A DNA stretch of 64,000 nt from Podarcis vaucheri (taxonomy: Eukaryota), in the NCBI GenBank assembly GCA_965113315.1, contig OZ220368.1; one strand, written 5' to 3'. Of the stretch, positions 1 to 64,000 are shown one piece after another. The notes beneath the pieces are model-generated. The model searched no databases and was not told the origin of the DNA. It saw only the letters and a list, made by a program, of their open reading frames with translations. The position numbers and the translations under genes are program-made. Numbering within the stretch: the first letter of the stretch is position 1; each line of letters starts with the position of its first letter.

Positions 1-1699
1 GCTTAGTCTGAAACCAAATGACTGATCAATGTGTGCTATATTAGTGGAATTAATCAGTCTCGGAATCGTATTTGTGGATTTGTACATGCAGAGAAAAACC
101 AAGTTTACTGTGCACTAATGGTGCTGAGGTGTGTCCCCCAAAAATTGTCCTACAGGGTGCAGCAGAAGAGCCAATATGGCACCCTCAGATATTGCAGACT
201 CCAACTTTCACCTGCTCTGACCACTGGCCATGTTGGCTGGAGCTAATAGGGGCTGTAGTCCAGGCCATTGGAAGGGCACCACATTGGCTACTCTGGATAA
301 CAGAATGTGCAACTAATATAATCCGTCAAAACGCTGATTAGTAAATTTTGGGGCCTGCTTGTTTTCTTTGTTTTATTAAGATCAAGCCGCCTAGACTACG
401 TAAGCTTGGAGTGGAAAGGAGGAGTTGTCACAGGGTGACAGGGAGAGAGAGGCAGCTTCAGTGATGGAATGTTTAGGGAGAAATGTAATTAGCAAGTTGC
501 TTCACTTTTATGCCCTGCAGAGTGCCTAGCAAAATACTGGTGCAAATGAAATGTGTGACGCATTTCTCCTAAAGCTCCCATTAAATATAATTAAGGTAGA
601 TTGCACCCTAAAATGTGTAGTAGTTGTAGAAATTGTAAATGAAACTGATATAAAGTGCTAGTGCAAAGAGGTGCCCAGTTTGGGCAAAGTGGCGAGGGGA
701 TGTGTGTTCAAAAAGTATGATCAGAATTCAACACACCTTTCTTCCTAGTTGGAAGATCAGCTCAGACCATTATATAATAGTCTAGTTATCATACTGTAAG
801 AAAAATTCTATTGTCTTAGCTACCAGCCCTCCATAACTACACACCTTATCAATAGTTGTGACATTACCTAATAATTGTACGGAGACTATGATTTTTTCAC
901 TTCAGTATGTAAGCAAATTGCTGGTTAAATATGTTAAGAGGGACACGTAGGAGCTTTTCTATGAAACTGGAGTGTTCTTAATGAGGGCCACCCACAACGT
1001 TCTGTTCTGAACTTCCTTGTTCTGGAATAAGAGATTACGTGTTGCCCTAAAATAAAGTCTTATGTAACCACTGGTACCCTGAACATGAACTCTTGCTGCC
1101 TTTGGAACATATTGTTTGCCTTTTCTATCGGCCTCATAACAAACCATAACTGGCCCTTTTGCATACCAAAAGCCTAGACTTCATGGATGCTTTTCACAAA
1201 GTATATTTAAGAGGAAATAAAATCTTCAGTGACTTGCTTTGCTTTGGCCCAGCCCTGAAACTACAAGAGTTAAAGTACAACATTTGCTTTGATGGGCTAC
1301 ATTACATAAACTGAGTAAGTATGTTTATAGTATTTTAGTTTCATAGGCATGGGTCACTTTTAGATGGAAAGCATTCCAATTTCTTTGCTCACTAATACCC
1401 AAAACAGATTACATTCCTTAGAGCCCAAGACACATACTGTAGTCACTAATATTTTCAAATATGAATCTTCATTAACAAGCTACACCATTTCTATGCAATG
1501 TACTTTGTGGCAAGAACAACAAATGAAGATTGATTTGCAAGCACATTTTGTCAAGATGTAAATGATGTGTGTTAAATACTTCCCCGTCCTGAGTAGCAAG
1601 CATCTGAGTTGGTTAGAATAATTCAATTAAAGTAAAAGCCCAGCCAATGCTGCTATTGTTCATGTACGCAAAGGCAGATTATGTATGTAACAGCAGTGG

Positions 1700-1950
1700 G
1701 TGGCATAGTAGGGTGGCCCCAGTCACCTAACTTCTGATTGGTCACATAACATCTGCTTGTGGGGAGGAAGAGGGAGAAGTGGTGAAGAGTTTGGCATAGT
1801 GCAAATGCACCAGCAGAGCCAGTCCATGTTCCTGCTGGTGTGTTTGCACTGTGCTAATCTCTTCACCACCTCCCTCTCCACCTTCTGTGTACTGCCAGCC
1901 ACACAACCGACCAGAAGTCAGGTGAGAAGCAGAGTCCCACCATGCTGTCT
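1700..1950. mobile_element. Old palindromic MITE-like element (related copy at ~5760-6020)
   Basis: long imperfect inverted repeat, arms 1770-1816 and 1832-1876, extending outwards. Confidence 0.55.
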
Positions 1951-2960
1951 GCTGCTGGTATGTATGTATGTATTTATTTATTCATTCATAGCATTTGTAT
2001 CCCACTCTTCAGCCAGAAAGGCTCCCAGAGTGGCTTGCATATCAATATTGATACCTATATATACACAGTAGCTACCAATTACTACAATCCAAAAAGTTAC
2101 AACATAAAAAGAAAACAGGGTGGGGAAGGAAGATGAAATCAAGCAAACTTATGTTACCAGGTTCTCATATCAACTAACTGACATCGAAGCAGATGGGTCT
2201 AAAAACAGGCCTTGTTGGACCCTTGAGAAATAGCCTGGTTTCCCTACCTTCCCTGAGGCATCTGCAGCAGAAATGTGTTGATCTTATGGGGAGTGGTTTG
2301 GCTTTCTGGAGCCTAACTGGCTTCTCTTTACCCCACCATTCAGAACAGATGGTTCTGCTGCTCCATTTCAGTCGGTTCTGAGTGGGGAGTGGGCAAGAGC
2401 AGCCCAGGCTTTCTGGTGAGAGCAGTAGCATGTGGAAATGGCAGTTCCTCACGTCTGCTTGTTCTTTTCCTCACATGGCTGTTAGAAATGATGGGCGGTG
2501 GGGGTGGCAAACCAGTTATTCCCTTTTTAACTTTTCTGCCATGTACACTTTCTGACAGGAGTGCCCTGAACTATTTTTTGCAATGTCTTTGGCTGACAAA
2601 TTGAATTTCTGTGAAACAGATTATCTGACAGGATAATATTGGGCACTCTTTCTTTCTTTTTCTTTTTGAAAGTTTGATGTTTCATTTCCATTCATAAGCA
2701 GAAGTGGAATATTTTGTATACCTCAGTCTAGCACTGTTCATGGGAAATCATTTGCCTCAATATTCCCATTTTCTATTTTTTTGTGTGAACTGCCCTGGGA
2801 TCTTTGGATGAAGAGCAGTGTACAAATTTAATAAATAATAATAACAAGAAGACAGAATATCACCCAGAAACTTTATAAAAATTTCATATCTAGCCTGTCA
2901 ACACTCATATAGTCTTCAGGAACTGTTGCTGAAGTTTTGAAGTATTTATGCATACTTTAA

Positions 2961-3179
<219 letters not shown>

Positions 3180-3619
3180 TAGAGTTCCTTCTTCAGTTTA
3201 CAAGTTGGAAAGTCAAATTTTACCTAGATGGGGCACTATAATTACGTGACGTCTCCCAGTGCCTCTTTCCATGAACTGCCTCATTTAGCTGTTGCCTCCA
3301 CAGAGCCGTCAATGGTATCCTCATCAACTGAGTTCCATAGTAACTCTGTCCTTAAAATTTATTGTGACATGAATTAAAACTGTTGATCCAAATCTAAGAG
3401 ATGATTGCAGCATTTTCACCAGAGGCTGCTGGTGACAACTGTCTTAGCCATTGCTTTGACCTGGTTTTCCAAGTGTAGCAATGGGTCTGGTGAGCAGCCC
3501 AAGGTAGTGAAACCTCCATGTTTTAGCTTCATTCCCTCTTCACAGCTCTACCAAGCGTCATTATTTCAAAAGCCTGCCAACCTTTTCATTATTTCTTGAC
3601 AAAGAAATAGGAAACAGAA

Positions 3620-3790
3620 AATTGCCTTGTATCGCATCAGACCATTGGTCTCCACTGACTGGTGCTTGAACTCCAGAGTTTCAGACTTTTCAGAGTTCCA
3701 GTTTTTTTCAGCCCTGTTTGGAGATACAAGGGATTGAACCTGCAACCGTCTGCATGTAAAACATGTGCTTTGCCGCTAAGCTACAGCCCC
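3620..3790 (-). mobile_element. tRNA-derived SINE (Squam3-like); other copies ~12505-12685(-), 17790-17900(+), 20115-20260(-), 24275-24480(-), 38645-38825(+), 58790-58960(-), 63770-63840(-)
   Basis: reverse strand reads GGGGCTGTAGCTTAGCGG...GGTTCAATCCC (A/B-box-like); dispersed related copies. Confidence 0.7.
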
Positions 3791-6700
3791 GAGGACTTTC
3801 TCAAAAGATTTCCCCCTCTTCCTCTGCATCCCCCACCACACGCAAGTGCAGTTGTTACTTATTTGTTGAATGGGACATTTTCAACACAAGGTAGCACTTC
3901 TGTTGTGGGGATTTCACATTTACCCAGCACTCAAAACTGCTGATTTTTTGCTAAGAAAATTCTGTTTCTGACCCTACTTCTCAGCTATGGTGTCTTTTTG
4001 CAGCTGGGAGTGTTGAGTGAAATATCATTCCTGTCTCCTGAGTGTTTATTGAATAGTGCCCATGGCCCCAAGCAACACAACTCCCCAAGATTCCAGTGCC
4101 ATTTAAAAAGGGGATCAATTTTTTTTTGTTACTTTTGAAGCTGAACGTCAACCTACTAAACAACTCTCCTGGCCTTATGCTGCCTCTCTCCCCCGCACCC
4201 TCCTTCCCATCACAGCAATGTTCATCCATGGACTGTTGGCATTTTGGAGACTGGGCCTTCCAGAGTTAAATCTATATCTCCCACTGATGAATATGTACAT
4301 GCGTGCACACACACGGCTTCCCTCCCCCTTGGTTAATTACATGAGGACAGGGTATCACGCTATTGCTGCTGGATTGGCATTAGCATGAATACGAGTGAGA
4401 GAAGCGTGCGGGCTTTTTTATCATCTGGAAAGGCTTGCAGAGAAAAAGGTGAGACTCCACAAATGGAGGGCGTCTGTGTTCTGTCTCTGGCAGCTCCAGG
4501 GAACGTGACCTTAGTTAAAAGGGGGGGGGAGCCCTTCTGCTGAAAGCTGTCTAACCGCCTTACTGATTCCAGACCCCATTTGCTTCATTATTATTTTTCA
4601 GAGCTCACCGCCTCCAAGATGCTAGAGTTCCAGGAAAGCATAATAACCCAGAGCCATATCCCCTGTGTCTGGGATTTTATTACAGTTTGGAGCTGTTTTA
4701 CTGCTAGTTCACTTCACTCACAATAACAACAACAACAACAATAATGATAATAATAAAAAGCTCCAACTTCATAGTTCCTGCTAGAACTGATGGGATGGGG
4801 GAGACACAAGGGAGCAGCCTCAGATGAGGTTTGCTTGAACTTTCTTTCTGGGATTCATCAGCCTTGGTTCATTCTATTTTACAGACCATTTCCTAGCAAT
4901 AAATTCTCTGGCTTGTAAGTAAAAATATATCTTAACAGGTAGCAGAAGCTATTTGAGAATTTAGGGAATCGTGTGTGTGAGAGAGAGGGGGGGGGTAGAT
5001 GTGGGAGAGAGAAATGTTGATTTTTGCAAAACAGCCAAATTGTAAAGGGTTTTTTTTTAGTCTACGTTTATTTTCAAATTCACTGTTCTTTGAAAACTAT
5101 TTCCTCTTTCAATATAGTTATTTGCAATCCCTCCTGTTCATTATTTGAGTGCTCAGAGCTAGTTAACCATTGCATCCAGACAGTGATTATTGTGATTTTG
5201 GACCTAAGACTGGTCTTAGCCTTCATGTGCAGGGAGCTAATAAGGCTAAGCCACTGCCACTTCCCCACCCCTCTCCACTTAGGGCACAATCCTAAGGGGG
5301 TGTTGCAAGGATCATAGGATATACCAGATCTTTTCCTCTGCCTATGGAGAGGGAGGCCAATGAGCAGATAAGGGGATCTGGTCATACAACCCTCCCTGTT
5401 GCGGGCACAGAAACCCCACTGGCCCTTGCGGCTTTGCTGTTTGTGCTCCGATAATAGTAATGACATGTTGGGAACTCAGCAGAAGAGGCTTTGGATCTAG
5501 CGAATTCAAAGGTCTCTCATTCCTCCAACACATTCCAGGAATTGCCAGGTTGGTGGTGGTGTGTCCAGTGTGCTAGTCCTGGGACTGTACTTACTTTCCA
5601 TCTCAATGGGGCAGGCAGGTGAAGAAAAACACCAGATCAGGGGTAACACACCTTTTTTTCTGCTGGTGTAAACCTACCAAGGTGTTGGATATGACAGTTC
5701 CTCCATCTTGGATTCTCTCTTTCCCATAAGATTGTCCTGCTCAACTTCTCATCCAGATACAGTAGCAGACAGCCTGCTGGGGCAGTACTGCTCACTTTAC
5801 CTCCAGTTGATCACACCATTGCTGCTTACCAAGAAGTAGAGGGTGAGGTGGCAGTGAGGTCAGTGCAGTGCAGACTCACTTGCAAGAGCACCGGATTGAC
5901 TCTGCCAGTGTGTTTGCGCTAGACTGACCTTACTGTGCATTGCCCCTCTACCTCCCAATAAGCAGCAGCAGCACAACCAACCAAGGATCTCGTGAGTGGC
6001 AGCAGCCCACCATTACTACTGTCCAGTCATTGGTTGTTGTCTTAGCCATATAGCTGTCCCTTCTCAACAATTGGTGGCTTCCTGCTCATCTTTAACATAA
6101 CACTTCTGCTTCAGAACAATTCTCTGGGTAGCCTGCGCATTGTGTGCATGACCAACATCAACTTAGGCAACAGAACATGTGCACAAGGATGTATTTTGAG
6201 CAACTGCCTCTGAGGAAGGTGGCTACACTTGAAATGTCATGGTGGGCTACTTACTATACCTACATGGTGGGCTACATTCTTATTATTATAAACAGCTTCA
6301 CATAGCCCCCTTTGAAGTTCATCCCTCTCACCTTTCCGGTGCTATTCTGCTTCCCCCACCCCCCACCCCTAAAATGGCAATGGATGCCACATTCTAGACA
6401 GAACTTAATTGCACATCTGAGTCCCTGCTTGAACTGGTTCCTTTTGGCTCAGTGTGCAGCTAAGCCAAGGTTTGGCTTAGCATGTTTGTTCAAATCAGGG
6501 CTTGTGGTTATTACTGAGGACCCCCTATTTTTCAAACGCCAAGCAGATCAGAAGGAGCAGAGGTTAGATGGGTGCAGGGAGGAGAGGAAGCGGAGTCCCC
6601 TCCACCACAAGGGTTGAGTGGGAGGGGATGGGGGTGCATCAAGCTGCTATCAGTGGGGCAGCCAGCAAAGCTGCATGTCCACTGTGGCTGCTGCTGCTTT

Positions 6701-7423
6701 TCTGCTACTGAGAAAAGCTGCTCCACCTCAGTGCCAGGGGAAGGTAGTGCCACGGTGCCTGGAAGTGAAGGGTGATCAGCTGCCCCATTCTCTGTCAGCC
6801 TGTGGGAAGGCAGCTCATATCAGCAGTGTTATCAGCTAAGATCATTGTGCGATATTGGTGGTGCCTTGAAATTAGCTGCTCTGTTCTCCCTCGTGCGAGG
6901 AGTGATATATTGCCAAGTCAAAATTGTTATCGTGATGTGATTTCAAAACTGATTTTGGCCAATACAGTATATTGAAAAATTGCACACCACTAAAACAGAC
7001 CATAAAATATGTGGTATTACCATGCAAAAATGACAAAGAAATAGTTGGAGGGAAGGGAAGGGATGGGGCCCATGGGTGCATTCCGTGGATTCCCAGGGGT
7101 CCCCGGACCCCTAATTGGGAACCACTGGCCTAGAACAAACCTTGATGACAGCATATGGGGGAAGGAGGAGAGAGATTAATCAGAAGCTCTGGTTCAAATG
7201 GCATGCTAGACCAAATTTTGGTTTAGCTGTTATGCCACGCTGAGCTAAAAGGACCCAGGAGGAGCAAAACTGCTATAGTTCCCTCCCTGAGATCCTACAC
7301 ATTCATGCTAAGCCACGGTTTAGCTTCGTGTTAACGTCACCTGTGTTTTGAACCCAGGAGTACCACCCACCAATTCCATTTCTTCGTTGAGTGGGCATGC
7401 ATTCAACTGTCACAGTTTCTTAA

Positions 7424-7672
<249 letters not shown>

Positions 7673-8512
7673 TGAGCTAGATTTGCTCACAGTTGTGGCC
7701 TGCAACATTGGAATGCTCCTTCTCCTAAGCACACAACATGCTCCAGAGCTAAGAAATTATGGGACAGTTTTCAAGGAAACATGATAGCCAGTCATTTGTT
7801 CTGTTCTCCATAAGAGTAAAAAACAGTTGAAATTCTTTGGAAGATCCTGAGATAGGCATGACTGCATGAGCAGGCCAGATACTAACTGGCCATGCTTTCA
7901 GGCACCCACCCAAGTAGAAAGGGAAGATGCTAAAATACTGCTTCAAAGATAGAAGAGGGACCTGATGCAGAATGGAACTGTATAAATTAGTCTCCACTCC
8001 TATTAACACCTGGCAGCTTTTTATTAAGCAGCAATATAATGAACTTATCTGTTCATTATATTGAACTTATCTGAGGGAACACCCTTAATTCCCTCAGGCT
8101 TTTTTCCTAACTTTCTTAGTACTCAGTATAATTTGTTGGAAAAAAATAATGCAAAAGTTTGTATTGCTGTCTTGATTTAAAAATAAACAAGCAAATGCAT
8201 AAACATGAATTTTAGTTCATCATTCTGAGCACTATAAATGTAGGTTTTCTTACTTTGAAAACAAAGTTTAAAACCAGGTGAAAAAAATGAACTTTGTAGT
8301 GTAGAAGAGGGAATTTTGCCTGCTGAAGTTCCCTGTTTAATGGTTGTGTAAAACAGGAGTTTGTGTATAAAGGAGTTCTGTCTTTTTTCACCTGGACACG
8401 CTGTTTAAAACCCTGCTGTCCTGAAATAGATGTTACTTCAGCATATCTTCAGAGTACATGCAGGAGAGGATCCATAGGTGGGGGGTATTTAAGCTGGTGG
8501 CTGCTTTCCAGG

Positions 8513-8670
8513 GGCCAGCCCTAGACATTTTGCTGCCTGAAGCAAAGGACAAGATGGCTCCTTCCTTTAATGGACAAAAGTCAGTAGGGCTGGCCAGCCC
8601 TAGGCATTTTGCTGCCTGAAGTAAAGGACAAGATGGCTCCTTCCTTTAATGGACAAAAGTCAGTAGGGCT
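8513..8670. repeat. 79-bp tandem duplication (2 copies, 2 mismatches)
   Basis: 8513-8591 vs 8592-8670 compared directly. Confidence 0.95.
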
Positions 8671-10639
8671 GATCAGCATTGTCCACCAGACCTGAGGGCA
8701 CCAGGCAGACCACGTGTCCTTCAACAGAGTAGAATGAACAGGGTCTTGGAAGGAATGGCAAGGGAGAGAGTTGATGCCACTGGTCCCATAACCCAGCATC
8801 TGCTGCCTCACTCTACTGTTTCCATGTGGGTTGTTCCCCTGTCCAGTAGGTTTAATTGGGGTGTCAAGAATATATATATCCCCAAAATCTGCCAGCCCAG
8901 CTTTACAGAAGTAGATTTGTTCAAATTTTCTAATTTGAACAAATTTACTTCTGTAAAGCTGTTTTATCTTTTCTTTCAGGGGGAAGGAAAACCCCAACAT
9001 TTAGGCTGCAATCCTGTGTGCACTCACCATGGAGCAAGCCTAATTGAACTCTGTAGGGCTTCTGCGTAGGCATGCATTGCACTTTTATTAAGATATTTGA
9101 TCAATTTCATTGTAATTTTTTAAAAAATCAAACTCTCATTCAGAAATAAGGTGCAGTAGATTTTTGGGAGATCAACAGCCGAGTCCTCAAAACTGTCATT
9201 TCTAAGATAATGGGAATTTATTCTCACTTCTGTGTTTCCCCCCCTTTTGAATAGGAATGTATGGTAAATTTGTGCTTCCATGCAGTTAACATGGCTAGTC
9301 TATTTTACTGACTCATGTTTAGTTGCTGCCTTTTCACTGTAGAGGCCCTTACAGAAAACAGTTAAAAGCAACATTATAAGAAGTATTAACATTAAATAAT
9401 TGCAGTACAAAAAATGCAATTAAAAACATTTAAATCCAATTAGCTCAAAGACCACAGCCAGGTCTGATGGAAAAGAGACATTTTCCTCAATCGTCTGTAA
9501 ATCCCAGTAGTGCTTAATCCCACTCTGCTAAAGAAATTGTCCCTTCCTATGCTTTACCTCAGCATGACTAATCATAAAAAAGGGAAAGTATTTCTCTTCC
9601 TGTACAAAGACCTTGGAGACACATAGCACTTTGGGCATGCAAAGTGTTAGCTAGCCCTCATACACTTCACCGCTCACTGACATGATACCAGGTCACAACC
9701 CAGGCCTCAAGAGGCAACTGGCTTGGGTCTACAGCTGGGTTCAACATCAAGGCCTGTTTCCTTCTCCAAATCAGCAGCTGTAAGTTCTCCCCTCCCTTCT
9801 GGCTGGGGAAGGCAGCTGCTAACATGTGATGTAGTGCAGGTGTTTTATTCTGACTGCATAAGGCCTGGCCCTAGGGAAGCTGGGCGTGTGCTAGGAGTTG
9901 AGGCGGGAAGAGTTGCTTTATGCTTAGGTTATGGCCCCTTTCATCTCCATCCAGGTTCTGCCTTCATGGCTTACTTTTTATGAGTTTGTGGCAATTAGGT
10001 AAATGAAGCCAATGACGTAAACATGAAGCCAGTAGGCTGGCTGTGGCCAACAGACTGTGCCTTCCAGCGCCAGTGAACTTCCCTTTAGGAAAAGAATAGG
10101 TGGCCCTGGCATCTCCCTCAGCAAAGACTCTACTGGGAAAGCATATTTTCTGCTTGTGGTTACTTCTGAGCATCTCACTGGGAAAGTGGCAGTGGAAAAC
10201 TTGCCACTTCCAGCTCTTTTGCTCCATTTGGGGTTCTTGTTTCAGCCCTGAGATTCAGCCCTTTCACTTGCATACAAAGTTGAGGAATATGTTGGCCCTA
10301 ATCTTGTGACGCACTCCCAAGCTGATACTTCTGTCCTAATTAGTCAGAAACGATTTCCACCTTTCCTCCCCTCCCCAGTTCTGTACTTGTAGTCACTGGC
10401 ACGGTTTAGAACCACTTTTTCACTCATAAACATTATGTACTAAAAGGATGGGGGAAAGATCCCTTTATTCAGGCAGGCAGATAGGCAGTTTTTATCCCAG
10501 CATTCCTCCAAGGAGCTCAGAGCAACATACATGGTTCCCTCTCTTTTATCCTCAACAACCCTGTGAGATAGGTTAGGCTGACAGAAAGGGAGTGTGACTG
10601 GCCCAGTTGTCACCCAGTGAGTTTCATAGCTCTGGAGAT

Positions 10640-10807
10640 CAGTGGTGTAGCGTGGGTTGTCAGCACCCGGGGCAAGGCAAGTAATTTGCGCCCCCTAACC
10701 TGTGGATTTGCGCCCCCTAACCCGTGGATTTGCGCCCCTAACCCTAACCCCCAGATGTTGCGCCCGGTGCGGCCGGCCCCCCCTGCACCCCCCACGCTAC
10801 GCCACTG
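10640..10807. mobile_element. Non-autonomous hAT element with an internal 22-bp x3 repeat, nested in a minus-strand SINE (~10545-10830)
   Basis: 17-bp TIR CAGTGGYGTAGCGTGGG, exact 8-bp TSD CTGGAGAT. Confidence 0.9.
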
Positions 10808-11020
10808 CTGGAGATTTGAAGCTGGGCTTTTACCTTTTTTCAACCTTCATGATTTTTAGTGTAACATTGTGGTTAAGAGTATTAAGGAGTAATTGCTGTG
10901 CATGAAATAATATTGAATATGTGTACTTCAATGCTTATTTTACTTGAGGGGGTTAGGTCTGACAATGCAGCCTGGACTGCAGAGGAAATAATGACAGTTG
11001 GACATATACATATACGTGTG

Positions 11021-11022
<2 letters not shown>

Positions 11023-11053
<31 letters not shown>
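11023..11053. repeat. (CA)n microsatellite
   Basis: direct. Confidence 0.95.
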
Positions 11054-11056
<3 letters not shown>

Positions 11057-11209
11057 TTTGCTTCTGTTAGAACGACTTTGACAAAAGACTGCTGGCAATG
11101 GGTACAGTTTCAAAATCTCTGGTTATTGAGGAAGTAAAATAATCCAGGCCTCAGGGATGTACTGTCTACTTGGTGGAATGTGGCTTATACACTCTTTTCC
11201 TGTTCCCAG

Positions 11210-11326
11210 ATATTGATGAATGCTCCTTTGACAGAACCTGTGACCACATCTGTGTAAACACACCAGGGAGCTTCCAGTGCCTGTGTCACAAAGGCTACAC
11301 ACTCTACGGACTCACCCACTGTGGAG
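11210..11326 (+). CDS. SCUBE3: SCUBE3 exon, Ca-binding EGF ([39 protein letters not shown])
   Basis: cccag acceptor, G|gtatca donor, 117 nt. Confidence 0.95.
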
Positions 11327-14269
11327 GTATCAGTGTGACAGATAAGGATGAATGGGACTTGGCTGTTCTTTGTGACCTCTTTGGCACCTCTTTCTTGAGC
11401 TTTAAACCTTCTACCTCTCTCAGGTATAACTGTCCTCTTTCTGTTCTAATCTGAAGCCTAGTGACCTTTGACCTCCAAGGGACCAGTTCAGACTGGTTTT
11501 CATTTATGGACAGTAAGCTTTGAGAAAGTCTCCATTGCTCATGTAGTTTCTGCTTCACCCAAAGCAGGGTCCTCCCTGTAATTTTGTCAGTAATCATTCA
11601 GCTCTAAGCTGAACACAGAACCTGGAGAATATCAGCAAGCCCAAGAGCTGGATAGAAGTTAGAAAACAGTTCTTGCAAAGGGAGGTTCTTGCACATTGGG
11701 TAAGTAAAGTCATTTTTAAATTCAAAGATGACTAAAAACTGTTCCCATTAATGTGCAAGGTAATATTCATTACCTTTCAGAGGTACCTTTCTTTCAGAAG
11801 ACACTGGTGCTGGCTTCAGTTGGAAATGAGACACTTTACTATGTGATGGTGGATCACAGGCACAGTAAGACAACTGCTGTTATCACAGTAATATAACTCT
11901 CCCGTATCTCATGTTGGATGGAAGTCTTTAGGCAGGATGCTAATAGCTCAGATTGAGGTCAATCCATTGATTGGGATCTTGCATTCTAAACACCGAGGCC
12001 GTGTCTGCTGTCATGCATTGCAGTTTGACATTCCCTCCCACTCCGTGAAGTTGTTAGTAATGAAATTTAGACCGTGTAAAGAAGTGACCATGTAGAGTGG
12101 TGTCTCTGACGTGATACAGCACATTACTGCAGTTTAGACCCAGCAGCTCCTGCCTTCATGGTGCAGACATTAGTAGAATAATGTAGTTCGGGATCAGCTC
12201 ATAACCAGGTTAACAGTGGGTGGCCATACAGGCAGTGAAGTTACCAACATAGACCTGTGAAAATCTGAAAGCACAGACATGGAGAGCCTTTCAGAGTACA
12301 GGTCATTCACTGTTTGTGTACCACAAATTACTGGGTGTCTGGTATCCCAGTGTTTCTGTCTGGATTATACTGGTGGCTTATCCTTTAAGACAGGAAAACA
12401 AAAGCAGGTCTGTTCACTGCAAGGATAAACTCTGCAAATCTAAACACTTGTTGGATCTCACATCATCAGCATAAGCATATGTATGTACAGTATGGTGCTG
12501 TCTATAATGAGTCACACCATTGGGCCATATAGCCCAGAATAATCTGTTCTTATTGACAGTGACTCCCCAGTATCTTGAACAGAGATGTATTCTAATCTTG
12601 CTGAGATCCTTTTGATTGTAATCACTAAGGGTGAAACCTTGGAACTTCTACTTCTAATACATGTGCTCTACTACTGATCTCTTCCCAATGCATCTTAGTG
12701 GCCCTAGTCAGATAATCTTTGTATGGTGAGTTGCTTATTTGATGGATTTTATGGACTGTGTTTGCCCTTGCTTAAGTCTAGCGAATACTATAGTTCATGC
12801 AGAAATATTTCATTTAAATGTTCTTTATAGTCTCTATATAATTTGTCCACAAAACAGCTCTAACACAACAATTCCAGTTTTACACAAAAATTAAACTGAG
12901 ACTTGCCCAAGCCAATGATTGAACCAAGCAAGGGCTGAACAGGTTTCTTAAAGCCTGGCCTACCATTCCTGCACCTGGACCACAAGAGAGATTTCCGCCC
13001 CACCCCCCTCTTTCTTTCTTGTGAGACCACATTTAGTGAATTATGTTTCCTAAAATATGTTTGCTACTCTTTGCAGAGAGTGGCAGGACCAGACATTTGT
13101 CTCTGCGGCTATAAACAAGGTGACAGGAACGATTTGTGTCTTGTCCAGTGGGATGTGAGTAGGGAAAACCCCACTGTGAGTTTTTGGCAGAGGATTTGAG
13201 GTGGGTGGAGGGGAACTTCAGAAAGTTTTATGGTTTCTCAATGGAGGGGGAGGAAAGGGTTGGGGTTGTGCCAGCAAGAAAAATGGAAAGACAGATGGAA
13301 GGCGTGGAGGGGATTGTTGGAGCGTGTTGCTGCAGCAGTGTGGCTTGCCACGATAAATATAAGGGAGAGTTATTTCTCTCAAGATGCCCTAGATTATACA
13401 GACTGAGGCAGATGCATAAACAGACTGCAGCAATTACACGCATACAAACATGCACGCAAGTAAAGTATGCAGACTGGCAAAAGTGAAGTGCACCTGAAAA
13501 ATGAAAACACAAATTCGCCCGTTGAGCTCAATTTGCCACTCCTGTCAAATTGGTGCAGATTCATGGTCTTCAGTGTGGAAAAATCAAAAACGGCAAATCA
13601 CAAATCAAAAACAGCAAATTGTCCGAGTGCCCATGTTGTCACGCAGCTTCGTAAGTATTGTTTAAACTGGATGCTAGACCTTTACTTGATGTCTGTCCAA
13701 AGTGTGCTAACATTCTGTGGCTGCCAAGTACAGATCCCCTCTGTACTTGCTTGAGATGAAGCTGTTTCTGCTTAGGCAACCAATTTTGCTCAGTCCCTTG
13801 CATGATAACAGGCAGAGCCCAGCTATGGATCACAGGTGTGGACACAGAAATCACATTGCGAAGAGACAGTTGTAGATGGAGTGTGTCTGCATCACTAGCA
13901 TATTTTGTGAGAAATGTCACATTTAATTGTCCTGCTAGGAAAGGCTTATTGTATTGAATTAGTTGCTTGCAAAGGAAGGTTTCATTTCATTTTTAATCGT
14001 AGACCTGAGATGCATATGTACAGGAGGCTGCACGCTTCCAGTGTAATATTGCTAAATGGAGGGGGGTGGGGGGAGAGAGAGAGAGAGACTGGAAACGCTC
14101 CTAACAGAAACAAGGGCTAAGTAAAGGTTCCTCCACCCTTTAATCTTATTTTGGTTCTGGGAGTGGGACTGGCGACTATGTACACACCATACATACAGTT
14201 CCCTACGAAAGCTCTGTAATGGATAAACTACAGCTCCCAATATACTTTGCAGGAAGTTATGCACTATAA

Positions 14270-14442
14270 CATTTTTAACAGCGTTTCTGTGCACTGCTCT
14301 GGTTTTGCCAGAAGCGGCTTAGTCATGCTGGCCACATGACCCGGAAGCTGTACTCCGGCTCCCTCGGCCAGTAAAGCGAGATGAGCGCCGCAACCCCAGA
14401 GTCATCTGGGACTGGACCTAACAGTCAGGAGTCCCTTTACCT
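14270..14442 (+). mobile_element. 5'-truncated Sauria/Squam1-like SINE; second 3' fragment at ~35005-35092 (-)
   Basis: recalled body (GCCAGAAGCGGCTTAGTCATGCTGGCCACATGACC), CCTTTACCTT tail, flanking 13-bp direct repeat TTATGCACTATAA. Confidence 0.8.
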
Positions 14443-14637
14443 TTATGCACTATAAATATGCTTTAAATGGATGGTGTGATCACAGCTGAGAGAGAAGGTT
14501 TTACTCAACGCATACCTATGATATGAAAGTACAGCTGCCTTAGACTACCTAAGGAATTTGATTTGAAGGGTGGGCATCCAGGCTCATAGCACATCTTCTT
14601 TATGCACTGTGTCATGTTACCTGTTGAGGAAATAAAC

Positions 14638-14967
14638 CAGGGGTCTGCAACCCGCGGCTCCGGAGCCGCATGTGGCTCTTTTACACCTTTGCCGCGACTC
14701 CGGGGCGGATACTAGCGAGGGGAGGAGGCGCATTGTGTGCCCCGACACTCCCCACTGTGGCGGCGCTGTACTGGCTGTGATGTCGCATGGGGGCGGTGCA
14801 TGCGTTAGTCACGCACCATCCCAATGTCACCTTCCCGCCCGCTGTCAGATCGCGGCTCCGGAGATATATTTGTTTTAAATGTCGCAATGGTTTTGCGGCT
14901 CCCAGTTTTTTTCCCTTCGGAAACGGGTCCAAGTGGCTCTTTTTGTCTTAAAGGTTGCAGACCCCTA
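14638..14967. mobile_element. Non-autonomous hAT (Charlie-type) element, CpG-rich and probably young
   Basis: TIR CAGGGGTCTGCAACC...GGTTGCAGACCCCT, exact 8-bp TSD AAATAAAC. Confidence 0.9.
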
Positions 14968-16369
14968 AAATAAACCAAACAAATCAGTACACTGGGAAGA
15001 TGGGGGCAACTGGCTAGGTCACACACTGGAATAGAAAAGGAGCTAGATGCTATAATATATCACAAATTGAAAAATGAGTAATTAGACATTTGAAAGGGGC
15101 CTGTTTCCTGCTGAAGAAATCAAGCATCATTTTGCAATTTTTATCAAGAGAGATGTAGGCAGCACAACAGAAGATAGCAGTTCTGCTGCTTTGCTTGGCG
15201 CTGTTTGGGCCCTAGCCTCAGTAACATGAAGGCAATGAAATATCGCAAAGCTTGTAAGTCAAGATGGAAAGGTTTTGGTATTTGGCGGGCTTGTCTACAT
15301 TTTGCATTCCTTGGCTCAGCTACAGTAAGTGATTAAGAATTTAGATTATATACCAGACACCTGCAGCCAGAGATTTGCCCAGTTAATCTGAAGTAATATG
15401 CAAATTTCTGCCTTCCTCACTTTTTCACTGTTTTCAAAAACCGTCCTTTCTGCTCCAAGGCTTTGTATGATGAGGTTTCCTGCATCTCTCCTCTGCTTCC
15501 TTGATCGCATGACCTTCAGCCCTCACCCTCTCAATTCCAGTGCAACGTATCATCCATACATCTTGTGTGGGACTTTCCCCGTCTTCTTCCTTCCTCCATG
15601 AACCATACCCTCGGTTATTGTTCCTTGTAGGCTCTGTGTCTCCCTTACAGTAGACTGCACTTCTAATCCCAGGCTCTTGTGTGCAGTGTTCCCCCCATCT
15701 TCCGCCTTATTTTACCTCAACCACAACAACTTTGCATGGTTTTACATTCTACCTGCAGCAAGCATCCCTACAGGTTTCTAGGCCCTGCCTGATATTTTAT
15801 CCCTTCTGATTTCCCCACAACAGATGTATATACCAGTGCTGGTCACATCCAATGTTTAGCCATAAAATTATTTGAAAAGAGAGGATCAGGCAGACACCAT
15901 TAGATAGTTTGATTGTCATTCATCTTGCTTTGCCAAAGTAGGACTTAACTCTGTGCTCTCCTGCTTTAACTTATGGCCTTATTTGAACATTCATTACTCT
16001 TCTTTGGAATTCTCTGATTCACACTGAAAGCTGAAAAGGAATCTTATCCAAGACCACATCAAACAATTAATCCATTTTTCATTGCTGGTTTAGGACACTA
16101 AGCTCCAGGAATACTGTGTTCCCACAGTAAATTGGATTTAACCCTGTGGAGGAAGATACAAGTGAAATTAAAAGGGATATGCTAGACAGGTCTTTTAAAA
16201 TAAAAAATTGAAGATATGTCCCATCAGTATCATTATTAGGCTTCAGAGATACTCGGACTCATGAGTGCAACACGATTATTAACCCAACCCAGTGCTGGGC
16301 TATTCTGTGCCGTAGACAAAGCTAGCTACTTGCACTCCACAATTGTTTTAATTGCTAACTTCAGTGCTC

Positions 16370-17066
16370 AAAAACTGATGTCTTGTAGAAAAAAATGAAA
16401 AGCACAAAATTTGAAACTGCTAAATAATCATTGTGAATTGTGATGTTAAAATTTAAGTCTCTTAATAGTTTCAATTTCAGGCACATCAAAATCTCAATTT
16501 GTGTGCTTTTTCTTCTTGTGGTGGCATAAGCCTTGGAAGTCTTCGAGCTATTGCTGTAACTCCACAGCACAGAACTTCAGCGCCAATATCTTTGTTTCCA
16601 TTGTGCATCAGTGATTTTTCCAAATGCTTGCAGCTCTTAAGTACATCTTCAGTAGATATTTTGTTGATAGATACTGCATATACGATACAGGATGCCAAAT
16701 AGAGAATTATAGTGGAGCTGTTGTAGCTTGTATGGCCACGACTGAAACAACATAGTAGAAACCTACTTTGAATTTCTGCTTTGGTCCTCGCAGTGCCTTT
16801 TCTTGGGCCTCATACTCAAACTGCCATTTTTTTCTCCTTTTTCCTAACCTGTTCTGTCTCAAAGTTTGGTACTATTTCTAGCTCCTTTGTAATCTCAGTA
16901 ACATCTATCAAAACTTGTTGAAAACCCTCATCACACCTGGAGCCCACAAGGTAATTCCTGGTCACTTGCAGTTGCCCTTGTCACTGAATTTAAATCAGCT
17001 TCCTTATCTTATAGCATTTTGCTTGTGAGATTAACATGGAAAAGGATGTTGTAACATGCGATACCA
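16370..17066 (-). pseudogene. Degraded hAT transposase fragment (Tip100/Zaphod-like)
   Basis: minus-strand translation YNILFHVNLTSKML*DKEADL / RCDEGFQQVLIDVTEITKELEI / QFEYEAQE..PKQKFKVGFYY / CKHLEKSLMHNGNKDI, with stops and frameshifts. Confidence 0.75.
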
Positions 17067-18099
17067 CAAACTGTTTTATTTATTTATTTATATAGAACAT
17101 TTGTAGCTTGTTCTTTCACCCAAAAAAGCCTCCCAAGTGGTTTGCATAAAAACAAAACAAGACAATCGCTACCCACGGGTTTACGAGCTTACAAAAAGTG
17201 GCTTGCAAAAGGATGAATTGGCACAAACATCAGTTTGGGTGTTCCACAGATGGATATTTGCTCTGTGTTTTAGAGGAAGTATATGTCTGCATGCCAGTTG
17301 CCATCTTGTAGTACAAGAAATTAGGGGGCAGGTGGTCAGATCCCCCCAATTAGCCCAATGAGGATTGAGATTGCTTCGTGGCTGTGGAGGGAGGCCGGGA
17401 AATGGAAAACTAGGGTGGGGAATGGAATGCACTGGAGTGGGTGGAATGTTGAACAACAACACTGCACACTCCTAACATTTTGCTGCAGGTCCCATTTGTT
17501 GACTGTATGAGGCATCTGGACACAAAAATGGGAAATAACTGGAGACAGCTATCACCACCATGCTTTGCTTTGTGCCCTTTGTTGCCCTCAGGGGAAGGTT
17601 GTCACATTCCACTCAGGATTATGGTTTTGAACCAGAATTCTAAAGGGGAGTGACATTCAGAAAATACTGGGGGCGGTGGATTCTTTGGCACTGAAATTAG
17701 GTGAAGCAAAGTGTTACCTCTTTCCATCTTCAGGGAACTTCACAGACTTGCATGTGTTGCCATGAAGAGTGTGAGAGCTAAGAGTTTTAACTTAGTGGCA
17801 GACCACGTGCTTTGTATGAAAAATGGTTCAGTCCCTAGCATCTTCATGTAGGGCTGGAAAACACATCTTGGAGACCTGCTGTCAAGTCATTGTGGACCAC
17901 AGCAGGGCAGCCAAGTGCAGCCCATTGCTGCTGTCAGTATGGTCCATACTGAGAGCATACAAAGAGAACCCTGCCTTTAAAAAAATTCTGTGTTAGAACT
18001 GCTGGGGAGTTCAGACTTTAACCTCCCTGGTAATCCCAAGCAGCTGGGGGGTACTTAAAAATGGGGGGGGGGGCAGCCTAGGAGATCTGGCCCTGCTCA

Positions 18100-18671
18100 C
18101 GTCAGGAGCTGGAGTCTAGCGTGAGTCAGCAATCAAAGAAAAACGCAGTGTCAGTGAAGTTAACTCTTTATTCAAAAAACCAAAACGGCACAGGCCTAGT
18201 GATCCCAGCAACTCTTCCCAGTAGGCCTGCTCCAACAAGTTGCAAGGATTGAAGATCCCTGCTTTTCCACCACTCTCTAAGGCTCCCCCTTTCCAGTGTC
18301 TTTCCCAAGTAGTCACGAACAGCACCAGCACACAACCCCCCTCTTCATTTCTCTGCGTGTTCTAGGAGACTAGGGGGAAGCTTGCAGCAGGAGGGGAGAC
18401 TCCCTGGCTTCTTCAGCAGCCTGCCCCTCACTCTCCTGGCCCCTTTCCCCTCCAGCTTCAGAGTTGGAACTGCCCTCTGCCACAGCCTCTTCCTGCTCAC
18501 CAAACCCTGTTACCTCTTCTGCTTCTGGCACCACCTCCTAGTCTGCTCCTTTCCTCCGCTTGGCAGCTCATCGTCATCCTACCACCAATCCCCTGGCTCT
18601 GAGCCTTCTTCCCCTGAGGTGCTCCAGCTGGTGCCTCCCACCACTCCTATGCATCCAGCCAGTCTGTGAAA
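18100..18671 (-). mobile_element. Probable solo LTR
   Basis: termini cGTCA...TGAaA (degenerate TGTCA...TGACA), 5-bp flanks GCTCA/GCCCA, minus-strand AATAAA near 18167. Confidence 0.45.
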
Positions 18672-19490
18672 GCCCAGCACTAGGTGCAGCCCTGCCCATT
18701 ATATGTGGCCCTGGACACCCACCCGCTGCTGCATGTGGCCCTCAGGAACAAAAAGGTTGCCCATTCTTGGTCCAGGCAATACTGAGCTAGATGCACCAAG
18801 GGTACAAGGTGCATTCCTAACTTTATCCTAGCTAAAAGCTCCCTTGGGATGGGAGAGAGTGAGTTACATAAATAAACAAGATGAAATGGAACCAAGCCCA
18901 AGAATGGCTTGGCAGTGCCATATGAGTCAGCACCCAGCCTACTCCAAAGAGTTGGGAGCAAAGCCCATGACCTTAGTGTGCCCCATTGTGTGGGAGTGTG
19001 CTTTGGCAAAGCCTGGAAGACTGAAGCCTTTGTAAGTGGAGGCTTCAGAACAAAGCCCTGCCTTCATGAGTTGTTTTGACTCTTCCTCTCCCATTGTTTG
19101 CTCGCTTCATGCTAGACCTTTAGCATTGATTTCCATGGTTGTGGTTCTCTGTGTGCCATAATGGGGAGAGCTGCTGAAAGCGGGCAGCCTCGGTAGACTG
19201 TTTGACACAGCTGTCTTTTGAACTTTAGCAACCAAGCCTTTCCATTTTATTCTGATCTCTGCTCAGAGTCACACTCTTGATTTCTGGAATGACTCTAAAG
19301 CAGGGACTGATGGGTTCTTTCTCTCATCACTGATTACCTATTCTTTATTGGCAAAGGTAGGGATGCGGCAGGCTTCCTGTACAATGGATGGGATTAGACA
19401 TTTTCTATTGTGGGAAATATTAGATAGACTAAGCAGGCAGCAGGTTGCATTTCCCGACAGTTGCTAAGTTTTCCTAGAATAAGTTTAGAG

Positions 19491-19622
19491 CAGTTTCCCC
19501 CAACCTAGTGCCTTTCAGATTCCCCCACCATGATTATAAATCCCATCAGCGTATCCAGTCACCAGGGATGATGGGAGTTGTGGTCCAACAACATCTGGAA
19601 GGCACCAGATTAGGGAAGGCTG
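19491..19622. mobile_element. Palindromic hAT MITE (ACTACA...CCCA family), older copy; further degenerate copies ~170-295, 25625-25730, 58555-58693, 60795-60876
   Basis: CAG...CTG ends, TSD GTTTAGAG/GTCTAGAG, GATGATGGGAGTTGTGGTCC arm. Confidence 0.75.
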
Positions 19623-20851
19623 GTCTAGAGAAACAAGCAATATTTTCAAAATGTGCCTGCCCTATGTATTTTGGGGCCTATTTATATCTCTGGACCTCCA
19701 TTACCTCTAAAACGTCACTACCACCAGCTGATGGGGTTGTGCAATTGCATGTTAAGCGCTGAACTTGGCTTTTGGCAGACCACCTAAAAGATGAATTAGC
19801 AGTAACATATCAAAAGATGAATTTAGCCTGTGGCAATGCAGCGACACAAATGGCAACATAACTGGGAGTCAGGATGGGCTGGCAGAAAAAAGGACTGGCA
19901 CAAGCTGAAAAGGTCATATTACTGACTAGGCTGCAGTTCCACCAGATGCTTGGAACTGTGTGTGGAGCAGATTTGTATGTGGAGGTTAAGCACTACTTAG
20001 CGGCAAGCTAATTTCCCATGAAGCTCTAGTTTGGCCTTCCCAATTACAGTATGCTTTAAAAAATAAGTTGTCCACCAGTCTAAACCTATAATAGGTGTGT
20101 GTACACTGGGGAATGGAACATAGGAAGCTGCCTTACCCTGAGCCAGATCTAACTCAGTACTGCCCGCACTGGCTGGCAGTGGCTCTCCAGAGTTTCAGGC
20201 AGGAGGATTGAACTTTGGACCTTCTGCATGCAAACAAGATGCTCCACCACCGAGCTACACACTGAATGGAAAGCCCTTGTGACCATCATGGAGCGCAGCA
20301 TTCTAAATGTGCAAGGGAGGACTGTCATCATGTCTAATCACTCCACACAGTATCAATACCTCTAGCTACATATTTTTCCCATTCTTTGTTAGCCTTTCCA
20401 GTCTGTTTTCCTCTGTTTTCTCTTCCACTAACAAACTTGTAAACTGTTGGAAGTGCTGCAGAGATCATCTAGTTTGTACTCTGTTTTATTTAAGAAACTT
20501 TGCTAACAGAAGCACCTCAAGGCAGGACCTTATGTCTTTGACTTATGCTGTAAACTCCCATGTATGCTGATGGCACAATATATACAGTATATGAATATTT
20601 GATCTGGCAGCTGTCTTTCCTGAATGACAAGGTGAATCAGCAGCAGAGGTTATCGTATGTTTTTATTGTCTTCTCTCCCTCTCCCTCCCTGGTCTCTTTC
20701 CCACTTACTCTTTAACACTTGGTTCTTTTTTGTCTGATTACCAACCCATATTATAGTTCTGGAACCAGAGTCTTGGATACTCTAATCAGAATGTTCCATT
20801 TGTACTATGTTGTCATATACTTATTCATTGCATCTCTTCGTTGCCCTTCAG

Positions 20852-20974
20852 ATGTCGATGAATGTAGCATCAACCGAGGAGGCTGCAAATTTGGCTGTAT
20901 AAACACCCCTGGCAGCTATGAATGTACTTGCCCTGCTGGGTGCAAACTTCATTGGAATAAAAAGGATTGCATAG
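20852..20974 (+). CDS. SCUBE3: SCUBE3 exon, last EGF ([41 protein letters not shown])
   Basis: ttcag acceptor, G|gtgagt donor, 123 nt. Confidence 0.95.
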
Positions 20975-21595
20975 GTGAGTGTAGAAAAGGGCTGAGGTCA
21001 TGCTGCCCTCCAGAGGCAGAATGTATTTCAGCAGGCAATGTTCTAGCTGAGGACAAAATTACTGTAGTAGCTGAACAGAGAACAAGGAGACTAATTTTAA
21101 TGTGGCATTGTTGTATGGCACTGTTTTGATAGTTTAAATTCTGATGCTGTTAAAAACCACAAAGTTATTAATGAGAATTCCACACGCTGGCCTGGTGCTG
21201 TGTGATTGCCAGTAATGCAAAACTTCTCACCATGCTGTGGTTTATTGAGAGGAGTGAGATTGCAGAATAGGCAACCACAACATTTTGCTCAAACACAGAA
21301 AACTAGCTTAAGTTTTGCAGAAATGTGTTGAACATTCCCATGTGTTTTTTTTCTGCAATACAATAAAACCTAGCAGAGGCATGTCCAAAAATGAAATATG
21401 AGATTCTTAAACAGCTGTCACAGAATCTGTGTTTGGAAATTCAGGCATTCTTAATTTTTAGCAGATTCTGCTCTTGCTGGTCCAGTAGTGACCCTGCATG
21501 CTTTTAGACTTTATTCCTTCAGCAGTGAGCTGAAAAACTCAGTACAACACATGCAGAGAAGTTGCTGTAGCAGATACAAGTGGAAACAGTAGTAC

Positions 21596-21634
<39 letters not shown>
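21596..21634. repeat. (AGT)n microsatellite
   Basis: direct. Confidence 0.95.
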
Positions 21635-21636
<2 letters not shown>

Positions 21637-21777
21637 ACTAATGCTTATTTACTTCCACTGGAGAACAAGGTTTGGCTTTGCACTGTAGCCATCCCAATAT
21701 TTGTGTGCTCTTTTTAAAATTACACCATCTCATCTGCATATTGCTGTCATTGCTGTCTGTTGTTGCTTGTTCTTCAG

Positions 21778-21894
21778 AGCTGGTGATATGTTTGGCTGGC
21801 GCAGTATCTCCACGAGCCACGCTTACCTGCAACAAGAATGGCAAGAAGGACAGCTGCTCCCTCACCTGTGCCTCTAAGGCTCGCTTTCTGCCTG
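21778..21894 (+). CDS. SCUBE3: SCUBE3 exon, spacer (ELVICLAGAVSPRATLTCNKNGKKDSCSLTCASKARFLP)
   Basis: ttcag acceptor, G|gtaggt donor, 117 nt; similar to recalled human GKKDTCALTCPSRARFLP. Confidence 0.92.
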
Positions 21895-22795
21895 GTAGGT
21901 GCACCAATCTGCCACTCCTTCACCCCAGGAAATTTAATAGCTTCAGATGCAAGAAGCTGCAATATTTGGAGGCTTGTGGGCATTGTGCATAACAGGGTCC
22001 CATAATGGCACCATTAGGTCCAGTCATAGCCGACTCTGGAGTTGTGGCACTCATCTCACTTTATTAGACAAGGGAGCTTCCAGGCTCTTGCTACTGGGTT
22101 TTTAATCTTCTGTCCCCTTTGCTCTCATTTTTCTACTGCATTTGAAGCCTTATTCAATTCCATTCCTCAGTCCTATGGCCTGTTCCCTTTTTTATCCCCA
22201 CATAAGCTCTTGGAGGTTTTTGGCTTTGATTTTAGTGGCACTTGCAGGAGGAGGAACAGTTGACAAAGAACTAGGATGTGAATGGAGGTTATTTGTGCTT
22301 CTTTAGTATAGCACTTAACCCATGTGCAGGGCCATCATCAGTACTTAGTATCCTTGGGCAACTGCCAAGGCCCTGATACGCTAACAGAGCCCACCACTGA
22401 TGTTGTGGTCCTGTCCATAAGGTGTTCACCTGATTCGAAAGGGGACATAAGTTGTCACATTAGCTTAAGGATGTAAGCTTGCAGAATGGGAACTCTCCCC
22501 CTCTCCTACCACTGTGTGCACCCCATGCTCTTCCCAATTCTCCCCTGGAGGGTTGTGGAACCCTTTAAAACAGATTTAGGGGGTACATGGGAGGTGATGG
22601 ATGGGGACGTTTCATTGCTGCTTTCATCCATATGATTGATGGGCAAGATCAGGCTTGGGCTAATCTTTCAAAAATACATTTGGGGTTTGGGTTGGGCTGG
22701 GCTGGGCTTGCAAATGCAGGCCCATGCAGGCATACATTTAGAAATATCTGGCCACAGGCCTCCGCTGATTACAACTTGATTCATTCTCTTTGCAG

Positions 22796-22888
22796 AGTCT
22801 GACAATAGCTACACAGTGAGCTGCGGTACCCCAATATTGCGGCAGGGACCTCCACAGAGGCCCAGCAATGTCAGCCATCCCTGTGTTG
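22796..22888 (+). CDS. SCUBE3: SCUBE3 exon, spacer (ESDNSYTVSCGTPILRQGPPQRPSNVSHPCV)
   Basis: tgcag acceptor, G|gtaagt donor, 93 nt, frame continuous. Confidence 0.9.
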
Positions 22889-22972
22889 GTAAGTTTGGCC
22901 TCCTGAGTCCTCAGGGCTCCTCCCGAGACTCGCTTGACTCCCCTGATACTTAGCACCTGCCTTTTCTTTTAG

Positions 22973-23089
22973 AGACTGTCGCTGCTCCAATCAAACAAAA
23001 GGCTTCCTTCAAAATCAAGGATGCTAAATGTCACCTGCACCCACGCATGAAAGGCAAGCAGGATGAGGTGGGCAGGAATGCTGCACTAG
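22973..23089 (+). CDS. SCUBE3: SCUBE3 exon, spacer ([39 protein letters not shown])
   Basis: tttag acceptor after an 84-nt intron, G|gtgagg donor, [10 protein letters not shown] motif. Confidence 0.92.
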
Positions 23090-23730
23090 GTGAGGTACTC
23101 CCTCCTTTGTATGTCTTCTCAAAGTCTTCCCTTGGGGCTGTTTTCAGTCCTAAGTCTTGTATGTCACGAAAGCAGCTCTCTGGATTTAGCCTGCAGTCTT
23201 TGTAAGCATTCTCTTGTGTTGCTTTTAAGGACCAGGGAACTGTGCTTTCCACATTTGCCATAGTTGCATACTGCAACTATTAAAAACCAGGCACACACAG
23301 AGGGAGCTTGAGGTTCTGGGAGTCAAGTCTTCCTGCACTCACTCATGGGCATGTGGTTGGGAAGCTGTGGAATAGCTGAGGCTTTTATGCCTTTGAATGT
23401 GTGAGAGCCCAGAAGCAGAAAAGAGAGGATAGAAGGATGAAAAGAACCCTAAGCATGGGGGCCCTCCCCTCCACAGAGGATGATGTAGTGCGGAGGAAAA
23501 AACTGATAGCAATAACACCACGGATGGCTGTGTGGGATTGTATCACTGGGAAGTCATGCCTGAGAAAGTGCCTTAGCTAGTGTGGGGAGGGTATGGGAGT
23601 AAAACGATGAGCTTCCTGTCACGGGATAAAGGAAAGAAGCCCTGCTTGGTTGTCACAGAGGAAAATGCCTGTCAGGATTTCAGAGAGATCTTGCTTGGAG
23701 GATATTAACACCGCGCCCCATCTTTCCTAG

Positions 23731-23892
23731 GTGGGGCAGCCCCTTGCTCAGATTGCCAGGTGACATTTGTGAACTTAAAGTGTGATTCATCCAAGAAGGG
23801 CAAAGGACGCCGTGCTCGCAACTCCCCCAACAAGGAGGTGACTCGCATCACGTTGGAGTTTGAAGCTGAAATCAAGCCCGAAGAAATTACAG
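23731..23892 (+). CDS. SCUBE3: SCUBE3 exon, spacer with basic KKGKGRRAR (furin-type) motif
   Basis: cctag acceptor, G|gtagag donor, 162 nt; [46 protein letters not shown]. Confidence 0.93.
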
Positions 23893-24618
23893 GTAGAGGA
23901 GGTGACTGAGAAAGCTTGGCTTTCCCCTCAGGAATAGGGGACAACATCACAGAGTAATATGAGGAAGAGACCTCATGTTCCAGGAACACCCATCTCAGAA
24001 GAGAGTACAAGAGAAGGACTGGTGGACCCAACTTTCCTAGATATTGTTAAAAGATTGTTTAGAAAAGGCAATGTCTTGTTTTACTTATGCATACACACAC
24101 TGTCATAAATATATACATACACAAATTCATTGAAATTAATGGACGTGATTACTAGCTTAGGCCCATTCATTTTAGTGGGTATACTTAGTTGGATGCAACT
24201 TTATAATATGATGAGTTCTTTAGTTCACAACATCTGGGGGGGGTGGGGCGATGAGGTTGAGGAAATTTGAAATATATGAAGCTTCCCTTTTCTGACTCAG
24301 ACCACTGGTCCGATTTATCCAGCATGGTGCACTCTGATTGGAAGTTGTTCTGCTGGGCCTCAGACAGAGGTCCTTCCCTGTTCCACTACCTGAGATCCTG
24401 TTAACTGAGGAGGCCTGGGATTTCAGCCAGAATCTTCCGCATGTAAAACATGTGCTGTACTATTGAACTATGGCCACTCCCCTAGCATGAGACTGGAATA
24501 GATTATGCTGATTTAACAGCAGCTGGAAATAAAAAGGGACATAAGGTTGTCTTTGGAAATGGGGTTTCTTCTTCCTAGTGCTACGTTAAACAGCACAGTC
24601 TCATTCCCTCATCTCCAG

Positions 24619-24822
24619 CCAGCTGCAATCTGAACTGTGTGCGGCAGAAGGTTGAGAAAAAACTGAAATCAGCAATCAAAGCACTGAAGAAATCCATAAA
24701 CCAGGAGCGATTCCTGATCCGCTTTTCAGGGATGGAATACGAAGTGGCACGGAAGCTGAGCATGACTCCCGAGAGGCAGGAGAGCTGTGGGCCGGGACAG
24801 GAGAGACTGGGACCTAAGTGTG
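24619..24822 (+). CDS. SCUBE3: SCUBE3 exon, end of spacer (SCNLNCVRQKVEKKLKSAIKALKKSINQERFLIRFSGMEYEVARK...GPKC)
   Basis: tccag acceptor, G|gtaagg donor, 204 nt. Confidence 0.93.
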
Positions 24823-25134
24823 GTAAGGAAACAACCTGAATTGGTTGGGGGTGAGGAAAGGAAGAGTAAAAGAACCATTTGCATATTAACTGCAAGCCTT
24901 TAGTGCTGCACTGCTGCTCTGATGCCATTGCTGCCAACTCTAACATCTATGGCAGCCACATGTGCTTACCGACAATAGATACAGTTCCTGTGCTCATTCT
25001 TTTGAGGGCCTGAGCTGTATTATTGTAACCTGGGCAAGGAGAGATCCCGGGGTCTCTGTCCTACAAGAAAGACAAGGGTTATCTTGGGCATGGTCTTGGC
25101 ACATGTGTCACTAGCGCTTTTGCCTCTCTCTTAG

Positions 25135-25296
25135 TTAGCTGCCTGCAAGGAACGTATTACCATGGTCAGATGGAGCAGTGTGTCCCTTGCCCTCCAGGGA
25201 CCTACCAGGAGAAAGAAGGCCAGCTCTCCTGTGACCTTTGCCCTGGAAGTGATGCTTATGGGCCAGCTGGAGCAACAAATATAAGCGCCTGTGCAG
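25135..25296 (+). CDS. SCUBE3: SCUBE3 exon, cysteine-rich repeat 1 ([39 protein letters not shown])
   Basis: cttag acceptor, G|gtacag donor, 162 nt. Confidence 0.94.
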
Positions 25297-26421
25297 GTAC
25301 AGGGATGAGCTGAAAGGTACTCTAAACCTATAGCTGAGGTCCAATACCCTAGGACACTTGATAACCCGTCCCAGAGTAGCCAACAGTAGCTCTCGGAACT
25401 AGAATGAATTAGTGGCCACAGCAAAGGGAATGGAATTGATCACACCCACACAAAAATAGTACTGCAGTGATACCTGCGCTTTCCCTTCCACACCAAAGAA
25501 TGGCAACTAGTTCATACGTATTGGCCCTAAACACAACATTTACAAGAGGCCTAGGATGGTGGTTTTGTATGTAAGTAACTGGCATGGTAGCCACTTCCAG
25601 CTTTGATTCATTTCTGCACCCTTCGCACAACCTAAGGACCTCCAGATCTTTGAGCTACAGTTCCCTTCATCCTTCACCATTGGCTGAGCTGATGGGAACT
25701 ATAGACAAAATATCTGGAGGTGAAGGCTGACTACAGCAGTATCTCAGTGTTCCCTCAGAAAAGGGCCCCAAAGATAACTGCCAGATTGTGCGCAAGATGC
25801 TTTGCTTCCCCTCTAGCATTCCTCCTGCCCTGTCACTCTGGAGCCAGTTCCACTTTGAAGTATAGAAAAAGCTACAGAGGCTACAGCTGCTCATATGTTC
25901 TAAACTGTTTCCTAATTCCCCAACTAATGACAGGAAAACAGCTGTTGCCATTGATTGCACTCAGAAGTAGGGCAGGACGGGCAGCTCGGAGGTGCACCTA
26001 TTATTGCCGTGCCTGGTGGTTACTCTTATATGGCAAACTTTATTTAACGTAATTTGTTAAATAAAGAATCTGGGCTTGTGAAGCTGCAGCCATGGGGTAG
26101 TTCAGCTTCATGACCCATTTCTTCCAAATCTGTTTACGTATTTATTTTGGGGAAAATTCTTCACATCCAGGACTTGGATAAATGGATCCGATTGTGGCGT
26201 TTCTCCTTCATACCATGGGCATTATCACATTCCAGTACAGAGGCAGAAAGGTTGCCCTAGGCAATTTCTGGGATGGCCAACGGTTCTCATGGTGCTCTCA
26301 CATGGCTCAGTTATATTATAGTGCATGTTGCATGCTGCTGGTACATTAGAAGCAATGTGTATAGGGAGGCAATACTTAATCTGGACCAATGAGTATCTCT
26401 TTTCTCCTGCATGGCCCACAG

Positions 26422-26589
26422 GTCAGTGCCCCCCCGGCCAGTACTCTGTAGACGGTTTCAAACCCTGCCAACCATGTCCACGTGGCACCTACCAACCTGA
26501 AGCAGGCCGAGCTCTGTGCTTCCACTGTGGCGGGGGACTGAACACTAAACATGATGGAGCTTTCTCCTTCCAGGACTGTGATACCAAAG
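26422..26589 (+). CDS. SCUBE3: SCUBE3 exon, cysteine-rich repeat 2 ([39 protein letters not shown]...DCDTK)
   Basis: cacag acceptor, G|gtatgc donor, 168 nt. Confidence 0.95.
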
Positions 26590-26859
26590 GTATGCTTGGG
26601 GCAACAGCACTGTATAAGACAGGGATGAGGAACCTCAGGCTTGGGGACCAGATGTGGCCCTCCAGACCTCTCTGTATGGCCCTCGGGCCTCACCCTATGC
26701 CGCATCTCTCACTGCCCTGATTTGCACTCAGTTTGAGTGTTGTTGCCTGGCTGGAACAAGTCCTTAAACTCTGGTAATGTGTCTTCCTTGACTGGATGGA
26801 AGACAAAGAGGTGTGTGTAAAGAAACTAGCTAAGAATAAATCATGCTAATGCTTCAGAA

Positions 26860-27085
26860 TGTTCAGTAACCCACCAGGAAGTCCCAGGTTGAATCTTGCC
26901 TTTGGCATGAACTCACCAGGTGGCCTAAAGCAAGCTACCGTTAGCCCCAGCCCTTCCTATCTGAAATATGGGGGGTTATAATGCTGACTGTGACCTTTCA
27001 GGATTGTTCTGAACATTACAACTAGATAGCCTATGGGAAGTACTTTGGACACTTAAAAGTGCCGTACAAATTTTTAAGTATTATA
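26860..27085 (+). mobile_element. Old MIR/CORE-like SINE
   Basis: core-like TTCCTATCTGAAATATGGGG...CAGGATTGTT and AT-rich tail. Confidence 0.5.
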
Positions 27086-27203
27086 TTAATATCAATATGG
27101 TAATAAATGGAATCCCTGTATTACAAGGGATTTCATATGTCAGATGGTTAAAAAAACATATTTAGGACTAATGTACATTTTGTCAGGAGGCAGAAAGAGA
27201 GGT

Positions 27204-27349
27204 TAGAATCATAGACTCATAGAGCTGGAAGGGACCACAAGGGTTATCTAGTCCAACCCCCTGCAATGAAGGAATATTTTTGTTCAGTGTGGGGCTTGAA
27301 GCCAAGACCCTGAGATTAAGAGTCTCATGCTCTACCGACTGAGCTATCC
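27204..27349 (-). mobile_element. tRNA-Lys(CTT)-derived SINE with CR1-type tail (POMSINE/Squam2-like); tail fragments at ~36761-36825(-) and ~47135-47220(+)
   Basis: minus strand GGATAGCTCAGTCGGTAGAGCATGAGACTCTTAATCTCAGGGTC followed by GGTTGGACTAGAT...CCCTTCCAGCTCTATGAGTCTATGATTCTA. Confidence 0.85.
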
Positions 27350-27562
27350 ATGTTCAGCCAGTGTTACTATGCACCTTAGCGCTCCTGCTCAATTTGCCTT
27401 GCATCCTTTCAGTGATATTCATCAAGCCTTCTTGCACGATTAGAGAAAGCAATGTTACCAGCAAATTAACTGCCCCAAAGAGCTTTTCATTTCCATGAAT
27501 GCTTGCTGGTCTTGTATTATTTTGGCAGTCTCTGACACTTTTCTCTTCTCTTCAATGTATAG

Positions 27563-27724
27563 TTCAATGTTCCCCGGGCCATTATTATAACACCAGTGTC
27601 CACCGCTGCATCCGCTGTGCCGTAGGCACTTACCAACCTGACTTCCGCCAGAACTACTGCATCACATGCCCTGGGAATACCACCACAGACTTTGACGGCT
27701 CAACCTCTGTGTCACAATGCAAAA
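27563..27724 (+). CDS. SCUBE3: SCUBE3 exon, cysteine-rich repeat 3 ([54 protein letters not shown])
   Basis: tatag acceptor, A|gtatgt donor, 162 nt. Confidence 0.95.
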
Positions 27725-27889
27725 GTATGTTTTGTTCTCTGCAGACTGCATGTAACAGAATTCATTTGCTGAAATTATCTCTGTTTCATTAGCTTCCTAT
27801 TGGTTTTCCTTATGCATGCAATAGTAAAGTTTATGGACCAATCTGTACCTGTGTTTACACACAACCCTTATATAGCAACACTGGCATAG

Positions 27890-28213
<324 letters not shown>

Positions 28214-29877
28214 TAACCAAATGCTGTGTAGGGGCCATGCAAAAAGGGCAGTGTGGCGATGGGGACTGGCCTAGGTTTCCTCCGCAATTTCTGGACTATG
28301 GAAACCTAAGGAGCTATGGAGACTTTGTCTCCCTGCCAGCATGAATAAGTGATCAAACCAAGTGATTTGTTTGCCTGCCCCTGGCTTGATGGAGAGACAG
28401 GATGGCAGTTCCATGACTGGGGACCAAGCCAGTGCAAGCAGCTTTGTAGGTCAGCTGAACTGCTTCCTGCAATGCCATCCCCTGGTGGTGCTGCAGAGTA
28501 GTAATGAGCAGGCGAGAGCTCCTTCTTCCAGCAAAGTGTCATAGTGTGCAAAGTGCTTGCATTCTGCTGCTGGAGACTCTCTTTGAGACTTCTGGTGGCT
28601 TACAGTGCTGACACCTAAAGGATATTGGGGCAGCTGCAAATGCCTGATATATCCTGGATTAAGTGAAGCAGATTATACCCTTGAACTGAGAATGCAGAAA
28701 AAGTGATTCTAAAAATCAGGTGTACAATATATGCTTTGAGCAGTCCCTGAACTAACATCACAGTAAGGGTGCAGCCTGCACAGCCCTCACTGATCTTACA
28801 GCTCCGTTGTCTCTGTCAGCCATGCTGATGGACTTGGGACCATTGTATATTTTCCTCCCTGCATCCATCAATATGGCTCTTGTGGGGATCTCTGGAGCAG
28901 TTTCCCCATCTTGGGCATGGGAAACCTCCAGTCTTTGAGCCGAATTAGAACCAGCAGGGGTCCACATTTGGCCCGTGAGGGCATTTCCTCCAAACTATGC
29001 TCACTTGACATCAGATGTGGGGCAGGTAAGGATGTGGCTGTGAAGGAACAGTCATGAATTTAAAGTGTGCTCTTGATTGTTCCTTTGCAAATGGGGCTAG
29101 CTGACAGCATAGATCAGTGTTGACAGTGAACCCCACTCGGATCAAATGCGCTAGGAAGTTCCTGATACTGGAGCCAAGGGGACTCGCTGTCAGCACTGAT
29201 CAGTGCTGAAAGGGAGCCTGTTGGAACACATGCTTTCAGCACCAGCCAGCTAATTGGCACCTAAAGTGCCCCTCCAAAGGGGCTTGCTGCAGTTCCCACT
29301 TTGAATCCAAACCCTGCCAGCAAAGGGGCAAAGTAGAGAACCCGTTTGAAGGCATGCTGCCAGCACAAGTCACCTGACTTTCAATTTGTCACCTGGCAGC
29401 ATACAGAAATCAGATGACTGACAGGTGAGTGGACTCACCCACCTGTCAAAGTAGCCCGTGGAGTAGATGGCAGGGGGTAGGTCAGGATCTGGTCCGCTAC
29501 CCAGGAGTTTCTCCACCCCTGCCCTAGATGGTGCACCACATTTGGCTCCGCAAGCTCTCTCTTTCCAGATGTCTCTTCTGCTTGCTTTACCACTAAGCAA
29601 ATAAATCTGCACTTCTTTACTTCTGCCTCACCACCCCTAAAAAGGAAAGTTGCCTTCAGTAGTGAAGCTGCCAAATGGCATTAAGCTATCCTCAAAGTTT
29701 ATAACCTTGGAAAGGAAAACACACTCATTTTTGTCTCGCAGATGTTAGGACTTCAGCAAAGGTGTGAGGCAAAGGAAGCAGGAAGAGCTTTGCTTAGATT
29801 TCAGCCGTGTTTTCCTTTTTGCTCAGCCTTCCTAGATCTTTTAATGGAGTTTATCTTGGGATGTGAGATCTGGGTGA

Positions 29878-30120
<243 letters not shown>

Positions 30121-30899
30121 TGAAGTGGGGCTGTAACCTCCTGCTTCTAATGCTACACTGTCCCCACTCCTCAGAGACCATGCACTAAGCCTTCCTTGCC
30201 AAGAGAAGGCAAGGCACATACAACTCTTTGTTCATAGGCTTCTGCAGGTGTCTGTGCTCAATGCATGGGCTTTAGGAATCAAGGCTAGCATGATGTCTGG
30301 GGCAGTGCTAGGAGGCATAGCCCCTCTGCATCCTCCATGTGCTTGCCCTACATATGGATGAGCATCTGCATAGGATGAGCGTTTTGAGGCCAGTGAATGG
30401 TTAAGAATGGGGCATGGTCTGAGGTGCTACTCCCCCCTTCTGCATTCTGATTCGCATGCAAAACCTCTATATGTTTGGATGGCACAGCCTCTCCTCCTCC
30501 TCGGCTGTTGCCTTTTCTCCCATCTTAGTCCATGATGTTGCTCCCTTCATCTCTTTCTCTTTCTGACCTGGATTGCAGGTCTGAAGGAAGGAAGAATGAG
30601 GTGAGTCCCTTGAACAGTCTCCCTGACCTGTGGTCACTTGCAAACTCAGAGCCAGTGTTTGGCTGCCCTCCTTTGTACACCCCAAGCCAGTGAGCCATTT
30701 TAGAATGTGGAATTGGGTCAGAATTTGGGGGGAAATAAAGGAGCTACTCCAAAGAAAGAGACCATTGAAGCAGCTTTGTGCAGCATCAAATTCCTTTTAC
30801 CATTGTTTGTAGGTACGTGTTTCTTTTAAATACTAGTAGATGTGTTAATCCCTTGCTTTTTCTTCTTTATCCCTCCCACTTCCTTTCTCAACAATGTAG

Positions 30900-30979
30900 A
30901 GGATTATGAACAGCTCGTGGAGGATATTGTACGGGATGGCAGGCTATATGCTTCTGAAAATCATCAGGAAATACTGAAG
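30900..30979 (+). CDS. SCUBE3: SCUBE3 penultimate exon ([27 protein letters not shown])
   Basis: tgtag acceptor, AAG|gtgagg donor, 80 nt. Confidence 0.95.
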
Positions 30980-31238
30980 GTGAGGCTGCCTTTTTTTTTT
31001 TTTTGTTATTGGGGTAATAGAGCATGTGCTAATAGAGCATGCATATGATTCCTGCCCAGGCATCTCCTCTTGAAAAAGGATCCCAGACAGCAGGACTAGG
31101 AACTATTATGTGACTTGTCCTTGGGGAGCTCCTTGCAGAGGGTGGGGAAACATTGAATTGATTACATAAAGGGCAAACTATATACGTATTATGTTACATG
31201 TGCACTTTAAAGGTCACAGGTCCCTCAAAAGCCATCTA

Positions 31239-31488
31239 CACTCATACCTTGGTTTTTGAACAGCTTAGTTCTCGAACATTTTGGCTCCCAAATGCTGCAA
31301 ACCCAGAAGTGACTGTTCTGGTTTGCGAACTATTTTTGGAAGCTGAACATGTAACGGGACTTTCACGACTTCTGATTGGCTTCAGAAGCTTCCTGCAGCC
31401 AATCAGAAGCCGCGCTTTGGTTTCTAAACATTTTGGAAGTTGAACGGACTTCCGGAACGGATTCTGTTTGACTTCCAAGGTACGACTG
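31239..31488. mobile_element. Tc1/mariner (Tigger-like) MITE; related copy ~63381-63623
   Basis: TA flanks, right end CCAAGGTACGACTG, shared internal CTTCCTGCAGCCAATCAGAAGC. Confidence 0.8.
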
Positions 31489-31583
31489 TATTCCAGTCCC
31501 TATAGTGGGAGAGCACTGATTGAGTAGCAGTAGCAGCCCCTGTGGAGTTCTGCAGTGTGTGCTACACACCCTTGCTCCTATAG

Positions 31584-31766
<183 letters not shown>

Positions 31767-34500
31767 CCTTGTGACACTTTTCACCAGCCTTCCAGGCTCC
31801 TCAACAGCCAAGAAAACTTTTTCTTACACTTAATTCTTATTTTTCAATGACTTTTTCCTACGAATACAAACCCCATTTTCTCACTATGCAGATGACTCTA
31901 ACCATTGGTCTTCCCTTGGCTTTTCTCCAAACCAAATTCACTGATGACATTGCCCTTGGAAGAAGCAGCTGGCAACCATCCCCTGAGCTTTCCATACTGG
32001 AGTCTCAGCCCATGGAGTTCACATATCCCAGTAAGTGATACACTCTTCACAAGTGGCCTCTACTGGGACCTGTAACTCCAGGGCAGTTTCTGCCTTCTCC
32101 CATATATGCAAATTATGTACGGCCCCTTCTGCTGCAAGGCAGCTGCCAAAGAGGCTGTTTGTACATCTCTCTGCACACGACTGTCTGCTTCTAGATAGAA
32201 ACACCCCTGCTACCATATCATGCTCCACTCCTGGGACACAGAAGAAACGGGGAGACATTGAGCAGCTTCTAAGCAGTGGAACCGGTCCAGCTGAACTCTT
32301 TCGTAAAGAATTGGGGGCAAAGGACACCCAGAATGTGGAAGGTTATGCCTTATTTATCAGACTGTTGGGGGGTTTTTGTTTAAGAGAAAAATAAACCAAG
32401 CACAGTCTTGCAGAGAGGATCAGACAAAATAAAGCGTAAGGTGTGGGGAGGAAGATCCTGTAAAAGAAAAAGACGTATCACAGAAGTGTGAAAGTAAATC
32501 GCCCATGTTCGTGATGGCAAGTTTGGTGACTTAAGAGCATCGTTTCGTGACAGAGTCTTGACTTTTTGCATTCAGAGAAAACATTGGCCTAGCCACAATC
32601 TCACATGGAATGATGTCTGGAAAAAGGGGAAGAAAACATGGTAAAAAGTGAGACTTTCCAATGTGATTTCTCCCCCATGGAGACTGGAGCTGAGAGATCA
32701 GACTTCTTATAAGCTCTGCCAAAGAGTAACTCAATGACAAAAAAAAAAGCAAGCAGTGTGAAGGGCAGGAGTGAGTGAATGTTTGTGCACTAGGACGTTC
32801 TCCTTTCTACCTTTTTCATATTATTAAGTGCAATCATTTTTGAGTTGTCTTTATATTATTTAGAGGGAAGTTTTTTTTTTCTCCTAGAAACTACAATATT
32901 TATACCTGCCTGAGAAAAGAGAATGTGTGTGTGTTTGTGTGCGTGTGCGTGCATGTGTTAAAATGAAACAGAAATGAATACAGACAAGGATTTGGGGAAA
33001 TGGTGACTAAATGTGACGTAAGTTTTCAGCTCTTGGAATCTTTTGTTTTTCCTCACCACAGTAAATTCCAATGTAAATCCTGAAGATCAAGCTCCTTCAT
33101 GTAACCAATGAAAGGGACACAAGACTTGAGCAGAATATTTCTAGTGACTTGGAAATTACCTTTTGGACACAAGCAGCTCTTGAGAGTAAATTCAATTCAA
33201 TATCAATAATGCATATTAGGGATCACATACTGGAATGCATCCCAGTGTTAAAGTCTTCTAGCATTTGCAAAGTGTCATCTAACCTTCACTCTTTCTGACA
33301 AGTTAGCTTTGCACGGGCAGGGAGGTTTTGATATATTTGAACCGGAGATTCCCCATTTAGATATTGAGGTGGTATAGTTCATTTTCTGAATGTTTCAGAA
33401 GAGGTGCTGGGGCTCAAGTTTCCTGGAAATTTGCATCGTCTACCTGAAGGCTCTTTCCCCTAAACTCAGAGCTGTAGCCATGAATTCTCAGTGAGAAGGG
33501 GATGCTCTCTGCCCCTGCTCAGAGGCACTGTAGTCTTCCCTTTTTCAAAGCCTGAGTTCAGCACTGAACTCAGGTTTTGAGATGAGCTGTTGTGAATCCT
33601 AACTTGAAAACTGAAGTATACCATTGTCAGTTTAATTCTTCCCTATGTAAGGTCACTTGTCAGTCACTGATCCATAATCCAGTGCAAATACTAGTGATGA
33701 AATCCCAACTTCTATGGGTGAAATTGTTGCCTTCTCTGAGCCATGACCTGAAACTAACAATTGGAAATGTGTCTTAAAAAGCTGCGAGGCTGCACTTGGA
33801 TCAGATCATCTCTGTTTCCTGTAGTGGTATTGAAGCTTTTCTGCCTGAGTGTTAATAGTTTGCTTTTCTTCTCTTTTGGATCCAGAATCGGAATTTGCCC
33901 CATTAAATTTACTCTAATCATCTCAGCATTGAAGTTGAATTGCCTCTGATGTGAACATTTTTGCAGTACTTCAGCAGGACATATGGCATCATAGTAACAC
34001 CTAAGAATTCATATCTGGCTCTGATGTCATCATATTCAGCAATTTCTTACGGCATATAAACATTTGTTTATCTGGGGAGGGGAGGGGGAGATGCTCAAGT
34101 TCAATTGCTTACTGTAGGCAAAAGTACAAGGCCAGCTCTGAAGGAAAAACTTGTATTGAATTTGGCTTAGAAATTCTACCTGTTTTCCTTCTAGCTAGAG
34201 CCCTTCTTTCCATTCTATCCTTAATGAAATGTAGAAATTCTAAAGGTTTGAAAAGCTGAAAATTCCATCTCAACATAGGAAATATAACAATTTTAAACAA
34301 CAAAGCTGAAATATTTATAATTGCATTGTGCAGTAATCCACAGTCCAGTATCTCCTATAATGATTAAATGATGAAAAAGGTGTAGTCCATAAAGTTATTT
34401 GCACTTGATAAAAGAAATTGTATCTGAACTTGTAAAAAGAAAAGTTTGCATTTCATATTGTCTTTTTTTAATTATTAAATGGAATTTCTTGGTGCTGTGT
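31767..34500 (+). other. SCUBE3: Probable long SCUBE3 3'UTR with candidate poly(A) signals (AATAAA 32390-32395 and 32428-32433; ATTAAA 34474-34479)
   Basis: ~2.7 kb with no recognisable transposon, AU-rich end, ATTAAA followed by GU/U-rich sequence; transposons resume at 34635. Confidence 0.55.
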
Positions 34501-34634
34501 TGATCTTTCAGAAGTGCTTTCCACTGCTCTTATTTGTAAATTCCAAATTCATAGCATTGCTACTGCTTAGGGTTTTGTTCCGTTCCTTTCTCTCTCTTTC
34601 ATTTCCCTCTGGAAACTGACTGATTTTGGCACTA

Positions 34635-34876
34635 CAGTGGTACCTCAGGTTACATATGCTTCAAGTTACATACGCTTCAGGTTACAGACTCCGCTAACCC
34701 AGAAATAGTACCTCGGGTTAAGAACTTTGCTTCAAGATGAGAACAGAAATCGTGCTCTGGCGGCACAGTGGCAGCAGGAGGCCCCATTAGCTAAAGTGGT
34801 GCTTCAGGTTAAGAACAGTTTCAGGTTAAGAACAGACCTCCAGAACGAATTAGGTACTTAACCCGAGGTACCACTG
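34635..34876. mobile_element. Tc1/mariner (Tigger-like) MITE, family A
   Basis: TA TSD, TIR CAGTGGTACCTCRGGTTA; closely similar to 45739-45964 and 49991-50229. Confidence 0.92.
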
Positions 34877-35706
34877 TATAAGGCTTTAAGATACCAAGAG
34901 TTCTTTGAGCTTCAAAACCTCAAAAAAAAAAAAAAAGTATTTTGGTATGGCCCATAATTATGCCAGATGAAGTAAAATAAAGCCTAATTGGTATTTTTGC
35001 AACCTTAAAAAGGCAAAGGACCCTTGACAGTTGAGTCCAATTGCGAACGACTCTGGGGTTGTGGAGCTCATCTCACTTTACTGGCCGAGGGAACCTTAGT
35101 TTGCTTTAAAACTTGGGCTAATAGCAAAGAGGACCATACCCAGAATGGATCCTGTTAGGATAGGTTCTTAGAATTACTGTTGCTTGCACATCATTGTTGC
35201 TGTCCTTGCATGTAGTGCTGATCCTGCTAGTATATTTTGATTAGTGGCAGGCAGTCCACAGACTCAGCTGATGTCTGGCTTTTTGATGGGCAGCATATAT
35301 ACTCGCCAATCATCCACAAAAGCACTATTATAATCTTTGGAGAAATGAAACATTTGCCAGTATTTTTAACAACTAATGGTCCCTATCAATAAAATAATAC
35401 TTTCACTCCTGCGAAGCATAATCCACCAGCAATTATTTCCCTTGTGCAGTCCTCTCACAACTCTCCTTCAGGGTAAAACTAGATGTTATGGAGAAGGGGT
35501 TCTTAAACTTTCTATTCCCAATGTTCACCTGAGACAACAAAATTCCTGAGGCTCGCTTGCCACAAAATGGTGTAGGGGCAGAGCCAGTCAAAAATTGGAG
35601 GCAGTGTCTGGCAAGTCAGCTGGAAATTGCAGACAACACTTTTTTCTTTCTTCTTTGTCAGGTCAAAGGAATTGCATAGGTAAGATGACCTCAGGAGGCT
35701 CTTGCT

Positions 35707-35843
35707 CAGGCTTCCTCAAATTCAGCCCTCCAGATGTTTTGAGACTACAATTCCCATCATCCCTGACCACTGGTCCTGCTTAGATAGGGATCATGGGAGT
35801 TGTAGGTCAAAAACATCTGGAGGGCCGAGTTTGAGGAAGTCTG
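35707..35843. mobile_element. Palindromic hAT MITE carrying ACTACAATTCCCA, ~1.5 kb upstream of the ZNF76 promoter
   Basis: TIR CAGGCTTCCTCAAA...TTTGAGGAAGTCTG; closely similar to 46417-46550. Confidence 0.88.
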
Positions 35844-36370
35844 CTCTAGCAGAAGCAGCCTTTTTCTTTTGTATTTTTCCCTTCCCACCCCCACGTGCCT
35901 CCCAGAGATTTTTTGCCCATCTTCTTAATTTCTTCTCCCATTTTCCAACCTGTGCTTTGCACTGGCACAAGCAGGTCAAGGGAGCCGTAGCCTATCCCGC
36001 AATGTTCCGCAGCAGCTGGCATTTAAAGGAATCCCACCAGTGATCCTGGATGTACCATATAGCCATCAGGACTAGTAGCCATCAAGAAAAAAATAAAATA
36101 AAAGGTCTGGGGAAACAATGGGGCTGTGTGTGGAAGAGAAAGGTGGTTTTTCTAATGCTTGACACAGGATTCATTTAAAGGGCTGGAAAAGAGCTCCACC
36201 ACTTTAATCAGAGCTGTCTCCAGGATTTGGGGGGCAGGGGCTGTTGGTTCTGGTACCCTCAACAGAGCACTCCCTAACTTGAAAAGGTGGAACATGCTGA
36301 GAATTCTTTTAAGCTGTGCCTGATCTTTTTGAATATTCTGTGTACAGTGAAATGGTAGCACTGTTAAGAC

Positions 36371-36618
36371 CATGGGTAGGCAAACTAAAGCCCAGGGGCC
36401 AGATGCGGCCCAATCACCTTCTCAATCTGGCCCGTGGACAGTCCTGGCATCAGCATTTTTACATGAGCAGAATGTGTCCTTTTATTTTAAACGCATCTCT
36501 GGGTTATTTGTGGGGTACAGGAATTCGTTCATTTTTTTCCTTCAAAATTAGTCCGGCTCCCCACAAGGTCTGAGGGACAGTGGACCGGCCCCCAGCTGAA
36601 AAAGTTTGCTGACCCCTG
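36371..36618. mobile_element. Non-autonomous hAT-Charlie element
   Basis: TIR CATGGGTAGGCAAACT...AGTTTGCTGACCCCTG, exact 8-bp TSD GTTAAGAC. Confidence 0.9.
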
Positions 36619-37199
36619 GTTAAGACACTACAAGTGGTTTGTAGTGAGGTTTACAGTGAGGAAAGTGCTTGTTTCAGTAGAGTAAATGAGTCCTAAAAGG
36701 TACACAAAACAGTACATGCTTGTCACCAGTGGCACTTATCTCATGAGTGCCCATGGCACTTAGAACTGTAGTTGGAAAGGACTCTGAAGGGTCATCTAGT
36801 CCAACCCCCTGCAATCCAGGAATCTCAACTCAAGCTTGACTGCTTATAGTCCACCATACAGCTCTCTCAAAAAATAAAAGTCACTTGGGAAGGAAAATCT
36901 AATTTTTCCAACAAAAATTATTTGTGGCTTGAAGAGGATTTCTTTGCAACACAATCACTACCTTAAAACTAAGCCCAGGGCTGAGCGCTGAGGTGGTCAA
37001 ACTTCCTGACCGCACCAAATAATTCAGGGTGGTAAAAACAAGAAAGGAATTATGAGCTGCTCCAGTGGCATCTTCACCAAATCAGGTGAATGGGCATTAA
37101 AATGTGAAATGGCAAATACCTCTTCAATAGTTTCTCCTTTAATACGACTTTGCACCATATGATGTGAACTAATTGAAAATAAAATTACAAGAGAAAATT

Positions 37200-37950
37200 T
37201 CTGGTGTGATGTCCGCTGTGCGATTCTTGCCGTTTGCGTTCTACCAAGACACAGGAACTCGATCTGTGGTTTTCGCCACGTGGCCAGCAGAGGGAGCTGC
37301 TCACCCATGACATCGCTTCATTTCGAGGCCTACAGTACTTTGTTTTGGTCGCACCTGCAAAGGTGGGTATATAAATAGAAGGAAGGGCAGGTGCTTCGCC
37401 GGGATATCTGCGCATGCCGAAGAATCCGGGGCATGCGCACTAGCAAGCACCGTGGGGCTTTGCTTTCCTTTTCCGGGATTTGGAAGCGACCTTGGCGGGG
37501 CCCCGGAACCTGGATAACAAAAACGACGAGCAGGTTGGCGAAGCTGGGTAAAGCTTCGTCATACAGGTTGCAGGGCAGGTGGCTGCGGGCGAGGCCTGGT
37601 GCATGGCGGTCAGGCGGCGGACTCGGCCCTCCACAGGTCGGTGCCGGCAGGGAGGCGGGGATGAGATGGGGAGATGCTCCTGTGGGGGGTAGATTTCCAT
37701 CTCCTCCGCCGAGACGCTGCACCCTGGGAGAGAAAGAGGGGGTGCCCCCGGGTCCCCTCCACCAGCAGAGCCCCCATTGCCCCCTCCTACGTCCCAGAGC
37801 CCTCCTGTTTTGCACGACTTACCCCTCAGATTCCTGCCCAAGAAGTAGGAGCCCCGCTTTCTTTTTTTCCTTCCCGGGCGCCTTGCAACAGCTGCTTGGC
37901 TGGCAGAAATTCGAGTGGAGATCTCCCCGACTGTGTGGGGAAGCTGTACC
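37200..37950 (+). promoter_or_regulatory. ZNF76: CpG island / ZNF76 promoter and non-coding first exon
   Basis: sharp CpG enrichment; E-box GCCACGTGGC 37275-37284, TATATAAATAG 37368-37378, two inverted NRF1-like TGCGCATGCC sites 37409-37418 and 37430-37439, candidate donor GG|gtaaag at 37548. Confidence 0.8.
37281..37298 (+). promoter_or_regulatory. Candidate CTCF site TGGCCAGCAGAGGGAGCT
   Basis: 13/14 match to core CCASYAGRKGGCRS at the upstream edge of the CpG island. Confidence 0.55.
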
Positions 37951-39393
37951 TGTTGGGTTTCTGCCTGCCTAAATCAGAGGAGCTCTTTCTCCATGGAGGG
38001 GACTATAGATGACGTTGGGGACCCCTTTCCAACTCTACCATTCCGTGGGGAAAGGTGGCTGGCTCCCTTTTCTGCGAGGGCTCTTGCGTGCAAGCAGAGA
38101 TGAAGCGACCTGATCATTTCTCATCAAGCGTGATGCGTGCTGGTAAAATGTATGGCCAGGAAAATAAAAAAGTGACCACAGATGGTTTTCTGTAGAATAT
38201 CTCCCAGCTCCTTTCCCGATTGGTAAAATCTCTCCCAGTTCAGCATCCCTCACCTACGTGGAGCCCCAGTTATATCTCTTCAATCCAAATGCTAACACTT
38301 CATCCGTGATTTAGGTTTGGTTGCTGAACCCTCATCTATAACCCTTGGTCTGTTAATGTACGATACCATTTGTACCACAAGACCCCTGCTAGTAAAATTT
38401 TAGGGAATACATTGGTCAACAGAATTCACCAAAATAAATTCTGTCATTTCCCTCTTTCCTAAAGCTTTCCACAAAAAAGTAAAGCTTCCTTACAAGTTCT
38501 GTTGATCTTATTGTATGTTTAAGCAAAGAATATGGAATGATGCCCTTCAGGAGGCTACTTAGCAAATGCCAATTATTTTCCTGGCAACAGGAAAGGGGAG
38601 AGGAACACAAATGTATAAAAAGGGCAAAAAAAAAAAAAAAAAAAGTTTCTGTAGCTCCATGGCAGATCATGCAGAATGTCCTAGGTTCAATCAATATATG
38701 GCATCACCATATAGGCCTGGGAAAGACCTTAGCCCCTGAAACCCATGGAGAGCCACTGCCAGTCAATTTAGAAAATCCAGAGCGAGATTGTCAAGACTCC
38801 ATAAGGCAGCTTTTTGTGTCCCAAATTATGGAAGAGTGACAGAAAGGAGACTACTTGCAATGCTAGCCTGAGTTTCTTCCAGTTGTATGACTAAAGTTTC
38901 ACCACAGGAGGTGGGGGGGGGGTAGTTGAAATGGCTTAATTGACCAGATTCAGTTTGCAAACTGCCAGTTCATCACTCCAGACTGAAGTTGGTGCTATGC
39001 AGCTATTGTCTTTCATGGGTCTGAGGGTGTAGTTGTGCCAGTTTATGGACCAAGAGATTTTGACGAGTCAGTAAAGCTGCAGTCTCATGTTTACAACATT
39101 GGCCAGCCAGATATCTTTGGGAAAAACCACAAGTAGGACATGAAGCCAACAGTACTCCCCTGTTGTTTGACCTGTATCAGAGGTAGGCTGTCTCCGAACA
39201 TGGAGATTTGTCATGGCGAATAGCCTTTGGTAGACTTACATTCTAATCCTGTCCAAAGAATTCTACTTGGATTACTTTTTATATAAATGTGAAGAAGAAG
39301 TTTATATATAACTTGCTGTTTATGTTTTAGTTCTAACATGGAGAACCATCTTATATGTGGAATACATGTCTAAGGAGCCACCACCAGAGCGCA

Positions 39394-39466
39394 ATGGAGA
39401 GCTTTGGCTTACAGGCAACGGCCCTTTCTGATGGAACAACAGCCTATGTTCAGCAAGATGCTAATG
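39394..39466 (+). CDS. ZNF76: ZNF76 first coding exon (MESFGLQATALSDGTTAYVQQDAN); exon begins at 39331
   Basis: tttag acceptor ending 39330, gcaATGg start, G|gtgagt donor; matches recalled MESLGL...LSDGTTAYVQQ. Confidence 0.9.
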
Positions 39467-40439
39467 GTGAGTAACTTTGGTGCTGTAGTGGCTGCCTTCT
39501 TGTGGCTGGTGAGATTGGGACTGATCCAACCATATGATTAATGTTCAAAGCACTACACATGCAGGAAGATCTTGGGCATATACACTAGGTTAAAATATTT
39601 TGTTGGACAAAATTATAGTGGACAAATTGTTCATGTTTTTCAATTTAAATAAAGATAAAAACACAGTAGAGTTTAATGTGGTTTTAATGGTGAGCTTTTA
39701 GAAAGAAGAATGTGATCTGTGAGTCCTGATTGACCACAGTATGTGTTTGAATGACCAATATGATACAGATGCAACAAACAAAGCAATTTGACATCTAACT
39801 GCCGCATTGAATTGGATGGATATATGCTACAGAAGCAAGAGTAGAGTAAAAATGTTCAATTTTAAGGATTCTTCCATTGGAATGTGGTTTCTGACTCAGT
39901 GATTATAAAGTGTTTCCCAAGGAATCTCTATTTAACCAAATGAGGGAAAGGAGAACTCTCATTTCCTTGTTTAAAACCATTACAATATCTTTTTAAAATG
40001 ATGTACATAATTGATTGCAAAAGGCTATTGGCAGAAGTGTTCTGATTTTTATTTTTATTTTTTAAAAGTAATGTTTGGGTTTTTCTATATTTACTGACAA
40101 TTCTTGTACCCAAATATCTTATAATGTAGGTAGATATTGGTCATGGTTGCAGTTTTATATATGCATACCTGAGCATAAAAATCATATAGCTCATTAAGAC
40201 TTATTTCTGAGACAATATACTTAGATTGCACTGTGAGGCTGCAGTTCAATTCATGTTGCTTTTGAAATTACCTTGCTTCTGAATAAACATGCAAAGGCTG
40301 AGCTTCCGAAAAGCACTTTGCTTTGTAATTATTTTCCTTGATAAGAGATTGTCAAGTGAGCCTGGGTGAACATGTTGAATCTTGTTAACCTGGAGGGCTT
40401 TTTCAATGCTGTAACAAATTCTCTTGTCATCTGTTTCAG

Positions 40440-40520
40440 GAGAGAAGTTAATTGAAGGGCAAGTGATTGAACTTGAAGATGGATCCACAGCTTTTGTCCA
40501 ACAAGTAACATTGCAGGAAG
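40440..40520 (+). CDS. ZNF76: ZNF76 exon (GEKLIEGQVIELEDGSTAFVQQVTLQE)
   Basis: ttcag acceptor, G|gttagg donor, 81 nt, Staf-type LEDGxxA repeat. Confidence 0.92.
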
Positions 40521-41154
40521 GTTAGGAGTAATAGATGTATACCTATTTCAGAAATTTGTGGAGCTTTCACTGCTTTTTTCTGTTTGCAATTTTCTCTGTG
40601 AGTGAACCTCTAGTGAAATTTGCACCAAGCAGTAGTGCACTTCTCACAGTTAGATATGTGTATTTCAGGTAGAAACTGTAAATCAGCAGGAGGCACACTC
40701 TCATGTAGAGCAGATAAAATGTGCTGGATTTCAACAGTGCTGCTAATGAGTAAATTTGCCTAAGGGCATCTGTTTTGGACCTGCTTGATACTAATCTTCC
40801 ACAAGAATAATATTTTGTGTGTAAGCTGCTGTAGCATTGCAGTTCAATCCTGTTCATGGTTACTTAGAACTGAGATTCATTGAGTTCAGTGGGCTAACTC
40901 CCATTTTTGTGTGCCTAGAGTTGCAATCCTATTCATACTGTCATGGGGGTACATACCATTGTTTCCATGAGAAAACATGCATAGAATTGAGCTGTTAGTT
41001 TGATCAAATATACATCACAACCTAAATACTCCTAATTTCTTATCTGAGACCCATGTTACACATCATGAGGTAGACAGGTTGTTGATTTCAGCTTGTAGGA
41101 ATCTGGACTGTACTAATTCTGGTTGGAAGCTGTGTGTTGTTTTCCTTTAATGCC

Positions 41155-41310
41155 CAGAAGGCAGGAGGCTTCTGAATGCCAGTTGCTGGAAATTGAAGGA
41201 GTGAGTGGTCTTGTCCTCACATCCTGCTTGTAGGCTTCCCATAGACACCTGGTTGGCCACTGTGATAACATAATGCTGGATTAGATGAGCCATTGACCTG
41301 ATCCGACAAT
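41155..41310 (+). mobile_element. CR1-type LINE 3' fragment
   Basis: recalled squamate CR1 3' end (…CTGGTTGGCCACTGTG…ATGCTGGATTAGATG…TGACCTGATCC). Confidence 0.55.
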
Positions 41311-41691
41311 ATATTCTTACACCTCCATGTAAAAACAGATACCTTGCATGTAGTCATGTTGTAAAGAAGGGAGAAAGGTTCCTCTCCCTGGTGTCATCAT
41401 TCATCACATGGAAGAAGCTTTGCAGTGGGAGGAGCACTGAATACTAGCTGTGATAATAGGCTGCATTACTGCCTTTTTATGCAATTAGAATTTCCCCCCC
41501 ACTCGATTCATTGAACTGACATGGACTGGCTTCTCTTCAAGGATTATAGAGCAAGGGCCCTGTAGGCCTTTGAGCAAACCATGGCTAGAATTCTTGAGTT
41601 CTTGTAAAGTCAGCTTTGTTTACTTTGTGTTGCATAACAACCTTACGATGCATGAGGTTTATTTTTGTGTATGTTCTCATTTGTTCTGTAG

Positions 41692-41769
41692 AGTCCATCA
41701 CATTTGAAGATGGTCAGCCAGTAGCGTTGGAAGACGGCACTATGGCTTTTATACATCATGCTCCCCAAG
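41692..41769 (+). CDS. ZNF76: ZNF76 exon (ESITFEDGQPVALEDGTMAFIHHAPQ)
   Basis: tgtag acceptor, G|gtaacg donor, 78 nt. Confidence 0.93.
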
Positions 41770-42990
41770 GTAACGATCAGTCTTTGAACCTTCCTTTCCA
41801 TATACTAGGTAAAATCATTCATACACAGTGGGTAGTATTCAATGATAACGAGTCGCTTGATTAAAGTTAATAAATATTACTAACTTCAGTTAATTCATTT
41901 CAGTGCATCAACTCTGAGTATAACTTAGTTGAATGCAATCCAGTACTCTAATAAATGTGATCACAGCTGTGTGTGTAGCTATTGGGCTGGACTCAACTAA
42001 ATTGTTGCACTAGCAGGAGCCAGTGAAACAAGTCCCACTAGCACCATGGGGCTTCATCCTCCCCATATGCCTCCCAGTTGGCTCTGAGGGTTGGGGAAAA
42101 CTTCAGAACAGTGCATGGGGGGAGAAGATGGGAGCTCATGCTGTCTGGGAAGCAGAAATGCTTGTGCTGACAGAACAATCATAATACTGTGACACTGAAT
42201 TCCTCCCATAGTCTTTTTAAACTTACACCTCTGTGACTTAGAATATTTATTGTTACCTCACCCTGAGTCAAGTCATAAAACAATTCAGGTTAGTGATGAA
42301 GAGAGAGAGCTCTGAAGTAAACTCTCGGGGGGGGGGGATCAGATGTGCAGAGAGATGGTGTGGCTCTTTGCATCACTGCCAAACCTTGAGTTGGAGAACA
42401 GAAAGAGTCAGCTTAAGAGCTCTCTTCTCCCCTCTCTCAGGATCAATCCTGATTTGGAGAGATAATTGAAGACTACCCTTGACTGGTTTGGATATCATGG
42501 TAAATGGTGGTTTAAGGAAACTAGGTAACTTTCTGTTAAGAGTTGGAAGGGCAAGTGCTTGAGCATATCACTCACTCTTGATGCTTCACAGTATGGTTTG
42601 GTAACAGGGAATGTGTTCTGTTTCAGTATCTTATCAAATCCTTTCCCTGTAGCCATACAAAATCATCCTATCCAGATTGACAAATAGCTACCAAGCAAGT
42701 AGATTGTTCCTTATTGCTCTGCAAACAATTCAAGGATGTGTGGAAATCATTCTGTGGTGATTGTTCCACACAGCTTTTGATTGTGGAATGTGTTTCATGT
42801 TGCAATTTTCAGCCATAAATAGAGTTGGATTCTATTGGTGTTTGCAATGATTGAATTTTGAACTGCCGTGAAGATTTTGCCATTGATGCTTTTAACTCTT
42901 CATCTTTTTGCCAGCTCTAAATGATCAAGAGGTAGATAAGTAGCAATTAGAGCTGACATGTGCTACTACAGTGTTTGTGGTCCCCTCCAG

Positions 42991-43193
42991 AGGGTTATGA
43001 CCCCAACACCTTAGAAGCAATCCAGCTGGAAGATGGATCCACAGCTTTCATTCATCGTCCTGTCTCCCTGTCAGTGGGTAGCACCACACTGACAGTGCAA
43101 GCAGATGTGGGCCTGGAGGAATTGGCTGTAGGAGAGAAAGATGATTCCTTTGAACTTGATTCCATTACTGCCCTCAAGGACTATGCTAGTAAG
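42991..43193 (+). CDS. ZNF76: ZNF76 exon (EGYDPNTLEAIQLEDGSTAFIH...ALKDYASK)
   Basis: tccag acceptor, AAG|gtgagg donor, 203 nt. Confidence 0.94.
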
Positions 43194-43486
43194 GTGAGGA
43201 TATTATTCTGCTTCTGTGGAAGGTTCAAATCATCCTGCTTTGTGATTCTGCAAACAGAATGAAATACCAAATTTCTAGAATGATATAAAAGTATTAAATG
43301 TATTTATTTGAAGCATTTATATTTTGCCCTCCATCAGTATTAGCTCCCAATATCTGGCACTCGTGGCATCAATTCTCCTTGTCTGGTGACATGACTCCAC
43401 TTTTAGAGTATGTGTGTTCGTAGCAGATGGAATGGTGACTTGCAGGACTCGTTTAAGCTTAACTTCTTCTTTATGTTGTTTGGCAG

Positions 43487-43603
43487 GGCTTCCACGAGGA
43501 GGAAGTGGAGAGCAATGGGAAGGAACCAAAGGTTCCTGATAGAGTTTACCGCTGTGGTTACAGTGGTTGTAGCCGCCTCTTTACCACATCTCATCATTTG
43601 AAG
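43487..43603 (+). CDS. ZNF76: ZNF76 exon, start of zinc finger 1 (…YRCGYSGCSRLFTTSHHLK)
   Basis: ggcag acceptor, AAG|gtaagt donor, 117 nt. Confidence 0.93.
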
Positions 43604-44017
43604 GTAAGTCATTGTTGTAAGCTCACAATGTTGCCTTTTAAAAGCTCTTCTGTACCTACAATGGGAAACCATTGATGCTGTGGAAGAGACAGTAATTCAC
43701 CAGTGCAAGCTTTAAAAAAAATTCTTTTGGAATAGATTTTAAGAGGCTGGATCTGCTGCAGTGATGTCAGAGGGAGCCTGGGTACAATCCTCTTCTCAGC
43801 CTCTATATTTTAAATTTAAATCTGTTTTAGTATTTTCACTTTTTGTACGTTTTAAGGTAATGCTGTATTTTTTTCCTGTTTTTCTTGTTTCACCTTTTTG
43901 TAAACAACTTAGCTTTTTCAGTCAAGTGGTGTATACATTTTATGAAATAATTAAAGATAAATGTTCCAAATTGGAATCGTCCCATTCAGTTTGCCTGAGC
44001 CTTCACTGTCTTCACAG

Positions 44018-44093
44018 GTGCATGAGCGGGTTCATACAGGTGATCGTCCATACAGATGTGACTTCTCAAGCTGTGGGAAAACCTTTACTACAG
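44018..44093 (+). CDS. ZNF76: ZNF76 exon, ZF1/ZF2 ([25 protein letters not shown])
   Basis: cacag acceptor, G|gtaatg donor, 76 nt. Confidence 0.95.
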
Positions 44094-44343
44094 GTAATGT
44101 GTGTCAAGAACAAAAGATGATCTTGTTCAAGTGGAGTTATGCAGGTCTGAGAATGAAGATCCAAATGTAGCAAGCTGAGGACTATTGAGCCTAAATGGAT
44201 AACGAAATTGAACTAAGTACAAGGTATAGTTCCTGGTGACTCAAGCTACTAAGCTTACCCGAAACTTCTAAAATCAGTGTGCTGCATTTTGGGTAGTCTC
44301 TTGGAGTTGCTGTGCTGCTTGCGCCATCTTGCCACGCTGCTAA

Positions 44344-44586
<243 letters not shown>

Positions 44587-45206
44587 TAGAAAGAGGCAAA
44601 AGGGCTACTAATATTTTTTTTGTCCAGATTCTGTACCAAATAATTCCATAATTTTAATCTAGAATAAATTGTGCAGATTTATATAAGTGTATTTCTATGT
44701 ATAATTTTTAGTATGGGATTTGCAGGCACCATTTATCAGCTCATTTCCCATGCTCAGCACTTTACAAGTATAACAGTTAGCTGATTGGCATGCCCCCCCC
44801 TTTTTTTTTTTGGCCCACATGTTTTGATTTCAAACTGTGTGGGCGAAAATAGGTCACCGAATGTCATGTGACGTGAAGTGACTGATACCCACCAGCCAAA
44901 CCTGTCCCTCAGGTGTGTGTGGATCCAGCTCCCCACCCCCGATCTAGAATGAGGCACTGTTCAGGTTGTAGCTGCCTAAGGAAAAATGATGGAGGGCCTT
45001 TCAAGCTGTCATGCTCATACTAGCTTCACATACGGCAGTTGGCTCTTTGACACCAAAATGAAGATGGAAGACCTTTGCCCAGCCTGGCAAGGTAGCATTC
45101 TCACAATTACAGTGTAGATATATTGTGGACTTAAAGGCAAGAGTGTCTTAAAATGTCAGTACTATCACAGGCTTGCTAAGGGTGCCTTCTCTCTTTTCCC
45201 CTGAAG

Positions 45207-45386
45207 GTGAGAGGCCTTTCAGGTGCCCTTTTGAGGGCTGTGGCCGCTCATTCACCACCTCAAATATACGCAAGGTCCACATCCGGACACACACTGGTGA
45301 GCGACCATATATGTGCCCAGAGCACAACTGTGGGAGAGGGTTCACTAGTGCCACCAACTTCAAAAACCACATGAGAATCCATACAG
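45207..45386 (+). CDS. ZNF76: ZNF76 exon, ZF4-ZF5 ([25 protein letters not shown]...[15 protein letters not shown])
   Basis: polypyrimidine tract plus aag acceptor, G|gtaata donor, 180 nt. Confidence 0.95.
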
Positions 45387-45738
45387 GTAATATTTGTGTA
45401 TGTATCTTAATTTTCATATTTCATTAACGGGAAACACCATACAGGCAATCCTCAGCATGGTATACTTTCACAATCTGTGGGGGTGGTGTCACTTGGTTGA
45501 ACTTCATTATGTGTAACAGACCATCCCAGTGACACATTACTGCATTGGGGGGATCAACATGGAAACTATACTAGGCTTGCTTGCTTGAACCAGTTGTCAT
45601 CTGTAAGAAGGCCGGTTAAAAGAAAATATGTATTGAACTACTAAAAACCAGTAGAGTGAGATTTGAAGTTCCCTTCCCAATTGCTTAAAAGTACTCTTGC
45701 AGTGTAATCCTATACCTTTTTGAAAGTAAACCCCACTA

Positions 45739-45964
45739 CAGTGGTATCTCGGGTTACATACGCTTCAGGTTACAGACTCCGCTAACCCAGAAATAGTGCT
45801 TCAGGTTAAGAACTTTGCTTCAGGATAAGAACAGAAATCATGCTCCGGCGGCGAGGTGGCAGCAGGAGGCCCCATTAGCTAAAGTGGTGCTTCAGGTTAA
45901 GAACAGTTTCAGGTTAAGAACAGACCTCAGGAACGAATTAAGTACTTAACCTGAGGTACCACTG
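45739..45964. mobile_element. Tc1/mariner MITE family A nested in a small palindromic element (~45699-46013)
   Basis: TA TSD, TIR CAGTGGTAyCTC; host halves ...AATCCTATAC..AGTAAACCCCAC and TTCAATGGGGCTTA..GGATTGCAGC. Confidence 0.9.
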
Positions 45965-46078
45965 TATATTCAATGGGGCTTATTACCTAGCAAGTGTGTT
46001 TTGGGATTGCAGCCTTTGCTTTATGCCACAAAGTGAGAGATACCCATTCCTTTATATTTCCTTCTTCTTATTTCCCAG

Positions 46079-46309
46079 GGGAGAAGCCATATGCATGCCT
46101 GGTGCCAGGCTGTGGGAAGCGCTTCACTGAATATTCTAGCCTTTACAAACACCATGTGGTTCACACACACTGCAAGCCATACACCTGCAACACCTGCAGC
46201 AAAACTTACCGCCAGACCTCTACGTTGGCTATGCACAAGCGCACTGCGCATGGAGAGCTGGAAGCTACAGAAGAGAGTGAACAGGCCCTCTATGAGCAGC
46301 AGATGAGAA
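46079..46309 (+). CDS. ZNF76: ZNF76 exon, ZF6-ZF7 ([37 protein letters not shown]...[20 protein letters not shown])
   Basis: cccag acceptor, A|gtgagt donor, 231 nt; HCKPY and [16 protein letters not shown] distinguish ZNF76 from ZNF143. Confidence 0.96.
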
Positions 46310-46416
46310 GTGAGTAGGCACTAGAGTTTTGTGGGAAGCTTCATATCTTGAGTCTATATATTCTTGTCGTTTCCTGGCTCATTGCCATGCTTCCTTGTGC
46401 TTCCTGGTCCTTAAAT

Positions 46417-46550
46417 CAGGCTTCTTCAACCTTGGCCCTCCACGTGTTTTGAGACTACAATTCCCATCATCCCTGACCACTGGTCCTGCTAGCTAGGGAT
46501 CATGGGAGTTGTAGGCCAAAAACATGGAGGGCCGAGGTTGAGGAAGCCTG
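46417..46550. mobile_element. Palindromic hAT MITE carrying ACTACAATTCCCA, inside a ZNF76 intron
   Basis: TIR CAGGCTTCTTCAACCT...AGGTTGAGGAAGCCTG, exact TSD CCTTAAAT. Confidence 0.92.
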
Positions 46551-46670
46551 CCTTAAATGCTCCCTTCTGTTGTTCCTACCTTACCTTCAGAGAACATTTC
46601 AAGGCCATTTCAATGCACTCTGCTGCTCAAGTAGAGCACTCTGCTGAATCTCCTTTCCTTGTTCTCCCAG

Positions 46671-46798
46671 TTGCCACATTTGATATGCCTTCACTGAAAC
46701 ACCAGTGTATTGTTTCTGTGAAGGTGGAACACGAGGAGGAGCAGGAGGATTGCAGGGCTGTGCCAGTGACTCTCGTATCTCAGGATGGAGCAGAGCAG
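46671..46798 (+). CDS. ZNF76: ZNF76 exon (…SVKVEHEEEQEDCRAVPVTLVSQDGAEQ)
   Basis: cccag acceptor, CAG|gtatgg donor, 128 nt, frame continuous. Confidence 0.87.
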
Positions 46799-47435
46799 GT
46801 ATGGAGTCTGCAGAACTTGAAACTAAATCCATAGAGGTAACAACTTTCCGGTTTTGTTACCTTGGACAGGTCAGATCAGATAATCTTTACCCTGAAAATG
46901 CCCTAGTCCTAAACATTGGCTATAGTACATCTGCATGCAACATCTACTTAAATCATGTTAGCCCCATCCTTGGTACTTAGTTGGACAAGGGTTCTAATCA
47001 CACCAGTTTGGGTGAATGAACATTGCAGAGCAGGGTTTTATTTATCTGTTTGTTTCATAAAATACATACACCATACACTTGATTGTAAAATAAGCCCCTC
47101 AAAATGGTGAATATCACAGAGCCAGGGATAGCCCTACATTGGACAAAAGATTCCTGCATTGCAAGGGGTTAACTAGATGGTCCCTTTCAGCACTACAATT
47201 CTATTACTCTATTACTATATCTTCCTATTAGTGGTGATGTAGTCCAATTTTTCACCATTTGCGTATGCAAGGAACGTTATGATTTCAGGTGAAGAACATG
47301 CCTGTGTGAATGAGCTTTTTGTCACTTGACTACTTCTATTCCCCATGCTCCCAGCCCATGAATCGGCTTGAAACTTTTCTTCTTAATCTGTAGCCTGCAA
47401 TTTGGCCTGACTGCATTTTCACCTGCTCTTTGCAG

Positions 47436-47591
47436 GTCCGTCTGTCTCCTGAAGACTTGCAAGTACTTGGCTGTGATATCACCATGCTAACACAGAATGG
47501 CACAGCAGTATCAGTACCCCAGGAAGATATTTCAGCAAGTGGTACAAATGTGCTGACTATGATTGGCGCCGATGGGACTGAAATACATCCG
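47436..47591 (+). CDS. ZNF76: ZNF76 exon (VRLSPEDLQVLGCDITMLTQNG…GADGTEIHP)
   Basis: tgcag acceptor, CCG|gtactc donor, 156 nt. Confidence 0.92.
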
Positions 47592-47680
47592 GTACTCATT
47601 TCTTCTAAAACCTTTGACATAGTCTGGGAAAGTGTTTTTTTATATATATGTAATGGTTGTGCTGATGTGATACTTTTCAG

Positions 47681-47794
47681 GTTACAATAGTCACTTCTGG
47701 GACAAAGGCATCCGAGGATTTGCCCACAGCATCCATCCACCAGCAGCAGCTGACAGTGCTAGCAAAAGCAAAGGACACTCATATTGCAGTTCAG
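47681..47794 (+). CDS. ZNF76: ZNF76 penultimate exon (VTIVTSG…DTHIAVQ)
   Basis: ttcag acceptor, CAG|gtattt donor, 114 nt, THIAVQ motif. Confidence 0.92.
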
Positions 47795-48237
47795 GTATTT
47801 CATATACACATCTTGCTTAGAGTTTGCAGGCACAGGTGTTTTGGTCATGTTGGAAGAGAGCCTCTTGTCCCCCTCCCCAAGGACGCATACAGATGATGAG
47901 TCTGACCTCATACTGCCTTACCACTATGCAGCAGATGCCACATTTTTAGGGCATTGATTGACACAGAGACCAGCCAATCATGAAACTAACTACTCCTTCT
48001 TGGCAGCCCTTGTTTCAGTCACACAAAGCAGGTTTTTAAGTGTAAAAATAACTGAGCACCAAACAAATATTTGAGCAGAGAACAATGCAGGCTCTTGAAA
48101 AGCTAATCAAACGGGACAGCCAGTCTGAAGCATCAGGTGAAGGAGCAACTATTAAAATTCAGTTTGAAACCAGGTACTTGTGTTCTTTGAGGAGTGAAGT
48201 GGGAGAGCAGACCCTTTTTTTAAAAAAAAACTTGGTA

Positions 48238-48652
48238 CAGTGGTGCCCCGCAAGACAAAATTAATTCGTTCCGCAATTTTTGTCGTCTAGCGAATTTTTC
48301 GTCTTGCGAAGCACGAAATCCCATAGGAATGCATTGAAATTCAATTAATGCGTTCCTATGGTCAAAAAAAGTCCAAACAAAGCCAAATTTGGTACAACAA
48401 CAGTTTATTAACTGCTCTTTAAAGTCACATATACTGTAAAGAGCAGTTCAAAAATTTAAGGGAAAATAAATTAACTTTATAAACAAAACATGTCTTTGTT
48501 TTTAGTCAAAGAAAAAAAGTCGCGAGACGTTTTCGTCTTGCGAAGCAAGCCCATAGGGGAAATTCGTCTTGCGAGGCAAATCGCGAACGGAAAAAACTTT
48601 CGTCTAGCGAGTTTTTTGTATTGCGAGGCATTCGTCTTGCGGGGCACCACTG
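48238..48652. mobile_element. Tc1/mariner (Tigger-like) MITE, family B
   Basis: TA TSD, TIR CAGTGGTGCCCCGCAAGAC, repeated TTCGTCTTGCG subterminal motifs. Confidence 0.92.
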
Positions 48653-49990
48653 TAACTTCCTTCTGGGTTTCAGACTTCTTTGTTCCCCATCAATTACAGT
48701 AAGGAGAAATTGCCTTTGTTGTGAATTTTTTGTAGAATGTTTAGGGATTTTAAAGACCACAAAAAGTACTGTATTCTTTTCATCTTGTGATTTTAGGATT
48801 TACAAAAGAACACATTAATTGTCATACAGAGCAATATTACTGTATTGGTCTGAATATAGATTACACTTTCCCCAAAATCTGGCTTGTATAAAACCTGAGT
48901 GCAGCCTATAATCACACTCTTACATGTAAGGAACCTATGACTTCAGAGATCTCATTTTAGGGCTGTGATCTCTTTCAGGTTATATTCAGTCCAGTACCAT
49001 AAGTAGCTGTCCCTTGTAAGCACATAAAGAGTAGTGTCATTGATAGCACAATCTGATGCAGAAGTCAGTCCATTGAGTTAAATGGGGTTTCCTCCCAGGT
49101 AACTCTGTATAACAGCGGTAGGGACCCTCTGGCCCTGCACCAGGCTTGGTCCACCAGGGGGTCCAATTTGGCCTGTGATTTCCCCCCAATCATGCCTATC
49201 AGCTTATGCCGTTGGTAACATCATCTGATGGATGGAAGGACAGGCTTTAATTCTTCACTGGCTGGATTGTGCAGCGGGATTGCTTATCATTTGAAAGGCA
49301 TTAAAGTCCTTTGCCTTCTACTTTAAGTGAGCTGGGGAGGGGGCATCTTAAAGCTGAAAAGGGCTCTTTGAAGCAGCATCTCCACTTCCATTAAACAGTT
49401 TAAAAAACATAGGGAGGCTGCTTCAAAGAGTACTTTGACAAAGCTTTTTAAGAGGCTCAGTGCACAAGGGCTGTCTTAAAATTGCAAAGTACCATTTGAG
49501 GCAGCTCCCCAAAACCACATTTTAAACATGACTTTTAATAGAAAAGGGTGAGGCTGCTTCGAATACAGGTTTTTCAAAGGCTTTAAGATAGCCCCTTGTG
49601 GTCTTGCTTGAGCCTCTAGGGGCATCAGGGGTTTGAAGGGGGAGCATGGGGAGACTTGCAAAGTTACAAAATGGATTTTGTACACAACATCCCAGTAGTG
49701 ATGCCATAATGACGAGTGGGTAAAATTTGGCCAATGAGGTGGATCCTGATCAGGCTGTGACCTGCAGAGCCAAAAAAGGTTCTTCACCCCTGATGTATGG
49801 GATAGACGAAGCCAAAGTAATATATTGTATGTTCACAGCTGCCTGGTTTCCTTTTGTGCCCCTTTTACATTGCTACCTATTTTCTTTCCCCACCATGCAA
49901 TCACTTCATTTCCACATAACTTCCTATGCTATTTCTTCACTTCCCCGTTGAGCTACTTCTGCTTCTGCATATCTACTTCCAAATAATGTG

Positions 49991-50229
49991 CAGTGGTACC
50001 TCAAGTTACAAACGCCTCAGGTTACAAACGCTTCAGGTTACAAACTCCGCTAACCTGGAAGTTACCTCGAGTTGAGAACTTTGCCCCAGGATAAGAACGG
50101 AAATTGTGTGCTGGCAGCGCAGCAGCAGCAAGAGGCTCTATTAGCGAAAGCATGCCTCTAGTTAAGAACAGTTTCAGGTTAAGAACAGACTTCCGGAATG
50201 AATTAAGTTCTTAACTAGAGGTACCACTG
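49991..50229. mobile_element. Tc1/mariner MITE family A (more diverged)
   Basis: CAGTGGTACCTC...GAGGTACCACTG-TA. Confidence 0.88.
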
Positions 50230-50984
50230 TATGTATATAGTGTCTTAAAATAATTTGTGTGTGAAAGAAAGCTAGCAGTGGTTAACTTTGCATCCAATGT
50301 TTACTTTGAAAAGTTACGTGTCTTTAATATTATCTTTCTCTCTGCCTAATTGCACTTAGATGCTTGCTTTGTCTTGGGAGCCAGTTCGTAGGCCAGAGAT
50401 TAGCAAGTGGACAGTCCATAACCAAATCCATCTCCTTGGATAATTCTGTTTGGCTCTTCAGTTGCCAGAGACAGAGGGTGTCCAAAAGTGGAGTTAATGA
50501 TGTCTGTGACAATACGGGGCAGCATCCAGTGAACTTGTTCCACCGGTGCACCATAACCAACCAGTGCTCATTCTGCAGGCAGGGCTGTTTGTGAATACGT
50601 CCTTAGTGCTAATCTCATATTACTATTATCACTTTTCATCCATGTACCTGACCATCACTTGTGTGTCTCCTAACCAAATACATAATTTTGTGCCATTTGG
50701 GTTCCTTTATTTCACTTGGAAACACCAGTAGGCAGCTTCAGGCAATTGATTTTGGGTGTCATGAAATGTTAGCAAATTATTGATTATTCTGATTTTTTAT
50801 TATATATTTTTACTGCCAGGGAAGGAAAGAAGTGCTTGTGAGATTTTCTGCCTCACGCCTCAAAATTATTTGACTTTAGGTATTAGTCACCATGACTTGG
50901 AGCAGTGGGTGGTGGAGATGGGACCACAACTCTATTTAACTGCCAAGCAAATTTGAGAGTGATGCCGTCTTTTTCTCTTTCCAG

Positions 50985-51089
50985 GTAAAAGAGCAGCAGA
51001 GCTCCGATGATGCCATTAGTGTGTCAACCTCAGCAATTCAACAGGAGTCTGCAACTCTTAAGGTATCCACATCAAACAGTGGGTGCTGA
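50985..51089 (+). CDS. ZNF76: ZNF76 last coding exon (VKEQQSSDDAISVSTSAIQQESATLKVSTSNSGC*)
   Basis: tttccag acceptor, TGA 51087-51089; ends in SGC as recalled for human; total CDS 1668 nt = 555 aa + stop. Confidence 0.9.
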   Translation, partial: VKEQQSSDDAISVSTSAIQQESATLKVSTSNSGC

Positions 51090-51866
51090 GACCTCCCATG
51101 GAGCTAGAGCAACTGAAGCTGGGTGGACCACTGGAGTCTTCAGAACCTCCAACTCAAAAGCCAAGTGATGGGTGCTTATCCTTCTGGACCTGAAGAGATC
51201 CCTTACTATTTGCTGCCATCTGTCCGGCATGAATGACCTGATAACTGAGAAGCACAGATGGTGAAGTTACATGAACTATTGGATGAGACTTGGTTTAGAA
51301 ATATTCCTCCTATAAGTGCTACAACACGTTTTATGGCCTCTTTAAGAAAGCCTTCCCTTAACTTTCTGAGGTGACATCCGCACTATCATTCTGGACCTTT
51401 CTAATTTCTGCTGAATGTTATTGGAGGAAACACTTGTATTTAATTACTTGGAGGGCTAGAACAGCCTTCATAAGATTATGGGACTTGCATGACTGGGGAG
51501 ATTTATCTCTTTGAAGTTTTTAGCATTAAATGTGTTTTTAGCCATAGAAAGTTCAGGAAAAGGAATTACGGGTAGATGGGTGCTCTCTACTTTTCCTTAC
51601 CTCAGATACATGGGAGCAGAAAGTGTTGGCACAGGAGCGGTCACACACTCTCTGAGCAGAACTGAAATGCACAGTACCGGAAAAGGACAAATATTAATGT
51701 GATGGCTGTGCTGTATGCATTTCCCCCCAATTATTGTGGTTGCTTCCCAGTCTCAGCAAGTGGAATAGACTGAAGCAGACATGCCAAGGAGAAGAAACAG
51801 CTTTGTATTACATTTTCTTTGCCTCTTTCACTCTCTGAAATAACAGAAGACGCTAAATATGTATTT

Positions 51867-51872
51867 AATAAA
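51867..51872 (+). terminator. ZNF76: Candidate ZNF76 polyadenylation signal AATAAA
   Basis: AATAAA ~780 nt after the stop, followed by U/GU-rich sequence. Confidence 0.6.
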
Positions 51873-52717
51873 ATTTTGGACTTGATGTTTTCGATTTTCT
51901 CAGCAGTTGCCTGGACTTCCTTATTAAGGAATTGAGACGTGAAGCAGAATGTGCCTACCTCCCTGGTCATACTTCACTACAATAAGCTGTAGAAATGTGT
52001 GATCCAGTTAAGCAGCCAACAGAGATCCCTACTGATGTTACCATACAGGGTTTTAATCCTGTTAGGTCCCCCTGAATGAGTGACAAGTCAAACAGCATTT
52101 CATTCTGTGAGCCTGATCTGTTGTTTGAACTGCCTGTAGTTGTATAGGGGATACTGAGTTCCCCTTCTAAATTGGCGTTCTGTTGAAAGTCATCTGTATC
52201 ACAACAGCCTTAGCCATGACATGTGAACATTGTTCTGAATGGGCAATATGGTGCTTCTTTGTTTTTTATATGTTCATTTTGCATGTAGCTCATGCAGTTG
52301 TATTCTTTTACTCATTTTACGAAGCTGTGTTGGTATGAATATAAGAGACACACCCAGCTCAAATAGTACTGCACTGTTCTGTTGCAGTTACAGCATGTGC
52401 AGTGCTGTCTTTCCAAACCTCCCTAGACCATAATTGTTTGTTCTTAGAGCACTGCCAGGTGTTCAGGCCTCTTTTTTTTATCTTTGTATGTTCTTCTGGC
52501 ATTTAAGTTCTCAGACTAAAACTCAGAGCAGGTTCATAAACCTGGAACACAAGTTGACCAAAGAGCAAGCAATATTCTGTACTCCAATACTGACACATCC
52601 TTTAGATAAAAAACTTTTTAGACTAGTAAGCCCATCAACTTTGGGGGCCCCAACTCCCTCAAATATTTTATTGTGGTGTGTGTGAAGGGACCTCAGCCCC
52701 TAGGAGTTGGCACTTAA

Positions 52718-52880
52718 GCTACATACTATATACCATGAAAGCACATTATTTCCCTCAAAGAATTCTGGGCACTAGTTTAAGTTAGGCTGCTGGGAATTGT
52801 GATTCCTCAAGGGTGAACTCTTTGAGGGAAATAGTGCTTTGAATGTGCTTTAAGGGTACATATAGTGTGTAACATAGCCT
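52718..52880. mobile_element. Palindromic MITE upstream of the DEF6 promoter
   Basis: AAAGCACATTATTTCCCTCAAAGA ... TCTTTGAGGGAAATAGTGCTTT inverted arms. Confidence 0.6.
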
Positions 52881-53149
52881 GAGTTTAACTTTCCCTTCAG
52901 GAAATTACGGTAAGAGCTGGAGCATCCTTATCTGGTGGCCTCTGCTTGGAGACCTCATACTGCATATTGTAAACTGCCTTGAGTATGCTGAGGGGCAGGC
53001 AAGATTAAAACAATTTTTTACAACAAAATTTTGCCAAGTAGAAAGAGGCCCCCCAACAGGTGGCATTAACCGTGAAAAGAATACATTTATGTAGCCCCAT
53101 GAAATGAGTAACCAGGCAGGCGACATGCCAAATCTGAATGTTGTTGGAC

Positions 53150-53760
53150 TCGAATACAAATTGGACTCCCGCTAGTGTTTAAAGACGGGCGAACTTCCTG
53201 TCTTAAAAAAAAAGATTTGTATTCATTGTTCTTTGCTCAATTTCACTGAACAACGAAAAGGGGGAAGGAAAAAGAGCGAGAAGGTGGCGCGCAAGCTCCC
53301 CGAGCGTCGAGGCGACAGGAGGCGCTGCGGCTCCCGGGCGCCCTCGCTGCCGGCCGCGCGGCGCAAAAGCGGCGCGTTTCCTGAGCGGCCCGAGGGAGGA
53401 TCCTCCTCGCCCAGCCAGCAGACTCTGTCCGCGGGGCGCTCGAGCCATGGAGTTGCGAGCCGAGCTTCTGAAGTCCATCTGGTACGCCTTCACCGCCTTG
53501 GACGCGGAGAAAAGCGGCAAAGTGTCCAAATCTCAGCTGAAAGTAAGTGGAAGCGGGGCGAGGGAGCGAGAAAAGGCGGCGGAGGCGGCTGCTTTCTCCC
53601 TCAGAGCCCGCGGCGGGCTTGGGGCGCGCACTCCGCCTGCCCCCAGCAGGGCTGCCGGGCGCTTTGGGAGCCGGAGGGCAACTTCGGGAGCGAAAAGAAA
53701 AGAAACCCCCCTCACAGCTGTGGTGGCGACTTAGGGTTGTGGGATTGCTCGTGAAGGCGG
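53150..53760 (+). promoter_or_regulatory. DEF6: DEF6 CpG-island promoter
   Basis: CpG-dense; ETS-type ACTTCCTG near 53193, E2F-like GCGGCGCAAAA near 53358. Confidence 0.8.
53447..53542 (+). CDS. DEF6: DEF6 first coding exon ([32 protein letters not shown]); exon 2 not found in the window
   Basis: gccATGg Kozak, AAA|gtaagt donor, phase 0; KSIWYAF matches DEF6 rather than SWAP70; gene order SCUBE3-ZNF76-DEF6. Confidence 0.93.
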
Positions 53761-55220
53761 GGGATATCTAAGGAGTTGTGTTCTTCTCTTTTTTAAATAA
53801 AGGGAAGGAATAAACATTATGCACTTAAATGTTCTGGTCTTTAAAATATGCCTTCCCCCTTTCTCTGCATTGGGGTGTGTAAGCATGTGCGTGTTAGAAA
53901 TAGACATTTGCCTTCTTCCTGTTGAATTTCCTCTGCCCTTTTCCGAGGCAGTTGGTTGCAAATGCTGCGTTCCTACCCACGCTCTCTACCGATCTCATAG
54001 CTGGCTGCTTTTAAAATGGGGCAAAGGTTGTGCAGAATGTGGGTTCTGCGCCCCCCTTTACAAAAAGCGTTTCTTTCTCTCTCCTTCGCAGTAATCTTGT
54101 TGGGTGGGCATGAAAGATCTTCTGCTGAGTAGACGAGACTCGCTTTCTTTAAAGGGGCAAAATGAAGAGCAAAACTCTCCTTCCTTGTAAAATCCTTGTA
54201 AACTTTGAAATAGCAACAAAGGCGGTGCTTTGAATTACAATGTGGACGCTGGGTTTTGCTTAATCACAGTTTTCGGAGCGGGGGAGATGGCAGATGAGAT
54301 GCAAATGCATGCAAGCCCAGCCAAAGTAGGGCAGAAAAGATCTGAGGAACGCTTGATGCAAATAGTGGCGACACCTTGTGAAATCAACACAAGCCGATGA
54401 GCGTAAGTGATAAAGGCTAAGGCTGGCTTCCTGCACTGCTCTTACATAAAGTGGCGGCTGAACCAGTGGGGAAACTGTTTTGCCCCCTCGGGACCAGCAT
54501 CCTTAGCCCTTGAGCCGTGCCAAATGAATGCAAATGCTGGGCAGCTGCCCGGCATCCCCAACTGTTTGCAGAGAACTCCCACGTTGCTGTTGCTGCTGCT
54601 CTGTTTTTTTATTGCATCCTAGAGTTTACCCAGCAATGCCAGTGTCTCAGATGTGTTTTTGCTCCTGCAAATAGGCTGTGTAATAATAACTTTCCAATGA
54701 AGGTTTGTTATAGCCTTACACTTAAGCCCCTTCCCGGATTTTTGCACCTTTCCCAAAAGTTCATCATGATTGGCCACAGTTTACCCAGGACAGGACACTT
54801 GGAACCAGCCTGGGAAAAGATTCTTTTTTTTTTTTAACGTGTTTCTAGCAGCCTAAGACTAAGCCTTAGATTTAACTGTGCAGCTGTACATGACTTTTAA
54901 GAAAGTATTTGCTTGTTTGCAAAAGCGTCTAGTATGAAAAGGAGCACTGATGAGGGCCTCTCTGTGTTTATTTGCACACGCTGGCCTTGCAAGGCGGGAA
55001 GGGTGAAGAGCAAAACAAACAGCAGCATTGAGCCATTGCAAGAATTACATCACTGCCATTTCTTCATGGAATCTTGCTGAGAGCAAAAAGGGGTTGTGTG
55101 TTTGTGTTTACAACTTCCACTCCTTGGTTTAAACGCTGCAAAAGCACAGTATATTTATAAGCAAAAGCATTTTTTGTGGTTACTTTTTACACATCATAAT
55201 TACATTGCTACAGTTTATGA

Positions 55221-55356
55221 TAGGCATGGCCAAACTTGGCCCTCCAGATGTTTTGGGGCTACAATTCCCACCATCCCTGACCACTGGTCCTGTTAGCTAG
55301 GGATGATGGGAGTTGTAATCCCAAAACATCTGGAGGGCCAAGTTTGGCCATGCCTG
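55221..55356. mobile_element. Palindromic hAT MITE (ACTACA...CCCA family) in DEF6 intron 1
   Basis: long near-perfect inverted arms AGGCATGGCCAAACTTGGCCCTCCAGATGTTTTGGG. Confidence 0.9.
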
Positions 55357-56464
55357 CTTTACGAGCACAGGTCAAGCAGTCCCTTGGGGTGTGTGCTTAA
55401 GCAGTGGGATCTGTGCCTTTTGACATCCATCCATAATACAGCAAAATAGTTAATTGTTTATAATGATCAGTGGGCTGGAAAATTTTATTCAGCTATACTT
55501 TTCCATTGAAAACGTTTAATTTTTAGAAATGCAGTATTTTATAAATGTAATTACTACCATAATGGATGCAATACCAGTCAAACTGGATAGCTGGAATGGA
55601 TATAATGCCAGTCAAATCAAGAATTGAAGTTGTAATTAACTCCTTTCAAGTGAATATCCATAGAAAGCAGATACTTTTATGCACATGGTTTTTCAGGCAT
55701 ACTAAAATTAATGTTTGTCTTCTGCTACCTCTGTTTATAAATTTAATAAATAAATAATAATTAAAACAATAATGTATCCTCTCCCTCTTTTGCCTCCTCT
55801 ATTATTATTAATATTATTATTACTTTCCCTTCTCCAGCAGGTCCCTAAGTGGATTACCACAGTCTAAAATTCAGAATTTAAAACAGTTAAAACAAATCGC
55901 AATCACAGAAATAGAGTGGATCCTTTTAAACCACACTAACAGCACCATTCTGTTCTTGTTTACCTAGAATTAAGTGCTACTCTATTCAGTGGCTCTTGTT
56001 CCCCAGTAAGTGTGTTTAGATCTCCCCCTCCCTTATAGTTCAGTTACATTTGGCTATATGCAGCACATAACAGTAACATGACGTACATTTTAAAATTTCA
56101 TTTATTAAATCTAAGTCAAATGTTAAATCAGATCTCAGTTAATTTAGGGTGGTGTTGAAAATATTTCCAGGAAATATTTGGACTTTTTCTGGAAAATCAC
56201 TATTGATGAAAACCAATGAGTATGTAGAGCCAGTTTCGTGGCCAAGAAATACAGGTGCACCTGAGGGATTATTACATGTGGTCTGAAACACACATGTGGT
56301 CTGAAGTCCCTGTTCAAAGGATATTGTAGAGTAGGAAAGAACCTCAAGTTTATCTAGTAACTAGGTCAACCCCCCCCAACACAGGAAATCCACTGCAACA
56401 GCATCCCTAGTTGTTGGCCACATAGCCTTTGTTTAAAAACCCTTAGAGCTTATGTGCTATATAT

Positions 56465-56684
56465 CAGGGGTTTTTAAACAATGGTCCATGGATCCCTAGG
56501 AAGTCCATGGATGAGCTTCAGGGGGGTCTGTGAACTGGGTACATAAAAATATTCAGTTTTAAATTTCCTTCCTGCTACATTGAAAAAAGTCTTTGTGGAA
56601 TGGAAAAAATATGAGGAGGGGTTCCAGAGCTTTCATCAGATTTTCAAAGGGATCCAATGACCCCAGAAAGTTTAAGAACCATTT
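56465..56684. mobile_element. Old hAT-Charlie-type non-autonomous element
   Basis: CAGGGGTTTTTAAAC...GTTTAAGAACCATT termini. Confidence 0.55.
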
Positions 56685-56974
56685 TTTTTGTACATAATTA
56701 GACAGTGTTGTTAACTATTTATAGAATTGCTTTACACATGTGCCAGTGTTGGTGCTTTAACTACTTTTAGGTGAGTGTGGTGCTCATTTTGTGCGAGTTA
56801 AGTCACTGAAATTAGGGACCTTTTGGAGCATTTTAATATGGATGATAATGTAAAATAGGTACTGTGAGTAACGGAATAACACCGTATACTTAACCAGCAG
56901 GACTCAGTTGCCTCTCATCTTAGTAATTCCTTTAACTTTAGAGTAGTTTCTTCAACAATGGAAGGAAAAAATGA

Positions 56975-57590
56975 GTGTGCATTCTGTGTGGGGCTGCCCT
57001 TGGGCCTGGTTTGAAAATTCCCAACTGATGCAGAATGTAGCAGCCAGACTACTGCTGGGGGCACCTGACTGACAAAATGTGACACCGTTGTTAAAATGTC
57101 TGCACGGGCTGGGCATTTATTTTATTTATTTCATAAAATCTATATACTGCTTGATGGTAGAAGACTTCAAAGCAGTTTATAAAAACAATAAAACCACAAG
57201 ATTATTATTAAAAGCAATAAAAACAATAAAAAATAAAAATCAATAAATTAAAAACACATCAGCGTTCAAAATATCTGGTAGGGATATTTACTACCAAGCC
57301 AGATTCAAGGTCTTGATATTCATTTACAAAGCCTTGAACAAATTAGGTCCAGGGACTGCCTGAACCCTTATATCTCAGTTCAGTCACTGAGATTGTCTGT
57401 GGAGGTGTTGCTGGTTGTCCCCTGAGTTGATGGAGCTCATTTGACATGGACAGGAAACCAAGTGTTTGGTGTCATCAGCCTAGTTCCTTGAAATGCCCTA
57501 CCAGTAGAGTTTCAGAAGGCATCTTGTATGTTTACCTTTAAACTTTTACTGAAAACTTCTATATGCTGTCAGGCTTATGCAAACAATTAA
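56975..57590 (+). mobile_element. Degraded L2 LINE ORF2 3' end, interrupted by an AT-rich insertion (~57115-57280)
   Basis: translates to GLPL..QLMQNVAARLL..VTPLLKCLH..ARFKVLIFIYKAL, typical of the L2 C-terminus. Confidence 0.75.
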
Positions 57591-60500
57591 GAAAACATCT
57601 TCTGAAATAGTTGAAGATCTGTGATTTCAAATTTTTATGTGGCTTTTACTGTACATACAGAATTGTGGTAAACTGATATATATTGGCCAGTGGTCAGATT
57701 ATGGAAACTGTGGTCCAGTAATGTCTAGAAGGCAACTGCTGCAATAGGTGATAATTTTCTCAGCATGGGGATACAGTGCGTGCCACTCATTTGTTCACCT
57801 GCTATGCAGCTGTTAAAAGTGCAGGAGCCCTGCTGAAGAGGAAAGTGGTAATTCTAAGTATCTGATAACGTAAACAGGCTCCTTTTTGTGGTGCTTCCCC
57901 ACCCCCCATTTATGGTTATGCTGTGCCTCACAGATATGTTTCCTGTGGGTATGCAGAAATGATGGTTCCAGTGTCAGCATTAAGATTTTTCTTCCTGTTT
58001 AGTTGCATACAGCTCTCGCTTCTTTAAAAATTTACATGGTTAGGATTGTGCATCTGTGAAACCTGGTGATTTCAGAGCTGGTGTTCATAGGTAAAATATT
58101 TTTTGAGTTGACTGGAGACCTTAGAAATCCACGTGGAGTAAATTTGAACTTGGTGGCTATAATGAACCCCTGATTCCTGTAAGATTGTTTGCTGCGGCAC
58201 TGCATTTGAGTATGTGGTACTTCCATGGTTAAAGCAATGCTCACAACTTGGTGATAAATGCTGCTCAGCTTACAAAGTACTTACGGCCATAAATTGAGAT
58301 TATGGCTACTACTCTGAGACTGCTGTTCTAAGCATGCTTACTATGGAACCTGTTGAACTTGATAGAGATTACTTTTGAGTAAACATGCTTAAGATAGTGC
58401 CATTAAAAAAATGATTCCTTAGAAAAATATTGTGAAACCAAACTCAGGTTTGCACACAGCTGAACAAATCCATGAATGATAATTTCATGGCTATAATTAT
58501 AGCTTAGTTGCTGGAATGTTCAGTGGTGGTGTATCTCTGAGGTCTGCCTTAGACCAGGGGGGTGGCTAACCTGTGTCACTTGAGATGGTGTTGGACTACA
58601 GCTACCATGAGCCTCGGCTAGTATGGCTAGTGGTCACAGATGATGGGAGCTGTAGTCTAATAACTCTTGGAGGGCAACAAATTAGCCACATTGGACTATA
58701 TTCTAAGAACAAACAGGAGATGACTACTTCCATCATGCTCTAAAACAGCGGTTCTCAACCTGTGGGTCCCCAGATCTGCTCTAAAAGATGCTTTATAATG
58801 TGTCAGATTGTTTGTCCAGCTAGGCCAGTGTTGTCTGCTTTTGACTGGCAGGGTTCAGGAAGAGACCTTTCTCATCACTTACTATGTGATAAGAAAACTG
58901 GAAGTACCAGGCATTCAAACAGAGTACCTTCTGCAGGGAAATCATATGTTCTGCTTATGGTCTCTTCTGTGATAAAACCGTAAGTGTACCTCTTGACTTG
59001 TCAATGGATTTAACCTGTTTTCAAAGCCAGTCATCAGGCGAGGGACCTACAGTGGCCATGTTTGAACATAGCAAGAAGCCAGATTTTCTGATTTACCTTA
59101 GTTTACTGTGATTGAGCAGTGTGCTAGTGCACCCTGCCTGGTTGTTTCTGCTTTGCTCTTAGTCTGGCAAGAGCAAAATAAGCAAACTAGAAAACCTTGG
59201 TATCCTATTAGGTCTGAACCAGGTATTGTGGATTGTTTCTCTTGAACAAGCCATGATCACTAGCTAACCTTAAAACATGGCCTGTTGTTGACCTGCTGGC
59301 ATTGGCTTGTTAGGGAACAGCAAAATATGACCCCTGGTTTGATTTTAATGGAAAGCCAAAGCTTCCTGGTTTGTTTGCTCTGCTCATGCCAGGGGGGAAG
59401 CAGAATGGAAGTAATTGGGCAGCACGTACCAGCATGTTGCTCATTTACAGTAAGCCACAATAAGTCAGAAAATATTACATGGGAATGCAGTCAGTGTTAA
59501 GAATATGAGTGTCTCTCTGCTTGTGCAGAATGCCTTTTTTCCAACATCTGCTTTTAAGTGAGCAGGACTTCAAGAGTGAAGTATGGGGTTTTGAGTAAGG
59601 CTTGAGCTGCCAATTCTTTTATTTATCAAAATTATTACCTATTTAAAACTGCATCGCCCAGTCTGCTTACCTCTAGAGCCCTTTTCTCATAGCAGGTTCA
59701 CTAATAAATTTTTAGAGCCAACATTATAGCAAAGTCTATGCGAACAGAGGTTGCAACTGCGTTTGTGGCTTCCTGGGCTGTTTAGTAAGGGGGATTTTTT
59801 GCAGGCAGGGAGCCACCTTACTGTTGCCGCTGTGTCTCCTTAAGCTGTGCATGTTGCAACAAGGCAGTTTTCACGTGATTTGGACTTTCCTCCTTTTAAA
59901 ATCCAGTAGTTTTTGCAGCTTATGAATCTTCTGATCTAACTCATCAGTGATTATTTTTTTTAAAAAAAAAACCTTTTATCTTGCAGCAAAATTATAGTGG
60001 GAAAGCCAAGTAGGCTTTAATTTACTGTTAACTAGGGCAATACCTGATTAGTGAAATCATAGTCACTTAATTGTATAGATCGTAGTTTATTTTAAATTTG
60101 CATATAAGAAGAACACAATGAATCTAAATAAATTGCTTGTTCTATAAGTGGTGCGCGTGTATTGCAGGAAATATCTTGGACAGATTTTGCATTTTCCTCC
60201 TAACTCACTAGAGGGAATGCCTTTTCTAGAATGGTGGTTGCCATGTGCAGTTTTTATAAGTACTTTTACAAAAAAACCTAATTTTAAAATGTGTTTCCTG
60301 GTTTATCAGAGGCACCTTTTTTTAAACTGCCACGCTAAATGCTGAAGTTCTTACCAGAGTGGAACAGGTATTATGTGGCAGCTGTAGATGGAATTACTGC
60401 ATTGCACTTTATATGGGGCTTCCCTCGCTGTTGATCTAAGAGTAGGTTATAGAGAAAGTTGCAGCACAATTGCTGTCAGGAGTGAGAGTCTGTCATCGTA

Positions 60501-62129
60501 TTGCACTCCTGCTCAGAGATCAGTGCTGGTTGCTGATTAGTTACCAGTCCAAGTTCAAAGTTTTGCTATTAGTATATAAAGCACTTAACAGCTTTGGACT
60601 AATTTAAACAGGAACCTTTGCTGTATAGTTTTGGACACACACAGTATAATTTAGTTACCCATATTTTACTGATTTTATCTATATTTTAATACCAATCTTT
60701 ACTTTTGCTTTTTTAAACGGTTTTGTGGGTTTTAACTGTTTCTATGGAGAGCTCTTTGATTAAGCGGTTGATAAATCTCTCTAAATAAAGCAATCCCTGC
60801 CCATTGGCAATTCTAGCTGAGGCTGATGGGATTTGGAGTCCAGTGACATCGGGGAGGCACCCCATTGGCTACTCCTGTGTAATATGACATAATAGTATAA
60901 TAGTAACAAGTGGGACCAGCAACAAAACATTCAGGACACCCCATTCCCTCCTCATCTTCCACCCAGTCAGTCATCATTCCAAGTCAGTCTCCCCCTCCAA
61001 ATATCTTGTGTGCTTCTGCAAATTTTGGAGTTTCCCCATTCAATGAATGGTGTCGTTTTGCTACATAAGGATCAACATTCAAAGAATGTGTCCACCATTG
61101 CTGTATGAGATATGCTGTTTGCACGATGGACAACAGTGGGTCACTAGACCCTCCTCTCCATCACCCTTCTCTGGGCTAGTCCTTTGCTGGCATGTGGGGT
61201 TGTAAAAAGGGGCAAAAGGAGGAGATGCTGAGCCATCACCATCTGATATGCAATTCTAACTAGGTGATTGAATTAAATATAGAGAGCTTAACTAAGCTGA
61301 CGGTGGTTAAGGTTACCCAACAGAAGTTCAAGAATACCATAATGTTTCACCGACACAATTCAAATCTACTTTTAAGTGTATTCTGAATTCCATTGTGCAG
61401 CTTCTAAGCATGGGCAGGAGTCAAGGGACCTGTTATAATCTACAGCAGAAGGGAAAGCTATTTTTGCCCAAACTTTCAAGTAACCTTCGGCCATGCTCCT
61501 GGCTGTTGATCATAAGCAGTTTTTATGCACAGTTATTCATTACAAAACAGGGCAGGGAGCCAAGCAATAGAAGCAGCATTGTTATTTTATTTCATAACAT
61601 CATTTTTATTCATTTTAATCTTTAAACTGTTTTATAAGGTTATGTTGAGATATATCTTATGTTTACATTAGATTAGAGTCTATGGCATGCAGCAATTGCA
61701 GGTGTACTCTACACTGTATTCAAGAAAGATTAGCCCAGGTAAAATGTGTGTACAGTATAGGATTGCAGCCTAGATTATATATCTTCTTGTTATCAATGAC
61801 CTGGAATGATGTGTGTGTATGTCCTGTGACACAAATGTCCATATGGTCATGTGGAAGAAGGAAAAAACTTTGCAGCTCCTCAGTAACCCCAAGATGCTTG
61901 GTAGAGGAGCTTGTTGTGTTTGGGTTCTTCTCCAGGAATGTCCATACCATAACCAATCACAAATAATGTGCTCTGACAAACTGGTTTCTGCTTGTGTTTG
62001 TTTGAAGTGGGGAGCTTCTTGTGACAGACGAAGAACCCAAAGACTCAAGCTGTGACTCATCCTTGAAATTTGCCTGATAGCTGGTGGTCTTCAGCTAAAA
62101 GAATAGGTATGTGCTTGGTATTACTTATA

Positions 62130-62209
62130 CAGGGTGAGTCCTTTAAAAGAGGCCCCGTGGATACAGAGTACACATGTTCCATGGGGCCTCTTTTAAAAGA
62201 CTAACCCTG
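62130..62209. mobile_element. 80-bp hairpin Tc1/mariner MITE
   Basis: TA-CAGGGTGAGTCCTTTAAAAGAGGCCCC ... GGGGCCTCTTTTAAAAGACTAACCCTG-TA. Confidence 0.85.
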
Positions 62210-62214
62210 TATAA

Positions 62215-63070
62215 CTACCCTAATTGAGAAAGCCTAGAGGTGCTAGCAGGTGAGGTGCTAGATGATTGGAGATGGGCAAATGCTGCCCCAATCTTCAGAA
62301 AATTGGGATGGTATGGGTGGGAAGAAAGATCCAGCAAACTGAAGACTAGTCAGCCTGACTTTCATACCAGGGAAGATAACCAGAACAGTCTGTAAAGTAC
62401 TCAGTCTTTTTGTTAATGTTGTGGTTGGTAGGAACCAGCATGGATTTGTCAATAAGTAATCATGCCAGACTAATCTTATCTCTCTTTTTTTATTGGCTTA
62501 CTGGTTTAGTGGATTTTGGAATGTGTTGTGGTCATAGTATATCTTGAGTTCAGCAAAGCATTTGATAAACTCCCCCATGATATTTTGGTTAGCAATTTGG
62601 TTAAATGTGATCTAGTTGATAGTATTGTCACAACTGTTGGGAAATGATGCCCAGTGATTCCCAAAGCTTTCTCATTTATGGTCGTTCATCACATTGGAGC
62701 AAAGTGGGGGGAGACAGAGCAGCACAGGACTCTACTCTCTCTCTCTCCCCCTCTCGTCAATTACTTAGGGATGGAGTAATTTCGTTGTCCCCGAAGGGGG
62801 CAATGGCAATAAAGATATTATTATTATTATTGTTATTCCTCATCAAGTTTGCAGATGGTGCAAAACTGGGAGGGATAACTTTACACCTCCAAGATGGGAA
62901 TAAAACGCAAAATAAATTTGACATCTGCAGCGGAGGAGGGATACATAGCTTGGCAGCAATACATGTGAAATGATCTTGGGATTGAACTTGGTCAGAAACT
63001 GAATGTGAGTCATCAGGGTGATGTGGCTTCAAAAAAGTCTAATGCCATTTTAAGGGTTTCAATGTAACTA
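62215..63070 (+). mobile_element. Degraded CR1 LINE reverse transcriptase fragment
   Basis: GEVLDDWRWANAAPIF, LVSLTFIPGK, RNQHGFV..SCQTNLIS, VYLEFSKAFDKLPHDIL, IKFADGAKLGG, with stops and indels. Confidence 0.85.
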
Positions 63071-64000
63071 TAGGGCAATATTCAACTAAATAATTCCACG
63101 AGTGGAATGAATTCAGCTTGTGCAATAGCACTCCCCTTCCGCTGTCCCCCTGTGCAGGCCCAGCACAGTCCCCAAATCAGCTCTGTAAGGTTGGGGAAAC
63201 CCTGAGAACAGTCGATGGGGAGGAGAGGGGGAAAACTCCCACTGTGCAAGAGAAAGTTGTCTGCTCATGCAGGAAGGTACTTTGTGCTACATTGAACTAA
63301 GTTTTACAAGCCATGGGAAGTAATCGTTTCACTTTATTCTGCACTAGACAGACACCATCTGTATCCAGGTTTGGGCACTGCACTTTGTACCTCGGCTCCC
63401 GAACACCTTGGGAGTTGAACATTTCAGCTCCCAAACAATCGAAAACCAGAAGTGATTGTTCCGGTTTTCAAACATTCTTTCAGAAGCCGAACATCCGACG
63501 GAGCTTCGAATTGGTTGCAGGAGCTTCCTGCAGCCAATCAGAAGCTGCACTTTGGATGTCAAACAGTTCGGAAGTCGAGTGGACTTCCAGAACGGATTCT
63601 GTTCGACTTCCAAGGTATGACTGTATAGACATGTTGGGATGGGTTCAGAGGAGGGCAACAGAAAACAGGTCCTGTGATAAAAGCTTGAAGGAACTGGGAA
63701 GAGAAGACTGGGGTGAGGGGGCCATGCCTGTTCTGATATGGAGCAGCTCTTCACAATCTTGAGCGCATAGGTATTTTAACTGGAGGGGCCAGGGATTGAA
63801 CCTGGGACCTCCTACTCTGTGCTACTGAGCTACAGCCCCTTGTTCAGGGTTTAAGTTGTGTTTAGAGCCCATCTTTTTATCTCCTCTCTTTCATTTCTTA
63901 GGTGGAATTCAGATTGAGAGTGAGTGACTTACCCAAGGCCATACCATTTTTTGTATCTTATTGCATTCAAATACCACCTTTTCCTCCAAGGAGCCTTAAG

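What the first reader, a model, noticed from the sequence alone, without database searches (positions are those of the whole stretch)
35707..35843. MITE family carries paired ZNF143/ZNF76 (Staf) binding motifs and sits upstream of and inside ZNF76 itself
Seen: GACTACAATTCCCATCATCCC on one arm (35744-35756; also 46454-46466; GCTACAATTCCCA at 55258-55270) and an inverted CTACAACTCCCATGATCCC on the other arm. Established: ACTAYRNNNCCCR followed by an ATSC core is the extended Staf-binding site used by ZNF143, its paralog ZNF76 and THAP11/HCFC1, and ZNF143 autoregulates through such sites. Inference: an abundant squamate transposon (about 8 copies in this window) may have spread dimeric ZNF143/76 sites genome-wide, acting as decoys or new enhancers. 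The copies 1.5 kb upstream of and within ZNF76 could form a transposon-derived feedback loop. Because the family is so common, proximity to ZNF76 may be chance.
Basis: partly seen in the sequence, partly recalled or inferred. Interest (0 to 1): 0.7.

Follow-up and report, generated by a model that had tools for sequence, protein, structure and literature searches.

The report
Lizard transposon carrying ZNF143-type binding motifs
This is one copy of a very common small lizard DNA transposon whose arms match the binding motif of the housekeeping regulators ZNF143/ZNF76/THAP11, and its position next to the ZNF76 gene is most likely chance, although such transposons probably supply most of this genome's roughly 100,000 motif matches.

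Summary
Window 35707-35843 is a non-autonomous hAT (Buster/Charlie-type) MITE with 58-bp inverted arms and an 8-bp target duplication, close to Anolis hAT-N1_AC. The left arm matches the published ZNF143/ZNF76/THAP11 SBS2 site; the right arm is a one-base variant. The pair follows from the palindrome.

The feedback-loop idea is not supported:
- The clan has about 85-95 loci per Mb, so 9 in this window and one near ZNF76 are expected (P=0.10-0.16; P=0.17 within 2 kb).
- Only one copy lies inside ZNF76.
- Motif positions decay like the rest of the element in 49 copies (p=0.71).
- CpGs decay about 6-fold faster, which suggests methylation.
- In human cells ZNF76 mRNA does not respond to ZNF76, ZNF143 or THAP11 over-expression.

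What remains of interest:
- The genome holds 99,348 RR-M4 motifs against 4,429 in the reversed control.
- Two further DNA-transposon families, sharing little but the motif, also carry inverted pairs.
- The clan's core persists while its termini change.

Selection on the motif at the transposon level is suggested but not robust (p=0.34 when ascertained motif-blind). Transposon-borne SBS2 has precedent in mammalian MLT1J. Binding is untested.

The parts
35707..35843 (.). Focal hAT MITE, 137 bp (subfamily consensus 136 bp)
   Evidence: 6 substitutions and a 1-bp insertion against the consensus of 49 copies
35707..35764 (+). Left inverted arm (58 nt)
   Evidence: pair I6
35786..35843 (-). Right inverted arm (58 nt)
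   Evidence: pair I6
35699..35706 (+). Left target-site duplication; its partner at 35844-35851 matches at 6 of 8
   Evidence: L001
35744..35768 (+). SBS2-type site on the left arm: RR-ACTACA, CCCA at SBS positions 3-6, C at 12; 18 of 25 identical to the published SBS2 gel-shift probe
35782..35806 (-). SBS-type site on the right arm, one-base variant (CCTACA); 16 of 25 identical to the probe
46417..46550 (.). Second copy of the same subfamily, in a ZNF76 intron about 40 nt before the apparent 3' splice site; perfect 8-bp TSD; forms a strong hairpin as RNA
   Evidence: (-91.5 kcal/mol, z -12.5)
55221..55356 (.). Sister-subfamily copy with different termini, inside the downstream SWAP70/DEF6-family gene, not in ZNF76
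164..288 (.). Old clan copy
19499..19622 (.). Old clan copy
25621..25729 (.). Old clan copy
57681..57746 (.). Old clan fragment
58565..58691 (.). Old clan copy
60789..60869 (.). Old clan fragment
37001..38000 (+). ZNF76 CpG-island promoter region; RNA reads first appear in the bin 37493-37769; no SBS-type match under my pattern in 36900-38300
42990..43193 (+). ZNF76 exon used to name the gene

Best explanation
The element is a non-autonomous hAT MITE whose left arm matches the ZNF143/ZNF76/THAP11 SBS2 motif, and it most likely landed near ZNF76 by chance and has since decayed as a probably methylated, functionless passenger. Shown: MITE anatomy, 8-bp NNNTANNN target duplications, copy number, motif match, an equal decay rate of motif and non-motif positions, and CpG decay. 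Inferred: a Buster/Charlie transposase supplied in trans cut and pasted it. Inferred: the motif entered the ancestral core once, perhaps from host promoter DNA, and appears twice because the element is a palindrome. Inferred: ZNF143/ZNF76 could bind the left site as naked DNA, but most genomic copies are closed and unbound.
For: TSD of at least 7/8 in 37 of 49 copies chosen only by their ends, with T at position 4 in 35 of 37 and A at position 5 in 34 of 37; this is the Buster signature (PMC3517528). Length, arm length and TSD match hAT-N1_AC. 1,667 copies have both 13-nt ends perfect. 57 clan hits in 600 kb, 0 in the reversed control. Window count P=0.16; a copy within 2 kb P=0.17, within 17 kb P=0.80. 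Substitutions: 92 of 2,450 in the two 25-bp sites against 94 of 2,646 elsewhere, p=0.71. 41 of 98 CpG sites are TG or CA, about 6 times the non-CpG rate per base, and both ZNF76-side copies have lost the left CpG. Copies are not enriched near CpG-rich DNA: 5 of 49 against 54 of 300 bins, p=0.22. Mouse B2 SINE ZFP143 motifs are unbound (PMC11687419).
Against: The tight motif is improbable by chance (about 1e-6 per 136-bp element), yet it recurs in a second family that shares nothing else, and a looser M4 pair sits in a third; passive capture explains this only if promoter DNA is captured often. In 83 clan copies of mixed age the informative motif columns were better kept than other columns (0.85 against 0.77-0.80, p=0.006-0.02). 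Human MLT1J copies with SBS2 are bound in vivo outside promoters (PMC3627581). The focal copy keeps its left site intact and appears present in three related organisms. The decay test would miss selection on a small minority of copies; its most informative positions ran slightly lower (0.028 against 0.036, p=0.20).
Confidence: 0.6

Rival explanations
1. The motif helps the transposon, not the host: elements that recruit ZNF143/ZNF76 or THAP11-HCFC1 would stay accessible in the germ line or have their ends brought together, so motif-bearing masters amplify more. The copy at ZNF76 would still be neutral.
For: Three families with different ends carry inverted M4/SBS2 pairs. Families 1 and 2 agree at the consensus positions and differ at several degenerate ones; BLAST found only 7-mers between their consensus sequences. 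In family 2, found by its terminus, informative columns 0.91 against 0.80 elsewhere, p=0.002, n=22. The clan core persists while termini vary (0.62 against 0.77-0.85), including a sister subfamily with the hAT-N1_AC/SPIN-type end (839 arms). THAP11 is reported to loop DNA carrying its motif (PMC10329844).
Against: With motif columns masked during ascertainment the family-1 excess vanished: 0.797 against other internal columns, permutation p=0.34; against degenerate columns p=0.054; n=66 (this design is biased against the motif). The focal subfamily amplified to thousands of copies with a degraded right-arm ACTACA, and older masters changed the T of 'AT' on one arm. Columns are not independent, and the family-2 alignment profile came from motif-selected copies. 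The hAT transposase loci I checked showed no motif-bearing ends of their own.
Confidence: 0.25
2. A sizeable share of copies is bound in vivo and acts as a sink for ZNF143/ZNF76/THAP11 or as new promoters and enhancers across the lizard genome.
For: 99,348 RR-M4 sites against 4,429 in the control, against about 4,700 ZNF143 peaks in human cells. The site itself has no CpG. MLT1J precedent. Recognition helices of lizard and human ZNF76 are nearly identical.
Against: No motif conservation among young copies; CpG decay in families 1 and 3; no enrichment near CpG-rich DNA. The M4 motif is reported to favour positions just upstream of start sites, away from distal enhancers.
Confidence: 0.1
3. The copies upstream of and inside ZNF76 form a transposon-derived feedback loop on ZNF76.
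For: Both copies keep an intact left site. Contigs of three related organisms run from unique flanks into both arms of the upstream copy. ZNF143 autoregulates through its own sites.
Against: Proximity is expected by chance. ZNF143's loop uses vertebrate-conserved sites at +80 and +133 from the start site, not young repeats kilobases away. Human ZNF76 mRNA was unaffected by over-expression of ZNF76, ZNF143 or THAP11. Both copies lost a CpG by deamination.
Confidence: 0.04

Closest known systems
hAT-N1_AC of Anolis carolinensis (PMC3014272, Table 1; passages read)
   Same: 135 bp, 57-bp inverted repeat, TSD NYYTARRN, more than 1,000 copies. A sister subfamily in this genome starts with the same 20 terminal bases (C or T at position 4), is about 138 bp and is 75-80% identical to the focal subfamily in 10 of 12 loci checked; the other 2 are interrupted.
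   Different: The focal subfamily has different termini. The passages I read do not mention transcription-factor motifs.
Buster/Charlie family of hAT transposons and their MITEs (PMC3517528 passages; SPIN and hAT-HT1-3 termini in PMC3014272)
   Same: CAG...CTG ends, 8-bp nnnTAnnn TSD, no coding capacity. Clan termini resemble several listed Anolis TIRs.
   Different: No autonomous partner sharing the core was found. The inverted arms are much longer than the usual 5-27 bp hAT TIR.
SBS2 / M4 / Ronin-binding motif of ZNF143, ZNF76 and THAP11-HCFC1 (PMC3627581, PMC3082894, PMC10329844; passages)
   Same: RRACTAYRN followed by CCCR at positions 3-6 and C at 12 (left arm). The convergent pair spans 62-63 bp; four host CpG-rich loci here have convergent pairs of 65, 73, 75 and 86 bp.
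   Different: Not in a CpG island or near a start site, not conserved, ATCC rather than ATGC, T rather than G after CCCA in most copies; binding untested.
MLT1J retroelements carrying bound SBS2 sites in mammals (PMC3627581 passages)
   Same: A transposon family that spreads SBS2 sites outside promoters.
   Different: MLT1J is an old retroelement with ChIP evidence. This is a young DNA transposon clan with paired sites, a very large motif load and no binding data.
Mouse B2 SINE ZFP143 motif matches (PMC11687419 passage)
   Same: Large numbers of repeat-borne motif matches.
   Different: B2 motifs were shown to be unbound; here binding is unknown.

Membership tests
Buster/Charlie-type hAT MITE | Terminal inverted repeats starting YARNG/CAG | tested here: met
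   58-nt arms, CAGG...CTG
Buster/Charlie-type hAT MITE | 8-bp target-site duplication with central TA | tested here: met
   37 of 49 copies at 7/8 or better; T4 in 35 of 37, A5 in 34 of 37; focal copy 6 of 8
Buster/Charlie-type hAT MITE | Short, non-coding, high copy number, uniform length | tested here: met
   135-137 bp; 1,667 copies with perfect ends
Buster/Charlie-type hAT MITE | Autonomous partner with matching ends | tested here: inconclusive
   None found among 30 of 64 hAT-domain matches fetched, 20 extended stretches and 30 of 117 matches to one transposase fragment
hAT-N1_AC (Anolis) | 135 bp, 57-bp TIR, NYYTARRN TSD | tested here: met
   136 bp, 58-bp arms, matching TSD profile
hAT-N1_AC (Anolis) | Published first 20 TIR bases | tested here: not met
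   Not in the focal subfamily; present in a sister subfamily, 839 arms
hAT-N1_AC (Anolis) | Internal sequence identity to the Anolis consensus | not testable with these tools
   No supplement held
SBS2 site (ZNF143/ZNF76/THAP11) | CCCR at SBS positions 3-6 and C at 12 | tested here: met
   Both arms
SBS2 site (ZNF143/ZNF76/THAP11) | RRACTAYRN immediately upstream | tested here: met
   Left arm exact; right arm a one-base variant, 0 of 49 exact M4
SBS2 site (ZNF143/ZNF76/THAP11) | Promoter-proximal, CpG-island location with conservation | tested here: not met
   About 1.65 kb upstream, outside the CpG island; no excess conservation
SBS2 site (ZNF143/ZNF76/THAP11) | Binding in vitro or in vivo | not testable with these tools
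ZNF143-type autoregulatory element | Vertebrate-conserved sites within about 150 bp of the gene's own start site | tested here: not met
   Young repeat kilobases away; no SBS-type match in 36900-38300 under my pattern
ZNF143-type autoregulatory element | Gene responds to its own product | not testable with these tools
   Negative for human ZNF76; lizard untested
PIF/Harbinger MITE (considered for family 2 only) | 3-bp TWA target duplication and GG-type termini (recalled definition) | tested here: inconclusive
   Flanks are T/A-rich (T in 20 of 39 at the first base, A in 18 of 39 at the third), but none of 5 complete copies has identical 3-bp flanks

The most novel reading that the evidence does not exclude
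Unrelated DNA transposon families in lizards have converged on paired ZNF143/THAP11 sites because recruiting these ubiquitous housekeeping factors, one of them itself transposase-derived and able to loop DNA, boosts their mobilisation. One motif-bearing MITE core has survived successive transposase invasions by changing its termini, leaving about 95,000 excess sites that the host must silence.
Probability: 0.2. Interest if true: 0.72.

Novelty: new member of a known kind. Interest (0 to 1): 0.36.

Why it matters
For ZNF76 it probably does not matter. Practically, motif-enrichment analyses in lacertid (and probably other squamate) ATAC or ChIP data are likely to be swamped by transposon-borne ZNF143/THAP11 motifs, which exceed the reversed control 22-fold. 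If the motif proved to aid transposition, it would name a host factor behind MITE success and explain why short non-autonomous elements outlast their transposases. That is testable with a standard excision assay. It would also bear on the published idea that SBS2 sites were spread by transposons.

Tried and rejected
Autonomous partner: not found. The one intact hAT with TSD (L239) has other ends and no motif.

First per-position test gave an apparent TCCCA excess (p=0.0007). This came from 6 mis-oriented copies and vanished after correction (p=0.28).

Master-level motif conservation in family 1 looked significant but did not survive motif-blind ascertainment.

Rfam: only sub-threshold miRNA-hairpin matches (best 41 bits against a cut-off of 80), rejected as generic hairpin hits.

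PDB search with the last two zinc fingers gave no ZNF143/ZNF76 structure among the 60 of 78 hits shown.

No RNA holder was listed among indexed runs. The RNA run laid (X23, about 12% read) covers the MITE only with reads that probably come from other copies, so it says nothing on expression of this copy.

Presence of the intronic copy in relatives was not tested.

No weight-matrix scoring was possible. A host-derived matrix was not used because those sites had been selected on the motif.

Family 2 as a nested family-1 insertion: rejected, since the orientation is opposite and nothing beyond the motif is shared.

Literature searches listed no paper on ZNF143/THAP11 motifs in reptile transposons. 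I saw only the top 2-30 listings of each, subscription journals, Repbase and Dfam are not covered, and PMC4648815 was not held.

Full report
OBSERVATION. 35707-35843 is a palindrome with 58-nt arms. The gene downstream is ZNF76: one exon is 100% identical to two Podarcis muralis proteins and 96-97% to Zootoca and Lacerta proteins named ZNF76, so the host is probably a lacertid wall lizard. SCUBE-type exons lie upstream (name recalled) and a SWAP70/DEF6-family gene starts near 53390 (DEF6 recalled from synteny). The ZNF76 CpG island is at about 37001-38000. Sparse RNA reads of a relative first appear in the bin 37493-37769, so the element ends about 1.65 kb upstream. One more copy (46417-46550) is intronic in ZNF76. 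The copy at 55221 is in the next gene.

WHAT IT IS. A non-autonomous hAT MITE of the Buster/Charlie type. Of the 30 closest loci, 21 have a TSD of at least 7/8. Of 49 copies chosen only by their 13-nt ends (the first 50 listed of 1,667, one left out because it was already held as L015), 37 have such a TSD, with central TA. That is the Buster signature (PMC3517528, passages). Size, arm length and TSD match Anolis hAT-N1_AC (PMC3014272, Table 1 passage). A sister subfamily here carries the published terminal 20 bases (C or T at position 4; 839 arms) on the same core, 75-80% identical in 10 of 12 loci. Mean divergence from consensus is 3.6%. Contigs of three related organisms run from unique flanks into both arms of the focal copy, so the insertion probably predates their split; no single contig spans it.

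ABUNDANCE AND CHANCE. In 60 evenly spaced 10-kb stretches an iterated HMM found 57 clan hits, several from one tandem array, and none in the reversed control. That is about 85-95 per Mb, or roughly 140,000-150,000 loci by extrapolation. The window's 9 loci compare with 6.1 expected (P=0.16; 0.10 without the array). A copy falls within 2 kb of any point with P=0.17 and within 17 kb with P=0.80. Young copies are not enriched near CpG-rich DNA: 5 of 49 against 54 of 300 bins.

IS IT A ZNF143/ZNF76 SITE? By published definitions the SBS has CCCR at positions 3-6 and C at 12, and SBS2 adds RRACTAYRN (PMC3082894, passages; PMC3627581, passages). ZNF143 tolerates much degeneracy outside TGGGA (10.1101/2024.05.13.594008, passages), and ZNF76 binds the same sites. 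The left arm meets all of this (18 of 25 to the gel-shift probe). The right arm meets the SBS core but reads CCTACA, so 0 of 49 copies have M4 on both arms. Lizard and human ZNF76 recognition helices are nearly identical. Binding to naked DNA is therefore plausible but untested. The pairing needs no explanation beyond the palindrome. Genome-wide there are 99,348 RR-M4 matches against 4,429 reversed and 42,429 of the clan's ATCC form against 1. The canonical ATGC form occurs only 108 times; of 30 examined, 6 are in CpG islands and 4 in clan copies. In the sample, 29 of 44 M4 matches lay in clan copies.

IS IT USED BY THE HOST? The sequence says probably not. Substitution rates in the two 25-bp sites (92 of 2,450) equal those elsewhere (94 of 2,646), p=0.71; the most informative positions ran at 0.028 against 0.036, p=0.20 (six polymorphic or CpG columns and the selected ends excluded). 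41 of 98 CpG sites are TG or CA, about six times the non-CpG rate per base, which implies germline methylation (inference). Both ZNF76-side copies lost the left CpG. ZNF143's autoregulation uses conserved sites at +80 and +133, and in the same study endogenous ZNF76 mRNA was unaffected by over-expression of ZNF76, ZNF143 or THAP11 (PMC3936768, abstract and sections 18-19). I found no SBS-type match in the ZNF76 promoter region under my pattern. Precedent points both ways: MLT1J copies with SBS2 are bound, whereas B2 SINE motifs are not (PMC11687419, passages).

WHAT GOES BEYOND THE FINDING. (1) Across 83 clan copies the termini vary (0.62 mean conservation) while the core persists (0.77-0.85), and several termini resemble Anolis SPIN and hAT-HT TIRs. 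This suggests one core used by successive transposases (inference). (2) Family 2 is a palindromic element of about 180-670 bp among the 5 complete copies, with about 30 loci per Mb and 5,612 exact motif matches. It carries divergent SBS2 pairs, has Harbinger-like ends (classification inconclusive) and shares only the motif with family 1. In 20 of 22 copies found by the terminus (2 dropped below 13 of 21 matches) the variable columns were the degenerate ones; informative columns 0.91 against 0.80, p=0.002. (3) Family 3 is a 1.4-kb non-autonomous hAT with CpG-island-like cargo and a divergent M4 pair: 728 exact hits, TSD in 19 of 19 resolved copies of 20, CpG decay 6-fold. (4) Host CpG-rich loci carry convergent pairs of 65, 75 and 86 bp (3 of 12 loci) and 73 bp (L287), close to the MITE's 62-63 bp. 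Against a selective reading: the family-1 excess disappeared with motif-blind ascertainment (p=0.34; p=0.054 against degenerate columns; n=66), and the focal subfamily spread with a degraded right site. Earlier unchecked notes of this scan report similar motif-bearing transposons in other genomes; they are leads, not support.

MECHANISM. Best (0.60): cut-and-paste by a Buster-type transposase in trans, chance insertion, silencing and neutral decay, with the motif as captured cargo. Rivals: the motif aids transposition by recruiting host factors (0.25; THAP11 looping from PMC10329844, passages); a genome-wide sink or enhancer source (0.10); a ZNF76 feedback loop (0.04).

NOVELTY. The element is a new member of a known kind, and transposon-borne SBS2 is in print for mammals. 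Nine searches (listings only) showed no paper on such motifs in reptile DNA transposons. PMC12676858 (passages) reports frog MITE enhancers and its main text has no hit for 'Staf' or 'ZNF'. PMC7154149 was read in passages and PMC5006282 only as a listing. The Anolis supplement, if it holds consensus sequences, could settle identity with hAT-N1_AC but was not readable. Interest 0.36: the ZNF76 story is ordinary; the scale and the recurrence across families merit one cheap experiment.

Noticed in passing
L067:3242-3715, L090:3089-3282, L226:1422-1650; fragments probably at window 14227 and 52729-52800: Family 2: a palindromic, Harbinger-like repeat with two or more divergent SBS2-type motifs, about 30 loci per Mb, unrelated to the hAT MITE outside the motif.
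   Followed up: partly
L300-L319 (for example G000:C1 near 598,700): Family 3: a young 1.4-kb non-autonomous hAT with 64% GC, CpG-island-like cargo and a divergent M4 pair; 728 exact hits; CpGs decay 6-fold.
   Followed up: partly
L171, L178, L188, L189, L191, L193, L287: Host CpG-island loci with canonical SBS2 sites, four of them as convergent pairs spanning 65-86 bp.
   Followed up: partly
L083:8425-8955: Tandem array of about six or seven copies of the MITE core, a possible MITE-derived minisatellite.
   Followed up: no
L239 (G000:C28:28731000-28738000): Apparently intact 4.9-kb hAT element with a 615-codon open frame and a perfect 8-bp TSD; a near-identical sequence lies in L150/L238.
   Followed up: no
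window 46417-46550: The intronic copy ends about 40 nt before an apparent ZNF76 3' splice site and folds into a -91.5 kcal/mol hairpin in the pre-mRNA; it could affect splicing or editing.
   Followed up: no
window 34635-34894, 45723-45982, 49991-50247, 31245-31491, 63388-63626, 48283-48646, 62122-62217: Other repeat families with inverted or internal repeats, unrelated to the finding.
   Followed up: no
window 37409-37440: Two GCGCATGC-type elements in the ZNF76 promoter, NRF1-like by recall.
   Followed up: no
L129:921-1337: A focal-subfamily MITE sits directly against, probably inserted into, a family-2 element.
   Followed up: no
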